A DNA stretch of 63,920 bases, counting the filler. It is 8 parts of 8 records of this genome, joined end to end, with 100 filler letters (N's around TTAATTAATTAA, not from the genome) between each part and the next. Parts side by side here need not be neighbours in the genome. Positions count along the whole stretch, not along the records: positions 43,593 to 50,742 come from SRR31147125_37518; 7 more parts are not named here. One strand, written 5' to 3'. This document shows, piece after piece, positions 1-63,920 of this stretch. The notes beneath the pieces were generated by a model. The model saw only the letters and a program-made list of their open reading frames with translations, ran no database searches and was not told the DNA's origin. Made by a program: the position numbers and the translations under genes. How positions within the stretch are numbered: position 1 is the first letter of the stretch; the number at the start of each line of letters is the position of its first letter.

Positions 1-285
1 GCGGATCGGCCCGAGCGCCTGGTACATGAACGCGTAGAGGTCATCTGCGACAGCCGATTTTTCCAGTACACAGGCCATGAAAACAAAAAGCGGCAGGGCT
101 ATCAACACCATGCTGGACATCATGCCGAATACGTTTGTGGCGACAAACGGAAGCGTGTGGGGCCCGAAGAAGATCAGGGCGGTGATGATCGCGCTGCTGG
201 CCAGGGTGAAGGCCATGGGGAGTCCGGTGATGAGGCCGAAACCCAGGCCGCCGGCAAGCGTCAAAACTGGTAGGTATTCTGTCAT
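1..285 (-). CDS. dctM: TRAP transporter large permease (DctM family), 3' truncated by window start
   Basis: Manual translation from ATG 285 (ATGA overlap with dctQ stop): MTEYLPVLTLAGGLGFGLITGLPMAFTL...LIALPLFVFMACVLEKSAVADDLY; typical DctM N-terminus; follows dctP/dctQ. Confidence 0.9.
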   Translation of the reverse strand, partial: MTEYLPVLTLAGGLGFGLITGLPMAFTLASSAIITALIFFGPHTLPFVATNVFGMMSSMVLIALPLFVFMACVLEKSAVADDLYAFMYQALGPIR

Positions 286-788
286 GACAATTCCTTCCCC
301 GTAATCGCAAATGTGAGTGTTCGGATGTATTGGGCCAAGCCCTGGGAAAGCATCAAAAAAGCGGCCAATGGGATGGTCAGCTTGGCGGGCCACAACGGAG
401 AAGCCCAGGGGGAAGGAGAGACCGTCTGTCGCAGGGCCACCGACCGTGCGGCGATGTGGGACCCATGCCAAAAGAGCAAGCCGATATACATGAAAAAAAG
501 AAGGTAGGTGAAACAATCAATAACGGCTTGCTGCCGGAGTGAGAAGCGGTTGTAGAAGATATCGATCTTGACATGCCCTTTGTGGAGCAGCACGTAGGGT
601 CCGGCGAGCACGGCGTAGGCCCCGAAAATGTGCAAGGCCAACTCATGGCACCAGATGGTCGGGGCGTTGAACGCAAACCGCATGATGACATCGTATAAAA
701 GCAGAAAGGCGAGGAAAAAGACAAAAATACTGATCAACCTCCCGCTCCACTCGCTGACAGAATCGATAATGGCCAAGACACGTCTCAT
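282..788 (-). CDS. dctQ: TRAP transporter small permease (DctQ family)
   Basis: 4 hydrophobic segments, DVIMRFAFNAPTIWCHEL and GHVKIDIFY motifs; start taken at MRRVLAII. Confidence 0.9.
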   Translation of the reverse strand: MRRVLAIIDSVSEWSGRLISIFVFFLAFLLLYDVIMRFAFNAPTIWCHELALHIFGAYAVLAGPYVLLHKGHVKIDIFYNRFSLRQQAVIDCFTYLLFFMYIGLLFWHGSHIAARSVALRQTVSPSPWASPLWPAKLTIPLAAFLMLSQGLAQYIRTLTFAITGKELS

Positions 789-898
789 TGGTTTTCCTTT
801 CATTGGCAATCAAAATCAGGCCACGGTACCACCGGTGTCGCAACGCTGGGGATAGAACGCCGCCAGGGATGCGGACGGCGTCCTTATAACAGGGAAAA

Positions 899-1951
899 CT
901 ACTTTTTATCCCAATACCCTTTCTCCACGGCCCATTTCTCCGTTATGGCGAAGATCTCCTTGAAGGCTTCGTCCTTAAGGTATCTTTCCGGCACCACTTC
1001 CCGGGCCGTCCCGGCCAATTTGCGGGCGTCTTCCGCCGACCACTCAACGATCTCGACGCCCTTTTTTTCCACGAAATCCCAGGCGCCGGCGATGACCCGT
1101 TCAGCCTCGAACTTGTTTCTGGCCGACCCGATTTCACAGGCGGCTGAAAGGATGGCCTTGAGGTCATCGCCAAGGGAATCCCAGGTCTTCAGGTTCACGA
1201 TAAACGCGTCGGCGGCCGGGCCGACCACGGTGGGGTATTTGACCCAGTATTTGGTGACCTCATGAAATCCCATGGCCATGTTGTCGGCGGCATGGGAAAA
1301 CGTGATGGCATCCACGCCGCCGGTGGAAAGCATGGTGTAAATCTCGTCGGCCGGGGTCCAGATGGTGCCTGCCCCCAGTTTCGCCAGCTGCAGGGCGATC
1401 AATTCAGATGACCTGAACTTCAAGCCTTTGATGTCTTTGATTCCGTTGATCGGCTTTTTTGAAATCATCAGGTTGTCCAGGGTCCAATACAGATTGCCCA
1501 CGAGATACACGCCATGTTTGGCGTATTGTTCCCGCAGAATCTTCATGATGCGTCCATCTTCATACTCCTCATAAAGATATTTTAACTCGGCGATGGTTTT
1601 CGGAGCGGCCATGCAATCCCCATGGGTGAAGGCCACCGGGATTTGCCCAGGGAAATAACCCGGCCAGATAAAGGTCGCCTGCATGACCCCCATGCTGACC
1701 GCCTCCAGCTGTTCCGGCACCGGTACGATGGCGCCCGGAGCGCTTGGCTTCATGATAAGGCGTCCGCCCGACATTTTCTTTACATAGTCGGAAATATAGG
1801 CGATGGTGTCCCAGGTTATACCGGACGGCAGCCAGGATGAGGGCTGCCAGCGGTGGGTTTTCGAAAATGCCGGCAGGGAAGAAGCTGCCACCAGAAAAGC
1901 GCCGACAAGCGCGATCATCATGCCCCGAGTGAACAGACGTTGAATTTTCAT
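899..1951 (-). CDS. dctP: TRAP transporter periplasmic substrate-binding protein (DctP family)
   Basis: Signal peptide, MSGGRL, DIKGLKFR, EIYTMLSTGGVD motifs; AAGGAG RBS before ATG 1951. Confidence 0.9.
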   Translation of the reverse strand: MKIQRLFTRGMMIALVGAFLVAASSLPAFSKTHRWQPSSWLPSGITWDTIAYISDYVKKMSGGRLIMKPSAPGAIVPVPEQLEAVSMGVMQATFIWPGYFPGQIPVAFTHGDCMAAPKTIAELKYLYEEYEDGRIMKILREQYAKHGVYLVGNLYWTLDNLMISKKPINGIKDIKGLKFRSSELIALQLAKLGAGTIWTPADEIYTMLSTGGVDAITFSHAADNMAMGFHEVTKYWVKYPTVVGPAADAFIVNLKTWDSLGDDLKAILSAACEIGSARNKFEAERVIAGAWDFVEKKGVEIVEWSAEDARKLAGTAREVVPERYLKDEAFKEIFAITEKWAVEKGYWDKK

Positions 1952-1977
1952 TTCGATCTCCTTATCGTAAGTATTTG

Positions 1978-2925
1978 TCAAAGAATACTGCGCATGACCT
2001 TGGATTGTTCGCGTCGCACCCGTTGCTGGATAAAATGGTACACCCGTGCACCGGTTTAAAAGTAAAGCCCTCGCAGGTTGCGGCCCAGGATGCCTTTCGG
2101 TTCGGTAACCGGCAGCGGAATCGTGTCCGGGGAGGCGCCTTGAATCAGTCCGGCCAAAAGCTTTCCGAAAACGGTTCCCGGACCGATGCCGCGACCGTTG
2201 TAGCTGCTGACGGAAACCAAATTGTCATCCAGCATGTGAAATCGCGGAATGTGATCCACCGTCATGGCAATTCTTCCATTCCAGGCGTAGTCCATCGAAA
2301 TCGCACCGAGCTGGGGGAATTTTTCCGAATGGTTCGCTTCGCCCAGTTTTCATGGAGTGAATAACCCATATTCTCCACCTGTCCAACGCTACCGACAATC
2401 AAGCGGCCGGCTTGGTCCAAGCGGATGGAAGAAAGAACCATATTCGTATCCAAGGCGGCTTCTCCACCAGGCAGTATTGTCCTGCGCACCTCCTCCGGCA
2501 AAGGCGCCGTCGCAAACTGAAAGAAATTGAATGGGATGAGTTCCTTCTTGCGGTGCTTGAAAGCGTAATCGGGGTATCCGAGCGTTGCCAGGATCACGGA
2601 TTTTGCCAGGACGGCACCGGTCGGCGTGGTCAGGCGCCAGTGACCGGATTCCTTCTTCAACTCGGTAACCGGTGAATTGATGTACAGCCGGGCACCTGCC
2701 GATTTCGCGGCTTCTGCGAGCCCATAGGCATAGGCCAGGGGCTGGATGATACCGGCCCGCTGGTCAAACAGCGCCCCGTAAAATCTGTCACTGCCGATTC
2801 TTGGTGTGGCTTCCTCCGCCGATGATCGCCACCTCGGCTTTTTGTTCTTTTCCCGGGGCTCTCAACGAGGGCGCCTGTGGTGCCGTGTCGGCCCACAGCC
2901 CATGGCTCATTGGCTTCAAATGCAT
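1978..2925 (-). pseudogene. Decayed FAD-dependent amino-acid/amine oxidoreductase (DadA/PuuB-like)
   Basis: MHLKPMSHGLWADTAP...AEVAIIGGG joins out of frame to EEATPRIGSDRFYGALFDQRAGIIQPLAY (large internal deletion); frameshift near 2300-2325; premature TAA at 2056-2058; YNGRGIGPGTVFG C-terminal motif retained. Confidence 0.85.
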
Positions 2926-2976
2926 TTGATTGCTCCTCAATGATTCCGTCGTGTCTATGTGAGAATTGATTGTTAT

Positions 2977-3711
2977 TCACATAAATCCCCTAAAAGGCGT
3001 TCGCACCAAAGATGAGTGGACGTAATTGATCATCGTGATAAAGTCGAAGACGGGTAGGTTGATGGCGCTTTGCACGGCCGCGGCATAGGGTGGCAGATCG
3101 CTGCATTCCAGCAGAATCGACCCGATGTCCGGATGATCCCCAAGCAGTTGCCTTGCCACCCCGATTACCTCCGCTTCAATCTTTAAGGTATCCAATGTGC
3201 CTTTTTCTTCTAAAATGGCGCTTTTGAATTCCGGCTGGTTTTCCATCCCCGCGATGGCAATGGGGTAGGCTGGTGGAACGCCGGCATTTTTGAAATGTCT
3301 TTCTGTCAGGCAGGCGGCGTTAGCAGTGATTATGCCGACTTTTTTTCCTGTTACGTTAAGAATGAAGGGAATCTGAAGAAGGCTGGAGAGAAAAACGGGA
3401 ATATCCACCGCTGCGGCCACTTCCCGTTGAAAAAGCGCCATGAACCCGCATGCGCCGGTGATCGCCTTGACACCCACACCCTGCAATTTTCTGGCGGCGT
3501 CGATAAACGGCGCAACCAACGCGGTATCCTGCTGATTTAAAAGTCTGTCTATGGACGCGCCGTCTATCTTTTTATATCGAATGGGGAAATCAAACGTACT
3601 CGCATTGCCGACATTGCCGGGGATACATGGATAGGCGGCATCCAGTATCAGGATTCCGATCGATTCACCATACCAGGCCTGCTCGCGATTCGTAATACGG
3701 TATGGTTTCAT
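2977..3711 (-). CDS. Aspartate/glutamate/hydantoin racemase superfamily protein
   Basis: Two catalytic-type Cys motifs (ITGACGF, LLECSDLPPY); GGAGG RBS before ATG 3711. Confidence 0.8.
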   Translation of the reverse strand: MKPYRITNREQAWYGESIGILILDAAYPCIPGNVGNASTFDFPIRYKKIDGASIDRLLNQQDTALVAPFIDAARKLQGVGVKAITGACGFMALFQREVAAAVDIPVFLSSLLQIPFILNVTGKKVGIITANAACLTERHFKNAGVPPAYPIAIAGMENQPEFKSAILEEKGTLDTLKIEAEVIGVARQLLGDHPDIGSILLECSDLPPYAAAVQSAINLPVFDFITMINYVHSSLVRTPFRGFM

Positions 3712-3764
3712 TGTCAGTCCTCCACAGGCAATGGGATACATAAGCTGTGTTTTTCAAAATGCTT

Positions 3765-3776
3765 TTGGTATACCAA
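3765..3776. promoter_or_regulatory. GntR/FadR-type operator TTGGTATACCAA
   Basis: Perfect 12-bp palindrome between the divergent racemase and GntR genes; fits the TnGT-N-ACnA FadR-subfamily pattern. Confidence 0.75.
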
Positions 3777-3873
3777 TAATATTCTTAAGTCAATAGGGAT
3801 TTTACGCAAAAGATATTTTCATCATAACCATTTGATTATGAAATGTTTGAAAAATGACTTTATGTGTATTACA

Positions 3874-3885
3874 TTGGTATACCAG
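3874..3885. promoter_or_regulatory. Second GntR/FadR-type operator TTGGTATACCAG
   Basis: 11/12 copy of the 3765 palindrome, about 40 bp upstream of the GntR start. Confidence 0.7.
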
Positions 3886-3924
3886 TCGTGTGGCGGGCGC
3901 CATTGATCCTAAATAAAAGCAGGG

Positions 3925-4596
3925 TTGGCAAAAAACATGAACATCGACATATACAGGCAACTGCATCAGCGCATACTGTTTCTCGAGTATGAGCCGGGTC
4001 AGATTTTAAAAGAACAGGCCTTGGCGAAAGAATTCGGCGTCAGTCGCACGCCTCTTCGCACGGTTCTCTTCCGTCTTGAATGGGAACACCTGATCAAGAT
4101 TTTGCCGCGCACCGGCGTTCAAGTAACGGAACTTGAATTGAACCGAATCATGAATGTTTATCAGGCAAGAATAGAGTTGGAGGAAGTGATCGGGCGTCTG
4201 GCTGCCGAGCGGTTCGCACCGGATCATCTTGAGCGCTTGGATGGGCTGATCGAAGACTGTGACCGTCTATTGGATCACAAAGATCCGAAAGCATTGGCTT
4301 CCGTCGATTTTTCCATTAAGGCACTGTTTCTTGATGCTCTCGGGAATCCTTACTTAAAGGAGATGTCGGACCGTTTATACGCGTTGACCTTTCGCCTGTG
4401 GTATTTCAATATGATAAAAATGAATGCCGAGGCATGGAAGATAGAGCTTAGCACGGTAAGAAAAGAGTTGTCAGATATGTCAACTTTGTTGGCCCAAAAG
4501 AATCCAACAAACGTCGGTATTGCCCGCAAAAAACACCTTCTTGAACACCTGGAACGTATCCGGTCTCAATTTCTCGGATTATCCGGCAACGCCTAA
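3925..4596 (+). CDS. GntR-family regulator (FCD domain)
   Basis: wHTH YEPGQILKEQALAKEFGVSRTPLR followed by an FCD-like helical domain. Confidence 0.9.
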   Translation: MAKNMNIDIYRQLHQRILFLEYEPGQILKEQALAKEFGVSRTPLRTVLFRLEWEHLIKILPRTGVQVTELELNRIMNVYQARIELEEVIGRLAAERFAPDHLERLDGLIEDCDRLLDHKDPKALASVDFSIKALFLDALGNPYLKEMSDRLYALTFRLWYFNMIKMNAEAWKIELSTVRKELSDMSTLLAQKNPTNVGIARKKHLLEHLERIRSQFLGLSGNA

Positions 4597-4800
4597 CGGT
4601 GAAGACGGTTCATGATTTATTTTCAGCAAGATATGATTATGACCGGTTTCATCATGTCTTTCATGGCAAACCTGCATCTTTAGCGGAGTGAAGATAGCTG
4701 ATAGATCACTGGAATCAATTGAGCGCCAAGAAAAGACGATCACATACAACATAGTGTGCCATACCAGAGTGGCCTTTGATTTCGATTCCGGTTTCTACAG

Positions 4801-6203
4801 TCAGGGCGTCGCGTAGGTGGCCAGGATGCTGCCCGTCCGGGTTTCAAGCTCAATCCAGGCCTGGCGCAGTCCGACCAGGGCCAGGGCCAGATTGCCCTGG
4901 GCGGTGGTGAGATCCTTCTGGGCTTCGTTGAGGCGCACCAGGGATCCCTGGCCGGCATTGTATTCCTTTTCCACCAGATCGCGGGTCCGCTGCACGAGAT
5001 CTACGTTTTCCCGCTGCAGGGCCACCTGGGCCTGGGCCGTGGCTACCAGCGCCGCCGAGCTGCGGATATCTGAGGTGGCCGAAAGAATTAACTCCTCCAG
5101 GCGTTTTTCCTGCTCCACCTTCTGCTGGCTGGCCTCTTTGACTTTGGCCTTGGTGTATCCGCCGGAAAACAGGTTGTAGGAGAGACCAAGCTGGATGCGG
5201 TTGCCGAAATCATCCTGCCCGAAATGCATGTCGCCGCTACGTTCACCCTCCAGACTGCCGGCCAGCACCGCCGAGGGATAATAGCCTGACTGGGCGACCT
5301 TGATCTGCGCCTCGGATTGTTTGATCCCCCACCGGGTCTGCTGGATGTCGGGGCGCCAATCCATGGCGTTTCCAATCAGCTCATTCACCGGTGGCGTGGA
5401 TAACTCGGCGGCGGTTTCGGGAGCCAGGCGCGCCAGCCCGACATGATCGGGCAAGCGGGCGTCGGGAACGCCCAGCAAGGCGGCCAGTCCGAACAACGCG
5501 ATCTCGTACCGGTATTCCTCGTTGATGCGGCTGGTCTTGGCTTGATTTTTGCGCACCTGGAAGTTGAGCACATCGCTTAGCGATCCGGTACCCACGCGTT
5601 GGCGGGCTTCGGCATCGGCCAATTGACGCTGATTGAACGCCTCATCGGCCTTGGCGATGGAGATGTTCTCCAAGGCCAATTGGGCCGAAAAATAGGATAG
5701 GGCCACGGCGGAGATCAGAAGCCGCTGGGCATCTTTCAAGGCCGCGGTAATACTTTCCTCGCCATAACGGGCAGACAGATTGAAGAATTTGCGTTGAAAT
5801 CCGTCGAATAGCGTCCAGGACGCAGTCAGATCGGCGTTGTAGTAACCGTCGGGATCATCGATGGTGGCGTTGGGGTTGAAATAGCGGGCAACCGCCAGAT
5901 TCTCTTCATAATCATTTGCCGACATGTCCACCCGCGCGGCGGACGCATTGGCGTCCAACCGGGGCCAATAGGTGGATCGGGCCTGATCCACCTGCGCTTT
6001 GGCTTGCTGAACCCTTGCCAATGCGGCTTCAAGACCGGGATTGCCGGAAAGGGCGATGATCACAGCGGTCTTAAGATCCAACGTCTCAATGGCGACCCAA
6101 TCGGCGGCCGGTCCATTGTCGACGGTCTCTCTGGCGGAAAGCGCCTGTGTATCCGTATCCTGGGCATTGACCGTCAGCGGGCACAGGATGCCCACCCATA
6201 AAA
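4801..6203 (-). CDS. TolC-family outer-membrane efflux protein, 5' truncated by contig end
   Basis: Two OEP repeats (ALSGNPGLEAA...YWPRLD; RPDIQQ...YYPSAVL; YNAGQGSLVRL). Confidence 0.9.
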
Positions 6204-6303
6204 NNNNNNNNNNNNNNNNNNNNNNNNNNNNNNNNNNNNNNNNNNNNTTAATTAATTAANNNNNNNNNNNNNNNNNNNNNNNNNNNNNNNNNNNNNNNNN
6301 NNN
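6204..6303. other. Artificial contig spacer
   Basis: 44 N + TTAATTAATTAA + 44 N; abrupt GC change across it. Confidence 0.99.
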
Positions 6304-6713
6304 AAAACGAAAAATCTTATTTGTCAGATTATAAATCAAAATATATCATTTTAAATGTTGTACCGTCACTAGAGACAACTGTTTGTGATATGCAAACACG
6401 TACAATTAATCAGGAACTTGCAACAAGAGATGATATGACCATATTAACGATAAGCAATGATTTACCAGCATCACAAGCGAAATGGTGTGGTAATTCTGGT
6501 CTATCAAATGTCATCACGCTTAGTGATCATATTGATTTGGATTTTGCAAATAAATATGGGACAAATATTAAAGAATTAAGATTACAAGCACGATCAATCT
6601 TTGTCCTTGATAAAGAACGAAAAATTATATATGTAGAATATGTCGATGAAATGTCTAATCATTTAGATTATGATAAATTACTTGATTTTGTTAAAGAATT
6701 ACCGGAAGACTAA
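6304..6713 (+). CDS. tpx: Thiol peroxidase (atypical 2-Cys Prx), 5' truncated
   Basis: VPSLETTVC, ISNDLPASQAKWC, ARSIFVLD motifs. Confidence 0.9.
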
Positions 6714-6730
6714 CTTTCGGTTTTCTTTTT
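6702..6730 (+). terminator. Intrinsic terminator after tpx
   Basis: CCGGAAG-actaa-CTTTCGG followed by TTTTCTTTTT. Confidence 0.6.
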
Positions 6731-6767
6731 GAATATGTTATAATGAATATATGTTTGAGGTGAGTAC

Positions 6768-7724
6768 ATGGGATTATTTAAAAACCTATTTTCAAGTAAA
6801 AAGAAAGATAAAAAATATCAATTAGGATTACATAAGACAAAACAAAATTTTTCAACATTAAAAGCTATTTTAGATGAATCAGAACATATTGATGATGATT
6901 TATTTGATGCATTAGAAGATGTATTTATTCAAGCTGATATTGGTGTGGACACTGTTGTTTATTTTGTTAATAAACTTAGAGAAGATGTTAAAACAAAACA
7001 TATCGTTGAGCCTAAAGATTTGACTGAGATGATTGTTGATGGACTCTTTGAGATCTATTTGCAAGGCGAACTTGTTAATACAGCGCTTAAATATGATGAT
7101 AATGAATTAAATGTATATTTATTTGTAGGTGTTAATGGTGTTGGTAAAACAACAACAATTGGTAAACTTGCAAAACAATTTAAGGACCAAGGTAAGAAGG
7201 TCATGTTGGTTGCTGGTGATACATTTAGAGCTGGTGCCATTGAGCAATTAAAAATTTGGGGAGACCGTAGCGGTTGTTTTGTTTTTAGTAAGGCTGAAGG
7301 AACTGATCCATCTAGTGTGATGTATGATGCACTAGAACTTGCTAAAAAAGAACACTATGATGTGGTCTTATGTGATACTGCAGGAAGATTGCAGACAAAA
7401 GTTAACTTAATGAAAGAATTAGAAAAAATGCATCGTGTGATTAAAAAAACTTGTCCACAAGCACCACAAGAAACATTATTGGTCATTGATGCCACAACTG
7501 GACAAAATGGTATGCGACAAGCAGAAGTGTTTAAAGAAGCAACTGATGTCACAGGTGTTATTTTAACAAAACTTGATGGTACAGCTAAAGGTGGTATTGT
7601 ATTAGCCATTAGACATTTATATGGTGTACCGATTAAATATGTTGGGCTTGGAGAAAAAATAGACGATTTGGTTTATTTTGATATTGAGCAATATATATAT
7701 GATTTATTTAGCGATTTCTTTTAA
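6768..7724 (+). CDS. ftsY: SRP receptor GTPase FtsY
   Basis: GVNGVGKTTT, DTFRAGA, DTAGR, TKLDGTAKGG motifs. Confidence 0.97.
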   Translation: MGLFKNLFSSKKKDKKYQLGLHKTKQNFSTLKAILDESEHIDDDLFDALEDVFIQADIGVDTVVYFVNKLREDVKTKHIVEPKDLTEMIVDGLFEIYLQGELVNTALKYDDNELNVYLFVGVNGVGKTTTIGKLAKQFKDQGKKVMLVAGDTFRAGAIEQLKIWGDRSGCFVFSKAEGTDPSSVMYDALELAKKEHYDVVLCDTAGRLQTKVNLMKELEKMHRVIKKTCPQAPQETLLVIDATTGQNGMRQAEVFKEATDVTGVILTKLDGTAKGGIVLAIRHLYGVPIKYVGLGEKIDDLVYFDIEQYIYDLFSDFF

Positions 7725-7733
7725 GGATAACTT

Positions 7734-8048
7734 ATGAAAAATATAGATATAAAAGAATATCTTATTCAATTATTTGATGCATATCAAAAATTATTAACAG
7801 ATAAACAAATCGAATATTTTAAATATTATTACTATGATGACTACTCGCTACATGAAATATCACAATTATTAAATGTTAGTAGAAATGCAGTTTATGATCA
7901 ATTAACGAAAGTTGAAAAACACTTATTAAACTACGAAGAAAAATTACACATATATGAAAAATCAGTAAAACGACTAGCATTAATTAAAGAAATAAAAGCA
8001 TCTAAAAACTTAGATTTATTAGATGATATTGGAAAGTTGGATGAATAA
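7734..8048 (+). CDS. ylxM: YlxM/UPF0122 DNA-binding-fold protein
   Basis: LLTDKQ..Y.YY.DDYSL.EI...VSRNAVYD; located between ftsY and ffh. Confidence 0.93.
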   Translation: MKNIDIKEYLIQLFDAYQKLLTDKQIEYFKYYYYDDYSLHEISQLLNVSRNAVYDQLTKVEKHLLNYEEKLHIYEKSVKRLALIKEIKASKNLDLLDDIGKLDE

Positions 8049-9454
8049 TGGCAGAAACAAGTTTAAGTTCACGTCTGCAAATGGCGATGCGCCGTGTCAC
8101 AGGACGTGGGTCTTTAAATGAAAAAGATATCGATGAAATGATGAGAGAAATTAGACTATCACTTTTAGAAGCTGATGTCAATTTTAAAGTTGTTAAATCA
8201 TTTGTCGCAAGCATAAAAGAAAAAGCATTAGGTGAAAAAATATTAAAAGGATTAAATCCAGGACAACAAGTGGTTAAAGTCGTTCATGAAGAATTAAAAT
8301 CTATCATGGGGGAAGAAGCAGTACCACTACAATTTGAAAACCAAGGATTAACGACTTTAATGACTATTGGTCTACAAGGGTCAGGTAAAACGACATCTAT
8401 TGGGAAACTTGCAGTGTTTATCCGCAAGCAAGAAAAGAAAAAAGTATTATTAATTGCCGCGGATGTTTATAGACCTGCAGCGATTGACCAATTGGTCACA
8501 ATTGGTAAGCAAATTGGTGTTGAAGTTTATGAAGAAGGCATTAAAGATGCTAGAAAAATTGTTAAAAATGGTTTAAAATATGCACAAGAAAATGGATTTG
8601 ATGTCGCAATTATTGATACAGCTGGACGCTTGCACATTGATGAAAAAATGATGCAGGAATTAGTCGATGTTAAAAAGATTGCCAATCCAAGTGAAATCTT
8701 ATTAACAGTTGATGCAATGACTGGACAAGATGCTGCAAATATTGCAAGAAGTTTTCATGATCAGTTAGATGCTACAGGTGCGATATTAACTAAATTAGAT
8801 GGTGATACCAGAGGTGGTGCAGCATTATCTATTAGACAAGTTTCAGGGATTCCGATTAAGTTTTCATCAAGTGGTGAAAAAATGGATACATTTGAGACTT
8901 TCCATCCAGAACGTATGGCATCACGCATACTTGGTATGGGTGACGTCTTAACATTAATCGAAAAAGCAACTGATGCGATTGATGAAGATGAAGCACAAAA
9001 CATGATGGAAAAAATGATGAGCAATACCTTTAATTATAATGACTTATTAAAACAGTTTAAAATGATTAAACGTATGGGTTCAGTTTCTAAAATACTAGGC
9101 TTTATGCCTGGCATGGGTGCACAACTAAAAAAAGCGGCTTCGCAAGTTGATGATAAACAATTTCATAAAATGAGTGTGATTATTCAATCGATGACTGAAG
9201 GTGAGCGAAAAGATCCTGCATTAGTTGATAAATCGAGTAGAAGACGTAGTCGTATCGCAAAAGGTTCTGGTATGCAAGTATCAGATGTAAATCGCCTAAG
9301 ACAGTCATTAGAAGCTCAAAAACGGATGATGAAACAAATGCAAAACATGGATGAGAATCAAATGGCTCAAATGGCAAAAAATCCAGGACAAGCATTTCAA
9401 CCAAAACAGAAAAAAGGTAAAGGGAAAAGTAAGGGTCAATTTAGGATTCGTTGA
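8048..9454 (+). CDS. ffh: Signal recognition particle protein Ffh
   Basis: GLQGSGKTT, DTAGRL, FHPERMASRILGMGD, Met-rich M domain. Confidence 0.98.
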   Translation: MAETSLSSRLQMAMRRVTGRGSLNEKDIDEMMREIRLSLLEADVNFKVVKSFVASIKEKALGEKILKGLNPGQQVVKVVHEELKSIMGEEAVPLQFENQGLTTLMTIGLQGSGKTTSIGKLAVFIRKQEKKKVLLIAADVYRPAAIDQLVTIGKQIGVEVYEEGIKDARKIVKNGLKYAQENGFDVAIIDTAGRLHIDEKMMQELVDVKKIANPSEILLTVDAMTGQDAANIARSFHDQLDATGAILTKLDGDTRGGAALSIRQVSGIPIKFSSSGEKMDTFETFHPERMASRILGMGDVLTLIEKATDAIDEDEAQNMMEKMMSNTFNYNDLLKQFKMIKRMGSVSKILGFMPGMGAQLKKAASQVDDKQFHKMSVIIQSMTEGERKDPALVDKSSRRRSRIAKGSGMQVSDVNRLRQSLEAQKRMMKQMQNMDENQMAQMAKNPGQAFQPKQKKGKGKSKGQFRIR

Positions 9455-9469
9455 TCCTTTTTCTTTATG

Positions 9470-9492
9470 TTTTCCACAATTGTTGTGGATAA
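9470..9492. promoter_or_regulatory. Inverted pair of DnaA boxes upstream of polA
   Basis: TTTTCCACA (9470-9478, one mismatch) and TGTGGATAA (9484-9492, perfect reverse complement of TTATCCACA). Confidence 0.65.
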
Positions 9493-9537
9493 AAATGTTT
9501 ATCATGTATGATAAAATAAATAAAAGGAGTTTGCAAA

Positions 9538-12153
9538 ATGAAGAAAATTACTTTAATAGATGGAAATTCAATTATGTTTAGAGCATACTATGCAACTGCA
9601 TATCCAGGTGCTAAACTGATGCAATCAAGTCAAGGCGTTTATACAAATGCACTTTTTGCGTTTGTATCAATGTTTCAAAAAATAGTGACAGATGATACAA
9701 CGGATGTTTTAGTTGCCTTTGATACAAAAGAGCCTACTAAACGTCATCTTCAATATGATCAATATAAAGCAGGTCGCGTTAAAATGCCTGAAGAATTAGG
9801 TCAACAAATTCCGATAATTTATGACTATATTGAAAAAGCTGGTATTAAACTATATTTTAAAGCAGGCTATGAAGCTGATGATATTATAGGTACACTTGCA
9901 AAACAAGCCAGTGATAAGGGCTATGAAGTTAATATTTATTCATCAGATCGTGATTTACTTCAACTTGTTAATGATAAAACCACTGTGCATTTACTTAAAA
10001 AAGGGATGCAAGATGTTGAGTCAGTGACACCAAAGAAAATGATTGAAAAATATCAATTAACGCATGAACAATTTATTGATTTAAAAGCATTGATGGGCGA
10101 TGCATCTGATAATATCCCAGGTGTACCAGGCGTTGGTGAAAAAACAGGGATTAAACTTTTAAAACAATATGATACACTAGAAAACATCTATGAACATGCC
10201 GATGAAATTAAAGGCAAACTCGGCGAAAAGATTAGAGATAATAAGGCACTCGCTTTTTTAAGCAAAGAGCTTGTAACCATTATCTTAGATGCTGATATTG
10301 ATGTGAATCCTGAAAATATTAAAAGAGAAGAAGTCGATCAACAAGTGCTCATTAAATTTTTTCAAAATTATGATCTTCATATGTTTGTTAAAAAAATGGA
10401 CAAAGTTAAAGTTGTTGAATCTTGGGAACCCATAGAAATAAAAGATGATAAAACATTAAAACAAGTGTTAAAAAATAATCTTGCACTTCATTTTGAATTT
10501 AGTGATTATAATTATCATAAGGCAGAACTATGGGGTATTGGATTATCTAATGGAGAAAAACATTATTTCTTAGATCCAACATATGCATTAAGTTCACATG
10601 TATTTACATCATATTTATTAGATGAAAAATTGCATAAATTTGTCTATGACTATAAAGCAATTAAAGTCTTTTTAAAATGGCAATTAAAAGAAATTGAAGG
10701 TGTTACATTTGATTTACTTATTGCTGCATATTTAATTAACTCACATTTAGGTAAAGAAGAATTTAAAAGAATCGTTGCGGCATTTGATTATGAAGATATG
10801 CAATATGATGAACAAGTTTATGGTAAAGGTGCGAAAAAAGGATTACCATTACAAGAGTTTTACTTGAAGCATGTCGCTTCAAAAGCAAAAGCTATTTATC
10901 AATTAAAAGATAAATTACTTGAAGAACTCGAAAATCAAGAACAATTATCACTATATACAGACATAGAGTTGCCATTATCAGAAGTTTTAGCTGATATGGA
11001 GTATGAAGGCCTATATGTTGATAAAGATGAGTTAAAACGACAAGGGGACGCATTAAAAATTAGAATTAAAACCATTGAATCTAAAATTATTGAACTTGCT
11101 GGCGAAAAATTTAGTGTTTCAAGTCCTAAACAGTTAGGTGTCATCCTATTTGAGAAATTAGCACTTCCACATGCGAAAAAAACAAAAACAGGTTATTCAA
11201 CAAATGCAGATATACTCAATAAACTAAAAAATGAACATGAAATAATTCCACTTATTTTAGAATTTAGACAATTATCTAAACTATATTCTACTTATATTCA
11301 AGGGATTGAAAAATCTTTATTTGATGATGGTAAAGTCCATACGATATATATGCAAGCATTGACAACAACAGGTCGATTATCATCTCTTGATCCTAATTTA
11401 CAAAATATACCTATTCGAACAAAAGAAGGTAGAGAAATTAGAAAACTTTTTGTGCCACGTCAAGGTTATTATTTATTAGGTGCTGACTATTCACAAATTG
11501 AATTACGCGTGCTAGCAGATATGGCCAATGTCAAACAGCTTATTCGAGCATTTAATGAACATGAAGATATTCATTCAAAGACTGCAAAAGCAATCTTTGA
11601 TGCTGATGAAGTGACTTCAGAGATGAGAAGAGCAGCAAAAGCTGTAAATTTCGGTATTATTTATGGTATCGGTGCATGGAGTCTCTCAGAAGATATTCAT
11701 GTTTCTCCTAAGGAAGCACAAAAATTTATTGATCAATATCTTGACCTGTATCCAGAGATTAAACAATATATGACAGATATTGTCGAATTTGCTAAATCAC
11801 ATACCTATGTAGAAACCATTATGCATAGAAGAAGATATATTCCTGAATTATCTTCGTCTGTCTTTATGCAAAGAGCATTTGGTGAAAGAACAGCACTAAA
11901 TGCACCGATACAAGGTAGTGCAGCAGATATTCTTAAAAAAGCGATGATTGATTTATATCGCTATTTAAAAACACATAAGAAACAGTCTAAATTATTATTA
12001 CAAGTTCATGATGAATTGATTTTACAAATTCCAGAACATGAATTAGAAGAAATGAAAGATATTGTACCAAAAACCATGAGAGATGCAGTATCACTCAAAG
12101 TGAAACTAGAAACATCTTGTGATGTTGGTAAAAATTGGTATGAATTGAAATAG
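9538..12153 (+). CDS. polA: DNA polymerase I
   Basis: 5'-3' exonuclease (LIDGNS, YEADD, GDASDNIPGV) and polymerase motifs (ADYSQIELR, AKAVNFGIIYG, QVHDEL). Confidence 0.99.
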   Translation: MKKITLIDGNSIMFRAYYATAYPGAKLMQSSQGVYTNALFAFVSMFQKIVTDDTTDVLVAFDTKEPTKRHLQYDQYKAGRVKMPEELGQQIPIIYDYIEKAGIKLYFKAGYEADDIIGTLAKQASDKGYEVNIYSSDRDLLQLVNDKTTVHLLKKGMQDVESVTPKKMIEKYQLTHEQFIDLKALMGDASDNIPGVPGVGEKTGIKLLKQYDTLENIYEHADEIKGKLGEKIRDNKALAFLSKELVTIILDADIDVNPENIKREEVDQQVLIKFFQNYDLHMFVKKMDKVKVVESWEPIEIKDDKTLKQVLKNNLALHFEFSDYNYHKAELWGIGLSNGEKHYFLDPTYALSSHVFTSYLLDEKLHKFVYDYKAIKVFLKWQLKEIEGVTFDLLIAAYLINSHLGKEEFKRIVAAFDYEDMQYDEQVYGKGAKKGLPLQEFYLKHVASKAKAIYQLKDKLLEELENQEQLSLYTDIELPLSEVLADMEYEGLYVDKDELKRQGDALKIRIKTIESKIIELAGEKFSVSSPKQLGVILFEKLALPHAKKTKTGYSTNADILNKLKNEHEIIPLILEFRQLSKLYSTYIQGIEKSLFDDGKVHTIYMQALTTTGRLSSLDPNLQNIPIRTKEGREIRKLFVPRQGYYLLGADYSQIELRVLADMANVKQLIRAFNEHEDIHSKTAKAIFDADEVTSEMRRAAKAVNFGIIYGIGAWSLSEDIHVSPKEAQKFIDQYLDLYPEIKQYMTDIVEFAKSHTYVETIMHRRRYIPELSSSVFMQRAFGERTALNAPIQGSAADILKKAMIDLYRYLKTHKKQSKLLLQVHDELILQIPEHELEEMKDIVPKTMRDAVSLKVKLETSCDVGKNWYELK

Positions 12154-12161
12154 GTGATAGG

Positions 12162-12974
12162 ATGCCAGAACTTCCTGAAGTTGAAACCGTCAGAAGAACT
12201 TTAGTTAAACTTGTGATTGGAAAAACAATTAAAGATGTTTATTATGACTATGAACCCATGATTAAAATGGACACTGACTTATTTGTTCTAAGTCTTAGAG
12301 GTCAAACCATTAAAGACATCGAAAGATATGGAAAATATTTGGTTTTTATCCTTGATCGCCATGCACTTATAATGCATATGCGTATGGAAGGTAAGTTCTA
12401 TATAAAGACATCAACAGATGAGATTTCACCATATGAACATGTGGTGTTTCAATTTAATGATGATGTTGAGATGCGTTACCATGATGTGAGAAAATTTGGG
12501 ACAATACATCTCATTGATCTTAAAAGCTATAAAACCTCATATCCATTAAGTCAATTAGGTCCTGAACCTAAAGATTTAAATGCACGTGATTTTTATCAAA
12601 AAATCAAGTATAAAAAAACACCTATCAAGGTAGCATTGCTTGATCAACACATTATAAGTGGATTAGGTAATATTTATGTCGATGAAACATTGTTTCTGAG
12701 TCAAATTGATCCAAGAAAGCAAGCGTCTAAAATCACAAAAAAACAAGCAGAAAAACTCATTGAGTCAGCAACAAAAGTTTTAGATAAAGCAATTGCATTA
12801 GGAGGATCAACCATTAGGTCATATACATCATCACTGGGTGTGCATGGTAGATTTCAAAATGAATTAAATGTACATACTAAAGCAGGACAACCGTGTCCAG
12901 TGTGTCAACATACGATTATTAAAACTAAAGTAGGAGGTCGTGGGACTTATGTCTGTACAACATGCCAAAAGTAA
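12162..12974 (+). CDS. mutM: Formamidopyrimidine-DNA glycosylase
   Basis: MPELPEVE N-terminus, GLGNIYVDE, C-terminal CPVC..CTTCQ zinc finger. Confidence 0.98.
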   Translation: MPELPEVETVRRTLVKLVIGKTIKDVYYDYEPMIKMDTDLFVLSLRGQTIKDIERYGKYLVFILDRHALIMHMRMEGKFYIKTSTDEISPYEHVVFQFNDDVEMRYHDVRKFGTIHLIDLKSYKTSYPLSQLGPEPKDLNARDFYQKIKYKKTPIKVALLDQHIISGLGNIYVDETLFLSQIDPRKQASKITKKQAEKLIESATKVLDKAIALGGSTIRSYTSSLGVHGRFQNELNVHTKAGQPCPVCQHTIIKTKVGGRGTYVCTTCQK

Positions 12975-13542
12975 AATTATTGGTTTAACAGGATCGATTG
13001 CTACAGGTAAAACCACTGCATCCAACTATTTAAAAAAATTAGGTTATTTTGTTATTGATAGTGACCAAATTGTTAAAATGCTATGGCAATCAAATAATCA
13101 AATGATTAAAAAAGTTGTTCATACATTTGATTTAGATCCAAAAAAAGATGTTGTGATGCAATTAAGAACATTCGTGTTTAAAAATAGTACACAATTAGAG
13201 CAATTAAATCACATTGTTCATCCTTATGTTTTTGAAGTGATTCAAAAAAAGGTGTTGCAAAACCAAGACAAAGACGTGATATTTATTGATATGCCACTTT
13301 TATTTGAAGTAGGTTATGATCAATCATGTGATGAAACATGGTTAATATATGTTACAAAAGAAATACAATTAAAACGTTTAGTGAAACGAGATGGACTTAG
13401 TGTAGAAGCTGCAAGTGATCGTATTGAGCAACAAATGGACATCGAAAAAAAACGTATGCTTGCTGATGTTGTTTTTGATAACACAAAAGATAAGCACACA
13501 TTACATAAACAATTGCTAAAACAGTTAAGAGGGATAAAATGA
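12949..13542 (+). CDS. coaE: Dephospho-CoA kinase
   Basis: IGLTGSIATGKTT, HPYV, DMPLLFE; polA-mutM-coaE synteny. Confidence 0.95.
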   Translation: MSVQHAKSKIIGLTGSIATGKTTASNYLKKLGYFVIDSDQIVKMLWQSNNQMIKKVVHTFDLDPKKDVVMQLRTFVFKNSTQLEQLNHIVHPYVFEVIQKKVLQNQDKDVIFIDMPLLFEVGYDQSCDETWLIYVTKEIQLKRLVKRDGLSVEAASDRIEQQMDIEKKRMLADVVFDNTKDKHTLHKQLLKQLRGIK

Positions 13543-14434
13543 AAAATAGTTCTACATTTGAAATCTATATGAATACACACTTAAGTGCGAGTGATTTCAA
13601 AGTGTTATCACTTTTATATCAACCGCTTTTAGGCATGCAATCATATGCTTTATACCAAACATTTTATCAATTATCACAATACTTAGAGATAAGAGATATG
13701 ACACATCAAACATTATTTGATTTACTTAATCTGAAACAAAGAGATTTTCTTGATAGTAGAAGAAAATTAGAAGCGTTAGGCTTATGTGATTCATATCATT
13801 ATCAAGATCAATATATTTATATATTAAAAACACCCTTAACAGCAAAACAGTTTTTATCTGATACTGCATTTGGGAGTTATTTACAAAGTGAAATTGGTGA
13901 AAAAAATCTAAACTTACTGATTGAGATGTTTAAATTTGAAACACCAGACTTATCACTTTATAAACAAATTTCTAAAACTTTTGATGAACTCTATGAATTT
14001 AAACAATTAAATTTATTGAAAGTTGATCAACAGTTAGAGGGACGACAAAAAAATCAAGGTTTACTGATTGAATCTAAATTTGATTTTAATAGTTTTGTAG
14101 AATCGCTACCAGAGCGATTAAAGACGTCAACATTACTTAATCAAAAACTAAAAGAATCAATTGAGAAAATAGCATTTGTTTATCAATTTGATGTACTTGA
14201 TATGGTTGAAGTTTATAAAAATGCATCTCTTAGTAAACAAAATATGAATTATCAGATTCTTAATTTTAAAGCAAAACAATATTTTGAAGACAAAGATAAA
14301 GTTTTAGAGATTAAAGAAAAAGTAGATTCAGAGATTTCATTTGTTGAAAAAGCAACACCATATGAAATTGTTCAAAAATTCGCAAAAGTCGATCAGCAGG
14401 GTATTGCTTTATCAACTGCATTTAGACTATTAGA
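13539..14434 (+). CDS. dnaB: Firmicutes-type replication initiation/helicase-loading protein DnaB, 3' truncated
   Basis: LLYQPLLG...LEALGL..PLTAKQFLSD N-terminal motif; position after coaE. Confidence 0.85.
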
Positions 14435-14534
14435 NNNNNNNNNNNNNNNNNNNNNNNNNNNNNNNNNNNNNNNNNNNNTTAATTAATTAANNNNNNNNNN
14501 NNNNNNNNNNNNNNNNNNNNNNNNNNNNNNNNNN
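14435..14534. other. Artificial contig spacer
   Basis: Same N44-TTAATTAATTAA-N44 linker. Confidence 0.99.
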
Positions 14535-15443
14535 CCGCAGTTGGATGATTCGGGCGTGCTTGCCATAGAAGGTGGGCGTCATCCTGTTGTTGAACGGATG
14601 CCGCTCAAGGAAGCCTTTGTTCCGAATGATGTCGAGCTTGACAACGACTCGAATCAGCTGCTGATTATCACCGGCCCGAATATGGCTGGGAAGTCAACCT
14701 TTATGCGTCAAGTGGCCCTGATCTCGCTGATGGCGCAGCTGGGAAGTTTCGTTCCGGCGGACGCTGCGCGGATGGGAGTTGTCGACCGCATCTTTACCCG
14801 TGTCGGCGCGAGTGATAATCTGGCAAAAGGGGAATCAACCTTTATGGTTGAGATGAATGAAACGGCGAACATCCTGCGTCATGCAACCAATAAGAGCCTG
14901 GTCATTCTGGATGAAATCGGCCGTGGAACATCAACTTTTGATGGTGTCAGCATCGCCTGGGCTGTTGCCGAGTACCTGCATGACAACAATCAGGTCGCTG
15001 CGAAGACACTTTTCGCGACCCATTATCACGAATTGACCGATCTGGCTCTGACGCGCAAACGGATCAAAAACTACAATGTTGCGGTCAAGGAATGGAACGA
15101 TCAGATCATATTCTTACGGAAGATTGTCGCAGGTGGGGCAAGCCGTTCGTATGGGATTCAGGTCGGACGACTGGCCGGCCTTCCGGATGAGGTGATCGGC
15201 AGGGCTAAGGAAATTCTGAAAAACCTTGAATCGGGTGAATACATCAGCTCTGGAAAACCACGCCTGGGTGAAGGGAAGAACAAAAAGCAGGGCCCGGTAG
15301 AATCGCAGCCACAGATGTCCTTGTTTAACAACGATCCTGCGCAGGAACTGAAGCAGCGTATTGAGGGTGTTGATCTCAGCAACATGACCCCTCTGGACGC
15401 ACTGAACTTTCTGGATGAACTGAAAAAGTCAATAAGCCAATGA
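14535..15443 (+). CDS. mutS: DNA mismatch repair MutS, 5' truncated
   Basis: [35 protein letters not shown]. Confidence 0.98.
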
Positions 15444-17157
15444 AACTGTCTCGTGCTTTCTATCGCGTATTTTTTATCTGTCTGATCCTGCTGATTTGTG
15501 CCGGTCAGTCTCTGGCTGAGCCCTACGCACACCTAAGAGCCGACTACCAGGAACTCAGCCGTTCAGTGCAGTTGCAGCGTCAGCGCACAAACTGGGAGAA
15601 ACTGCTGAACCGGTTTGATGCATATGTGCGCAAAAATCCACTTAGCAGCAGTCTGGATAAGGCTCTCTTTCTGCAGGCGCGCACCTGGGACGGATTGTCG
15701 AAAGCGTCCGGTCGGAAAGATGACGCACAGGAAGCTCTGAGCCGTTACGTTGCCATGTCTGAGCGTTTCCCGAACAGTCGGTTAGCCGATGATGCTCTGT
15801 TTCATGCCGGTCAGGCCGCAGAATACAGGATTCGTGACAAGCACCGTGCAAGAGCCCTATACGAGATGATTCTGGAGCGTTTTCCTACGGGAGACATGGT
15901 TACAGATGCTCGAAAAAGGCTCGCCGTCCTTCCTTCGAAACCAGTGGTTCGCTCTCAACCGAAAGTTCTGAAGCAGCCAGTGAAGGTTGAGGAAGATTAT
16001 CATCAGATCGGTGATGCCCCACGCCTTGAGAATGTCCGCTTCTGGAGTGGGCCTGAGTACACACGGATTGTTCTTGATTTGTCTGCGCCGGTTGTCGCCA
16101 AACCGCATAAGTTGAATGGCGAAAATCCACGTGTTTACTTTGACCTGCTTTATACCCGGCTAGGAAATGACTTGCCGTCAATTGTCGGCATCCAGAACGG
16201 TCTGGTTCGACAGGTGCGTTCGAGCTTGTTTGACGAACAGAGAACACGTGTCGTCATCGATCTGAACAGGGTGGTTGATTATCGCCTGATCACTCTGGAA
16301 AATCCGCACCGTCTCGTCATTGATGTTCTCGGAGCGCCTGAGAAAGAAGTACTAACCGCCAGCGGAACAGCCTCTCAAGGACGTGGCGGGGATGATTCGA
16401 TTGCAAGCATTCTGGACAGTTCGGCCGATCGTCTCCCCAGTCTGCACGTTCCGCAAACAAGGGGTGATGAGGGAATTAAACTTGTCGTTGTCGATGCCGG
16501 ACATGGTGGCCGCGACCCGGGGGCCATTGGGCCATCGGGAGTCTATGAGAAAAACGTGACTCTGCCTCTGGCCAAGGCCCTGGCTAAGGCTCTGCGTCAG
16601 AAGATGGGTGTCAAGGTGCTGATGACCCGGACCGATGATCGCTATCTGGAACTGCGAGAACGAACCGATTATGCCAACCGTGTGGGCGCCGATCTGTTTA
16701 TCTCACTCCATGCCAACGCAAGCCCTCGCGGTAAAGCTTATGGTGTCGAAACCTATTTTCTCAACTTATCAAAAAACAATCAGGCTGCAGAAGTCGCAGC
16801 CCGTGAGAATGGAACATCGCTGCAGGAAGTTGGCAATCTGGAGGCGATTCTTTTTGACCTGATGGCGAACGCAAAAATTAATGAATCAAGCCGACTGGCT
16901 GCAGAAGTCCAGCAATCGATGGTGGCCGGTTTGAAACCTCACTTCAACCGGATTAAGGACCTCGGCGTGAAGCAGGGCCCGTTTCATGTTCTTCTCGGGG
17001 CGACCATGCCGTCCGTTCTGATCGAAGCGGCCTTTATCAGCCACCCCGGGAAGAAAAGCGACTGACGTCCAGCACCTATCAAAAGCATGTTGCCAACGCG
17101 ATTGTTACCGGCGTGATGCACTATTCTTCATCTCTAGAGCAGGTTGCCCAACGATGA
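15440..17157 (+). CDS. N-acetylmuramoyl-L-alanine amidase (TPR-like + AMIN + Amidase_3); frameshift at about 17045
   Basis: [29 protein letters not shown]; adding one base in CCCCGGG restores [21 protein letters not shown] to a stop overlapping the glnD ATG. Confidence 0.9.
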
Positions 17158-19850
17158 ACACCGAACCTATCATGATCGATCTTGTCCCATGGCCACTGAA
17201 TGTTGGCAGCAGCACTTGTGATTTTGATTCCAACCGCGATGCTGTCTGCGAGGCCGCACGTTCGTACCTTCAGCAGAATCTGGACCTGATCAATGGAGTC
17301 AATCAGGAAGGTGCTTCGGGCCGTGTTGTCGTGGATCTGCTGACCAACATGTTCGACAGGTTAAATCAAGAATTATACACGTTTGTTTCCGCCGACCTCA
17401 ATCCGGAGAGGGTTGCCGGTTGTGCGTTGATCGCTTTAGGTGGGTATGGACGATCCGAGATGAACCCGCGATCAGACCTTGATCTGATGTTCTTCTATCG
17501 TGAAGAAAGCCGTGATGTCGCAAAGCAGATCTCTGACCGGATGCTCTACCTTCTCTGGGATCTCAGCCTTGATGTTGGTTACAGTGTGAGATCAGCGGCT
17601 GAATGTCTTGAAGAAGCGAAAGACACGACCGTTCGAACGGCTCTTTTGGATGCGCGGCATCTTTCCGGATCGGAAGAGGCTTATCAGCACTTTGACAGAG
17701 CGGCTTACAAGCCGTTGACTACAACCGGTGTTCAGGGTTTCATCAAGGCTAAAATTGAAGAGAATGAACGGCGCAAAAAGAAGTATGGAGCGTCGGTCTA
17801 CGTCCTGGAGCCGAACCTCAAAGAGGGGGAAGGGGGCCTGCGCGAACTGCAGGATGCACTCTGGATTGCCCGGGCCAAATTCAAATCTGGCTCTTTGAGA
17901 GAGCTTCTGGTCAAGGGGGTTATTTCTGAGTTCGAGTTCGACAGTTACCGCGAATCTCAGGATTATCTCTGGCAACTAAGGAACTTTCTCCATTTCAACA
18001 GTCAGCGTAAATCGGAGCAACTCTCGTTTGAACTGCAGCAGCAGCTCGCGGATTTTTTTGGCTATGTCAAGAACAGACAGGCGTCCGCTGTTGAACAGTT
18101 CATGCAGGATTTTTACCGCAAGGCGATTCTTTCGGAGCATCTGGCAAGTCAGCTCATCCTTAAGGCAACCGTACAGCAGAATGCCCCGCAAAAAGGGCCT
18201 TTCAGTTTTCTGCGTCGGCGTAATCTGGAAGACGATTTTTATATTATCCGAGGTGAATTGCGGGCCAAGCGGGATCGGCGACTGCTCGAAGATCCGGCGC
18301 TAATGATGGTCGCTTTTGAACTGTCACAGCGACATGAGGTTGTGATCTGTCTTGAGTTGAAGCAGTTGATTCGGGAAAATCTGCACCTGATTAATGACAA
18401 GGTCAGACGGTCGAAACGGATGACCGAATCGTTTATGGCGATCCTCGCGAACCGGAGGAACGTCGGCCGGACGCTACGTAAAATGCATCACTTGATGTTC
18501 CTCAATGCGTTTATCCCTGAATTCAAGAATATCTACTGTAAGGTTCAGTTCGACCTCTACCATATCTATACGGTTGATATCCATTCGATCTTTGCCGTCG
18601 AAAATATGGAGCAGCTCTGGGCTGGGCAGTTTGCTAAAGAACATCCGATGCTGAGCGAGGTGGCCCAGAACATTGAGAAGCCTGAACTGCTGGTTCTGGC
18701 CATACTGTTCCACGATATCGGTAAGGGGAGCGGGAAGGACCACAGTGTTCGAGGCGCTGAAATGATGCCGAGAATCTCTCGGCGATTGCGGCTTAACCGA
18801 GAAGACAGTGATCGCCTGCAATTTCTAGTTCTTCATCATCTTAAGATGGCACATATTTCTCAGCGTAGAGATTTGCAGGACATGAAGATGATCGCCCAGT
18901 TTGCTGACCTGATGGGCATGAGTGAAACATTGAGGATGCTCTATCTACTGACCTTTGCGGACTTGAAGGCAGTCGGGCCCGATGTCTGGTCGGAATGGAA
19001 GGGCAATCTTCTGCGTGAATTGTATGAAAAAACCTACGATATTCTTGAGAAGAAAGACTTTTATCTCGAACAACGATCGGAAAAAGCACGGAATCGCAAG
19101 CGTAAAGTCCGCTTAGCTCTGCTGGAGGAATTCCCGGAAAAACGCGTCTCGAGAGCGGTTAACGCACTGAACACCCGCTACCTGATGAGCTACCGTTCGA
19201 AAGAGATCATTCCCCACCTGAAACTTTCACTTGGACGCGGTAAAAAGACACTGGCCATGCAAGTGTCGCACAATGACGAGGCTGAGTATACGGAGGTAAC
19301 CCTGACAACGCTTGATTGCCCGGGACTGTTCTCTTATGTCGCTGGAGTGATGGCAGCGAACTCAATCAACATCCTTGGGGCGCAGATCCACACTCGTAAG
19401 GATGGGACGGTTCTGGACGTCCTCCAGGTAAATAGCACGATCGGCGGTGTTGTCAAGAAAGAGCGTAAATGGGAGAACTTTGAGGCGGACCTGTGTGCTG
19501 TGATTGAAGGCAGAGCCTTTGTTGATGACCTGATGCAGAAGTGTCAGGAACCGGACTATCTCCGCACGACAAAGAAACAGCCGATGCGCCCGAATAAAGT
19601 TGAGATTGATAATGAGGTGTCCGGGCTGTATACGGTCATCGATATCTTTGCACGCGATCGTGTTGGTTTACTGTATGAGATTACCGACGCTCTGAATGAG
19701 CTGGGCTTGTATATTGCGGTTTCTAAAATCTCAACCAAGGTGGATCAGGCGGCCGATGTTTTTTACGTGCACGATATCTTCGGGCAGAAGATGACAGATC
19801 AGAACAAGATAGACGAGGCTCGCCAGAAGTTGCTGGAACGACTGGCATGA
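17154..19850 (+). CDS. glnD: Bifunctional uridylyltransferase/uridylyl-removing enzyme
   Basis: ALGGYGR..P.SDLD, EPNLKEGEGGLRE, YHIYTVDIH, HDIGKG, two ACT domains. Confidence 0.97.
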   Translation: MNTEPIMIDLVPWPLNVGSSTCDFDSNRDAVCEAARSYLQQNLDLINGVNQEGASGRVVVDLLTNMFDRLNQELYTFVSADLNPERVAGCALIALGGYGRSEMNPRSDLDLMFFYREESRDVAKQISDRMLYLLWDLSLDVGYSVRSAAECLEEAKDTTVRTALLDARHLSGSEEAYQHFDRAAYKPLTTTGVQGFIKAKIEENERRKKKYGASVYVLEPNLKEGEGGLRELQDALWIARAKFKSGSLRELLVKGVISEFEFDSYRESQDYLWQLRNFLHFNSQRKSEQLSFELQQQLADFFGYVKNRQASAVEQFMQDFYRKAILSEHLASQLILKATVQQNAPQKGPFSFLRRRNLEDDFYIIRGELRAKRDRRLLEDPALMMVAFELSQRHEVVICLELKQLIRENLHLINDKVRRSKRMTESFMAILANRRNVGRTLRKMHHLMFLNAFIPEFKNIYCKVQFDLYHIYTVDIHSIFAVENMEQLWAGQFAKEHPMLSEVAQNIEKPELLVLAILFHDIGKGSGKDHSVRGAEMMPRISRRLRLNREDSDRLQFLVLHHLKMAHISQRRDLQDMKMIAQFADLMGMSETLRMLYLLTFADLKAVGPDVWSEWKGNLLRELYEKTYDILEKKDFYLEQRSEKARNRKRKVRLALLEEFPEKRVSRAVNALNTRYLMSYRSKEIIPHLKLSLGRGKKTLAMQVSHNDEAEYTEVTLTTLDCPGLFSYVAGVMAANSINILGAQIHTRKDGTVLDVLQVNSTIGGVVKKERKWENFEADLCAVIEGRAFVDDLMQKCQEPDYLRTTKKQPMRPNKVEIDNEVSGLYTVIDIFARDRVGLLYEITDALNELGLYIAVSKISTKVDQAADVFYVHDIFGQKMTDQNKIDEARQKLLERLA

Positions 19851-20749
19851 GGATTTCCCTGGAGCGCTGCCTGGATGAGTTCTTCAGCTATCTGACAATT
19901 GAAAAGGGTGTCTCCACGAATACTCTCGATGCCTACAGCCGTGATTTAACGCGTTATCTCGATTATCTTCAGACGACTGCTGGTATTGAGAGTCCGGACG
20001 CTGTCAAGCAGACTGATCTGCTCGATTTTTTAGCGTCGTTGCAGAAGGACGGATTGTCTCCCCGGAGCCGATCCCGGTCGTTGAGCGCCATCCGCTCATT
20101 TCACCGCTACCTGCTTAGAGAAAATCACTCGGACCAGGATCCGACAGCATTGATCGAGACCCCGCGTTCCCTGTCGGCACTCCCGGAGCTGTTAAGTCAG
20201 AGTGAAGTTGAATCTCTACTGCAGGCTCCTTCAGGAGATTCGCCTATCGCCCAACGTGACCGTGCGATGCTTGAAGTTCTTTATGCCACCGGCATGCGTG
20301 TTTCTGAGCTGACTGGACTTCACTTAGCCGATCTGAAACTGGATATCGGCTGTCTGAATGCTTTTGGTAAAGGCTCCAAACAGAGGTTGATCCCTCTTGG
20401 TGAAGTCGCTCTTGAGTTTTTAACTGAATATCTGCACTATGGTCGGCAAAAGCTTTTAAAGGACAATGCATCAGACGTTGTTTTCCTCAACGTAAGAGGT
20501 AAAAAAATGAGCCGCCAAGGCTTCTGGAAGAACCTTAAAAAATATTCTTTAATTGCTGGAATTACAAAGAATATTTATCCACATATGCTGCGTCATTCAT
20601 TCGCGACACATCTGCTTGAAAACGGAGCAGATTTGCGATCTGTACAGACCTTGTTGGGACACGTGGATATCTCGACAACTCAAATCTATACACACGTCCT
20701 GCACGAACGAATGCGGCAGGTCCATGAACAATTTCATCCACGCGGATGA
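19847..20749 (+). CDS. xerD: Tyrosine recombinase XerD
   Basis: LYATGMRVSEL, GKGSKQR, HMLRHSFATHLL, LLGH..ISTTQIYTHV, FHPR end. Confidence 0.95.
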   Translation: MRISLERCLDEFFSYLTIEKGVSTNTLDAYSRDLTRYLDYLQTTAGIESPDAVKQTDLLDFLASLQKDGLSPRSRSRSLSAIRSFHRYLLRENHSDQDPTALIETPRSLSALPELLSQSEVESLLQAPSGDSPIAQRDRAMLEVLYATGMRVSELTGLHLADLKLDIGCLNAFGKGSKQRLIPLGEVALEFLTEYLHYGRQKLLKDNASDVVFLNVRGKKMSRQGFWKNLKKYSLIAGITKNIYPHMLRHSFATHLLENGADLRSVQTLLGHVDISTTQIYTHVLHERMRQVHEQFHPRG

Positions 20750-20769
20750 ACAATAAAAAGGAACGATTG

Positions 20770-21965
20770 ATGAAATATATTGTTTTACTCGGTGATGGCA
20801 TGTCGGATGAACCGATCTCTGAACTTGACGGAAAGACGCCACTTCAGGCGGCTCATACTCCAAACATGGATAGTCTCTCCCAAAAAGGCCGGATCGGGCT
20901 CGCTGAAACCGTCCCGGTCGGATATCCGCCTGGAAGTGATGTCGCTAACCTTTCCGTGTTTGGGTACAATCCGGGCGACTGTTATACGGGGCGTTCCCCC
21001 CTTGAAGCTGCGAGTATGGGGGTTGAACTCGGTCCGGAAGACGTCGCTTTCCGGATGAACTTCGTTTGGCTGGAGGCTCACTACGGAAAGCTCTACATGG
21101 GGGATTTTTCTGCCGGTCACATCACCACCGAAGACGCTCAGGAGCTTGTTGCCACACTTCAGGAAGAGCTTGGGGATGACGAGTTCAGTTTTACCCCGGA
21201 GTGTCGTATCGCCACCTGATGGTCTGGAAAAACGGTAAGGATAAGCTTAGGTTTACGCCTCCCCATGATATCACCACTCAGAGCATTGAAGATCACCTGC
21301 CGCAGGGGGAGGGGGCTGCCGCGTTGCTGGATCTGACAAACTCAGCCCAGATGCTTCTACACGATCACCCAGTTAACAATAAACGTGTTGCTGAGCAGAA
21401 GCTGCCTGCAAACTCTGTCTGGTTCTGGGGGCATGGTCGTAAACCGCTGATGCAGACTTACGAAGAGCGTTTCGGCCTTACGGGGTCGGTTATCTCAGCA
21501 GTCGATCTGATCCGCGGGATCGGGGTGAATGCCGGCCTCGATATTATCGAAGTACCGGGAGCCACCGGGTATATCGATACAAATTACAAAGGCAAGGCAG
21601 ATTATGCCGTCGATTCTCTAAAAGACAGGGACTTTGTCTATGTTCATGTGGAGGCCCCTGATGAAGCGGCTCATGGTGGTCTTCTGAAGGAGAAGATCGA
21701 AGCAATTGAAAACTTTGACCGGGAGGTGGTCGGGACCGTCATTGATCGCCTTGACGAGATTGGGGACTGCCGCATTTTGATTACCCCTGACCATCCGACG
21801 CCGGTTGAAAAGCGGACCCATACGTCTGATCCCGTGCCGTTTATCCTCTACGATTCAAGGGTTGATGAGAAGTCAGCAGCGCAAGGGTACTCGGAGCAGG
21901 AGGCTGCTGCCAGCGGGTTGCGTCTGCCTGGTCATGAATTGCTGCCATTGATGAAAAATCATTGA
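20770..21965 (+). CDS. apgM: Cofactor-independent phosphoglycerate mutase (ApgM family); frameshift at about 21190
   Basis: GDGMSD, PGSDVAN, HVEAPDEAAH, PDHPTP; one T missing in TTTTACCCC restores FYPGVSYRH. Confidence 0.9.
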
Positions 21966-21978
21966 GTGGCGTTTGAAG

Positions 21979-22395
21979 ATGCCTGAGGTTCTCTTTTTTC
22001 GTCTTGAGCAGCGCAATAAAGCGCTCGCGCTGTGTGAGTTGAGCGAGCGCTATTTCCAACAAGGTCGTCGGGTACTGATTATGGTGCAGGACGACAATCA
22101 AGGCGTCTCCCTTGATCGCTTCCTCTGGACCTGGAACAAGGGAAGCTTTCTGCCGCACGCTTTCGATAACGGTTCCGTCGATTGTCTGAATGAGCCGGTT
22201 GTTATTTCAACGCGACAGGGGAACCCGAACAATGCCTCTGTTCTGATTCTGGGGGCTCCATGCGAGTTCGAATTTATGAGGCAGTTCGATCTGGTGATCG
22301 ATTTTGCGGAAATTTACGACCCTCAGGAAGCTGAACGGTCACGCGACCGCTTTCGTGAATACCGGGCTCAGGGGTTCTCTCCCCAGATGCTGTAA
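21979..22395 (+). CDS. holC: DNA polymerase III chi subunit
   Basis: LDRFLWTW..SFLPH and RDRFREYR motifs. Confidence 0.9.
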   Translation: MPEVLFFRLEQRNKALALCELSERYFQQGRRVLIMVQDDNQGVSLDRFLWTWNKGSFLPHAFDNGSVDCLNEPVVISTRQGNPNNASVLILGAPCEFEFMRQFDLVIDFAEIYDPQEAERSRDRFREYRAQGFSPQML

Positions 22396-22446
22396 GCCTC
22401 TCTTTGATGGACAAATCTTTTATTATCGACGCTCCAGGAGCTTGTT

Positions 22447-23208
22447 TTGTTGACTGACAACATTGTCATCGTCCTTGTGGAACCGCAGGGTGGTTTGAAT
22501 ATCGGTTCCGTTGCCCGGGCGATGCTGAACTTTAATTTCAGGAACCTACGTCTGGTTAATCCTGAAGTGGATCATCTGTCTCGCGATGCACGACTCATGG
22601 CGGTACGGGCTGGCTCCGTTCTGGAGAACGCAACCGTCTACCCGACAATCGATGAAGCTCTCGCTGATTGTGCTGTCTGTATCGGCACGACACGGCGCTT
22701 CGGGCAATACCGTGAACGCTTCAAACATCCGGATGAAGCAGCCCAATTGCTCTTGCCGATCGCGAAACAACAACAGGTTGCGCTGGTGTTTGGTCGCGAG
22801 GATAAGGGCCTGTTTACGTCGGAGCTTGATCTGTGCCAGTACTTTCTTACGATTCCAACCAATGATGAATTGCCGTCGATGAACCTCGCTCAATCAGTTG
22901 TCGTGTGTCTCTACGAGCTGAATAAAGTCAGGGCAGAGCTGGAGAACTGCCAGCACTCTGAAGTGAAGCTGGCTGAGAACCATGAGTTGGAGGGGATGTT
23001 CCAGCATATGAAGGAGTCGTTGGTTAATATCGGCTATTTGAATCACCAGAACCCGGATCATATTTTAAGAGCATTCAGGCGGATTTTCGGGCGCTCAGAA
23101 TTGACCTCGAAAGATGTCAATATCCTTCGGGGACTTTATAATCAGATTGATCTGTACTCCGGTAAAAAGAAAACCCGGAGACAGTTAAAGGAAGAGCAGG
23201 ATGGCTGA
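22447..23208 (+). CDS. trmJ: tRNA (C32/U32) 2'-O-methyltransferase, TrmJ/SPOUT family
   Basis: NIGSVARAM.NF, VFGREDKGL, SMNLAQSV. Confidence 0.88.
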   Translation: MLTDNIVIVLVEPQGGLNIGSVARAMLNFNFRNLRLVNPEVDHLSRDARLMAVRAGSVLENATVYPTIDEALADCAVCIGTTRRFGQYRERFKHPDEAAQLLLPIAKQQQVALVFGREDKGLFTSELDLCQYFLTIPTNDELPSMNLAQSVVVCLYELNKVRAELENCQHSEVKLAENHELEGMFQHMKESLVNIGYLNHQNPDHILRAFRRIFGRSELTSKDVNILRGLYNQIDLYSGKKKTRRQLKEEQDG

Positions 23209-23599
23209 GCTGGTTCGTCAGGTCGACATCTGCGATGGAGTTCGTGCAACCTTTGCGGATGACAGTAACCGATATTTTGGGGATTACAATCGCGTTTCGG
23301 TGGCGGTTGTGGTTATTGTTCAGCTTGAAAGTGCGGGTCTCGACGAGTCTCTGATGTCAAAACTGCCTGCAGGCACAACAGAACTGAGCTACCAGACGCA
23401 ACTTGAACAGATGGGCGTGTCAACGGCAGATGTCGAAGCGGTCTTTGCAGAGCTGGTCTCCAGGTTTTTACGCAACACAGGGGATTATCTCAAGCGGCCT
23501 GTTTTTGTTGAACGGCTGGTTATGAAATACGCGGAGAAAAGATCTGCAGCGCTGCCCGTCGGGCAGAAATCATTGGAGATTAAGCCACACGGACGGTGA
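23201..23599 (+). CDS. Hypothetical protein
   Basis: Overlaps the trmJ stop; DDSNRYFGDYNRV and LEQMGV segments; no family recognised. Confidence 0.7.
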   Translation: MAELVRQVDICDGVRATFADDSNRYFGDYNRVSVAVVVIVQLESAGLDESLMSKLPAGTTELSYQTQLEQMGVSTADVEAVFAELVSRFLRNTGDYLKRPVFVERLVMKYAEKRSAALPVGQKSLEIKPHGR

Positions 23600-23607
23600 T
23601 TTTTTGC

Positions 23608-23636
23608 TTGCCTTTTAAAGCATCAAATGCTATCTA
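23608..23636 (+). promoter_or_regulatory. Sigma70-type promoter for rimP-nusA
   Basis: TTGCCT-17 bp-TATCTA with TG extension. Confidence 0.5.
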
Positions 23637-23655
23637 CCCTTTGATTCATCTTTAG

Positions 23656-23683
23656 AAAGTGAGCCCTGCGGCTCGCTTTTTTT
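23656..23683 (+). promoter_or_regulatory. rimP leader terminator/attenuator hairpin
   Basis: AAAGTGAGCC-ctgc-GGCTCGCTTT+T tract in the rimP 5' leader; short leader terminators upstream of rimP-nusA are widely conserved. Confidence 0.65.
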
Positions 23684-23728
23684 ATTATCTGTTTTCGATG
23701 AATGCCCTTGTGAGGTTTTCGGTTAGAT

Positions 23729-24211
23729 ATGGGACAGCTGGTAGAAAAAATAGAAACTCTGATTCAACCGATTGTTGATGATCTCGGGTTTGAGCTGGTC
23801 GACCTTGAGTATCAGAGAGAACAGCGTGGTTGGACGTTGAGACTGTTTTTAGATAAAGAAGGCGGGATCACCCTGGATAACTGCGCTGAAGCCAGTCGTG
23901 AAATCAGCACCTTGCTGGATGTGGAAGATGTCATTCCGAATGCTTATAATCTTGAAGTGTCATCTCCCGGTCTTGAGCGCCCGTTGAAAAAGCTGTCTGA
24001 TTTTGAGCGGTTTGTTGGAGAGTTGGTGAAAATAAAGACCTGGGAGGGGATTGAAGTTGACGACAGTGGGAAGAAGCCGAAGTCTTTTTCGGGTCATCTC
24101 GCCGGCGTGGAAGAGCAGGAAATACGACTGAAGCTGGATGATAAGCGTGAGCGGGAAATCAGAATCGCTTACTCAAATGTCAGCAAGGCAAACCTTCAGT
24201 TTGAATTTTGA
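23729..24211 (+). CDS. rimP: Ribosome maturation factor RimP
   Basis: LEVSSPGLERPL; upstream of nusA. Confidence 0.96.
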   Translation: MGQLVEKIETLIQPIVDDLGFELVDLEYQREQRGWTLRLFLDKEGGITLDNCAEASREISTLLDVEDVIPNAYNLEVSSPGLERPLKKLSDFERFVGELVKIKTWEGIEVDDSGKKPKSFSGHLAGVEEQEIRLKLDDKREREIRIAYSNVSKANLQFEF

Positions 24212-24276
24212 TATAGAAACAACGATGAAACGGCCATATACAAATGGGCCAATACAACTAAAAGGGGTGTAGCAAG

Positions 24277-24552
24277 ATGGTGGGAAACCTCAATCACATC
24301 ATTGATCAGGTTGTTAAAGATAAAGGTATTGACCGTGATGTGTTAATTGAAGCACTGGAATCGGCAGTTTTATCCGCTGCAAACAAGAAATTCAGAAACA
24401 CGCGTGATCTTGAAGCTCATTTCAATGACGAGATCGGCGAGGTTGAAGTGTTCGAGTTTGTCACTGTCGTTGACGAAGTTATCGACTCCTATAAAGAAAT
24501 CGATATCGAAGAAGCCAAAGAGGTTGACCCGGATGTCGAAATTGGTGACTCC
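24277..24552 (+). CDS. nusA: Transcription factor NusA, 3' truncated
   Basis: DKGIDRDVLIEALESA N-terminus; follows rimP. Confidence 0.93.
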
Positions 24553-24652
24553 NNNNNNNNNNNNNNNNNNNNNNNNNNNNNNNNNNNNNNNNNNNNTTAA
24601 TTAATTAANNNNNNNNNNNNNNNNNNNNNNNNNNNNNNNNNNNNNNNNNNNN
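24553..24652. other. Artificial contig spacer
   Basis: Same linker. Confidence 0.99.
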
Positions 24653-24739
24653 TCGCCGTCATCGACGAAAATTAAATCGCACTGCGATTGGACGCCGGAC
24701 GAGGGACAAAAGATACGCATGATATATCTATATATACTT

Positions 24740-25558
24740 CTAACACGCATAAAAGCGGCGCTTTTGCGCGTTGAGATATTCGCGCAGCATCGGCTCCGTG
24801 TTGAATGTCTTTTTAAGGGCGTCATACATTTCACGCGCCTGCCGCGCGCGACTATCATTATAAGCGCTTTTTACAGCCCTGAGCATCACATTTTTGGGCG
24901 TTTGTTGGGTCGGAACAAATTCAAACAGGCTGATCTGATAACCCGCTTCCTCAAGTATCAGGCTCCGCATGGTATCCGACAGCATATCGGCAACCCTTTC
25001 CTTATAGACGCTGTGGCGCGTTGCTGCGACAAGTGGGTGCTTTTTTATATTGGCCCGAATCGTGTGCTGGCAGCAGGAAACCGTCAAGATAAATTTAGCC
25101 TGCTCAGCAATGCCTTTTGCAATCGTCATATCCGTCGCCGTATCGCACGCGTGCAGGCTGTAGATGATATCCGGCGCAACTGCCGGCTTGATCTGAAAAA
25201 TATCGTCGCAGATAAAGTGCATATTATCCAGTCCCAGGCTTTTCGCCGCATTTTTCGACTGTTCTATCACATGCCGGTTTATATCAATGCATGTAAAATC
25301 GGCCTTGATATTCAGTTTATTTTGCAAATAGTAGTTTGTAATAAAAGACAAGTAACTTTTGCCGCAGGCACAGTCCACAAGTGAGAGCGTCCGCTTTGTA
25401 GACAAGCTTTTGACGGCCTTTTCGATATGAACTAAAAAGTCAAAAACCTGACGGTGTTTGTTTTCCCGGAGCTTATAGGGCCGTCCGTCTTTGTTGGACA
25501 ATCCGATGGCGGAATAGATGGTTTGAAGCTGAGCCGGGCTGATGTTTATTGGATTCAT
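24740..25558 (-). CDS. SAM-dependent methyltransferase (Methyltransf_32-like)
   Basis: VDCACGKSYLSF, SLHACDTATD, SCCQH, TPKNVMLRA; AGGAGAGG RBS before ATG 25558. Confidence 0.88.
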   Translation of the reverse strand: MNPINISPAQLQTIYSAIGLSNKDGRPYKLRENKHRQVFDFLVHIEKAVKSLSTKRTLSLVDCACGKSYLSFITNYYLQNKLNIKADFTCIDINRHVIEQSKNAAKSLGLDNMHFICDDIFQIKPAVAPDIIYSLHACDTATDMTIAKGIAEQAKFILTVSCCQHTIRANIKKHPLVAATRHSVYKERVADMLSDTMRSLILEEAGYQISLFEFVPTQQTPKNVMLRAVKSAYNDSRARQAREMYDALKKTFNTEPMLREYLNAQKRRFYAC

Positions 25559-25594
25559 ATTATACCTCTCCTGGCGTTTTTGTTTTGACGCATG

Positions 25595-25781
25595 AAAAAA
25601 ACAGCGCGAAGAAAAAAACATCAACCGACTAATCAGGAGCACAGCGCTATAACCGCAACAAACGTTACGGCTTCCCGATTAATCAATTGATCAGCTTTCT
25701 TCTCCGTGCTGCTTAAGGCACAATATGAGCTTAAGACGCCGGACTTTATTCCACCTTTCGGTTATGCATTTATTTATTATC
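25595..25781 (-). ncRNA. Candidate structured leader RNA (long G.U-rich rod hairpin + U tract)
   Basis: Lies between the promoter at 25788-25816 and the methyltransferase; about 35 paired positions, with non-Watson-Crick pairs almost all G.U on the minus strand. Confidence 0.55.
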
Positions 25782-25787
25782 GGTAAG

Positions 25788-25816
25788 ATTATAACAATAA
25801 AAGTAATAAATAGCAA
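25788..25816 (-). promoter_or_regulatory. SigA-type promoter for the methyltransferase leader
   Basis: TTGCTA-17 bp-TATAAT with TG extended -10 on the minus strand. Confidence 0.7.
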
Positions 25817-25939
25817 TAGTGTGAGTTACGCGTTATTGAATAGAGTCGGGAACAGCTTGTCGTGTGCTTAAGGCCCAATGTTCACATTGGATCGTTTCCT
25901 GTTTTGTGAAATATAACTTAAAATCAACATCAGGTTAAT

Positions 25940-26008
25940 GGGCGGATATAGAATCCGCCCCTACTTCATAATTTATCGCAATCGTAGGGGCAGATTCCAT
26001 ATCTGCCC
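25940..26008. repeat. Inverted doublet of GTAG-type REP sequences
   Basis: GTAGGGGCGGATTCTATATCCGCCC (minus, 25940-25964) and GTAGGGGCAGATTCCATATCTGCCC (plus, 25984-26008). Confidence 0.75.
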
Positions 26009-26115
26009 TATTTAATCAGCTGCCCATTCAGGCCTTCCCAAGGCTTCCGACAGGCTTTATAGCTTGTTTGTCACTTCACCTATAAAAGCGCTTACAATTT
26101 ATTATCATGCCACAA

Positions 26116-26144
26116 TTGACAAAAACTCTTTTAGAAACTAGAAT
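26116..26144 (+). promoter_or_regulatory. SigA promoter of the flavin oxidoreductase
   Basis: TTGACA-17 bp-TAGAAT. Confidence 0.7.
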
Positions 26145-26194
26145 AATTTAGTACAATGCATCGGTTACCGCAATACGAAAGGGGTTATTGACAT

Positions 26195-28138
26195 ATGAGT
26201 CAGCTGAAGTATCCGCATCTTTTCACGCCAATAAAAATCGCCGGAACGCTGTTTCGGAACAGGCTGTTTGCCGCACCGCAGGGGTATTACAATATCGCTC
26301 CCGACCTGTTCCCCAATGACGACATGACCGGCTTTTATGAAATGAAGGCCAAGGGCGGCTGCGCGTCCGTCTGTATTGGCGACTGCATGGTCGATTGGAA
26401 GGACGGACGGCATTACGACTGGCTTTTCCCCATAAACGATCCTAAAATGCAGCCGGGCTTTTCTAAAGTTGCCAGCGCCATCACGCGTCACGGTGCGGTA
26501 GCATCCGTTGAGCTGTCCCACGCGGGCATGTACTCGCACGCGTCGCACGACGCCGGGTCGCAGCTGTACGGTCCTGTTGAGATGGACAATAAATACGGCC
26601 ACGTTCTTGAAATGCCTGAGGACATGATCTTACATATCATTGAGGCATACGGCATCGCCGCCGCCCGGGCCAAGCAGTACGGCTTTGGGATGGTGACGAT
26701 CCACGGCGGGCACGGCTGGCTGCTCCCTCAGTTCTGGTCCAAGCAGATTAACACGCGTACGGACAAGTGGGGCGGCAGCTTTGAAAACCGCATGCGGCTG
26801 CCTCTGGCCGTTGTCGAAAGCATCCGCAAGGCCGTCGGGAAAAACTTCCCCATCGAATTCCGCATGAGCGGTTCGGAGACAAGCCCCGACGGGTACGACA
26901 TCGACGAGGGCATTGAGTTTGCCAAGGCGCTTGACGGCCACGTCGATATCATCCATGTATCAACCGGCAACCACGAGGTGGAGTCGGCGACCATTATTAC
27001 ACATCCTAGCATGTTCCTGCCGGACGGCGTCAACCTTAAATACGCCGCTGCTATTAAGCAGCAGGTTAAAACCCCTGTCGCAACCGTCGGCGCCTACACG
27101 GACCCGGACCTGATGGAAGAGATTTTAGCGTCCGGCCAGGCCGACATTATCAATCTGGGCCGCCAGACACTGGCAGACCCAGAGCTGGCGTTCAAGGCGC
27201 GGTCAGGCCGTGAGGATGAAATCCGAAAATGTCTGCGCTGTTCAACGTGCTTTGCCAGCGCCGGTGCATACCGCACCTTCTACTGTGCTGTCAATCCCGT
27301 TATCGGACATGAGAAAGAGGCTATGTTCCTGCCGCCCGCCGCTGAGAAAAAAGACGTGCTCGTCGTCGGCGGCGGCGTTGCCGGCATGCAGGCGGCCCTG
27401 ACAGCGTCCGAGCGCGGCCACAATGTCGTGCTGTGCGAAAAGGGCGACCGGCTCGGCGGCGTGCTGCTGTGCGAGGAGCACATCTCATTTAAACAGAAAC
27501 TAAAAGACTATCTTGAGACGCAAAGCCATGTGCTGGCCAAATCGGCCGTCGATATCCGTCTGGGTACTACCGTTACACCGGATTACGCAAACCAGCTGCG
27601 CCCCGACGTTATTATAGCCGCCCTCGGTTCGCGCCCTGTCAAGCCGCCGATTAAGGGTATTGATTCACCGAACGTCGTCAGCGCTGAAGATGTCTACTAC
27701 CATCCTGAAAAGGCCGGCCAATCGATTATCATCCTGGGCGGCGGCCTCGTCGGCGTCGAGCTTGGCATCCATCTGGCCATGCAGGAACGGTCGGTCACGA
27801 TCATTGAGATGATGCCAAAGCTGTCGGTTGATCCATTCAGCATGCATACCCTGGCGCTGCTGGAGCAGATCGACAAACTCGGCATCACGGTCCACACGTC
27901 GACGGCAGCCAAGGAAATCACCACCTCCGGCGTTTCAGCCGAGACCGCCGACGGCCCGCTTTTACTCAATGCCGACACGGTAATCTACGCCATCGGCCAA
28001 AAACCGCTCGGGGACGAGGCCATCGAGCTGCGCGAGTGCGCCGCGGAATTTTACCAGATCGGGGACTGTGTCACACCGAAAAACATTCTTACCGCCACAC
28101 AGGCCGCCTGGACCATCGCGCGGGATATCGGACGATAA
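26195..28138 (+). CDS. NADH:flavin oxidoreductase (OYE/2,4-dienoyl-CoA reductase/BaiCD-BaiH-like) with Fe-S and FAD domains
   Basis: TIM-barrel motifs (HGGHGWLL, NTRTDKWGGSFENRMR), CLRCSTC..C cluster, two GxGxxG motifs. Confidence 0.9.
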   Translation: MSQLKYPHLFTPIKIAGTLFRNRLFAAPQGYYNIAPDLFPNDDMTGFYEMKAKGGCASVCIGDCMVDWKDGRHYDWLFPINDPKMQPGFSKVASAITRHGAVASVELSHAGMYSHASHDAGSQLYGPVEMDNKYGHVLEMPEDMILHIIEAYGIAAARAKQYGFGMVTIHGGHGWLLPQFWSKQINTRTDKWGGSFENRMRLPLAVVESIRKAVGKNFPIEFRMSGSETSPDGYDIDEGIEFAKALDGHVDIIHVSTGNHEVESATIITHPSMFLPDGVNLKYAAAIKQQVKTPVATVGAYTDPDLMEEILASGQADIINLGRQTLADPELAFKARSGREDEIRKCLRCSTCFASAGAYRTFYCAVNPVIGHEKEAMFLPPAAEKKDVLVVGGGVAGMQAALTASERGHNVVLCEKGDRLGGVLLCEEHISFKQKLKDYLETQSHVLAKSAVDIRLGTTVTPDYANQLRPDVIIAALGSRPVKPPIKGIDSPNVVSAEDVYYHPEKAGQSIIILGGGLVGVELGIHLAMQERSVTIIEMMPKLSVDPFSMHTLALLEQIDKLGITVHTSTAAKEITTSGVSAETADGPLLLNADTVIYAIGQKPLGDEAIELRECAAEFYQIGDCVTPKNILTATQAAWTIARDIGR

Positions 28139-28161
28139 GTCCATATAATTATGCATTATAG

Positions 28162-28204
28162 AAAGGCCGCCTGATACCTTAAACGGTTATCAGGCGGCCT
28201 TTTT
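28162..28204. terminator. Bidirectional intrinsic terminator
   Basis: AAAGGCCGCCTGATA...TATCAGGCGGCCTTTTT between convergent genes. Confidence 0.8.
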
Positions 28205-28236
28205 ATATAAATCCGGATTGTCGGCAATGAAATCCG

Positions 28237-28989
28237 CTAACATCCGGATTCCAGAAACCGCTCTATTTCGCTGTTGAAAGCCGACGGATTATCCATATTG
28301 AGCAGATGATGAGCGCCGGGGATCACAGCAAACTCAGAACGCTCAATCAGTTCATGAAGCGCCTGCCCCTGCAGGTGTGTCTGCTTGTTGCATTCCCCCA
28401 CTAATATCAGCGTTCTATTTTTAATTGCGCCGAGTCTTCCTTTGGATTCATAAGAAAGCGCCGCCGACATTACACGCCGGCTTTGACGGATATCATAAGC
28501 GCCTATCTCTTTGGCGATAAAATGCCGGACATCATCATGCAGCTTTCCATAGGTATTTTTCGACATGCTTACCAGCTGCTTTTTCGTCATGAGCTGTAAA
28601 AGCAGCTTAGCCGACGCGGAAGATATATTCTCCCATATATTCGTCCGCGTCCCGTAAGATGTTTCCGCAAGGATCAGGCAACCGACGCGCTCCGGATAGG
28701 TCAGGACAAGCTCCTGCGCGACCATTCCGCCTAGCGAATGTCCAATCAAATGAAAGCAATGAATCCCGAGCTTTTCAAGCAGCTCAACAACGGCGGCGCT
28801 GATTGTCTGCACACTGAATTCGGGAAGGTTCGATTCCAATGACTGGCCGTGCTCCGGCAGATCAATGGCAAGCACTCTGTAGCGCTCCTTAAAATAACGA
28901 ACCTGATGATCCCACATTCTCAAGCCGACAAGCGCTCCATGCAGGAACACTATCGTTTCACCTGCACCGGTTATTTCATAATGCAGCAT
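28237..28989 (-). CDS. Alpha/beta hydrolase
   Basis: VFLHG oxyanion motif, GHSLGG nucleophile elbow, C-terminal AHH. Confidence 0.9.
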   Translation of the reverse strand: MLHYEITGAGETIVFLHGALVGLRMWDHQVRYFKERYRVLAIDLPEHGQSLESNLPEFSVQTISAAVVELLEKLGIHCFHLIGHSLGGMVAQELVLTYPERVGCLILAETSYGTRTNIWENISSASAKLLLQLMTKKQLVSMSKNTYGKLHDDVRHFIAKEIGAYDIRQSRRVMSAALSYESKGRLGAIKNRTLILVGECNKQTHLQGQALHELIERSEFAVIPGAHHLLNMDNPSAFNSEIERFLESGC

Positions 28990-29012
28990 ATATCCAACGC
29001 CTCACAGCACAC

Positions 29013-29423
29013 TTATTCACCCGACGCTATGCTCTCGTTAAAATAATTCTTAATATCCGCGTCGCAGCCCATAATGTGATGGATCAGCCAGTTCGTCATC
29101 ATCCGGTTAACCGTTTTGACCGTATCCGTCGTCACGCCCCAGTCGCTGATCTCCTGACGGATATCGGCCATACGCTTTCTAAACCGGTCGTGCTGCTGCT
29201 TATGCTTTTTATAATGAGGATAGGATAGCTGAAGCTGTAGCGCTTCTTCATCGCTGAAATGCTCAAAGGTGTACTTTTTGAGAAAATCCAGCAGACGGAG
29301 GACCTCTTCGTCGCCCTTGCCCTGAATACAGGCGTTGTAGAAATCATCAAGCATGCCGCATATTTCCTTATGCTGCCGGTCGATCTCGGGGATGCCGATC
29401 TCGATGCTGTCTTTCCATGTCAT
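29013..29423 (-). CDS. Bacteriohemerythrin
   Basis: W..SIEIGIPEIDRQH, HFSDEE, HKQQH, WLIHHI..D di-iron ligands. Confidence 0.93.
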   Translation of the reverse strand: MTWKDSIEIGIPEIDRQHKEICGMLDDFYNACIQGKGDEEVLRLLDFLKKYTFEHFSDEEALQLQLSYPHYKKHKQQHDRFRKRMADIRQEISDWGVTTDTVKTVNRMMTNWLIHHIMGCDADIKNYFNESIASGE

Positions 29424-29610
29424 AGTACAACCTCCCATCCGTCATTTTTTGACGTGTTTTATCCAGCATAACATAATTTTGTTACATTTTGCAATCTTTT
29501 GTAAACAATAATTTAGTTTTTCAAGCTCCTCAAGAAATCAGCGAACAACAAACATTATTGCTAAATTGACACTGCGAGCAACTCTGTGCGGAAGCTTTTT
29601 TGACAGTTTA

Positions 29611-29638
29611 AAAGCAGGGGCTTTACCGCCCCTGTTTT
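29611..29638 (-). terminator. Intrinsic terminator after the GNAT gene
   Basis: AAAGCAGGGGG-ctttaccg-CCCCTGTTTT hairpin. Confidence 0.65.
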
Positions 29639-29686
29639 AGTTTTTCTCTAATGTTTTATGAATCATACGGCCCTGCTGCGGTTAAT

Positions 29687-30271
29687 TTACGCTGAATTGC
29701 GCCGGACGGTGTGTGTTTCCGGTATATAGCAATTAGTTGTCAGTCTTGTATCAACATTGTTTGGTATAGAGACATAAAAGAGATACTGCTTGCTTTTATA
29801 TTGATGCAGCCCCATATAGTTCATACCCATTTTCTCCATGACCCGGATAGAAGCCTTATTATTCGGGTCAGCCATACCAAAAATCGAATCTAAATCGTTG
29901 TCTATAGCCGCCGCCTTTAAAACAGCCTGCCCAATTTCCGTACCATACCCAAGTCCCTGAAACGGTACGCCAAGCTGGCAAATTAACTCCGGACGTTTAG
30001 GCAGGTAGGGGTTTAAGCCTACTAAACCAATCAGTAAATCGTCCGATTTGCGTATACAGGCGCCATGCATGCGTGAATAAGGACCTGAGCTTCTCATACG
30101 CATAAATTCAATATATCTTTTTGTCCGTTCGATTAACCACGGCGCATCGCCGGTATAGGTATGCATGCGGCTATCCGACATGATCTGCTGCAAAACATCC
30201 ACATCATCAAACTCCCATTGCCTGATGTACAGTCTTTCGGATTCGAGATAAATGTTGCTCATATCCATCAT
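29687..30271 (-). CDS. GNAT (RimJ/RimL-like) acetyltransferase
   Basis: LESERLYIR, FQGLGYGTE, NKASIRVMEKMGM. Confidence 0.88.
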   Translation of the reverse strand: MMDMSNIYLESERLYIRQWEFDDVDVLQQIMSDSRMHTYTGDAPWLIERTKRYIEFMRMRSSGPYSRMHGACIRKSDDLLIGLVGLNPYLPKRPELICQLGVPFQGLGYGTEIGQAVLKAAAIDNDLDSIFGMADPNNKASIRVMEKMGMNYMGLHQYKSKQYLFYVSIPNNVDTRLTTNCYIPETHTVRRNSA

Positions 30272-30440
30272 CTCCCTATAAAATGCTTTTGGTTATATCA
30301 ATAACCCCTTACAGTATTTATCGCACTTTATTTGTGCATAGTTAACAGTTTGTTTAAAATTGGCGCCATCTTTTTTAAAGTTAAATTTTTTCACCCCGGG
30401 GTCTTGAAAAAATGAGTCAACAGCATACAATATAACCAGA

Positions 30441-30470
30441 TTGACCAATTCGGTTAAACCGAAACGGTTT
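30441..30470. promoter_or_regulatory. Tandem palindromic operators, probably for the TetR regulator
   Basis: TTGACCAATTCGGTTAA overlapping AAACCG-aaa-CGGTTT, downstream of TTGAAA-16-TACAAT. Confidence 0.5.
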
Positions 30471-30502
30471 ATCCAAGCCTGTCTACCCACGGAGGTCATA
30501 TT

Positions 30503-31126
30503 ATGAACGAAAAATTCTATGAACTGCCGGAGGAAAAACGCCTGCGGATCATCAACGCCGGTTTTGAGGTTTTTGCACAAAGTGAGTATAAAAAGGCCTC
30601 AACGGAAGAAATCGCCGCAAAGGCCGGCATTTCAAAGGGACTGCTATTTTACTATTTCCATAATAAAAAGGCTCTGTTTCTTTTTTTGTACGATTATGCG
30701 TACAAAACCATTACGGAAAATGTCGTGGATGAGCAATTCTCGGAGATTACAGACGTTTTCGAACTAGTGGCGTATGCCGCTGAGCGCAAATACAGGCTTC
30801 TTGTGCTCAGTCCTTATATCACAGATTTTGTGATGCGCGCTTTCTATTCTCAAAAGGAGCCGGTTTCCGAGGAACTGAACCAAAAATTTAATGATGCCAC
30901 AGCGGATATATTTGCATCCTACTTCGCTAAAATGGATTTTTCCAATTTCAAGGACAGCATCAATCCCATTGAAATCATCCAAATGATGATGTGGATGGCC
31001 GACGGTTATCTGCACGAACAACAGCGGACCGGCGCACCGCTTGATCTCGATACACTGATGGATAAATTCAAAATCTGGGCCGATTTCTTTAAAAAAGCTT
31101 CTTATAAGGAGGAACATCTCGTATGA
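30503..31126 (+). CDS. TetR/AcrR-family regulator
   Basis: ASTEEIAAKAGISKGLLFYYFHNK HTH. Confidence 0.93.
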   Translation: MNEKFYELPEEKRLRIINAGFEVFAQSEYKKASTEEIAAKAGISKGLLFYYFHNKKALFLFLYDYAYKTITENVVDEQFSEITDVFELVAYAAERKYRLLVLSPYITDFVMRAFYSQKEPVSEELNQKFNDATADIFASYFAKMDFSNFKDSINPIEIIQMMMWMADGYLHEQQRTGAPLDLDTLMDKFKIWADFFKKASYKEEHLV

Positions 31127-32004
31127 ACGCGGTCATTGAAACAAAAAACCTTACGAAATACTACGGTAAGGCGCGGGGCATTATTGACCTGAATCTCACG
31201 GTGGGCGAAGGCGAAGTCTTCGGCTTCATCGGCCCGAACGGCGCGGGAAAATCCACAACAATCCGCACACTGCTGTCGCTTATTTATAAAACCAGCGGCG
31301 AGGCACGCATATTCGGGCTGGACTGCGAGCGCGACAAGGTTAAAATCCTCCAGAACGTCGGCTATCTGCCCGGCGAGGTCTTCTACTATGACAACATGCG
31401 GGCCAGTGACCTTTTTCGGTACTCCGCCAGCTTTTATAAAAAGGATTGCACCGCCAAAACAAAGGAGCTGGCCGACCTGCTCCAGCTCGATGTAAACAAG
31501 AAAATCGAGGATCTCAGCCTCGGCAACAAGAAAAAAGTCGGCATCATTCAGGGGCTTTTACACTCCCCTCGCCTGATCATTCTCGACGAGCCGACGAGCG
31601 GCCTTGACCCGCTGATGCAAAAAACATTTTTTGATCTCATAAAAAAAGAAAACGAACGCGGGGCGACCGTATTGTTTTCCTCGCATATTTTGAGCGAGGT
31701 CCAGCGTATCTGTGACCGTGTAGCCATCATTAAGGATGGCCGAATCGTCAGCACCCATAAAATCAGCGAACTCCAGCAGGACGCCTATAAAAACGTACGT
31801 ATCGCATTTCGCGACAGAACCGCCGCCGCATCGTTTACCCCGTCGGGCGCAACGAATTTAACAGTCTCCGACGCCGGCGTCAGCTTTATCTTCAAGGGCG
31901 ACATTAACGCGCTGCTGGCCGAGATAGGGAAATTCCCGCTCGCCGATATTGACATCTCGGAGCCGACGCTGGAGGAGATCTTCATGCACTACTATGCCGA
32001 CTGA
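31123..32004 (+). CDS. ABC-2 type exporter ATP-binding subunit
   Basis: GPNGAGKST, LSLGNKKK, LDEPTSGLDP, SSH. Confidence 0.95.
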   Translation: MNAVIETKNLTKYYGKARGIIDLNLTVGEGEVFGFIGPNGAGKSTTIRTLLSLIYKTSGEARIFGLDCERDKVKILQNVGYLPGEVFYYDNMRASDLFRYSASFYKKDCTAKTKELADLLQLDVNKKIEDLSLGNKKKVGIIQGLLHSPRLIILDEPTSGLDPLMQKTFFDLIKKENERGATVLFSSHILSEVQRICDRVAIIKDGRIVSTHKISELQQDAYKNVRIAFRDRTAAASFTPSGATNLTVSDAGVSFIFKGDINALLAEIGKFPLADIDISEPTLEEIFMHYYAD

Positions 32005-32010
32005 TGTGAG

Positions 32011-32820
32011 GTGATTATTTTGAATATCTATTCGATGGAAATAAAATCACAGCTGAGGAGCTTTCTCATCTGGACCGTCAGCATTCTAGCCGTCTTCACA
32101 CTGTTTATGACGGGGATGTACGACGCCTTTATGAACAGCCGGGACGTTCTGGAAAGTATGATTAACGGCTTTCCACCGGTGCTGGCCGAGGCATTCGGAA
32201 TCCATCTGGACGCTATGTTCTCATACGGCGGCTTCTTCACCTTTACATTCATGTACGTGTCCCTCTTTGGCGCAATCATGGCTACTTCCTTGTCTGTAGC
32301 GGTATTCTCCAGGGAAAAACGCTCTAAATGCGTAGATTTTCTTTTGGCGAAGCCCGTAAGCAGAGCGCATATTTTTCTGACGAAGTTTTGGAGCGTTCTA
32401 ACGCTGCTCGCCGTGCTGAATATCCTTTTCATCGCTGTGACACTAATCTTATTTAAAAGCTCCGGTGATACTACGACACTGACAGGAAGGCTGTTTTGGG
32501 CCGCCTGCGCGCTGTTTTTCACGCAGCTGGTGTTTATGTCGTTGGGGATTATCTTCGCGATTTTTGCTAAAAAGGTGCGTTCCGTATCCGGTATTGCCAC
32601 GGCTTTCGGCTTCGGTAGCTTTATCCTCATGGCACTTCACAATCTACTTGAAAAGGAAGCCATCCGGTTTGTCGCACCGCTGAACTATTTCAGCACGGAA
32701 TCCGTATTTTTGACCGGCGGCTATGAGCCGAAGTACGCCTCTACGGCGGTTGCCGTTATTGTTATCTGTCTCGGCTTGGCGCTGTATAAATTCCTGCGCA
32801 GCGATACGCCTGCGGCTTAA
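32011..32820 (+). CDS. ABC-2 type permease
   Basis: 6 hydrophobic segments, REK...DFLLAKPVSR motif. Confidence 0.88.
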   Translation: MIILNIYSMEIKSQLRSFLIWTVSILAVFTLFMTGMYDAFMNSRDVLESMINGFPPVLAEAFGIHLDAMFSYGGFFTFTFMYVSLFGAIMATSLSVAVFSREKRSKCVDFLLAKPVSRAHIFLTKFWSVLTLLAVLNILFIAVTLILFKSSGDTTTLTGRLFWAACALFFTQLVFMSLGIIFAIFAKKVRSVSGIATAFGFGSFILMALHNLLEKEAIRFVAPLNYFSTESVFLTGGYEPKYASTAVAVIVICLGLALYKFLRSDTPAA

Positions 32821-32834
32821 GGAGGGCTAATGGT

Positions 32835-33626
32835 ATGAATATTTTAAAGCGTGAGCTGCGCGCGGGGCTTAAGCCTTTCATTTTGTGGACAATCGGGCTG
32901 TTTGTTCTGGTATTTATCGGCGTGGCCAAATTTCAAGGCGTCAGCGCGGGCGGCGTTGATATCACGTTGCTGCTGGATCAATTCCCCCGGCCTGTGCTGG
33001 CCGTTCTCGGCATGGTTGATGTCGATATCAGCACGCTCGGCGGCTACGCGTCGATTCTGTTTTATTATGTGCTCATCTGCGCCGTCATCTTTTCCGTCAA
33101 TGTCGGCTCAAGCGCCGTCACACGCGAATCCGTTGACAAAACGTATGAGTTTATTTTCACAAAACCCGTCACGCGCGGCAAAATTCTCGCAATGAAGCTG
33201 ACGGCCGGGTGGATCTACCTGTTTATTTTCTGCACTTTAAATACGGTTTTTTCTCTCATGGCCGTCTCCACATTAAATCTTACCGAAACCATCACAGGGC
33301 CAACGCTGCTTTATTCGCTGGCAATATTTCTGATTGCTTCCCTGTTTATCGCGCTGTCGGCATTTCTGGCCACTATGGTCAGGCAGGCTGACAAGGGCTC
33401 GCTTTACGGAAATCTCGCCTTTTTATATGCGTTTATATTCGGTGTTATTTATGACATGCTGGAAAACGGCGGCTTGCTCCGTCTGATCTCACCCTTTAAG
33501 TACTTTCTCGCCACAGATCTGCTCGCGGGCCGGTTTAATCCGCTGTACGTTGTGTTAAGCCTCGGGCTGACAGCCGTGTTTCTTTTCGGCGCATACCGCC
33601 TGTTCCGGCGTCGCGATTTGACGTAA
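32835..33626 (+). CDS. ABC-2 type permease
   Basis: 6 hydrophobic segments, RESVDKTYEFIFTKPVTR, C-terminal RRRDL. Confidence 0.88.
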   Translation: MNILKRELRAGLKPFILWTIGLFVLVFIGVAKFQGVSAGGVDITLLLDQFPRPVLAVLGMVDVDISTLGGYASILFYYVLICAVIFSVNVGSSAVTRESVDKTYEFIFTKPVTRGKILAMKLTAGWIYLFIFCTLNTVFSLMAVSTLNLTETITGPTLLYSLAIFLIASLFIALSAFLATMVRQADKGSLYGNLAFLYAFIFGVIYDMLENGGLLRLISPFKYFLATDLLAGRFNPLYVVLSLGLTAVFLFGAYRLFRRRDLT

Positions 33627-33652
33627 GCATAAGCCCTTTATCGTAAGTAATT

Positions 33653-33767
33653 CCGGACGTTTTTACGTCCGGAATGGCTTATCAAGAAAGTATTTTTCTT
33701 AGTTAATAAAGAAAAAGCCGCGAGTGCGGCTTTTTTGACAGTCTGTACCGGACGTCTTTACGTCCGG
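33653..33767. repeat. Duplicated 20-bp palindrome flanking a 75-bp IS-end-like insert
   Basis: CCGGACGTTTTTACGTCCGG (33653-33672) and CCGGACGTCTTTACGTCCGG (33748-33767); insert ends TTTTTTGACAGTCTG. Confidence 0.65.
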
Positions 33768-34156
33768 TATGGTGCGTTTAGTTCGTGTTCTATCAGTGCG
33801 GATGCGATGCTCAGCGCTTTTATTCTCCGGACAGCAAGCGTGTGTTGAGGCGTTCCTTCTTTAAATTGTGGCAGTATTTTTTCAACCCGTCTTATAATGG
33901 CTGCTAGAGCCTCAAGGGCACGATTCCATTCTTCATCCGTATATGTGCTTACGGGCGAGTTATCGAGCAGTTCTGTTTTCAGCGCTCTGTTTAATAAGGT
34001 ACGCGCCATGTAATTTGCCTTTAACGATTGTTCCGTCATTGCGTGCTGCCAGGTACCTGCCGTCAATTTAAGCTGTGCTTTTTCACTTTTCTTTATCATG
34101 GAATTAATAGCCCGGACAGCTTCATATAATTCCTCGTTCGTATAATTCATAAACAC
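33758..34156 (-). CDS. Hypothetical protein made of two tandem helical repeats
   Basis: YTNEEL..A...I..MI.K.EK....L..GT.QH repeated as YTDEEW..A...L..II.R.EK....F..GT.QH. Confidence 0.75.
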   Translation of the reverse strand: MFMNYTNEELYEAVRAINSMIKKSEKAQLKLTAGTWQHAMTEQSLKANYMARTLLNRALKTELLDNSPVSTYTDEEWNRALEALAAIIRRVEKILPQFKEGTPQHTLAVRRIKALSIASALIEHELNAPYRT

Positions 34157-34244
34157 TTCCTTAACCCATAAAAACGGCTATGTCAACGGGTTTCTTATAT
34201 ACATCGAGATGCCGCAGGCGATTTTCTTGCGGCATCAATTTTAT

Positions 34245-35264
34245 TTACTCCACGTTAAACTTGATGTTTTCCGGCCGATAACTTTTGGCCGTTTTGGTGA
34301 TGGCCGAAACGGTTTCTCCAAAGGCGCCCAGACCAATCAGGACACTGATGACAAGTATTCCGATATGCACGTAGCCTGTCATCGTATCTGCGCTAATCTG
34401 GACCTTTTCGGCAAAGCGTGCGATAAATTCCGGCGTGAACACGTTGGGCCGCGTGATAAAGGTAATCCCGATAACGGCGTTAAAAATGCTGTATACAGAC
34501 TGCGCGGCGGCAATGCTGACGGACCAGCGCCCCTGAACAAGCTTAAAAAACATTAAAAACAGTGTCAGTGCAATTAGAATAAGATACAGCGGTAAAAACT
34601 GCTGCACAACCGACGGGTCGAACAATGGCACGGTCGGCTGTCCCGCCTCATACCAGGCTATAAATGGCGGCTGACGCAGCGTCCCGGCTAAAAAGATCGT
34701 CATAAATAAGATGGAAAAAAAGGCTTCGGCAATCGTATCGCCGCGCTTGATGATCACCTTTGTATTGGCCGGGATCTCCGGCAGGTTTTTAGGTGACCAG
34801 GTCATAATTCCCTTCTTCCGGACAAAAAGCTCAATGCAGGAAAACACGATTGTTACGAAGAAAAACGCGTAGACGATACCGGACATGGCTCCTGTTAAAA
34901 AGCTCGTGACAATGGTAGCCACTGTTTCGACAATGCTTTGGTCCCCCATCTCACCGAATATAATTTTAAATATAGCCAGACCCGCTAAAAGCGCCGCCAA
35001 CACGCCGGCCGCGATCTTCAGCGCGGTAAAATAATCGTCAAACAGCTCCGGTGAAATCAGATAACGCGGATTGGGATGGTACTTGACGGCCAGCTTGGCC
35101 GGACTGCCCATCTGGATCAGCACATTTTCAATTTCCTCTTCACTCGGGTTATCCGAAAGCATATCCTCGATGTTGGAACGCAGCTCGTTTGTGACGTCCT
35201 CCCGGATGTCCTCCGGCAGCCGTTTGGCTACGTCGTACAGGTATCGTTCTATCATATTACTCAT
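34245..35264 (-). CDS. PadR-associated membrane protein (HAAS-like N-terminus)
   Basis: IERYLYDVAKRLP...EL...I.DML, MGSP..LA..Y, then several TM helices; overlaps the padR stop. Confidence 0.8.
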   Translation of the reverse strand: MSNMIERYLYDVAKRLPEDIREDVTNELRSNIEDMLSDNPSEEEIENVLIQMGSPAKLAVKYHPNPRYLISPELFDDYFTALKIAAGVLAALLAGLAIFKIIFGEMGDQSIVETVATIVTSFLTGAMSGIVYAFFFVTIVFSCIELFVRKKGIMTWSPKNLPEIPANTKVIIKRGDTIAEAFFSILFMTIFLAGTLRQPPFIAWYEAGQPTVPLFDPSVVQQFLPLYLILIALTLFLMFFKLVQGRWSVSIAAAQSVYSIFNAVIGITFITRPNVFTPEFIARFAEKVQISADTMTGYVHIGILVISVLIGLGAFGETVSAITKTAKSYRPENIKFNVE

Positions 35265-35607
35265 CTTGCTCCGCTTCCTCCTTCAGCAGCCTGTTGATAC
35301 CCTCACAGGTACTTTCCCATTCTTTTTTAAGCTCAGTATAAATCTCTTTGCCCGTCTGGCTTAATACGTAATATTTGCGCGGCCTGGCCGACGTCGTGTC
35401 CCAGCTGTTTTCCAAAAGGCCCTGAGTTTCGAGCCGTCGCATCAGCGGATACAGCGTGTTAGCCTCAATCTGTATGCCCTTCTCCTCAAGACAGCGCAGC
35501 AGCGAATACCCGTACTGCGGCTTATCGAGCTGGCTCAGAACCGCCAAAGACAGCGTCCCCCGCCGGAGCTCCGTCATCATGCTGTTGAGTATAGTCTGGT
35601 CTGCCAT
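35257..35607 (-). CDS. PadR-family regulator
   Basis: ELRRGTL, YGYSL, NTLYPLMRRLE, RPRKYY; GGAGG RBS before MADQ. Confidence 0.92.
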   Translation of the reverse strand: MADQTILNSMMTELRRGTLSLAVLSQLDKPQYGYSLLRCLEEKGIQIEANTLYPLMRRLETQGLLENSWDTTSARPRKYYVLSQTGKEIYTELKKEWESTCEGINRLLKEEAEQDE

Positions 35608-35626
35608 ATTTCCGCCTCCTGATGCC

Positions 35627-35656
35627 ATTATACTGTGTGTCATACTATATTGTCAA
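35627..35656 (-). promoter_or_regulatory. SigA promoter of the padR operon
   Basis: Consensus TTGACA-18 bp-TATAAT on the minus strand. Confidence 0.75.
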
Positions 35657-35827
35657 TATTATTTTATTATTATATTGTCATTATTATATTCAAAGCATTA
35701 TTATGTCACAAGTGATTCCGATATAATAACATCAGTTACAGGATTTCTGGTTTCCCGCCATCGGCGGACAGCATGAAGCGTATTGAATTGCTTCAGCCAT
35801 TCGCATAGCGCTTACAGGAGGGGTAAT

Positions 35828-36322
35828 ATGAACGACACAGCACGGGTCATTGACGCGATGATCGGCTATTACGCCGGTGACGCACGACGGATCAATCACT
35901 TTTTAAAGGTCTATGGGTTTGCCAAAGCCATTGGTGAAATGGAAAAGCTGACTGACGATCAGCAGGAAACACTCGAGCTGGCGGCTGTTGCGCACGATAT
36001 CGGTATTAAAAACAGTGAGCTCAAGTTCGGCAGCTCGGCCGGCAGTTATCAGCAGACGGAGGGCCCGCCCGAGGCCCGCAAGCTTCTGGCCGCACTCGGG
36101 ATCGACGAACAGCGGATTGACCGTGTATGCTGGCTGATCGCGCACCATCATACGTACGAGAACATTAAAGATCCGGACTATCAGATTCTCGTTGAGGCGG
36201 ATTTTCTCGTCAACGCGTATGAGGACGACCTGTCGCCGTCGGCAGTTGACAGCGTCCGCCGCAAAATCTTTAAAACGGCGACGGGACTTTTATATCTGGG
36301 CCGGTTGTATCCAGCCGGTTAA
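35828..36322 (+). CDS. HD-domain phosphohydrolase
   Basis: RINH, AHDIG, AHHH, EADFL metal ligands. Confidence 0.88.
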   Translation: MNDTARVIDAMIGYYAGDARRINHFLKVYGFAKAIGEMEKLTDDQQETLELAAVAHDIGIKNSELKFGSSAGSYQQTEGPPEARKLLAALGIDEQRIDRVCWLIAHHHTYENIKDPDYQILVEADFLVNAYEDDLSPSAVDSVRRKIFKTATGLLYLGRLYPAG

Positions 36323-36380
36323 TACTCGATCTTGCATAACCCGTCCAGCAAAAGCAAGAACTTTAATATGCATTCGTATT

Positions 36381-36412
36381 TGTAAAAACCGGCTCTAGGG
36401 CCGGTTTTTACA
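36381..36412 (+). terminator. Hairpin/terminator between the HD gene and the hydrogenase fusion
   Basis: TGTAAAAACCGGC-tctagg-GCCGGTTTTTACA. Confidence 0.6.
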
Positions 36413-36491
36413 GTTAATTAACTTTTATTTGCTAAATATTAGTTTATATTTTAACGATAACTTGATTAAAGAAATATATAAGGGAGTCGTT

Positions 36492-38204
36492 ATGAAAAGT
36501 ATTATTGTTACGGATGCCCAGAAATGCCAGGGATGTAATCGTTGCTTACGCGTTTGCCCCGTTTCCGAGGCAAACGTGGCTTACCTGGATCACGGCCAAG
36601 TCAAGGTTCGTATTGATGAGAAAAAATGCATCGCCTGCGGTGCATGCCTTCAGGCCTGCCAGCATGAAGCGCGTTCTTTTACCGACGATACCGAGCGATT
36701 CTTTGCCGACCTCTCCCGCGGTGAAAAGATATCGATGATCGTCGCGCCGGCTTTTAAGGCGAATTTCAGGAACTGGTCATCCATTCTGGCCTGGCTGAAA
36801 AAGAAGGGCGTTTCCATTATTGCCGACGTTTCCTTTGGCGCCGACATATGCACCTGGGCGCATATCCGTTATATCCAGCAGCAGAATCCCCGAACGCTGA
36901 TTACCCAGCCGTGTCCGGCCATCGTGGGGTACATAGAAAAATACCACCCGGCATTGCTCGACAAGCTGTCACCCGTACACAGCCCAATGCTATGCACGGC
37001 TGTATATATTAAAGAATATATGAAAGTACCGGGCAAAATTGCTAGCCTGTCCCCCTGCGTAGCCAAGTCCAACGAGTTTGAGGAAACGCAAATCGTCCAA
37101 TACAATGTGACCTTCAAGAGACTTGCGCAATATATCGAAGCTCATCACATTAGAATACCGGACGCTCCCTTTGAATTTGATCACATCACGTCCTCTCTGG
37201 GACGCGTCTATTCCATGCCCGGCGGCTTAAAGGAAAACGTCGAGCATTATCTCGGTAAAATAATCCGGGTTGACAAATCGGAGGGGCAATCTATTGTCTA
37301 CAAGCACCTTGATTTGTTTGCCGAAGAGCGTGAAGAAAACCTGCCCGTTTTATTCGATGTTCTCAACTGTGCCGAAGGGTGCAACGTCGGCACCGGCTGT
37401 AACCACGAGGAGTCCATTTTCAGCATCAATCAGGTCATGGATGCCCAGCGCCAGACAGCGCTTGAAACGTATCCGAAAGCCGGCGCGGACGAGATGGAAG
37501 CGTTGTTTGCCGATTTTGACAGCCGGTTTAAGGTGGCGTCCTTCATCCGCCGATATCAGAAAAAGCCGGTCAGTGAGATCAAATATACGGACGAGGCCGT
37601 CGAGGAAGCTTTTATGAAGCTCGGCAAGCAGACCGAGGAGCAGCGCACCCATAACTGCTACGCCTGCGGCAACGAGACGTGCCGGGATATGGCCGTCTGC
37701 ATCGCCAAGGGCATCAGCATCCCCGAAAACTGCATGGAAAAATCGCGGCAGGATATTATGCGCGAGCACGAGGCTTTCATCAACGAGCGCCAGGACAGCA
37801 ATGAGAAAATCAGCCATATTTCAACTGAGGTCGAGGAAATTAACAAGCTGTTTGCCGGCGTACTGTCCGGCGTATCCGGAATGAGCGACGCCATCGAGCA
37901 GTACAACAAGATGACAAAGCTCATTAACGATATCGCCCTTCAAACGCAGATCCTGTCGATTAACGCCTCCATCGAGGCCTCCAATGCCGGCGCGGCCGGC
38001 AAAGGCTTTGCCGTTATATCGCAGGCCATCCGCGAGCTGGCCGCCAAGTCCCAGCAGGCTACCGGCGATATTGAAAAAACGAGCAGCAGCGCCCAGACCA
38101 CCATCAGCAACATTGTCAAGGCCAGCGATGAAGTCGACAAGTCCATCCACACCGTATCCAGCTACATCGAGGAAATCACGGCCTCAATCAGCGGGAATAA
38201 TTAA
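36492..38204 (+). CDS. Putative sensory [FeFe]-hydrogenase-like protein fused to a methyl-accepting chemotaxis signalling domain
   Basis: 2x CxxCxxCxxxC ferredoxin motifs; H-cluster-like motifs TQPCPA, SPCVAKSNE, LNCAEGC; NCYACG..C FeS domain; MCP hairpin IALQTQILSINASIEASNAGAAGKGFAVISQAIRELA. Confidence 0.88.
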   Translation: MKSIIVTDAQKCQGCNRCLRVCPVSEANVAYLDHGQVKVRIDEKKCIACGACLQACQHEARSFTDDTERFFADLSRGEKISMIVAPAFKANFRNWSSILAWLKKKGVSIIADVSFGADICTWAHIRYIQQQNPRTLITQPCPAIVGYIEKYHPALLDKLSPVHSPMLCTAVYIKEYMKVPGKIASLSPCVAKSNEFEETQIVQYNVTFKRLAQYIEAHHIRIPDAPFEFDHITSSLGRVYSMPGGLKENVEHYLGKIIRVDKSEGQSIVYKHLDLFAEEREENLPVLFDVLNCAEGCNVGTGCNHEESIFSINQVMDAQRQTALETYPKAGADEMEALFADFDSRFKVASFIRRYQKKPVSEIKYTDEAVEEAFMKLGKQTEEQRTHNCYACGNETCRDMAVCIAKGISIPENCMEKSRQDIMREHEAFINERQDSNEKISHISTEVEEINKLFAGVLSGVSGMSDAIEQYNKMTKLINDIALQTQILSINASIEASNAGAAGKGFAVISQAIRELAAKSQQATGDIEKTSSSAQTTISNIVKASDEVDKSIHTVSSYIEEITASISGNN

Positions 38205-38248
38205 CAGGGTTAATAACTAATAACTGCCGACTCTATAGACCGGCAGTT

Positions 38249-38276
38249 CAGACTGTAGACAAAGTGCGAAAAGCTC
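38249..38276 (+). mobile_element. Probable IS terminal inverted repeat at contig end (IS1182-like)
   Basis: CAGACTGTAGACAAA directly after hairpin AACTGCCG...CGGCAGTT; assembly breaks 28 bp later. Confidence 0.45.
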
Positions 38277-38376
38277 NNNNNNNNNNNNNNNNNNNNNNNN
38301 NNNNNNNNNNNNNNNNNNNNTTAATTAATTAANNNNNNNNNNNNNNNNNNNNNNNNNNNNNNNNNNNNNNNNNNNN
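38277..38376. other. Artificial contig spacer
   Basis: Same linker. Confidence 0.99.
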
Positions 38377-39725
38377 GGGGAATCAGAGCCGCGGATGACG
38401 CCAATGTGCAGTCCCTGCTGCAGGCCGATACACCTGTTGTCGTCATATTCGGCAAAGCATGGGATTTCCATGTGACCGATATTATACGGACAACACTGGA
38501 TGAGAATCTGGAGATGATCAGGGATACAGTTGCTTTTTTCCATGAGAAAGGGAAAGAGGTTATCTACGATGCCGAACACTTTTTCGACGGGTATAAATCC
38601 AATACCGATTATGCCATGAAAACACTGCAGGCGGCCGTGGACGGCGGAGCTGTTTCTTTGGTGCTGTGTGAAACCAACGGCGGTGCATTACCGATGGAGA
38701 CATACGACATCACCAAAGCGGTAGTGGAAGCGTATCCTGATATGAAAATAGGTATTCACACTCATAATGATTCAGGTATGGCAGAGGCGAATTCCCTCAT
38801 GTCCATAGAGGCTGGGGCAAGGCATCTGCAGGGAACGTTTGTGGGCTTTGGTGAACGCTGCGGCAACGCGAACCTCTCCATCCTCATACCGACCCTTCAG
38901 CTGAAAAACGCCTGTGACTGCATAGCAGATGAAGCTTTGGGAGACATTACCCATGCGGCGCGCAGGATAGCGGAAATTGCGAATGTGCCCATCCCGCACG
39001 GTATGCCGTATGTGGGAAAGAGTGCCTTTACCCATAAAGGCGGCATGCATATAGATGGAATATCGAAGAATACCGCTTCATTTGAGCATATCAATCCGGA
39101 ACTGGTGGGAAATGAACGTCGTCTGTTGATGTCCGAAGTAGCCGGACGCAGCATGGTCCTGAAGCGTATTCACAAGATATCGCCGGATCTCACAAAGGAT
39201 TCACCCGAAACCAAGGCGATTATTGCCCGCTTGAAAGAGCTGGAGATGGAAGGCTATCAGTTCGAGGGAGCCGAAAGCTCATTTGATCTGGTAATCAGAA
39301 AGCATCTGGGAAAATACACACCTTTTTTCACTCTGGATCATTTTAAAGTGATTGGGGAACAGCCTCCCCAGGAAGAGGGGCTGAGCAGTTCCGCTATGGT
39401 GAAAATACAGGTGAGCGGGAAGATTGAAATTACCGCCGCCCAGGGAGATGGACCGGTGCACGCTCTCGACAGAGCGCTGCGGAAAGCACTGGAAGTATTC
39501 TATCCGGTTCTGAAAAGAGTCCATCTGACCGACTACAAGGTACGAGTACTGGACAGCCAAAGTGCCAGTGCCGCCCGGGTTCGGGTACTGATTGAATCCA
39601 CGGATGGTGATGCCTCCTGGACGACCGTCGGGGTCTCAACCGATATTGTCGATGCCAGCTGGATCGCGCTGGTCGACTCGATCGAATATAAATTACTGAA
39701 AACTTCGGTCAACCTGAACGGCTGA
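38377..39725 (+). CDS. cimA: Citramalate synthase, 5' truncated
   Basis: IFGKAWDFHV, YDAEHFFDGY, HKGGMH, GYQFEGAESSF, GDGPVHALD (bacterial CimA signatures). Confidence 0.9.
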
Positions 39726-39758
39726 TTGAAGTACGCAGATAGATAGAAGGAGTAGATA

Positions 39759-41021
39759 ATGGGAATGACAATGACACAGAAAGTACTGGCGGCCCACGCG
39801 GGGCTCGATTCAGTGAGAGCTGGACAGTTGATACTGGCCGAACTGGATCTGGTGCTGGGAAATGATATTACCTCACCGGTAGCCGTAACGGAATTCCGTA
39901 AGATAGGTGTGGATGGAGTATTCGATAAATCTAAAGTAGCCATCGTTCCGGACCACTTTGTACCGAACAAGGATATTAAAGCGGCCGAACAGTGCAAATA
40001 TATTCGAGAATTTGCCCAGGAGAAAGAGATTGAAAACTTTTTCGAAGTGGGCGAGATGGGAATTGAACATGCCCTGCTTCCCGAAAAAGGGCTGGTAACA
40101 ACCGGGCATCTCGTAATCGGTGCCGATTCACATACCTGTACCTACGGCGCCTTGGGAGCATTTTCCACGGGTGTGGGAAGCACGGATATGGCAGCCGGTA
40201 TGGCAACGGGAAAAGCCTGGTTCAAGGTTCCTTCTGCCATCAAGTTCAATCTGGTGGGAAATCCATCCAAATGGGTAACCGGTAAAGATGTTATCCTGCA
40301 CATCATCGGCATGATTGGTGTTGACGGAGCACTCTACAGATCAATGGAATACTCCGGTGAAGGACTGAAGAATCTTTCCATGGAGGATCGGTTCACCATG
40401 GCGAATATGGCAATTGAAGCCGGCGCGAAAAACGGTATCTTTACCGTTGACGATCAGACTCTGGCGTACATATCGGAACACTCAACCAAAGAGTATACCG
40501 TCTTTGAAGCGGATGAAGATGCCGAGTATGACGAAGTGTATACCATCGATCTGGCGGAAATTCGTCACCGTGGCGTTTCCCCATCTTCCCGACAATACCC
40601 GCACTATCGACAACGTTGGCGAAGTCAAAGTTAATCAGGTAGTTATCGGCTCTTGCACAAACGGCTGGATCGGCGACATCCGAACGGCAGCAGGCATCCT
40701 GAAAGGCAAGAAAGTTGCCAAAGGCGTACGCACTATAGTGATTCCCGCTACACAGAAAATATACTTACAGGCTCTGGAAGAGGGTTTGATTAAGGATATC
40801 GTTGAAGCTGGAGCAGTTTTCAGTACACCGACTTGCGGTCCTGTCTTGGTGGACATATGGGTATTCTGGCGGAAGGTGAGAAGGCCGTGGCGACCACAAA
40901 TCGCAACTTTGTGGGACGTATGGGGCATCCCGGTTCCGAAGTCTATCTGGCAAGCCCGGCTGTAGCAGCCGCTTCCGCGCTGGCGGGAATCATCAGCAAT
41001 CCTGAAGAACTGGACGCATAA
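39759..41021 (+). CDS. leuC: 3-isopropylmalate dehydratase large subunit; two frameshifts (about 40567 and 40840)
   Basis: [20 protein letters not shown](C)LGGH, TNRNF.GRMG spread over three consecutive frames. Confidence 0.92.
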
Positions 41022-41029
41022 GGAGAGAA

Positions 41030-41530
41030 ATGAACATGAAAGCTAATGGAACAGTATTCAAATATGGCGATAACGTCGACACGGATGTAATCATTCCCGC
41101 CCGTTATCTCAACACATCAGTGCATTCCGAACTGGCAAAGCACTGCATGGAAGATATCGATGCCGAATTTATCAACAAGGTATCCGACGGTGATATCATC
41201 GTTGCCGACAAGAATTTCGGCTGCGGTTCATCCCGTGAGCATGCACCAATCGCAATCAAGGCATCTGGAATCTCCTGTGTCATCGCAGCGACCTTTGCCC
41301 GCATTTTCTACCGCAACTCGATCAATATCGGGCTCCCGATCCTCGAGTGTCCCGAAGCGGCGGCCGGAATCTCAAATGGCGATACGGTAGAGGTTGATTT
41401 CACCACAGGCAAGATCGATAACCTGACAACCGGTAAAAGCTGGACGGCTGAACCGTTCCCTGAATTCATGCAGGAAATTATCAAAGCCGATGGACTGGTA
41501 AACTACATCAAGCAGGGAGGAATGGCGTAA
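41030..41530 (+). CDS. leuD: 3-isopropylmalate dehydratase small subunit
   Basis: [33 protein letters not shown]. Confidence 0.95.
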
Positions 41531-42603
41531 TGAACTACTCGATAGCGGTAATTCCCGGCGATGGAATTGGTCCCGATATTGTAGCTGAAACCATAAAGGT
41601 TCTGGATAAGGTCGGAGAAATCTACGGACATTCATTTACATATACCGAGCTGCTGGCCGGTGGTGCCGCGCTGGACGCGGAAGGAATTCCACTTCCGGCA
41701 GCAACTCTGCAGACCTGCAAGGATAGTGACGCGGTACTGCTCGGAGCTGTAGGCGGACCGAAATGGGACAATCTGGACGGCAATATGCGGCCGGAACAGG
41801 CCCTGCTCGGACTGCGTGCAGGCCTTGGCCTTTTCGCGAATCTGCGGCCCGCGATTCTCTATGAACAGTTGAAAGAGGCCTGCCCGCTGCGGCCGGATAT
41901 AATCGGAAGCGGTCTCGATATCTATGTGGTTCGAGAGCTTACCGGAGGTATCTACTTTGGTGAACGTGGACGCACAGAGCTGCCGACCGGTACCAAAGCG
42001 TACGATACCATGGCCTATTCCGTACCTGAAGTTGAACGCATCACCCGGCTCTCTTTTGATATCGCCATGAAGCGCTCGAAAAAAGTGACCAGTGTCGATA
42101 AAGCCAATATTCTCGAAAGTTCACGTCTGTGGCGTGCGACTGTAGAGAAAGTTGCTGAGGAGTATCCCGAAGTTGAGCTGAACCACATGTATGTCGACAA
42201 TGCCGCCATGCAGCTGGTTCGCAATCCGCATCAGTTTGATGTAATCGTTACCTCGAACATGTTCGGCGATATTCTCTCGGATGAGGCAAGCATGATAACC
42301 GGATCTATCGGTATGCTGCCCTCGGCAAGTCTGGGTGAAGGTAGTTTCGGCATGTATGAACCGGTGCATGGTTCAGCACCCGATATCGCCGGTCAGGATA
42401 AAGCCAATCCGATTGCCACAGTGCTTTCGGCGGCAATGATGCTGCGTTATACATTCGGCCTGACACAAGAGGCAGATGCCATGGATAAGGCTGTGGAGAA
42501 AGTGCTGCAGGGACCCTGTCGAACCGGTGATATTTTCAGCGACGGCAAAGAGCTGATTGGAACAAAAGAGATGGGCCGCCTGATTATGGAAGCCCTTGGT
42601 TAG
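41530..42603 (+). CDS. leuB: 3-isopropylmalate dehydrogenase
   Basis: [42 protein letters not shown]. Confidence 0.97.
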
Positions 42604-42653
42604 TGAATAGTAAGTAGACCTGAAGGATTACTTATCATAAAGGATACTGGGAA

Positions 42654-43492
42654 ATGAGTGATAAACAAGTCATCTACATCGATGGAGAATTCGTTGATAA
42701 AGCCGATGCCAAGGTTTCGGTATTTGATCACGGACTGCTCTACGGTGATGGACTGTTCGAAGGAATCCGTGCCTATAACGGGCGTGTATTCAAGCTGAAA
42801 GAGCATATCGACCGCATGTATAACGCGGCCAGAGCTATTTCTCTTGATATCCCGCTCACAAAGGCTGAGATGACGGAAGTGGTGCTTGAATCGTGCCGGC
42901 GTAATGCTATTGTCGACGGGTATGTACGGCTTGTGGTAACCCGCGGATACGGTGACTTGGGTCTATCCCCGAAGAAATGTACAAAGCCTACGGTTATTTC
43001 AATCGCTGCTCAGATTTCACTCTATCCGCTGCACTTCTACGAAGATGGTTTGAAAGTCATTATATCGACGGTGCGCAGAAACAAGGCCACAATCCTGGAT
43101 CCGCAGGTGAAGACGCTCAACTATATGAACAATATCCTGGCCAGAATAGAGGCCGACAGGGTCGGTGCTCCCGAAGCACTGATGCTGACAGAAGATGGAC
43201 TCGTAGCGGAATGCACCGGTGACAATATCTTCATCGTTATCAATGGGGAAATTTGGACGCCTCCCATCCATATGGGAATTCTGGACGGCATAACCCGTGG
43301 AACGGTTATCGATCTTGCCCGTGAAAAAGGCTATACCGTTCGGGAGAAGGAGTTCACGGTCTATAACATTTTATGTGCCGATGAATGTTTCCTCACCGGT
43401 ACGGCGGCGGAGCTTATCGCGGTCACCGAGCTGGATGGTAAGGTTATAGGCAGTGGTAGGGCCGGAGATTACTCCGGAACAGTCGGAGATTA
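42654..43492 (+). CDS. ilvE: Branched-chain amino acid aminotransferase, 3' truncated
   Basis: DHGLLYGDGLFEGIRAY, K.LNY, ECTGDNIF, LDGITR, FLTGTAAE. Confidence 0.95.
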
Positions 43493-43592
43493 NNNNNNNN
43501 NNNNNNNNNNNNNNNNNNNNNNNNNNNNNNNNNNNNTTAATTAATTAANNNNNNNNNNNNNNNNNNNNNNNNNNNNNNNNNNNNNNNNNNNN
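43493..43592. other. Artificial contig spacer
   Basis: Same linker. Confidence 0.99.
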
Positions 43593-45179
43593 AAAAAAAG
43601 AGCGATACCCACCATAAAAAAGAAGAGGCAACCGTCATTCACGCAATCGATTGGCAAAAAATCGCCTGTTTAGCGGCGTTTCAAAGCGGATTCACCATCA
43701 TTTCCGGAGGTCCCGGCACCGGCAAAACCACCACCGTCTCCAAACTTCTGGCCCTGCTTTTACATGAAAATCCCACATTGGAAGTGGATCTGGTGGCACC
43801 AACGGGCAAGGCGGCCGATCGTCTGATGAAATCCATTCAATCGGCCAAACTCCACCTGGATATTCCCGACTCTCTGAAAGAGAAACTCCCGGACACCGCC
43901 CGGACCATCCATCGATATCTTGGCTACCTCCCCGGACCGGTGCATTTCGACATCATGCAGGGAATCGGCAAAGCAGCGATCTTCTGGTGGTGGACGAGGC
44001 ATCCATGGTGTCCCTGCCGCTGTTTGCCCATCTGTTCGATGCCTTGAAACCAACGGCCAAGATCATTCTGCTGGGAGACAAGGATCAACTCTCATCTGTT
44101 GAAAACGGATCGGTGTTTGCCGATCTTTCGTCCAATCGATTCGTCAATGTGTTCAGTGGGGATTTCATCCATCGAAACCGTGCGTTGATTCCCGGATTCC
44201 ATCGGTTCGAGGCCGTTCCCAAAGCGGCGGAAACCATTCTGACCAATCGTGTCATTCAGCTGGAGCACAGCTACCGCTTCGGCGTTGACAGCGGCATCGG
44301 CCACCTCAGTTTTCTCATCAACAAGGTTCAATTGGATCCCCCCACCGGCAATGAACCGCTGTTCCCCCAACGCGATCCCTCCCTCTCCCCATCTGTAACA
44401 AGCAAAGGAGCGGACAAAGCCGATATCATGAGGTTCATGAAGACAAGGCGGTTGAATGAAAGAAGCATCTCAAAAATCGTGACTGCAGGAAAGGCAATGC
44501 CCGCGGATCGGCATTTTGAGGACATTGCCTGGTACGATCTCCATGGAGAGGATGCCGAAGCACCCCTTGCTCTTTTGCTTGAAAATGAAGCTAAAAAACG
44601 CTACCGGCCCTATCTGGATGCGTTGGATCGATTTCATAACGATAACAGAGCCGACGTCAAAACCGTTTTGGATGCATTTGAAGCCTTCCGCATCCTATGC
44701 GCCGTCAATCGCGGGCCTTTTGGCGTAGAGCGCGTCAATGCGTGGATGGAAGCCTTGCTGTTCGGCAAAAAACAGGATCTCTTCTATTCCGGTCGTCCGG
44801 TGCTGGTGCAGACAAACGATTACACCCAGCAGCTTTTCAATGGAGATATCGGCGTCATCCTGGAAGAGAAGGGGGAGAACGACGTGCCTGGTTCCGGGGG
44901 GAAGGCGGAACCGTGAGGGGATTTGCCCCGGCCTTTCTACCGGGGCATGTCACCGCCTTTGCCATGACCATCCACAAGAGTCAAGGCAGTGAATTCGATG
45001 GCGTGATGATGCTTCTCCCCAATCGGGATACCCGAATCCTGACCCGGGAGATCATCTACACCGGCATCACCCGGGCCAAAAATGAGATCAGTATTGCCGG
45101 ATCTCAATCGATTTTCGAAAAAGCGATCCTGCGACGAACGGAACGAACATCCGGTTTGCAACAAAAGCTCATATTTTAA
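43593..45179 (+). CDS. recD: RecD (exodeoxyribonuclease V alpha), 5' truncated, two frameshifts (about 43945 and 44875)
   Basis: IDWQK, ISGGPGTGKTT, APTGKAA, VDEASM, LLGDKDQL, FNGDIG, AMTIHKSQGSEF, YTGITRA. Confidence 0.92.
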
Positions 45180-45266
45180 AAAGGCAAGGCAAATTTTGGG
45201 GGGCCATGGCGGGAAATCAACCGGGGATGGGGACTTCCCCGGCGACATGACTGAATGGGGTTGTTT

Positions 45267-46349
45267 CTACAACAGCAATCCGGCCAGGAATGTGGCCACC
45301 AGCCCGGCGGTTAAGAGCCGCATGACCGCTCCGATCACAGCCGCGCCCATGGCCTCGAAATGGGAGAGATCCGTGGCCTCGGACCAGATGGCCGGAATCT
45401 GGCCGAAAATCACGGACAGGGGAAAGCCCGAGGCAGCCAGGACCACGGAGCCGATGACCAGTTCCGGGGAAAGGGTGGCGGCGATGTCCTTCAGCTGGGC
45501 CGTGGCCAGGGTGGGCGATGCCATTATGCTCACGATGCCGGTTTTGGGATCAATGGACAGGGCGGATAGAATGGTGGTAAGTCCGGTCTCAATGGGTTTC
45601 CACACCCCGATATAGTCCAGGGCACCGATCATGGCGAAAATAACCCCCACCGCCGGAATAATGAGCAGAAACAGAAGTTCCGCCCCTTCCCGGGCCGCGC
45701 CGAAAATGGTGGGCAACACGCCTGTATCCGGGGTGAAGCTGGGCATCTCTTCCAGGGGCACGGCCCGGGTGTCCCGCCAAATCACCAGCCTGAGCAGGGC
45801 CGGCACGATAACCAGGGGGGCAAACACGGAGATCAGGATGATGACGAACACCTTGGCCTGGATGGCGGTGAGGGCGATGATGGAAAACATGAAAGTGGAA
45901 AAGGACTGCTGGGATTGGACCATGGTACAGATGGCGATTTTCTGCTCATCCTTGGTGGCACCGGCCTTGACCAGGATGGGTCCGGCGATGCGGCCGGCCG
46001 CATTGATGTCCCCCAGGATATTGTAAACCGAGGGCACCAGGACACTGGAATTGACCTTGATGATCCGGGTCAGGGGCAGAAACAGGCGCATGAGGGCGTC
46101 GGTGAACCCGCATCGTTCCAGGATACGGCCGATGAGTACGCTGATGATGATGGCCACGCCCACCTTGCCCGTGAGAAAGACCTTGACGATGATGGGGTAG
46201 GATTTGTTGAGCATGGCATCAAAAATGCCCGAGATGAACTGGGGGTTGAAAATCAGACCTGCCAGGGAGAGAGCCACCAGGATCAGGCCGGTGATCTCTA
46301 TCTTTCGCAGCCCCTTTTTGGGGATGGTCTGTGTCAGTGCTTCACTCAT
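45267..46349 (-). CDS. Multi-pass membrane protein, probable transporter of nucleoside-recognition (Gate)/SpmAB-like type
   Basis: About 9-10 hydrophobic segments; GRILERCGFTDALMRLFLP resembles a Gate-domain start; last gene of a tight operon. Confidence 0.65.
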   Translation of the reverse strand: MSEALTQTIPKKGLRKIEITGLILVALSLAGLIFNPQFISGIFDAMLNKSYPIIVKVFLTGKVGVAIIISVLIGRILERCGFTDALMRLFLPLTRIIKVNSSVLVPSVYNILGDINAAGRIAGPILVKAGATKDEQKIAICTMVQSQQSFSTFMFSIIALTAIQAKVFVIILISVFAPLVIVPALLRLVIWRDTRAVPLEEMPSFTPDTGVLPTIFGAAREGAELLFLLIIPAVGVIFAMIGALDYIGVWKPIETGLTTILSALSIDPKTGIVSIMASPTLATAQLKDIAATLSPELVIGSVVLAASGFPLSVIFGQIPAIWSEATDLSHFEAMGAAVIGAVMRLLTAGLVATFLAGLLL

Positions 46350-46381
46350 TGTTTTCTCCTTTCACTCAATAATTTGCCGGA

Positions 46382-47389
46382 TTAACCGGTTAAATGGTTT
46401 TCCGCCATGGTTTGGGCATATGCCTGGAGTCTTGGGCTGCCGAATGCATCCAGGGGAATGCTGGTCATTCGTTCCTTGAAAATCACCACCTCCATGTCCG
46501 GCAGCAGGATCTGGATGGCCCGGGCCAGGGGCAGGCCGTTTTCCATGATCTCCAGGGCATGGGAGTTGCCGCAGATGAAATTGAGGCCCAACTCCCCGGC
46601 CTTTTTCACCAAATCATGGTCCGGAAATACCCGGGAGATGGAGGCAAGGACCGTGTCCACATCGGGATGTTCCTGAAAGGCCCGCTCCATATGCACCGGG
46701 GTAAATCCCGTATGCGGGAAGATATGCATGATTTTTGACACGGGGTTGCCCGGCTCACCCGCCAGGATCTTCCCCCGTGTGCAGACGGCGGTCTCTTCCA
46801 GATCCGGGCAGTCTCGGATCTTTTTTTCTTCCGCCAGCAGGGCGGTTTCCATATCCAGTCCCATGAAAGAATCAATGCGGTCCAGCATGTCTTTCAGGGT
46901 GGCCACCCCGTTCAGGGCATTGCCCACAAAGAGAATGTTGCCCGGTATATGGGAGTAGGCAATATGGACAAAGGCAGCATCATGTCCGTGGAGAAAGGCG
47001 ATCCCCGGGTGGCGTCCGTGGAACGCCTCGTGGAGCTCCAGCACGGCCACCTTGTAGAGATCCAGGTAGGTTTTCAAGAGCACTCCCCCGGAATTGGCTG
47101 CATCGGCCACAGGATGATGGGCCACCACGGCATCCACCCCAATGGCTCCGGCCAATTCGATGGCGCTTTCGGTGAGGGTCATCATCACAGCCACCTTTTT
47201 CACCGGTTTTTCAGGATTTCCCACCACAAGCCCGGGCATCTCGGTGACGGCCTTGCCCGGGATATTGGAGGATTTGGTGACCACAAAGGGATGGCTCCCT
47301 GTGACGGCATCGGGTGATGTGATGACCCGACCGCCGGAGATAATGTCCAGGGCCTGGACCAGGTCCTGGATTGTCGTACCTTGTTTCAT
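46382..47389 (-). CDS. NIF3/YbgI-like dinuclear metal-centre protein (divergent)
   Basis: GLVVG...VKKVAV, DAVVAHHP, HEAFH, C-terminal NSHALE. Confidence 0.75.
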   Translation of the reverse strand: MKQGTTIQDLVQALDIISGGRVITSPDAVTGSHPFVVTKSSNIPGKAVTEMPGLVVGNPEKPVKKVAVMMTLTESAIELAGAIGVDAVVAHHPVADAANSGGVLLKTYLDLYKVAVLELHEAFHGRHPGIAFLHGHDAAFVHIAYSHIPGNILFVGNALNGVATLKDMLDRIDSFMGLDMETALLAEEKKIRDCPDLEETAVCTRGKILAGEPGNPVSKIMHIFPHTGFTPVHMERAFQEHPDVDTVLASISRVFPDHDLVKKAGELGLNFICGNSHALEIMENGLPLARAIQILLPDMEVVIFKERMTSIPLDAFGSPRLQAYAQTMAENHLTG

Positions 47390-47413
47390 TTGCTGCCTCC
47401 TTGGAATCTTAGG

Positions 47414-48682
47414 TTAATCAAATATTCGGGCCATTCCTGCTGCGGATACCCTCTTTCGTATGGCCTCGATGTCAGTGGTATACAAGTTCTTTTGCCGGAT
47501 CCGATCAAAAAGGACGGAGCCGGAAAAGGTAAATTTCTGATCCAGCCGGCCCTTGTCCATCATCTGTGACCGGACATGGGAAACGGCATCTCCCACCACC
47601 AGGCTCTCGGGCAGGGTAATGCCCCCCTTGTCATTGGCCCGGACCGCATTGAAACCGGCCAGGGTGCCGGTGCAGACGGCTTCGGTATGGCCCACCAGAA
47701 GTCCGGCCTTTTCACCGGCGCAGAACAAATTGTCCACCCCGTCCACCTTGAGCCGGTCATCCCTGGGGGACATGGCCAGGAAGCGGATGGAATTGCCTGT
47801 CCCGCCACTGTAAGGGTCTTCATACCGTGCCGCTTCAAGGCCTGGGATCTGTCGTAATATTTCCAGGGGAAAAAACGGGGTCATGAGCTTGGCATGGCCG
47901 GTATCGAGCAGAATCACATTTTCGGAAAACGCCCTGGAGGCATACTGCTGACACGCCTTCACGGCCAGTTTTCCACGGCTCTGCAGGGCCGTGGGCACGG
48001 GTAGCACGGCCACGCCCGTGGTGGTGAGCCGGTCCCGGATTTCCGGGGATAGTGAGCCCTTGTGGAGCTTGCAGGAGCCGCTCATGGCCCCCACCTGACC
48101 CGGCCGGGTTCCGGTCATCTCGGCAATCCCGGCTTTGGCTGCCACGCTCACCCGACCACCAAAGGTGTGACAGCGCAGGATGCACATGGCGCACCCCTTT
48201 CCGTGCCTGTTACACAGGGCAGGCGGGCCTGCCGTACCTGTGGTGTCGATGAATGCGTCGCCTGCCAGTTCAAAGGGAACTTGACCGCTCTTTCCCGTCA
48301 CCGTCTCCATCCGGGCACCGGCCATGGTCACATCCGTAATTCTGCTGTTCAGCATCAGGGTCACTCCCTTGCTCACCAGCAGGGACCGCACTGCCGGTTC
48401 CACGGTTGAGACGTTGTAAAGGCAGGCATGGCTGTGGCCGGGAAAATCAATATTTTTGTGGACCAAGTGGGCATCGATGGTCAAAAAGAGGTCTCCCCCG
48501 CCCATGGCGATCATCTCTTCGGTGGCAGTGAACCGGGCATTGTTCCGCATGATCCCCCCCACAAGCCCTGTCCCCAACAGCATGTCCGTCCGTTCCACCA
48601 GGAAGACCTTGGCCCCCTGTTTCCTTGCTTCCAGGGCAGCGGCACAACCTGCCCAGCCGCCGCCGATTACCACGATATTCAT
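47414..48682 (-). CDS. GidA/TrmFO-family FAD-dependent oxidoreductase with a Cys cluster
   Basis: VIGGGWAGCAAA; NLFCAGEKAG..GHTEA..TGTLAGFNA matches the MnmG/TrmFO AGQ..G..GY.EA...G..AG.NA motif; CNRHGKGCAMCILRC. Confidence 0.8.
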   Translation of the reverse strand: MNIVVIGGGWAGCAAALEARKQGAKVFLVERTDMLLGTGLVGGIMRNNARFTATEEMIAMGGGDLFLTIDAHLVHKNIDFPGHSHACLYNVSTVEPAVRSLLVSKGVTLMLNSRITDVTMAGARMETVTGKSGQVPFELAGDAFIDTTGTAGPPALCNRHGKGCAMCILRCHTFGGRVSVAAKAGIAEMTGTRPGQVGAMSGSCKLHKGSLSPEIRDRLTTTGVAVLPVPTALQSRGKLAVKACQQYASRAFSENVILLDTGHAKLMTPFFPLEILRQIPGLEAARYEDPYSGGTGNSIRFLAMSPRDDRLKVDGVDNLFCAGEKAGLLVGHTEAVCTGTLAGFNAVRANDKGGITLPESLVVGDAVSHVRSQMMDKGRLDQKFTFSGSVLFDRIRQKNLYTTDIEAIRKRVSAAGMARIFD

Positions 48683-48699
48683 TTATCATCCTCTCTTTT

Positions 48700-50448
48700 T
48701 TATATCAGGGCGGTTTCAGCCCTTGATGTTGCTCTGTTTTTTCTGATTCGGGCCTGCCAGGACATCACCGGCGGCAGTTCCGTCACTTCGGACTCGGTGA
48801 TCACATCCAGAAATACCGGTCCCTGGAATGAAAACGCCGCCTCCAATGCCGGTTCCAGTTCATCCGGGGAGGCCACCTTGTGGGCGGCCATGCCGAATCC
48901 TCTAGCCACCAGCGACGGATCATGGCTGTTGAAATCCACGGAGAAAAACTTGTTGTCCGTATGGAGGGCCTGCAGGGCCTTGATCCAGCCGAAACAACTG
49001 TTGTTGAAATGAATGAGTACGGCAGGGATGTTCAGGCGAACCAGGGTTTCCAGCTCGCCGGCGGACATCCCCAGGGATCCGTCCCCGAACAGGCCCACCA
49101 GCCGGGCATCGGGATTGGCAAAATGGGCGCCCACAAGGCCCGGAACGGCATAGCCCAGGCCACCGAAGGCCCTTGGGATGATAAAGGTGGAATCTTTGCC
49201 GGAAAGCCTTAAATACCGGGTGATATGCGGGGTGGGTGTACCGGCGTCGGCAATGACGATGGAGGGCCGGTCCAGAAACCGGTTCAGGGCGCAGATCAAT
49301 CGCTGGGGCTTGATGGGAGAGGCGGAAGAGTTGAGTTTTTCCCGGGACGCTTCCCAGAATGCCTTACGATCCCGGTTCAAGGAAGCCACCCAAGGAGCCC
49401 GGGATTCAGGCACACCTGCCTTTTTAAGGGCTTGATCCGCCAGGATGTTGAGATCCCGAAGTATCAGCCGTGCGTCTCCGGCCAGGCTGAGGTGGTTGGC
49501 AGTATTGTTACCGAGCATTTCCGGGTCCAGATCCACCTGGAGGATCTGGCGTAAAGGATCATAGGCCGGCAGGGTCCAGTTCACTGATGAGACAGAGCCG
49601 ATCTTGCACCCCAGGTAAAAGAGGGTGTCGCTCTCTTCCACGGCCCGGACGGCATGGGGGTGAAATCCATTGTCACCGATAACGCCCAGGGCCAATTCAT
49701 GGTGGTCCGGCAGGATACCCTGGCCGGATATGGTGGTGACCACGGGAATCGCCAGCAATTCGCACAGGGTCAGAATCTCATTTTGAGCCTGTGCATGCTT
49801 GGCTCCGCCCCCGGCCACGATCACGGGTTTTTTTGCAGTCATCAGGGAGGCCGCGATGGCCTCCAGCCCCTCACGGCTGCCCCGGGTCCTGAAGGCGGGA
49901 TAGGTCCGGCACTGGGACTCGGCATACAGGCAGCGCTCTTCGGCTTCCCACTTATGCTTGAAGATTTCCTGGGGGATGCAGAGATGGACGGCACCGGGCC
50001 GCCCTGTGGTGGCGATCCTGAAGGCCCTGCGGATAATCTCCGGGATTCGCGTCCCGTCCTTGACCAGGCAGGACCATTTGGTCACAGGTTCAAACAGACG
50101 CTCGCAGTCCAGTTCCGTTATGGTCTTTTTGTCCTCCCCGCTGATGGGGATGTCATTGGTGATCAGAATCACCGGTACGGAGGAGGCATCTGCCTCGGCA
50201 ATGCCGGGAATGGCATAGAGGGCACCTGCCCCGCTGGGGCATTCGCAGATCCCGGGTTTATGGGAAACCCGGGCATAGGCATCTGCCATGAACCCGGCGC
50301 TGCGTTCGTCCCGGGCCATGACATGGCGGATGCTCCCGGCATCGTGGAGGGATTCGTACAGGGGAATGCTGGTATCTCCGGGCACCCCGAAGATCACCCG
50401 GACATCGTAAAGGGAGAGCATCTTGACGATCAAATCAGAACTTTTCAT
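48700..50448 (-). CDS. ThDP-dependent enzyme, acetolactate synthase large-subunit superfamily
   Basis: FGVPG, RDERSAGFMADAYAR, AFRIA.TGRPGAVHL, GDGSLGM...FNN ThDP motif. Confidence 0.9.
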   Translation of the reverse strand: MKSSDLIVKMLSLYDVRVIFGVPGDTSIPLYESLHDAGSIRHVMARDERSAGFMADAYARVSHKPGICECPSGAGALYAIPGIAEADASSVPVILITNDIPISGEDKKTITELDCERLFEPVTKWSCLVKDGTRIPEIIRRAFRIATTGRPGAVHLCIPQEIFKHKWEAEERCLYAESQCRTYPAFRTRGSREGLEAIAASLMTAKKPVIVAGGGAKHAQAQNEILTLCELLAIPVVTTISGQGILPDHHELALGVIGDNGFHPHAVRAVEESDTLFYLGCKIGSVSSVNWTLPAYDPLRQILQVDLDPEMLGNNTANHLSLAGDARLILRDLNILADQALKKAGVPESRAPWVASLNRDRKAFWEASREKLNSSASPIKPQRLICALNRFLDRPSIVIADAGTPTPHITRYLRLSGKDSTFIIPRAFGGLGYAVPGLVGAHFANPDARLVGLFGDGSLGMSAGELETLVRLNIPAVLIHFNNSCFGWIKALQALHTDNKFFSVDFNSHDPSLVARGFGMAAHKVASPDELEPALEAAFSFQGPVFLDVITESEVTELPPVMSWQARIRKNRATSRAETALI

Positions 50449-50504
50449 ATTTGTTTCCAGACCGGCACCGACTATTCGGCGTCCGTATGCTTTTAATTAA
50501 AAAA

Positions 50505-50530
50505 TATTAAAACAACATATTGTTTTAATA
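50505..50530. promoter_or_regulatory. Perfect 11-bp-arm palindrome upstream of the ThDP operon (probable operator)
   Basis: TATTAAAACAA-cata-TTGTTTTAATA, about 57 bp upstream of ATG 50448. Confidence 0.6.
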
Positions 50531-50742
50531 GTAGATTTATTTTTTGTATATTTGGAATATTTAAATTTAATTAAATTTGAAAAAAAATAATCAAATCACT
50601 CTCTTCTTGTCAAGTATTTTTTTACACTCAATTTAAAATTATAAAATATAATAATTATTTTAAAATTATTTCAAGTAGTTAAAAAATAGCGAATTTATTT
50701 AGTAAAAATAAAACTGAGATAAAATTTAACTAAATTCAAAAA

Positions 50743-50842
50743 NNNNNNNNNNNNNNNNNNNNNNNNNNNNNNNNNNNNNNNNNNNNTTAATTAATTAANN
50801 NNNNNNNNNNNNNNNNNNNNNNNNNNNNNNNNNNNNNNNNNN
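50743..50842. other. Artificial contig spacer
   Basis: Same linker. Confidence 0.99.
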
Positions 50843-52059
50843 CCCCCCAGGGTAAAGAACAGGCTGCGCTCCAGCAAATTGATTTGGGCCTGGGTAAAGG
50901 CGTCCCAGCTATTCCATGATTCGTCATAATCGACGGGGGAATAATCGCCGGCATATTTGTTACGGGGTTCCTGACCGTCGTAAACCGCCTCTTCGTAATC
51001 GGCGCCCAAGGTGAGGGTCAACCACTCGGAAGCGACCAGGTTGTGCTGCATATCAAGGTAGGTGGTGTTGCCGTCATAGTTGGACTGATCGCCGTCGGTG
51101 GCCGTCCAGAAGTAGTGGCGCTCGGTGGCGCCGTAGGATCCCCTTAGGGTGTAATCCCACACGTTGGTAACGGCATGTGTCCAGTTGAGGCCCATTTGGT
51201 AGAGCTGGCTCTCGCGATGCTTCTCCGCGCTGGCCCGATTTTTGATCAGGTCGCCATCGGCATCCAGGGACGGCGTATTTTCGGACAAGGCCAGATCGCT
51301 GTCGCTGAACAGCGTGCTGAACTCCAGGGCCGTTTGATCGGTGGGTTTGAATCCGGCACCGAGGGTAAACCCCTTACTGTCATATTCGAAGCTGTTCTCT
51401 CCACCGTAATCCTCACCGTCGGTGGTCACATAAATGGGATTGAAGTCCACATAGTATTTCTCCTGGCCGTAGGCCAGCAAGGCATTGCCGATGTAGGTGC
51501 TGTCAGGACCGATTTCGTTGCGCCATTCCACCACAGGTTCGGCGTGCCACTTGCGGGGAATGATGTTGATCACGCCGCCCATGGCCTGGGAGCCGTAGAG
51601 GGTGCTGTTGGTGCCCTTGAGGATCTCGATCCGTTCCAGGTTGCTGCTGCCGTACATATTTTCGATAAAGTACTGCAGGGTGCTCTGGGTGTCGGCGGCA
51701 TCGCGCAGCGGCATGCCGTTATACTGATACTGCACGTCCTGAGATCCGGTGCCGCGGATTATGATCGAGGAATGCTGGCCGATGCCACCGTTTCGTTTCA
51801 GATAGACCCCCGGTTGGTTGTCGATCAACTCGGGCAAGAAATATTGTTGCTGCTCTTCCCGGTCCGAGGCATGGATCACATCGATACTCTTTGTCGTTTC
51901 GGCAATAGGCGTCTCTGTTCGGGTGGCGGTGACCACCATCTCCTCTACTGTCTGGGTGACCGTGGTTTCATCCTCGGCACAAACTGGAAAGGTGGTGATA
52001 AAAAACAGTGTCGTTGCCATAAAAATGAGTAGCCATTCAGAATAGTAGGTCCGTTTCAT
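50843..52059 (-). CDS. TonB-dependent receptor, BtuB-like, 3' truncated
   Basis: Signal peptide, TonB box EMVVTATR, plug motif ERIEILKG.NSTLYGSQAMGGVINII; downstream of a B12 riboswitch. Confidence 0.9.
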
Positions 52060-52231
52060 TCTTTCTCCTCTTCTTTTTTTTGCGTTTGTGGTTCGACCAT
52101 GCGGCCGACGAGGAGAAATCAATGCCCGGGCAGGGCGCAACTGTTTTACAGCCATTTATCCGGCAACCGATGTTCGTTGCCTCCGGGTAAACCAGTATTT
52201 TACCGAATCCTCGTCGGTCCGTTTACTGAAA

Positions 52232-52422
52232 CCGCAGCCGGCAGGTTTTCTGGCTCTCCCTCCCTTACAACAACCTTCCCATCACCCGAAGGGGTGACAG
52301 TGGTATTTTGCATTGTAAAGGTTCCCCTATTGGAATGGGGCAGGATTACAGCGTCGGGTACGCTCCCGATTCTCACGGGATTCCCTCTTATCGCCCGGTA
52401 TGGGCGACCGGTTGCAGCGGGT
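52232..52422 (-). ncRNA. Cobalamin riboswitch
   Basis: Minus strand: CCGGT..AAGAGGGAATCCCGTGAGAATCGGGAGCGTACCCGACGCTGT...CCACTG...GGGAAGG...GAGCCAGAAAACCTGCC (B12 box). Confidence 0.93.
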
Positions 52423-52456
52423 TATGTCTTTATGTTGTCGTTTCCCTCCTGATCAC

Positions 52457-52810
52457 CTAATTCTGGGTTCTGGATTCATGGGCCCACAGGAAGAAACGGT
52501 GAGGGGGAGACGGGGAAAGCGGAGGAGATAAATCGGCAAATGTTTTTTCCACAATTATACCTTCCTGCGACGTTCCCTCTCTCACCAACAATCCTTCCAT
52601 GGCCCAAGTGGCAGCAATGACAAAACAACCTCTCCCGGCCACACCGAACCAAAAAAACAGATGGGCCCAAATGGTTTGGGATTTGACAAACGGGATGTAG
52701 TAATCCTTGGGAAACAACACCGCCGCCATGGCGGCAATCACGGCCAGGGACAGGATGGCGGGCCGGATCCAGCCATCGCGCGCAGGACGGCTGATCGATA
52801 TTCAGGTCAA
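52457..52810 (-). pseudogene. Remnant of a membrane protein, possibly cytochrome c assembly (CcsA-like)
   Basis: Hydrophobic fragment ...PKDYYIPFVKSQTIWAHLFFWFGVAGRGCF without a proper start. Confidence 0.35.
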
Positions 52811-52939
52811 TTAATTTTATTTTTTCTCGTCGACGTTTTCCAGATGATGGGCAAACATCTCCAGGCCGGCCCGGTACAAGGTCCCCAGGCTTGAAACCAT
52901 AAAGCGCTGGTCGCGATCCTCGTCCATTGCCATAGCCTC

Positions 52940-54325
52940 TCATTCCTGGTGTTTTGATTTATGCGTGGCTTGGTGCTGCGGGTGTATCCCGTCCACGGAC
53001 AACATCGCCAATTGTTTGAGTGCCGTATTGGCCGCCTTGCATTGCTGACGGTATTTGGCGGCCTTGGAAAAGGCGGCCCTGCTGGCGGCAATATCGTTTA
53101 TCTGCCAGGCGGCATAACCGGCCATCAACCAAGCCCGGCCAACATGGCGGCCCTTGTTCCGGGCGGCTTTTTTGTAAGCATGGATAGCCCGCTCGTATTG
53201 TTCCAGGCTAAAAAGCAGTTCCCCCTTAAGCAGTATGACATCGGCATCATCCGAAACCGGATCCATCGCGTCGATGGCTGCCAGGGCCGTTTCCGGCTTG
53301 CCCAGTTGCCGGTAGGCAATGGCCAGTTGCTGCAACATGCGCTTGTCGGGTTTGTCATTCAAACACGCTTCGTACAGAGGAGCGGCCTTGGCGGGAATGT
53401 TCAGTTGCAGGTTCAGATCGGCCAACAGCTTTTTTTCGTCCATGGACAAGGGGGTAAGAAATGAATAAATGGTCAGCGCCATCAGGGCATCTTCATAGTG
53501 TTCGGCATTTAGCTGGATGTGGGCCAGGGCCTTCCACCACTTGGCCAATGTCGGGGTTTGCCGTGTGAGGTCGTGCGCCAATTCAAGCGCGTCACGCCGC
53601 ATGTCAAGCTGCATGTACTGGTGAAGCAGGATCTCCTGCCATTGAATCCGCTTCTCGCCGGCGTATCCCTGAACGAGTTCCAGGATATGCGGCAAGGCCC
53701 GTCGCGGCTGATCCGCGGCGAGCAGGGCGTGGACCATGTGCTCTTTCCACTCCGGCTTGATCACGCCTGGATGAAGGGCGAACAATGTATCGAAGATATC
53801 GATGGATTGAGGATAGTCATCGGCCATCAGGAAGGCAACCGCGCTATAGTAAAGATACTCCGGCTTTTTCTCGTCCGCCGTCGCGTAGGCCCTTTTGAAA
53901 CAGTGTCCGGCATCGGCATGCTGGTTCATTTCATAGTACGCGTTGGCCAGGTTCAGCCAGGCGAAAGTATGGCTGGTATTGCGGGCAAGGGCGCGTTTAT
54001 ATGCCGCCGCTGCGGCCTCGTACTGATCGCTCATCAGGTAGCAGTTGCCCATGCAAAATTCAATTTCAGCATGGTGATAGCCCTTGGGATCCTTGCCACC
54101 GGGATCGCTGGTCGGCCCGCCCCGGGCCTGAAACGCTTTCAGCGTCTCGATGGCGCGCTGGTACTCCTTGGCCTGAATCATGGGCTGAGCCTTGGCCAGT
54201 ACCAGCTGCGCCGGAAACGGCAGGCGCGGGGTGTTTTCCTTATCTCCTGCGATTCCATGGTGAGGAATCAAACACAGGATCAGCAACCAACCAACCAACC
54301 ACTTGCGGTTTTTAAAAATCCCCAT
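52940..54325 (-). CDS. TPR-repeat periplasmic protein (TtpD-like)
   Basis: Signal peptide and multiple TPR repeats; last gene of the TonB2-type operon. Confidence 0.85.
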   Translation of the reverse strand: MGIFKNRKWLVGWLLILCLIPHHGIAGDKENTPRLPFPAQLVLAKAQPMIQAKEYQRAIETLKAFQARGGPTSDPGGKDPKGYHHAEIEFCMGNCYLMSDQYEAAAAAYKRALARNTSHTFAWLNLANAYYEMNQHADAGHCFKRAYATADEKKPEYLYYSAVAFLMADDYPQSIDIFDTLFALHPGVIKPEWKEHMVHALLAADQPRRALPHILELVQGYAGEKRIQWQEILLHQYMQLDMRRDALELAHDLTRQTPTLAKWWKALAHIQLNAEHYEDALMALTIYSFLTPLSMDEKKLLADLNLQLNIPAKAAPLYEACLNDKPDKRMLQQLAIAYRQLGKPETALAAIDAMDPVSDDADVILLKGELLFSLEQYERAIHAYKKAARNKGRHVGRAWLMAGYAAWQINDIAASRAAFSKAAKYRQQCKAANTALKQLAMLSVDGIHPQHQATHKSKHQE

Positions 54326-54327
54326 AC

Positions 54328-55032
54328 CTACTCCAATTCAAAGCGTATTACCGTCTCAACCTGTGCCTTGACCGGCATCCCTTCGACCGTTCCGGGCTTG
54401 AACCGCCAGCCATTCACGCACCGTTCGACGCTCCGGTCGAACAGTCCTTCCGGTTCGGACTCAAGAATCGAGATATTGCCGACCCGGCCGCTCTCATCCA
54501 CGACAAAAGACACCTTTACCCATCCCTGGATTCCGCGGCGGCGCGCCTGAATCGGGTATAACGGAGGAATGCGCGTCAACGTCGTCAGGGGGCCGTCCAG
54601 TTGTCCCACGGAAAAAGCGCCGTGCAAGGCTGTCGTGTTCACCAAGGGAGCACTTTGCATCGGTGGGAGGACCAAACTTTTGGGGCCTCCGGGAAGCCGG
54701 GGGTTGACCTTAAACGGCAGGGTCAGTTTCGCTCTCATCGGTTGCCGGGGCGATTTATCGGGCTTACGCACAGGTTTGGGTTCGGGCGGTTTCGGCGGTG
54801 TGGGCGGTTTTCGCCGGACCTCGGAGTCCGCTCTTTTCATGCGAATAACATTAACCTGGGGCACGATCGTATCAATGGACGGCCCAGACGGCGTTGGGTC
54901 CACCAAATGGGGCATCAACAAAAACATCACCAGATTCAATCCAACGGCGACCAATCCCGCTCCCAGCCAGGTGGTCCAGGTACGCCGGGAGAGGGTGTGG
55001 AAGTAATCGTTATGATCGGTGCTCACTGACAT
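54328..55032 (-). CDS. tonB: Energy transducer TonB
   Basis: TM anchor, Pro-rich spacer, PLYPIQARRRGIQGWVKVSFVV, WRFKPG. Confidence 0.93.
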   Translation of the reverse strand: MSVSTDHNDYFHTLSRRTWTTWLGAGLVAVGLNLVMFLLMPHLVDPTPSGPSIDTIVPQVNVIRMKRADSEVRRKPPTPPKPPEPKPVRKPDKSPRQPMRAKLTLPFKVNPRLPGGPKSLVLPPMQSAPLVNTTALHGAFSVGQLDGPLTTLTRIPPLYPIQARRRGIQGWVKVSFVVDESGRVGNISILESEPEGLFDRSVERCVNGWRFKPGTVEGMPVKAQVETVIRFELE

Positions 55033-55120
55033 TTTCCATTACCGTTGACGATCGAAAAGCAATGAATCGGAATCATGCTGAATCGGAGACGCCCTCCGCC
55101 TTTCCCTCGCAATGCCTCCA

Positions 55121-55543
55121 TCACCCTCCCTCGGGCACGCTGGCGGCCAGGGAAACGTTGATTGCCCCGGCCATTCGGCAGCCGTCCATCACCTGAATCG
55201 CCACGCCGGTACTGCTGGCCTTGTCGGCCACCACCACGACGGCCCCTTCCGGATTCTCTGCCAATGCGCGTTCCACGTTGGCCCGCACCGCGCGTGGATC
55301 GATTTCCCGATGATCCATGAACAGGCGGTTGCTCTGATCGATGGCAATCAGAATCGTGGCCTTATTCTGCACCACCGCCGTGGATGCCGTGGGACGGCTG
55401 ACATCGATACCGGTCTCCTTTACAAAACTGGTGTTGACCAGGAAAAAAATCAGCAGAATAAAAACCATGTCGATCAAAGGAGCGATGTTCAGCTCCGGAG
55501 TCGACCGATTGCTGCGGCGAACCGCCGATACATTAAGCATCAT
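55121..55543 (-). CDS. exbD: Biopolymer transport protein ExbD
   Basis: LNIAPLIDMVFILLIFFLV, VVADK. Confidence 0.95.
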   Translation of the reverse strand: MMLNVSAVRRSNRSTPELNIAPLIDMVFILLIFFLVNTSFVKETGIDVSRPTASTAVVQNKATILIAIDQSNRLFMDHREIDPRAVRANVERALAENPEGAVVVVADKASSTGVAIQVMDGCRMAGAINVSLAASVPEGG

Positions 55544-55634
55544 TCATCCTCTAACGATATTGATTTCTTCCGCTCTCTTTTCTCAAGAGCGGTGGCCTTA
55601 AGGCCTCTTTTCAGACCTCACCCAAACAATCGTC

Positions 55635-56246
55635 TCATAGTTGTCTTCTCAGATAAAACCCCGCCCTGGCCACCCGCTGTCGCAGATTCCGCGCCCGGCG
55701 GTCCAGAAAGCCTTTCATATAAAGCCCGGGAATGGCCACCAAAAGGCCGGTCTGGGTCGTGATCAGGGCCTCGGAAATTCCGCCGGCCATGCCCTTGGCA
55801 TTGCCGGTGCCAAAAACCGATAAGACATCAAAAGTGCCGATCATGCCGGTGACGGTGCCCAACAGACCCAGCAGCGGGGCAATGGCGGCCAGTACGCCGA
55901 TGACGGCCAGATAGTCGGTCAGTGATCGGTTGATGACGACGACGGTTTCATCGAGAATAAAGCGGTCCAGCACGCGATCGAAACTGCGGCGCTCGATAAA
56001 GCGGGCGACCAGCAGAGACACCGCCCCTCGGTATTGAGCGGGGTCGGGCAATCGATTGCCATGAATATGGTCCAAAGCGATCTTCAGCGGCATGTTTTTA
56101 CGGTGCAGGCGTCTGAAAAAAAGGGCCCGTTCCACAATCAACAGCCACATGCCGACACTGACCAGGGCCAGGGGCAGCATGGTTACACCGCCGGCGCGCA
56201 GGTAGTCTTCCAAACGAAGGTACTGGGTGAGCAAAACGTCGATCAC
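55635..56246 (-). CDS. exbB: MotA/TolQ/ExbB proton channel protein
   Basis: APLLGLLGTVTGMI, GISEALITT..GL.VAIP. Confidence 0.93.
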   Translation of the reverse strand: MIDVLLTQYLRLEDYLRAGGVTMLPLALVSVGMWLLIVERALFFRRLHRKNMPLKIALDHIHGNRLPDPAQYRGAVSLLVARFIERRSFDRVLDRFILDETVVVINRSLTDYLAVIGVLAAIAPLLGLLGTVTGMIGTFDVLSVFGTGNAKGMAGGISEALITTQTGLLVAIPGLYMKGFLDRRARNLRQRVARAGFYLRRQL

Positions 56247-57682
56247 AGTGCCTTGCCCCTGTTCTTGTGGACGAGATTGACCAGTGTAACCGCCTTCTCT
56301 TCCATCTCTCCGATTTTTTTATCCACAGCACGACTGAGAAGCGTCTGGGACAGCATCAGCGGAATGGCCACCGACAACCCCAGCATGGTGGTGACCAACG
56401 CCTCGGAAATTCCGCCCGACATCAGGCGCGGATCACCGGTGCCGTGCAGGGTGATCACATGGAAGGTATCGATCATACCGGTCACCGTTCCCAAAAGGCC
56501 CAATAGCGGCGCAATGGCTGCCAGCATGCCCAGGGTGGACAAAAACCGCTCCATCGGCGGTATCTCCTTCAAGATGGCCTCCTGCAGCGAATTCTCCATC
56601 TCCTCGCGCTGCATCTGGCAGCAACTCAGACCGGATTTGAGAACCCTGGCCACCGGGATATTCCCATGCGATTCACAAGCCTTCTCGCACGCTGGCCAAT
56701 CATTCCCGGCGGAATGCGACTCGATGATTTGCACCAATTCGTCGGCATTGTATTTTTTACGCAGCAGAAAAATCACCCGCTCGACAACGATCAAGGCACC
56801 CACGGCCAGAATAAGCAGGATCGGCCAGACGATCGGACCGCCCTTGGGGACCTGCTCCCAAAGTTTAAGCTCATGGGTCAACTGCCGCAGGGCACCGCCA
56901 CGGGACACGTCCATGGGAACACTGTCACTTTTTCCCTTCATGTAGCGCGCCAGATGTTTTTGCATTCGTCCGTCGGGAAGCCGCGAAAGCGCGTAGAGTT
57001 TCCTCCCCGTAGCCGAGTAATTGCAAAACCCCACTTCATCGCCGATCCGATAGGCTGCCGTAAACGGACCCAGAAGCAGCACATCGGCCGCCACCTCGCG
57101 ACCGGCCCGGTCAACGATCCGTCCTTCGCGGAAAAGCACCTCCCCGGTGGAGGCAATCTGAGCACGCAGGCCTTCGGCCAGGGCACGAACATCGTCCATG
57201 CCCGGAAATTGCTGACTATCAGAAATGGTTTCAAGGAACAGGGTGGGTTGCTCTTCAAGGGCGGCCTGAAGGTTCTGGCTTACCAGCCCATCGACATCCT
57301 TGGCGTTGATCCGGATGACGCCCACCAGTTCGTTGATCATGCCGTCGGTCTGCGCCAAAGACTCGCCGAGTTGCTGTTCGCGCTGGTCCAGATCTTGACT
57401 TTCCTGCTTCAATGCGTCGACCGCTTTGTCCAGTTTCTGGTTGGCGGCGTCGATCTCGGCGATGGCCTTTTTCAGGGCGGTGCGATCCTGCATGATCGTC
57501 GCCCGGCTCTCGGCGGCTGCTTTCTCGGCGGCTGTTTTTTCGGCGGCCGCTTTCTGGGCCAAGTCTTCTTTGGCTTCCTGGGCCTTAATCTGAATCGCCC
57601 GCATGTCCTGGGCCACAGCCGGCGAAACCATTGTTACGGTGGCAAATAATACCGGCAGTAACCAAGCAATGATCATTTTCAT
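56243..57682 (-). CDS. Long ExbB with periplasmic coiled-coil N-terminus (TtpC-like)
   Basis: Signal peptide, coiled coil, PMDVSRG, then ExbB TM motifs. Confidence 0.88.
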   Translation of the reverse strand: MKMIIAWLLPVLFATVTMVSPAVAQDMRAIQIKAQEAKEDLAQKAAAEKTAAEKAAAESRATIMQDRTALKKAIAEIDAANQKLDKAVDALKQESQDLDQREQQLGESLAQTDGMINELVGVIRINAKDVDGLVSQNLQAALEEQPTLFLETISDSQQFPGMDDVRALAEGLRAQIASTGEVLFREGRIVDRAGREVAADVLLLGPFTAAYRIGDEVGFCNYSATGRKLYALSRLPDGRMQKHLARYMKGKSDSVPMDVSRGGALRQLTHELKLWEQVPKGGPIVWPILLILAVGALIVVERVIFLLRKKYNADELVQIIESHSAGNDWPACEKACESHGNIPVARVLKSGLSCCQMQREEMENSLQEAILKEIPPMERFLSTLGMLAAIAPLLGLLGTVTGMIDTFHVITLHGTGDPRLMSGGISEALVTTMLGLSVAIPLMLSQTLLSRAVDKKIGEMEEKAVTLVNLVHKNRGKAL

Positions 57683-58449
57683 CGGATCACCATCCTTCCT
57701 ATCGGCAGGGTAAGCATTTCCACCGGCTGGCGCTTGGCGGCGATATCGATGGCCGCATGGATGGATGGGTTATGGGTGGCGGGCAGAGATTGCCATGCAT
57801 TATCGGCGACATTATAAAAGCCGCATTGCTTGCGGTTCAGGCTCTGGTAGAACAGGCTGAGCCGTCCCAGCCGAAAGATATCGACCAGCATGGTCTGGCC
57901 ATCGATGTCGATGGTTTCCTGATACGTCTCGATGGTCGTGCCATACTCCGCCTCCACCAAAAAGGCCTCCATGATCTTGCGATATTTCTCGCTGATCGAG
58001 ACATCGGGATCGATCATGATGTGTTCAAGATTGTCGACGCGTTTTTCACGCTCTGCGCGCAGGAAAGGAGAACCATTTACTTGAGTTTTCAAAAGGGTAA
58101 GCATCTCTTTCAGGAAGGGTTGAATCTGGATCGAAATCTGCTTGATGTCGGCGAGCTGTTTTTCCTTGGTGGCGATACGCGCCTGGGTGGCACGAACATA
58201 ATCCTGCAAATCTTGCCGCTGCTGCTGCAGCTGCTTCTGCTCGGCCTGCAGCTGCTCGAATTGATCGGTCAACTTCTCTTTTTCCAAGCGCCATTTTTCT
58301 TCCGCTTGCTGACTCGCCTGGCGGGTCTTGATGGATTGGCGGACTGGTTTTTCAATCCTTCGTTCGGTTTCGCTGGCGATTCCAAGATTAACGGACACAA
58401 ACAACAAACAACTTGTCAACATCGAAAGGAGGCTCTTTTTTCTGGTCAT
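57679..58449 (-). CDS. DUF3450/TtpB-like periplasmic protein
   Basis: Signal peptide, coiled coil, PFLRAER..R, SEKYR..MEA..VEAEYG, FRLGRLSL. Confidence 0.85.
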   Translation of the reverse strand: MTRKKSLLSMLTSCLLFVSVNLGIASETERRIEKPVRQSIKTRQASQQAEEKWRLEKEKLTDQFEQLQAEQKQLQQQRQDLQDYVRATQARIATKEKQLADIKQISIQIQPFLKEMLTLLKTQVNGSPFLRAEREKRVDNLEHIMIDPDVSISEKYRKIMEAFLVEAEYGTTIETYQETIDIDGQTMLVDIFRLGRLSLFYQSLNRKQCGFYNVADNAWQSLPATHNPSIHAAIDIAAKRQPVEMLTLPIGRMVIR

Positions 58450-58500
58450 TCACCGTTCTCCTGAACCGCTAATGGCTGATGATTAAGGATGTTCATCAGA

Positions 58501-58543
58501 AAATAAAAAACCCGGACCGTTTTGAAGTTGCAACGATCCGGGA
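58501..58543 (-). terminator. Terminator-like hairpin in the leader of the TonB2 operon
   Basis: Minus strand CCCGGATCGTT...AACGGTCCGGG followed by TTTTTTATTT. Confidence 0.55.
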
Positions 58544-58548
58544 TATCC

Positions 58549-58648
58549 NNNNNNNNNNNNNNNNNNNNNNNNNNNNNNNNNNNNNNNNNNNNTTAATTAA
58601 TTAANNNNNNNNNNNNNNNNNNNNNNNNNNNNNNNNNNNNNNNNNNNN
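58549..58648. other. Artificial contig spacer
   Basis: Same linker. Confidence 0.99.
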
Positions 58649-58733
58649 AAGAAAACAATATTTTAGAAATAGCAAAAGTAAAATGCAAAATTTACTTGCG
58701 AAAATTGAAAAAACTCTTATATCAAAAAACGGC

Positions 58734-59741
58734 TTAGAGAGCAGTAAATACAATGAAGCTAATATAAGTAATAATTAAGAGAACACCTTGAAATCTCATG
58801 AGTTTACCCTTTTTGTTTAGTACAACTGGCAACACAAGAATTGCTAACATAAATAACACAACTGGTATATCGACGGCCAAAGTTCTAAATGCAAAAAGGT
58901 TAGGTGTTATTTGTTCTTTACTTAAAACTATTCCATCTTTACTAACAACCGCAGATGTGCTTAGCACAAAAGTAATATTTAAAATATTGGCACCAATAAT
59001 GTTTCCTACACCCATGGCACCATGTTTTTTTACAAGCGCTGTAATTGTGGTTACTAGCTCAGGCAGAGATGTACCAATAGCTACCATAGTAAGACCAATA
59101 ACTGCATCAGAAACACCAAGAGCACTCGCTATAATTATTCCGTTATCTACTAAAAGGTTGGCACCAAATATTATTCCAGCAGAACCTGCAATAAATCTAA
59201 CCACATTTATTAATATTGATTTTGCCGACGTGTCAATATGACGTATTTCAGCATTGTCATCAAAATCTTCGTCTTCATCATTTGTATTTTTTCTTCTTAA
59301 GGTTTTTAAATTAAAAATTACGTAAACTAGTAAAAGGGCAAAAAGCACTAAACTTTCAATCCTTATTACACTTCCATTCATAGCGACAATAGCTAAACTA
59401 ATAACGGATACTATTAAAATAATGCATTTAGACAAGAAAAACCTCTTATCTAGCTTTGGAGGTCTTACGATAAGTGCAATTGATAATATAAGCCCTGTAT
59501 TGCATATGATTGACCCAATAGCATTACCTACGCACAGTCCAGTTGAACCCTTTGAAACGGCAAATACAGAAACTAAAAGTTCTGGTAGTGTTGTTGCAAG
59601 AGACACTATTGTTGCACCTATTATTACTTTAGGAATACCAGTTACATTGGCTATCCAAACAGCAGATTCTATAAACCAGTCTCCACCTTTTATAATCAAA
59701 GCAAACCCTAAAGCAAACAATAATAAAACATAAATATCCAT
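58734..59741 (-). CDS. Ca2+/Na+ antiporter (YrbG family)
   Basis: Alpha repeats ATTLPEL/GNAIGS and GTSLPEL/GNIIGANI. Confidence 0.93.
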   Translation of the reverse strand: MDIYVLLLFALGFALIIKGGDWFIESAVWIANVTGIPKVIIGATIVSLATTLPELLVSVFAVSKGSTGLCVGNAIGSIICNTGLILSIALIVRPPKLDKRFFLSKCIILIVSVISLAIVAMNGSVIRIESLVLFALLLVYVIFNLKTLRRKNTNDEDEDFDDNAEIRHIDTSAKSILINVVRFIAGSAGIIFGANLLVDNGIIIASALGVSDAVIGLTMVAIGTSLPELVTTITALVKKHGAMGVGNIIGANILNITFVLSTSAVVSKDGIVLSKEQITPNLFAFRTLAVDIPVVLFMLAILVLPVVLNKKGKLMRFQGVLLIITYISFIVFTAL

Positions 59742-59943
59742 CTATATTCACCTTTCAAAAAAACAAATTCAATACAACCTAACATATTTTAGGATATAAT
59801 TGCAATGGTTTTATAAATAATTTAACGAATACTTTATAAACAGCACAATAATACTTATAGGTTTAACGAAAGGTTTTTAATTATATTGACTAAATGATAA
59901 CTATGGGTTATTTTTTAGATAAGAAAAGATTGGAGTAATTAGT

Positions 59944-60626
59944 TTGAAAAAAAGAATAAACATATTTTTGGGTAATTATGGTAGCGGAAAAACAGAAATT
60001 TCATTGAATGTGGCAAACAAGCTTGAAGCGCAGGGGAAGGAAGTATTGCTTTTAGATATGGATATTGTAAACCCATATTTTAGGTCCTCTGAGTTCAAGG
60101 ATAATTTTATAGATAAAAATATTGAGCTTGTTGCGCCGACATATGCTAACACAGCGGTGGATTTGCCTACACTTTCGCCTATGGTGTTTAAAATAGAAAA
60201 AACAGACAAACATGTCGTTATCGACTGCGGAGGAGACCCTGCTGGTGCTACAGCTTTGGGTTTTTTATCCAACAAATTTGAAAAGTTAAAAGATGAAATA
60301 GATGTATATTTTGTTATGAATTCGTTAAGACCACTACAGGAAGATGCAGAATCAATCATTAAAATGATGGACAGCATTGAACATGTTTCGCATATAAAAA
60401 TTAACAAGGTTATAGTGAATTCTAATATTGCAAATGAAACAAGCTACGAGCACATAATTGATGGAGTGAATATAGGCGAGAGGGTTTGCGAGCAAAAAGG
60501 AATAGACATAGCTTTTATATCAGGGAAAAACAAGTGCTTGAAGATTATAAATTGAATGATCCAAATAGTAGTTATGATTTGTTTGATATAGAGATCATAA
60601 CTAGACCTTCATGGATGGATATATAA
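59944..60626 (+). CDS. P-loop NTPase (GNYGSGKTE family); frameshift near 60528
   Basis: GNYGSGKTE, DMDIVNPYFRS, IDCGGD; shifting at the A run extends to ...ITRPSWMDI*. Confidence 0.8.
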
Positions 60627-60788
60627 AGCTGGGAAAAAACAACAAACAATTAGAATAATTTGTTAATATTATATGAAAATTAGCGAAACAATTGAAAAAT
60701 TAAACAATTGATGTTAGAATATACGAGAATTTGTTGAAAAGACAAATCTCGTTTTTTTTATAAAGTTTACCAATAATGGAGAATAATA

Positions 60789-62899
60789 TGTCTAAAAAAA
60801 TATTGAGCAAAATAATGAAGTAGAGCAAAAAATAGAGGATAATAGCTTAGAGAGTATAGATGTAGAAAACATGGAGTTTGAAGAGGAGCTTGATGACGAG
60901 ATTGAAATGCTAGAGCAGGAGCAAGAATTAGAGGATGAAGAAGAATACGAACTGGACTTTGATTTTTGGCAAGAAGCTTTAACATCTTATGGAGAAATAG
61001 GAAGCAAGCAAGAGCTCAAATTGATTTTGCAAAAATTGAATTTAGATTTGAAGCGTGAAAAACAGAAAATAGCCAAGATAAAAAAACTTGTACTAACAAG
61101 AAATAAAAACTTAGAAAAAAAGAAAAAGGCTAAGAAGAAATCTCAAAACAAGATGATTAAAAATATGCCTATCGATAAAAAATTGGCTTTTAAGCAGGAA
61201 CAAGAACAGAAGAAAATTGATGAGAAAAAGCAGGAGCAACAAAAAGAGAAGAAGAGAAACAACATGAAATAGAGAAAAAGCAACAAATGCTTGAGGAAAA
61301 AGCATATAACGCTGAATTTAAAAGACAAGAAAAAATCGCCATAATGTCTATGGTTCCGGAAGAAAAAAAGAGTATATTTTCCAAAGAAACGCAAAACAAA
61401 AAATAGAAGCATTGAATACAAAAATTCAAAAAGCGGTTGAAACACAACATAATGCAAAATCTTCTAAAGATATGCCTATTGCAAATTTTTTGTATTTTGT
61501 ATTGGGTTGTATAGTGGTTACAGCTATTGCTAGCTTTTGTTTTACCAATATATATCTAGATGAAGGATATTATAAAGAAAAAATTTCTGAGCTCAAAGAA
61601 AGTATTGCGAAGTATGACCTAAAACTAAATGGTGAAATGGTTGAAGGTGTAGAGAATATTCAGACTGCGACTGCAACCTATAATAATATCTTCGAGCAAT
61701 CCTCTGAGATGAGAACGAAGCTTGAAAGTGTTAACCAAAAATACAATTGGGTATTTGAAAAAGAAACTCCTGAATCCATGGGTATTACTGATATTGAAGC
61801 TAAAGTTGCTACTTTGCAGGCTCAAGTAGACAAAATAGATGAAACTATTGGGGCTAGAACAAGCACTGTTGATAACATTAACCGTGTATACGCATCTGAT
61901 AAAACAATTGATGATATGATAAGTACGCTTGAACCATATGGTGATGAAATTGATAATGCTAAACAAGAATTTTTGGCGTTAGAGTTTCCATCGGGTGTTG
62001 GTGAACATATGGATGAATATGCAGCGTATATCGATGAAGATAGGCAGTATTTTGATGTTGTAATGCAGTACCTTGAAGCGCTATATGCTGTTAAAGAAGG
62101 TATGGATGATGCTGTTAAAGATTTAGAAACAGCAAAGGATTATAAGCCAAGCAGTTCTTCAAGTTTTAGAGCTCAAGTTAAAGGGTACTATTCGAGACTT
62201 GATGGAGTGATTGATATTGATAAAGCAATTACGACAATAAACAATGAAGTTGATTATGCTCCAGTTGTAAGTAAAAAGGATTTTGCTTTTTTAGTAAGAC
62301 CTGAAATAGATGAAGAAGGTACAACGTTTTATACTACTATTAAGTCTATGATGGAAATATATATTTCAAGCGACAAAATAGAAAAAAAGTGTATGGATTT
62401 GCCTTATCCGACTAGAGAAGCTACGGACGACGAAGATGTTATTAAATTTATGACTCAAAACTATAGTGAAAAAGCTCTTGAAAGTAATGCTGCTATACTT
62501 GAACAATTAAAATTACTAGAGGCAGATACTCCTAGTGCTATGTCCAATACAGTGAGAGGATATATTACTGGACTGGAGATCAGAGCAGAATTTTTGGAAC
62601 TTCAAAAACAGTATATGGATTTAGAAGAAGAGAAGAATGGATATTTTCTTAAAGTTATTGAAGCTGAAAATGCATATGCTGACGCAAAGGCTATTGAGCG
62701 AGATTATAGAAAGAAAAATGGTAGAGATGAAGAGTATGAAAAGCTGAAAGCTGAATCTGACAAGCTGGATGATGCTATTGATGAGGCAGAAGATTTAGCA
62801 AAGAATAAAGCAAGTACAATTAAAACGACGCAAAAAGGAATTAGAAAAGAAGCTGATGACTTAAAAGATGATTATTCTGAAAACTTAGGATATGATTAG
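60789..62899 (+). CDS. Large single-pass membrane coiled-coil protein split by three A-run frameshifts
   Basis: GGAG RBS + ATG 60789; acidic N-terminus, Lys/Glu/Gln-rich coiled coil, TM FLYFVLGCIVVTAIASFCF, long helical ectodomain. Confidence 0.7.
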
Positions 62900-62917
62900 A
62901 AAATAATTGATGAATAC

Positions 62918-62951
62918 GCTACCTTGGGTTATAATCTAAGGTAGCTTTTTT
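62918..62951 (+). terminator. Intrinsic terminator
   Basis: GCTACCTTGG-gttataat-CTAAGGTAGC followed by a T tract. Confidence 0.75.
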
Positions 62952-62985
62952 ATTTGAAAAAAATTTTAACATGAGGAGCAATGTT

Positions 62986-63920
62986 TTGGGTAAATTTATG
63001 AAAATTGAAAAACCATATACTGATAAAATGAAAGAAACAAAAAAACATCTGGATAGCCTTGTAAAACCGATAGGAAGCTTGGGTAAGCTAGAAGATTGCG
63101 CTATAAAGGTTAGTGGAATTACAGGAGAGTTAAAAAATGATTTTGACAAAAAGGTAATTGTAGTGTTTGGGGCTGATAATGGAGTATGGGATGAAGGGAT
63201 TACAACCGTACCGCAATCAGTTACACCAACTCAAATGAAGAATATGATAATTGGTGTTGCTGGCGTTAGTGTTTTAGCAAAACATGGTGGCATTGATGTT
63301 AAAGTAGTTGATATTGGTGTTAAGGACGAGCTTGAATTTGATGGTATTGTAGATGCAAATCTTATGAGGGGTACAAACAATATTGCTAAAGGTAGTGCTA
63401 TGAGCAGAGAATGTGCGGAGAGAGCATTGCATATTGGGTTTGATATGGCAACTGATTTAAAAAACAAAGGATACAGTCTTTTTGGTGTTGGCGAGATGGG
63501 GATTTGCAATACCACAACTTCGGCAGCTGTTCTGGGAGTTTTTACAGATAAATGTGCAAAAGATGTTGCTGGACTTGGTGCAGGAATTGATGAAGCTAGA
63601 TTTAATAAAAAGATTGAAGTTATTGATAGAGCAATTGATATAAATAGACCGGATAAAAATGACCCTATCGATGTTGTTTCTAAAGTTGGAGGGCTTGATA
63701 TTGCGGCTATGGTTGGTATGTTTTTGGGCTGTGCTAGTAATAGATGCGTTGTAGTTGTTGATGGATTTATTTCGGCAGTGGCTGCTCTTGTAGCGTGCAA
63801 AATTAATCCGCTTGCAAAAGAGTATATGTTTGCTTCTCATAAAAGTGCAGAAAGAGGATATAATATTGCGATAGAAGAGATTGGACTAGAGCCGATGTTT
63901 CACCTAGACATGAGACTAGG
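62986..63920 (+). CDS. cobT: Nicotinate-nucleotide--dimethylbenzimidazole phosphoribosyltransferase, 3' truncated
   Basis: Manual translation: LVKPIGSLGKLE, ADNG, GEMGICNTTTS, VGGLDIAAMVG, VDGFIS, SHKSAE, LDMRL; GAGGAG RBS before TTG. Confidence 0.95.
   Translation, partial: MGKFMKIEKPYTDKMKETKKHLDSLVKPIGSLGKLEDCAIKVSGITGELKNDFDKKVIVVFGADNGVWDEGITTVPQSVTPTQMKNMIIGVAGVSVLAKHGGIDVKVVDIGVKDELEFDGIVDANLMRGTNNIAKGSAMSRECAERALHIGFDMATDLKNKGYSLFGVGEMGICNTTTSAAVLGVFTDKCAKDVAGLGAGIDEARFNKKIEVIDRAIDINRPDKNDPIDVVSKVGGLDIAAMVGMFLGCASNRCVVVVDGFISAVAALVACKINPLAKEYMFASHKSAERGYNIAIEEIGLEPMFHLDMRL

Follow-up and report, generated by a model that had tools for sequence, protein, structure and literature searches.

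Organization of the locus

The window, the whole stretch of 63,920 nucleotides that was analysed, consists of eight contigs concatenated via N/TTAATTAATTAA linkers. The contig at 43593–50742 (7.15 kb) contains a recD-like fragment and four other genes only, all of them intact open reading frames on the minus strand. Gene 1 (48700–50448, 582 aa) encodes a ThDP-dependent enzyme of the ALS/POX superfamily, gene 2 (47414–48682, 422 aa) a predicted GidA/MnmG-fold FAD oxidoreductase with a putative Fe-S site, gene 3 (46382–47389, 335 aa) a protein with a predicted NIF3/DUF34 fold that is rich in invariant histidines, and gene 4 (45267–46349, 360 aa) a polytopic membrane protein that is probably a permease. 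The gaps computed from these coordinates are 17, 24 and 32 bp, in agreement with the spacing of 17–32 bp given in the initial annotation, and Shine-Dalgarno-like sequences lie upstream of genes 2–4. The same annotation had remarked that no ALS small subunit or other ilv gene accompanies the four, and none is present on the contig. The four genes form a genuine operon, which recurs in other bacteria.

The perfect palindrome that had been described as heading the operon consists of two 11-nt arms (50505–50515 and 50520–50530) with a 4-nt spacer, and the arms are 100% complementary. In relatives it is loosely conserved, as AACAA...TTGTT-like repeats. Better conserved are two elements farther upstream of gene 1. 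One is a promoter-like site found by a consensus scan, TTGACA-18 nt-TATTTT (50584–50613, minus strand), whose CTTGAC element is invariant in an alignment of five loci. The other is a 16-bp perfect palindrome, AAATTTAATTAAATTT (50563–50578), which is present without mismatch in the window, in L001 (twice), in L132 and in L133, whereas L002 has it with a single change; across the alignment, 14 of the 16 positions (ATTTAATTAAATTT) do not vary. With up to two mismatches allowed, it has two matches in the window against 0.10 expected. The second, imperfect copy, with two mismatches, sits at the contig edge (50722–50737), and L001 likewise holds two copies, one of them closer to the regulator gene. 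A divergent GntR/FCD gene lies upstream of the operon in L001, L002, L132, L133, L178 and L179, and AAATTTAATTAAATTT is a candidate operator of this regulator. In the window, the operon's contig stops within the AT-rich upstream region and reaches no regulator gene.

The ThDP-dependent enzyme

The gene 1 product belongs to the ThDP-dependent enzyme superfamily (POX/ALS-like). Its N-terminal, central and C-terminal TPP-enzyme domains (PF02776, PF00205 and PF02775) all score well over their cut-offs, and it shares with IlvB and the ALS/POX family the three-domain architecture, alignment over the full length and the GDG...NN ThDP motif. It is not an ordinary IlvB, a point that had been left to be checked: as a biosynthetic AHAS large subunit it is rejected by TIGR00118, with 359.6 bits against a cut-off of 538.35. 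The operon copies in three genomes (G001, G503 and G565) score 385–393 bits with this model, while a true IlvB elsewhere in two of the three (G503 and G565) scores 805–823 bits. Unlike IlvB, the operon enzyme has no small subunit or ilv neighbours and clusters with orthologues from catabolic operons in a clade of its own; in a quick, unfinished tree search, this clade of 17 rows (SH-aLRT 100) lies far from true IlvB. No NCBIfam model exceeds its cut-off among the best 25 listed. The AruI-like model reaches 274 against 500, and an assignment as sulfoacetaldehyde acetyltransferase, Xsc, is rejected (NF005713, 247.4 bits against 620).

Orthologues with 61–62% identity, inside the same clade, occur at three loci (L144, L145 and L147) that also carry a divergent regulator of the same type. 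L144 and L145 have, instead of the GidA-like gene, a transporter of the TAXI-TRAP type, a racemase-like gene and a heteromeric amine dehydrogenase; the best PDB matches of this dehydrogenase are 1Y56 A and B as well as glycine or sarcosine oxidases. On L147, a 4.4-kb contig, the regulator and a truncated TAXI gene are all that is seen. ThDP orthologues elsewhere are thus found with an amine dehydrogenase of the proline-dehydrogenase/sarcosine-oxidase type.

Carboligases (BbmA, acetolactate synthases and glyoxylate carboligase) are among the best PDB sequence matches of the gene 1 product. These relatives would suit a biosynthetic unit in which a ThDP carboligase makes an acyloin for a secondary product. 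Such a unit, or an incidental juxtaposition of genes with no shared function, is very improbable, since the gene order is kept across six loci with a common regulator and candidate operator, catabolic units typically have transporters and GntR/FCD regulators of this kind, and no tailoring or export genes recur.

The GidA-fold flavoprotein

The gene 2 product matches the Pfam families GIDA (108 bits) and FAD_oxidored. The best PDB matches of its structure model (pLDDT 84.6) are all GidA/MnmG, with TMq of 0.58–0.68 (0.64–0.68 for the best of them) and a Foldseek probability of 1.00, against a TMq of 0.48–0.49 for TrmFO. The model thus predicts the FAD domain and insertion domain of MnmG/GidA, a fold that, like the Pfam GIDA match, is shared with both MnmG/GidA and TrmFO. 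The protein is neither of these. Full-length MnmG/GidA is rejected because TIGR00136 gives 36 bits against 525 and covers profile positions 316–389 only, and TrmFO is rejected by TIGR00137 (25.7 bits against 428.65) and NF003739 (35.3 against 262). The gene 2 product is only about 15–17% identical to MnmG/GidA, has 422 residues compared with about 620–650, and lacks the C-terminal helical domain, the tRNA/MnmE-binding C-terminus. A true MnmG, with 820–835 bits, is encoded elsewhere in all three operon-bearing genomes.

The special feature of the flavoprotein relative to MnmG/GidA and TrmFO is an added four-cysteine motif, C157-x6-C164-x2-C167-x3-C171, which all 36 aligned sequences retain without change; a G-H-x-H motif is also present. 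The cysteines form a putative Fe-S site, in a loop modelled at pLDDT below 50. Of the initial description as an Fe-S/FAD paralogue of GidA and TrmFO, the fold stands, on the GidA/MnmG side, and the Fe-S part is suggested by the conserved cysteines. MnmG and TrmFO are FAD/folate enzymes that modify tRNA uridines, acting on uracil C5, while the neighbours of the flavoprotein are transporters and catabolic genes. With its MnmG/GidA fold, the loss of the tRNA-related C-terminus and such neighbours, the idea of a repurposed tRNA-modifying fold is a fair reading.

The NIF3-type protein and the membrane protein

PF01784 (DUF34_NIF3) matches the gene 3 product with 31 bits against a cut-off of 23.4, but over residues 51–94 only, and TIGR00486 gives 35.3 bits against 130.55. 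The structure model (pLDDT 87.5) nevertheless predicts a NIF3 fold: among the best 19 matches listed, with TMt of 0.42–0.70, all except 3rxy belong to the NIF3 family, including YbgI, HcgD, XynX and SA1388, which bears out the naming of the third protein as NIF3-like. Eleven residues are invariant in 27 sequences (H91, H92, H120, H124, H127, H134, H136, H222, H226, H277 and E280). Four of these, H91, H92, H277 and E280, are conserved as in NIF3/DUF34 and are candidate metal-site residues, H91-H92 keeping the H-H-P motif. In contrast to the known NIF3/DUF34 members, gene 3 encodes 335 residues with extra elements, of which the Pfam model covers 44, and is associated with both a membrane protein and a flavoprotein. 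YbgI has five metal ligands, a number exceeded by the invariant histidines of the gene 3 product. YbgI itself is present elsewhere in all three operon-bearing genomes, and the operon's ThDP enzyme, flavoprotein and NIF3 protein are thus additional paralogues that exist alongside the housekeeping IlvB, MnmG and YbgI.

The gene 4 product matches no Pfam family even at E<=10, PF07670 included, and the designation as a Gate-type transporter is not upheld for the window's own protein. That label comes solely from precomputed PF07670 matches, found in 18 of the 120 relatives listed, and from some source names. A profile of 25 relatives also has no match among PDB sequences. The protein resembles Gate-domain proteins (FeoB core, NupC and SpmA/SpmB) in size and polytopic nature, and some of its relatives are labelled PF07670 or SpmB; it differs from them in the lack of Pfam and PDB sequence matches and of a G-domain. 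It is a probable permease.

Conservation and genomic context

The order ThDP enzyme, flavoprotein, NIF3 protein and membrane protein is complete in L002, L132, L133, L178 and L179, while L001 is cut after gene 2. The four-gene order is kept in related Desulfobacteria-type genomes, and the co-location across genomes expected in the initial annotation is found. Among 201 genomes in the class of G001, 12 have the flavoprotein and three the NIF3-like protein; all three of the latter carry the operon. The operon joins two modules that are found separately elsewhere, a ThDP-flavoprotein module and a NIF3-membrane protein module, a composition that the initial annotation had not recognised. ThDP and flavoprotein genes are adjacent in ten of 80 genome loci (Desulfobacterota and Burkholderiales/Rhodocyclaceae), and in a Chloroflexi locus 3 kb separate the two. 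In Bacillota, a gene of the gene 4 type adjoins the NIF3-like gene in 19 of 20 loci, and this pair is usually apart from the flavoprotein gene, being beside it in one of the 20. The flavoprotein is nonetheless present in 24 of 28 Bacillota genomes with a NIF3-like protein compared with 89 of 373 without (Fisher p = 7e-11, uncorrected for relatedness). Among 80 metagenome loci, 29 have the flavoprotein gene next to a NIF3-like gene, arranged in at least six ways, though many of the loci with a FAD-NIF3-membrane layout are probably from a single lineage. Flavoprotein, NIF3 protein and membrane protein are thus linked across phyla.

A different role for genes 3 and 4, outside the pathway chemistry, would be that of a FeoB-core-like metal-ion importer with a NIF3 metal chaperone, together serving to supply or mature a metallo-flavoenzyme. 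The predicted NIF3 fold, with HcgD among the matches, the roughly ten invariant histidines, and the invariant four-cysteine motif and the G-H-x-H motif of the flavoprotein are consistent with this, and for the DUF34 family a role as metal chaperone or insertase has been proposed (PMC8469502). Such a role is quite improbable. Of the genomes with the flavoprotein, 89 of 113 in Bacillota and nine of 12 in the class of G001 lack the NIF3/membrane pair; since most of them do without it, the pair is not needed for flavoprotein maturation. It also occupies the place in the operon that substrate transporters have at other loci, and no metal-responsive regulator or riboswitch was seen.

The company of the flavoprotein points to amino, oxo and hydroxy acids. 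An ion-transporter-like permease lies near it in 30 of 80 loci and GntR/FCD regulators in 23 + 6 loci; other neighbours are organic-anion, Opp-type ABC, MFS, SSF and TRAP transporters. Enzymes nearby include a class I/II aminotransferase, two D-2-hydroxyacid dehydrogenases, an Asp/Glu/hydantoin-racemase-like gene, RidA, and a PLP protein accompanied by a B12-binding protein and a KamB-like reactivase. L132 and L133 have a regulator, transporters, EutBC and a peptidase as neighbours.

Some neighbours would fit an organosulfonate route with the logic of taurine dehydrogenase and Xsc, in which the substrate is an amino- or hydroxy-sulfonate (taurine, cysteate, isethionate or sulfolactate type). 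The flavoprotein would oxidise it and the ThDP enzyme would free sulfite or decarboxylate a sulfo-oxo acid, the sulfite then being respired, exported or oxidised. A TauE/SafE-family gene follows the ThDP-FAD pair in L022, L023, L024 and L029, four of the five Betaproteobacteria loci with downstream sequence, but PF01925 is a broad family and these four loci are closely related (flavoprotein 74–82% identical), so that they amount to one or two observations. In L003, the genes on either side of the pair are those of a sulfite-oxidase-type Mo enzyme and an MFS protein, and in L006, an NMT1/TauA-like binding protein and an ABC ATPase, which has the taurine ATPase among its best NCBIfam matches, adjoin the NIF3-FAD genes; many carriers are also labelled Desulfobacterales. 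The route is unlikely all the same, as the Xsc model scores below the ALS models on the gene 1 product, no sulfonate-specific genes are found in Bacillota/gut loci, where the flavoprotein-NIF3-membrane trio lacks the ThDP enzyme, and the racemase and 2-hydroxyacid dehydrogenase neighbours need no sulfonate.

The nucleobase, nucleoside or pterin-like substrate proposed in the initial annotation belongs to another scheme, in which an N-heterocycle (pyrimidine, nicotinate-like or pterin-like) is catabolised reductively or salvaged: the flavoprotein would reduce the ring, the NIF3 protein would open it by hydrolysis, and the resulting oxo acid would pass to the ThDP enzyme. The action of the fold relatives MnmG and TrmFO on a uracil ring would suit it. 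Thin support comes from PucR-type regulators and hydantoin-racemase-like genes in Lachnospiraceae-type loci and from a xanthine-dehydrogenase-type gene that adjoins the flavoprotein in three of 80 loci, including L058 with a ThDP enzyme. Amidase/amidohydrolase neighbours in L146 and L029, one carrier source-labelled Desulfocicer niacini and the nucleoside-recognition Gate label on some membrane protein relatives lie in the same direction, but that label fails for the window's protein and none of the supporting neighbours is frequent. Genes for amino, oxo and hydroxy acids are the commoner neighbours, no nucleoside phosphorylase, hydrolase or kinase recurs among the loci, and no riboswitch was identified in the upstream regions of 20 Bacillota loci or on the contig of the operon. 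An N-heterocycle as substrate is accordingly doubtful.

Proposed function

The preferred reading, a tentative one with a probability of about 0.45, is a repressor-controlled operon for the uptake and oxidation of a small amino-acid-like organic acid, whose oxo product the ThDP enzyme would then cleave; sulfonates and N-heterocycles are the rival substrates to be reckoned with. The membrane protein would import the substrate, and the GidA-fold FAD protein, with a probable [4Fe-4S] cluster on its four-cysteine loop, would dehydrogenate it at a C-N or C-OH carbon to give an imino acid, a 2-oxo acid or an aldehyde. The ThDP enzyme would decarboxylate or cleave this oxo product, while the His-rich NIF3 protein may catalyse a metal-dependent reaction of that substrate or assist the permease. 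The roles proposed for genes 3 and 4 are the least secure part of the scheme, because the flavoprotein often occurs without the NIF3/membrane pair and because in L005, L006 and L069 a NIF3-like gene lies beside the flavoprotein with the Gate-like gene absent.

No described pathway matching the four-gene operon turned up in the literature searched, as had been suspected, and the earlier interpretation as a whole is partly supported. In known systems, a D-amino-acid or amine dehydrogenase is followed by a ThDP enzyme that acts on its product, as in DauA/AruI for arginine and TauXY/Xsc for taurine. The operon shares with these the flavin dehydrogenation followed by a ThDP step, and in L144 and L145 the orthologues of its ThDP enzyme are accompanied by an amine dehydrogenase of the DAO type. 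It differs in that its flavoenzyme has a different fold and its ThDP enzyme falls well below the cut-offs of the AruI-like and Xsc models. Since the contexts of the flavoprotein are heterogeneous across loci, members of this family may act on different substrates, or may serve as a general redox partner.

Organization of the operon

The four genes at 45267-50448 (minus strand) form a real, conserved, unassigned and probably regulated unit, a probable catabolic operon assembled from known superfamilies and containing an uncharacterised, widespread enzyme trio. The ThDP enzyme (gene 1, 48700-50448, 582 aa), a GidA-fold flavoprotein (gene 2, 47414-48682, 422 aa), a NIF3-like protein (gene 3, 46382-47389, 335 aa) and a membrane protein (gene 4, 45267-46349, 360 aa) are all encoded on the minus strand. 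The co-oriented four-gene arrangement proposed in the initial annotation is borne out. Each open reading frame is intact, and the intergenic gaps are 17, 24 and 32 bp. GGAGG-like ribosome sites precede genes 2-4.

Seven N-run/TTAATTAATTAA/N-run linkers (6204-6303, 14435-14534, 24553-24652, 38277-38376, 43493-43592, 50743-50842 and 58549-58648) split the window into eight pieces. Because their G+C content differs, from 0.31 to 0.56, the pieces may come from more than one organism; genes on opposite sides of a linker are not neighbours. The operon lies on the piece at 43593-50742 (7,150 bp, G+C 0.555), which carries, besides the four minus-strand operon genes, a plus-strand gene for a recD-like helicase, and stops within an AT-rich region upstream of gene 1. 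The genomic context described below was taken from relatives. The recD-like gene (43594-45179) encodes P-loop, DEAS and TIHKSQGSEF motifs. Its reading frame needs two frame changes, near 43970 and near 44900, and it is either a pseudogene or bears assembly errors.

Upstream region and regulation

The palindrome said to head the operon is present at 50505-50530, with perfect arms of 11 nt. Further upstream is a 16-bp perfect palindrome (50563-50578), exact copies of which occur in the related loci L132 and L133 and twice in L001, with a promoter-like site, TTGACA-18-TATTTT, directly upstream of it. When the upstream regions of five loci are aligned, two elements are conserved: an invariant CTTGAC and, about 30 nt downstream of it, the invariant palindrome core ATTTAATTAAATTT. 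The palindrome's position relative to the promoter-like site is that expected of a repressor operator. A divergent GntR/FCD regulator gene is found in six related loci (L001, L002, L132, L133, L178 and L179), and we infer that the 16-bp palindrome is the operator of this regulator, whose effector would probably be the substrate or the first intermediate of the pathway. The region between the regulator and gene 1 is AT-rich in all six loci and is therefore no assembly artefact; an assembly chimera as the source of the AT-rich region is ruled out by its conservation in four other loci. With Rfam, only sub-threshold, chance-level matches were obtained on the operon contig of the window, and no family reached the gathering score in 20 Bacillota NIF3 loci.

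The ThDP enzyme and the flavoprotein

The product of gene 1 has three ThDP-enzyme domains (Pfam). None of the 25 best NCBIfam equivalogs shown reaches its cut-off, the enzyme scoring 271 bits against 791 for Gcl, 274 against 500 for AruI-like proteins and 247 against 620 for Xsc. It differs from IlvB in scoring only 360 bits against a cut-off of 538; G565 and G503, two genomes that bear the operon, keep a separate true IlvB elsewhere (805-823 bits). The closest solved relatives, at about 220-237 bits, are carboligases and synthases.

The product of gene 2 matches GIDA and FAD_oxidored (Pfam). Its AlphaFold model (pLDDT 84.6) has MnmG/GidA as the top match, with a TMq of up to 0.68 at about 15-17% identity, while the match to TrmFO is poorer. 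Unlike MnmG/GidA, the flavoprotein ends before the C-terminal domain, and true MnmG is also present in the carriers of the operon. Invariant residues include C157, C164, C167 and C171, and in addition C13, C204, C244 and a G-H-x-H motif. More than 7,700 of the 7,997 candidates scored are relatives at E<=0.001, and the best 120 listed are 63-83% identical to the window protein. An ESM Atlas comparison gave generic names only. Among sampled Bacillota genomes, 113 of 401 carry the flavoprotein.

The NIF3-like protein and the membrane protein

The product of gene 3 has a short DUF34/NIF3 match (Pfam). Of the structures listed down to rank 19 as matches of its model (pLDDT 87.5), every one except a single entry belongs to the NIF3 family. 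The invariant His and Glu residues (H91, H92, H120, H124, H127, H134, H136, H222, H226, H277 and E280) point to a predicted metal site richer than that of the standard family, and a standard YbgI is also present in the operon carriers. The protein has about 900 relatives at E<=0.001. The family is a conserved unknown of long standing, according to the covered text of a DUF34 review (PMC8469502); that text does not mention this subgroup, which may be listed in the supplementary tables.

The membrane protein has about 660 relatives at E<=0.001 but matches neither a Pfam nor an NCBIfam family, even at E<=10. Of the family assignments in the initial annotation, those of genes 1, 2 and 3 agree with Pfam and NCBIfam, while the Gate assignment of gene 4 does not stand in this way: the only sources of the label are precomputed PF07670 hits, present in 18 of the 120 relatives listed, and a number of source names. 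A complex prediction for the membrane protein with the NIF3-like protein scored 0.00 and returned no verdict.

Conservation and modularity

Genes 1-4 occur in identical order in L002 (a Desulfotignum MAG), L132 (from a complete 6.06-Mb genome), L133 and the metagenome contigs L178 and L179; in L001, genes 1 and 2 are present and the contig then ends. In a sample of 201 genomes from the class of G001, a relative's genome, the flavoprotein is found in 12 and the NIF3-like protein in three, which are those with the operon. With three carriers in 201 genomes, the operon is therefore an accessory unit.

The operon joins two modules. Of 80 genome loci, 10, belonging to Desulfobacterota and Betaproteobacteria, have the ThDP gene next to the flavoprotein gene; in a Chloroflexi locus the two are 3 kb apart. 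Of 20 Bacillota loci, 19 have the NIF3-like gene next to the membrane protein gene, 16 have an MpsC-like (PF10057) gene upstream and 18 have an adjoining 162-aa gene of no family. Bacillaceae that carry the NIF3/membrane pair include Cytobacillus and Siminovitchia, and one carrier is labelled Desulfocicer niacini by its source. As a stand-alone module of Bacillota (L112-L130; for example, L112 8994-12363), these genes encode the small MpsC-like protein, the NIF3-like and Gate-like membrane proteins and the 162-aa protein; 31 of 80 metagenome loci have this module too.

The Bacillota NIF3/membrane pair is mostly far from the flavoprotein gene (within 20 kb in one of 20 loci). The two modules are nevertheless strongly linked. 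Of 28 Bacillota genomes that have the NIF3-like protein, 24 also have the flavoprotein, versus 89 of the 373 that lack the NIF3-like protein, counts that are uncorrected for relatedness. In a NIF3-profile search, the flavoprotein lies alongside the NIF3-like gene in 29 of 80 metagenome loci, and at least six layouts are represented. A single layout, FAD-NIF3-membrane, accounts for about 23 of the 29, which are probably from one or a few lineages; these contigs (L227-L257; for example, L242 6711-10100), several of them gut-labelled, are without the ThDP enzyme. In three loci (L005, L006 and L069) the NIF3-like gene is beside the flavoprotein gene without a Gate-like gene.

Genes 3 and 4 might serve purely for metal supply, which would agree with the NIF3 literature as far as the covered text of PMC8469502 goes. 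This explanation is weakened because most flavoprotein carriers are without the NIF3/membrane pair.

Genomic context and proposed mechanism

The ThDP proteins of L144, L145 and L147 are 61-62% identical to that of the window. A quick tree built from the 28 sequences collected, with no rows dropped, places them within the 17-row clade of the window protein (SH-aLRT 100) as sister to its five-row group (support 88). In all three loci the GntR/FCD gene is divergent and shares about 40% identity with its L002 counterpart. The operon of L144 and L145 (for example, L145 886-11678) encodes a TAXI-TRAP transporter, a racemase-like protein (35-37% identical to a Lachnospiraceae one), a DAO-family subunit and a larger subunit; L145 has a POR alpha-like gene in addition. 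On L147, a contig of 4.4 kb, nothing is seen beyond the ThDP gene, the regulator gene and a cut TAXI gene. For the two dehydrogenase subunits, the best solved relatives are 1Y56 chains B and A, followed by glycine, sarcosine and dimethylglycine oxidases. Based on this gene content, one ThDP orthologue is partnered by a classical amine-oxidising flavoenzyme in some loci and by the GidA-fold protein in others. Judged from gene order, this exchange is the best single clue to the chemistry: the GidA-fold protein would oxidise a carbon that bears an amine, or a similar one, and the oxo product would pass to the ThDP enzyme.

The most likely mechanism, to which we give slightly less than even odds (about 0.45), would consist of uptake of an amino-acid-like acid, its dehydrogenation by the predicted flavin/Fe-S protein and ThDP-dependent cleavage. 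Its least certain steps are those assigned to the NIF3 protein and to the membrane protein. The original interpretation, a dedicated uptake and catabolic or salvage pathway for a small molecule, is supported in part; for the substrate it suggested, possibly a modified nucleobase, nucleoside or pterin-like compound, support is thin.

Around the flavoprotein gene in 80 genome loci, a 460-aa permease resembling GntP/DcuC/CitMHS carriers is found in 30, its ion-transporter-type look-alikes in the ESM Atlas being a lead only. GntR/FCD regulators are found in 23 + 6 of these loci, a xanthine-dehydrogenase-type protein in three, and Opp/Nik-type ABC systems accompanied by a xylose-isomerase-like TIM protein also occur, as do MFS, SSF and NMT1-type ABC transporters. 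Lachnospiraceae-type loci have a PucR regulator, an Asp/Glu/hydantoin-racemase-like protein, two D-2-hydroxyacid dehydrogenases, an AEC-type carrier and a class I/II aminotransferase, and the contig L208 carries this entire set together with the NIF3, membrane protein and 162-aa genes. Uracil chemistry is an activity of the MnmG/TrmFO-type fold. Together with the amidase and amidohydrolase neighbours, this chemistry and the PucR regulators, XDH-type gene and hydantoin-racemase-like gene are hints of an N-heterocycle as substrate, although such features are sparse.

An organosulfonate substrate is likewise hinted at, by a TauE/SafE gene after the ThDP-FAD pair in L022, L023, L024 and L029, a sulfite-oxidase-type enzyme in L003 and a TauA-like ABC system in L006, but independent observations are few and the families are broad. 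In the Rhodocyclaceae loci L029 (934-11060) and L057 (348-5387), Rnf complex genes precede the ThDP-flavoprotein pair; L029 also has a GAPDH-like gene before the pair, with the TauE/SafE gene and an AEC-type carrier gene after it.

A cluster shared by 16 of 20 loci (L148-L167; for example, L148 7336-17100) contains the best flavoprotein copy of Bacillota genomes that carry the NIF3 pair. The order is DUF6917, RidA, a 488-aa PLP protein, the flavoprotein, (the permease), GntR, a 91-aa protein, a 605-aa B12-binding protein, a KamB-like reactivase, a 321-aa protein and then another copy of the flavoprotein. The cluster looks like an undescribed PLP/B12 amino-acid pathway. This cluster was rejected as the common denominator with the NIF3/membrane pair: a search of the three operon-bearing genomes did not find the PLP protein, and the B12 protein matched there only by a generic B12-binding domain. 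A TRAP transporter, an M42 peptidase and a B12-binding protein are encoded next to the operon in L133, the last having only the B12-binding domain in common with that of locus L028. In the complete genome of L132, eutB and eutC (ethanolamine ammonia-lyase, 4554-6709) follow the operon in the same orientation after a gap of 400 bp.

Implications

A literature search found no paper on this unit, unrelated papers apart, and the covered part of a riboflavin-degradation preprint contains no NIF3 or GidA genes. Tentatively, and with less confidence than the mechanism of uptake, dehydrogenation and cleavage, the MnmG/TrmFO fold of tRNA-modifying enzymes, having gained a predicted 4-Cys iron-sulfur loop, may act as a small-molecule oxidoreductase with the His-rich NIF3 metalloprotein and a dedicated permease. 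These would be an undescribed, widespread catabolic trio, coupled in Desulfobacteria to a new ThDP lyase or decarboxylase, and would assign NIF3/DUF34 a defined metabolic role for the first time. Three of the four proteins come from large families in which proteins of this type are without an assigned function, and NIF3/DUF34 gains a testable setting by being tightly linked to one particular flavoenzyme and permease. Should the substrate prove to be a sulfonate or an N-heterocycle, the operon would add a route to anaerobic sulfur turnover or to vitamin/nucleobase turnover in sediments and guts.
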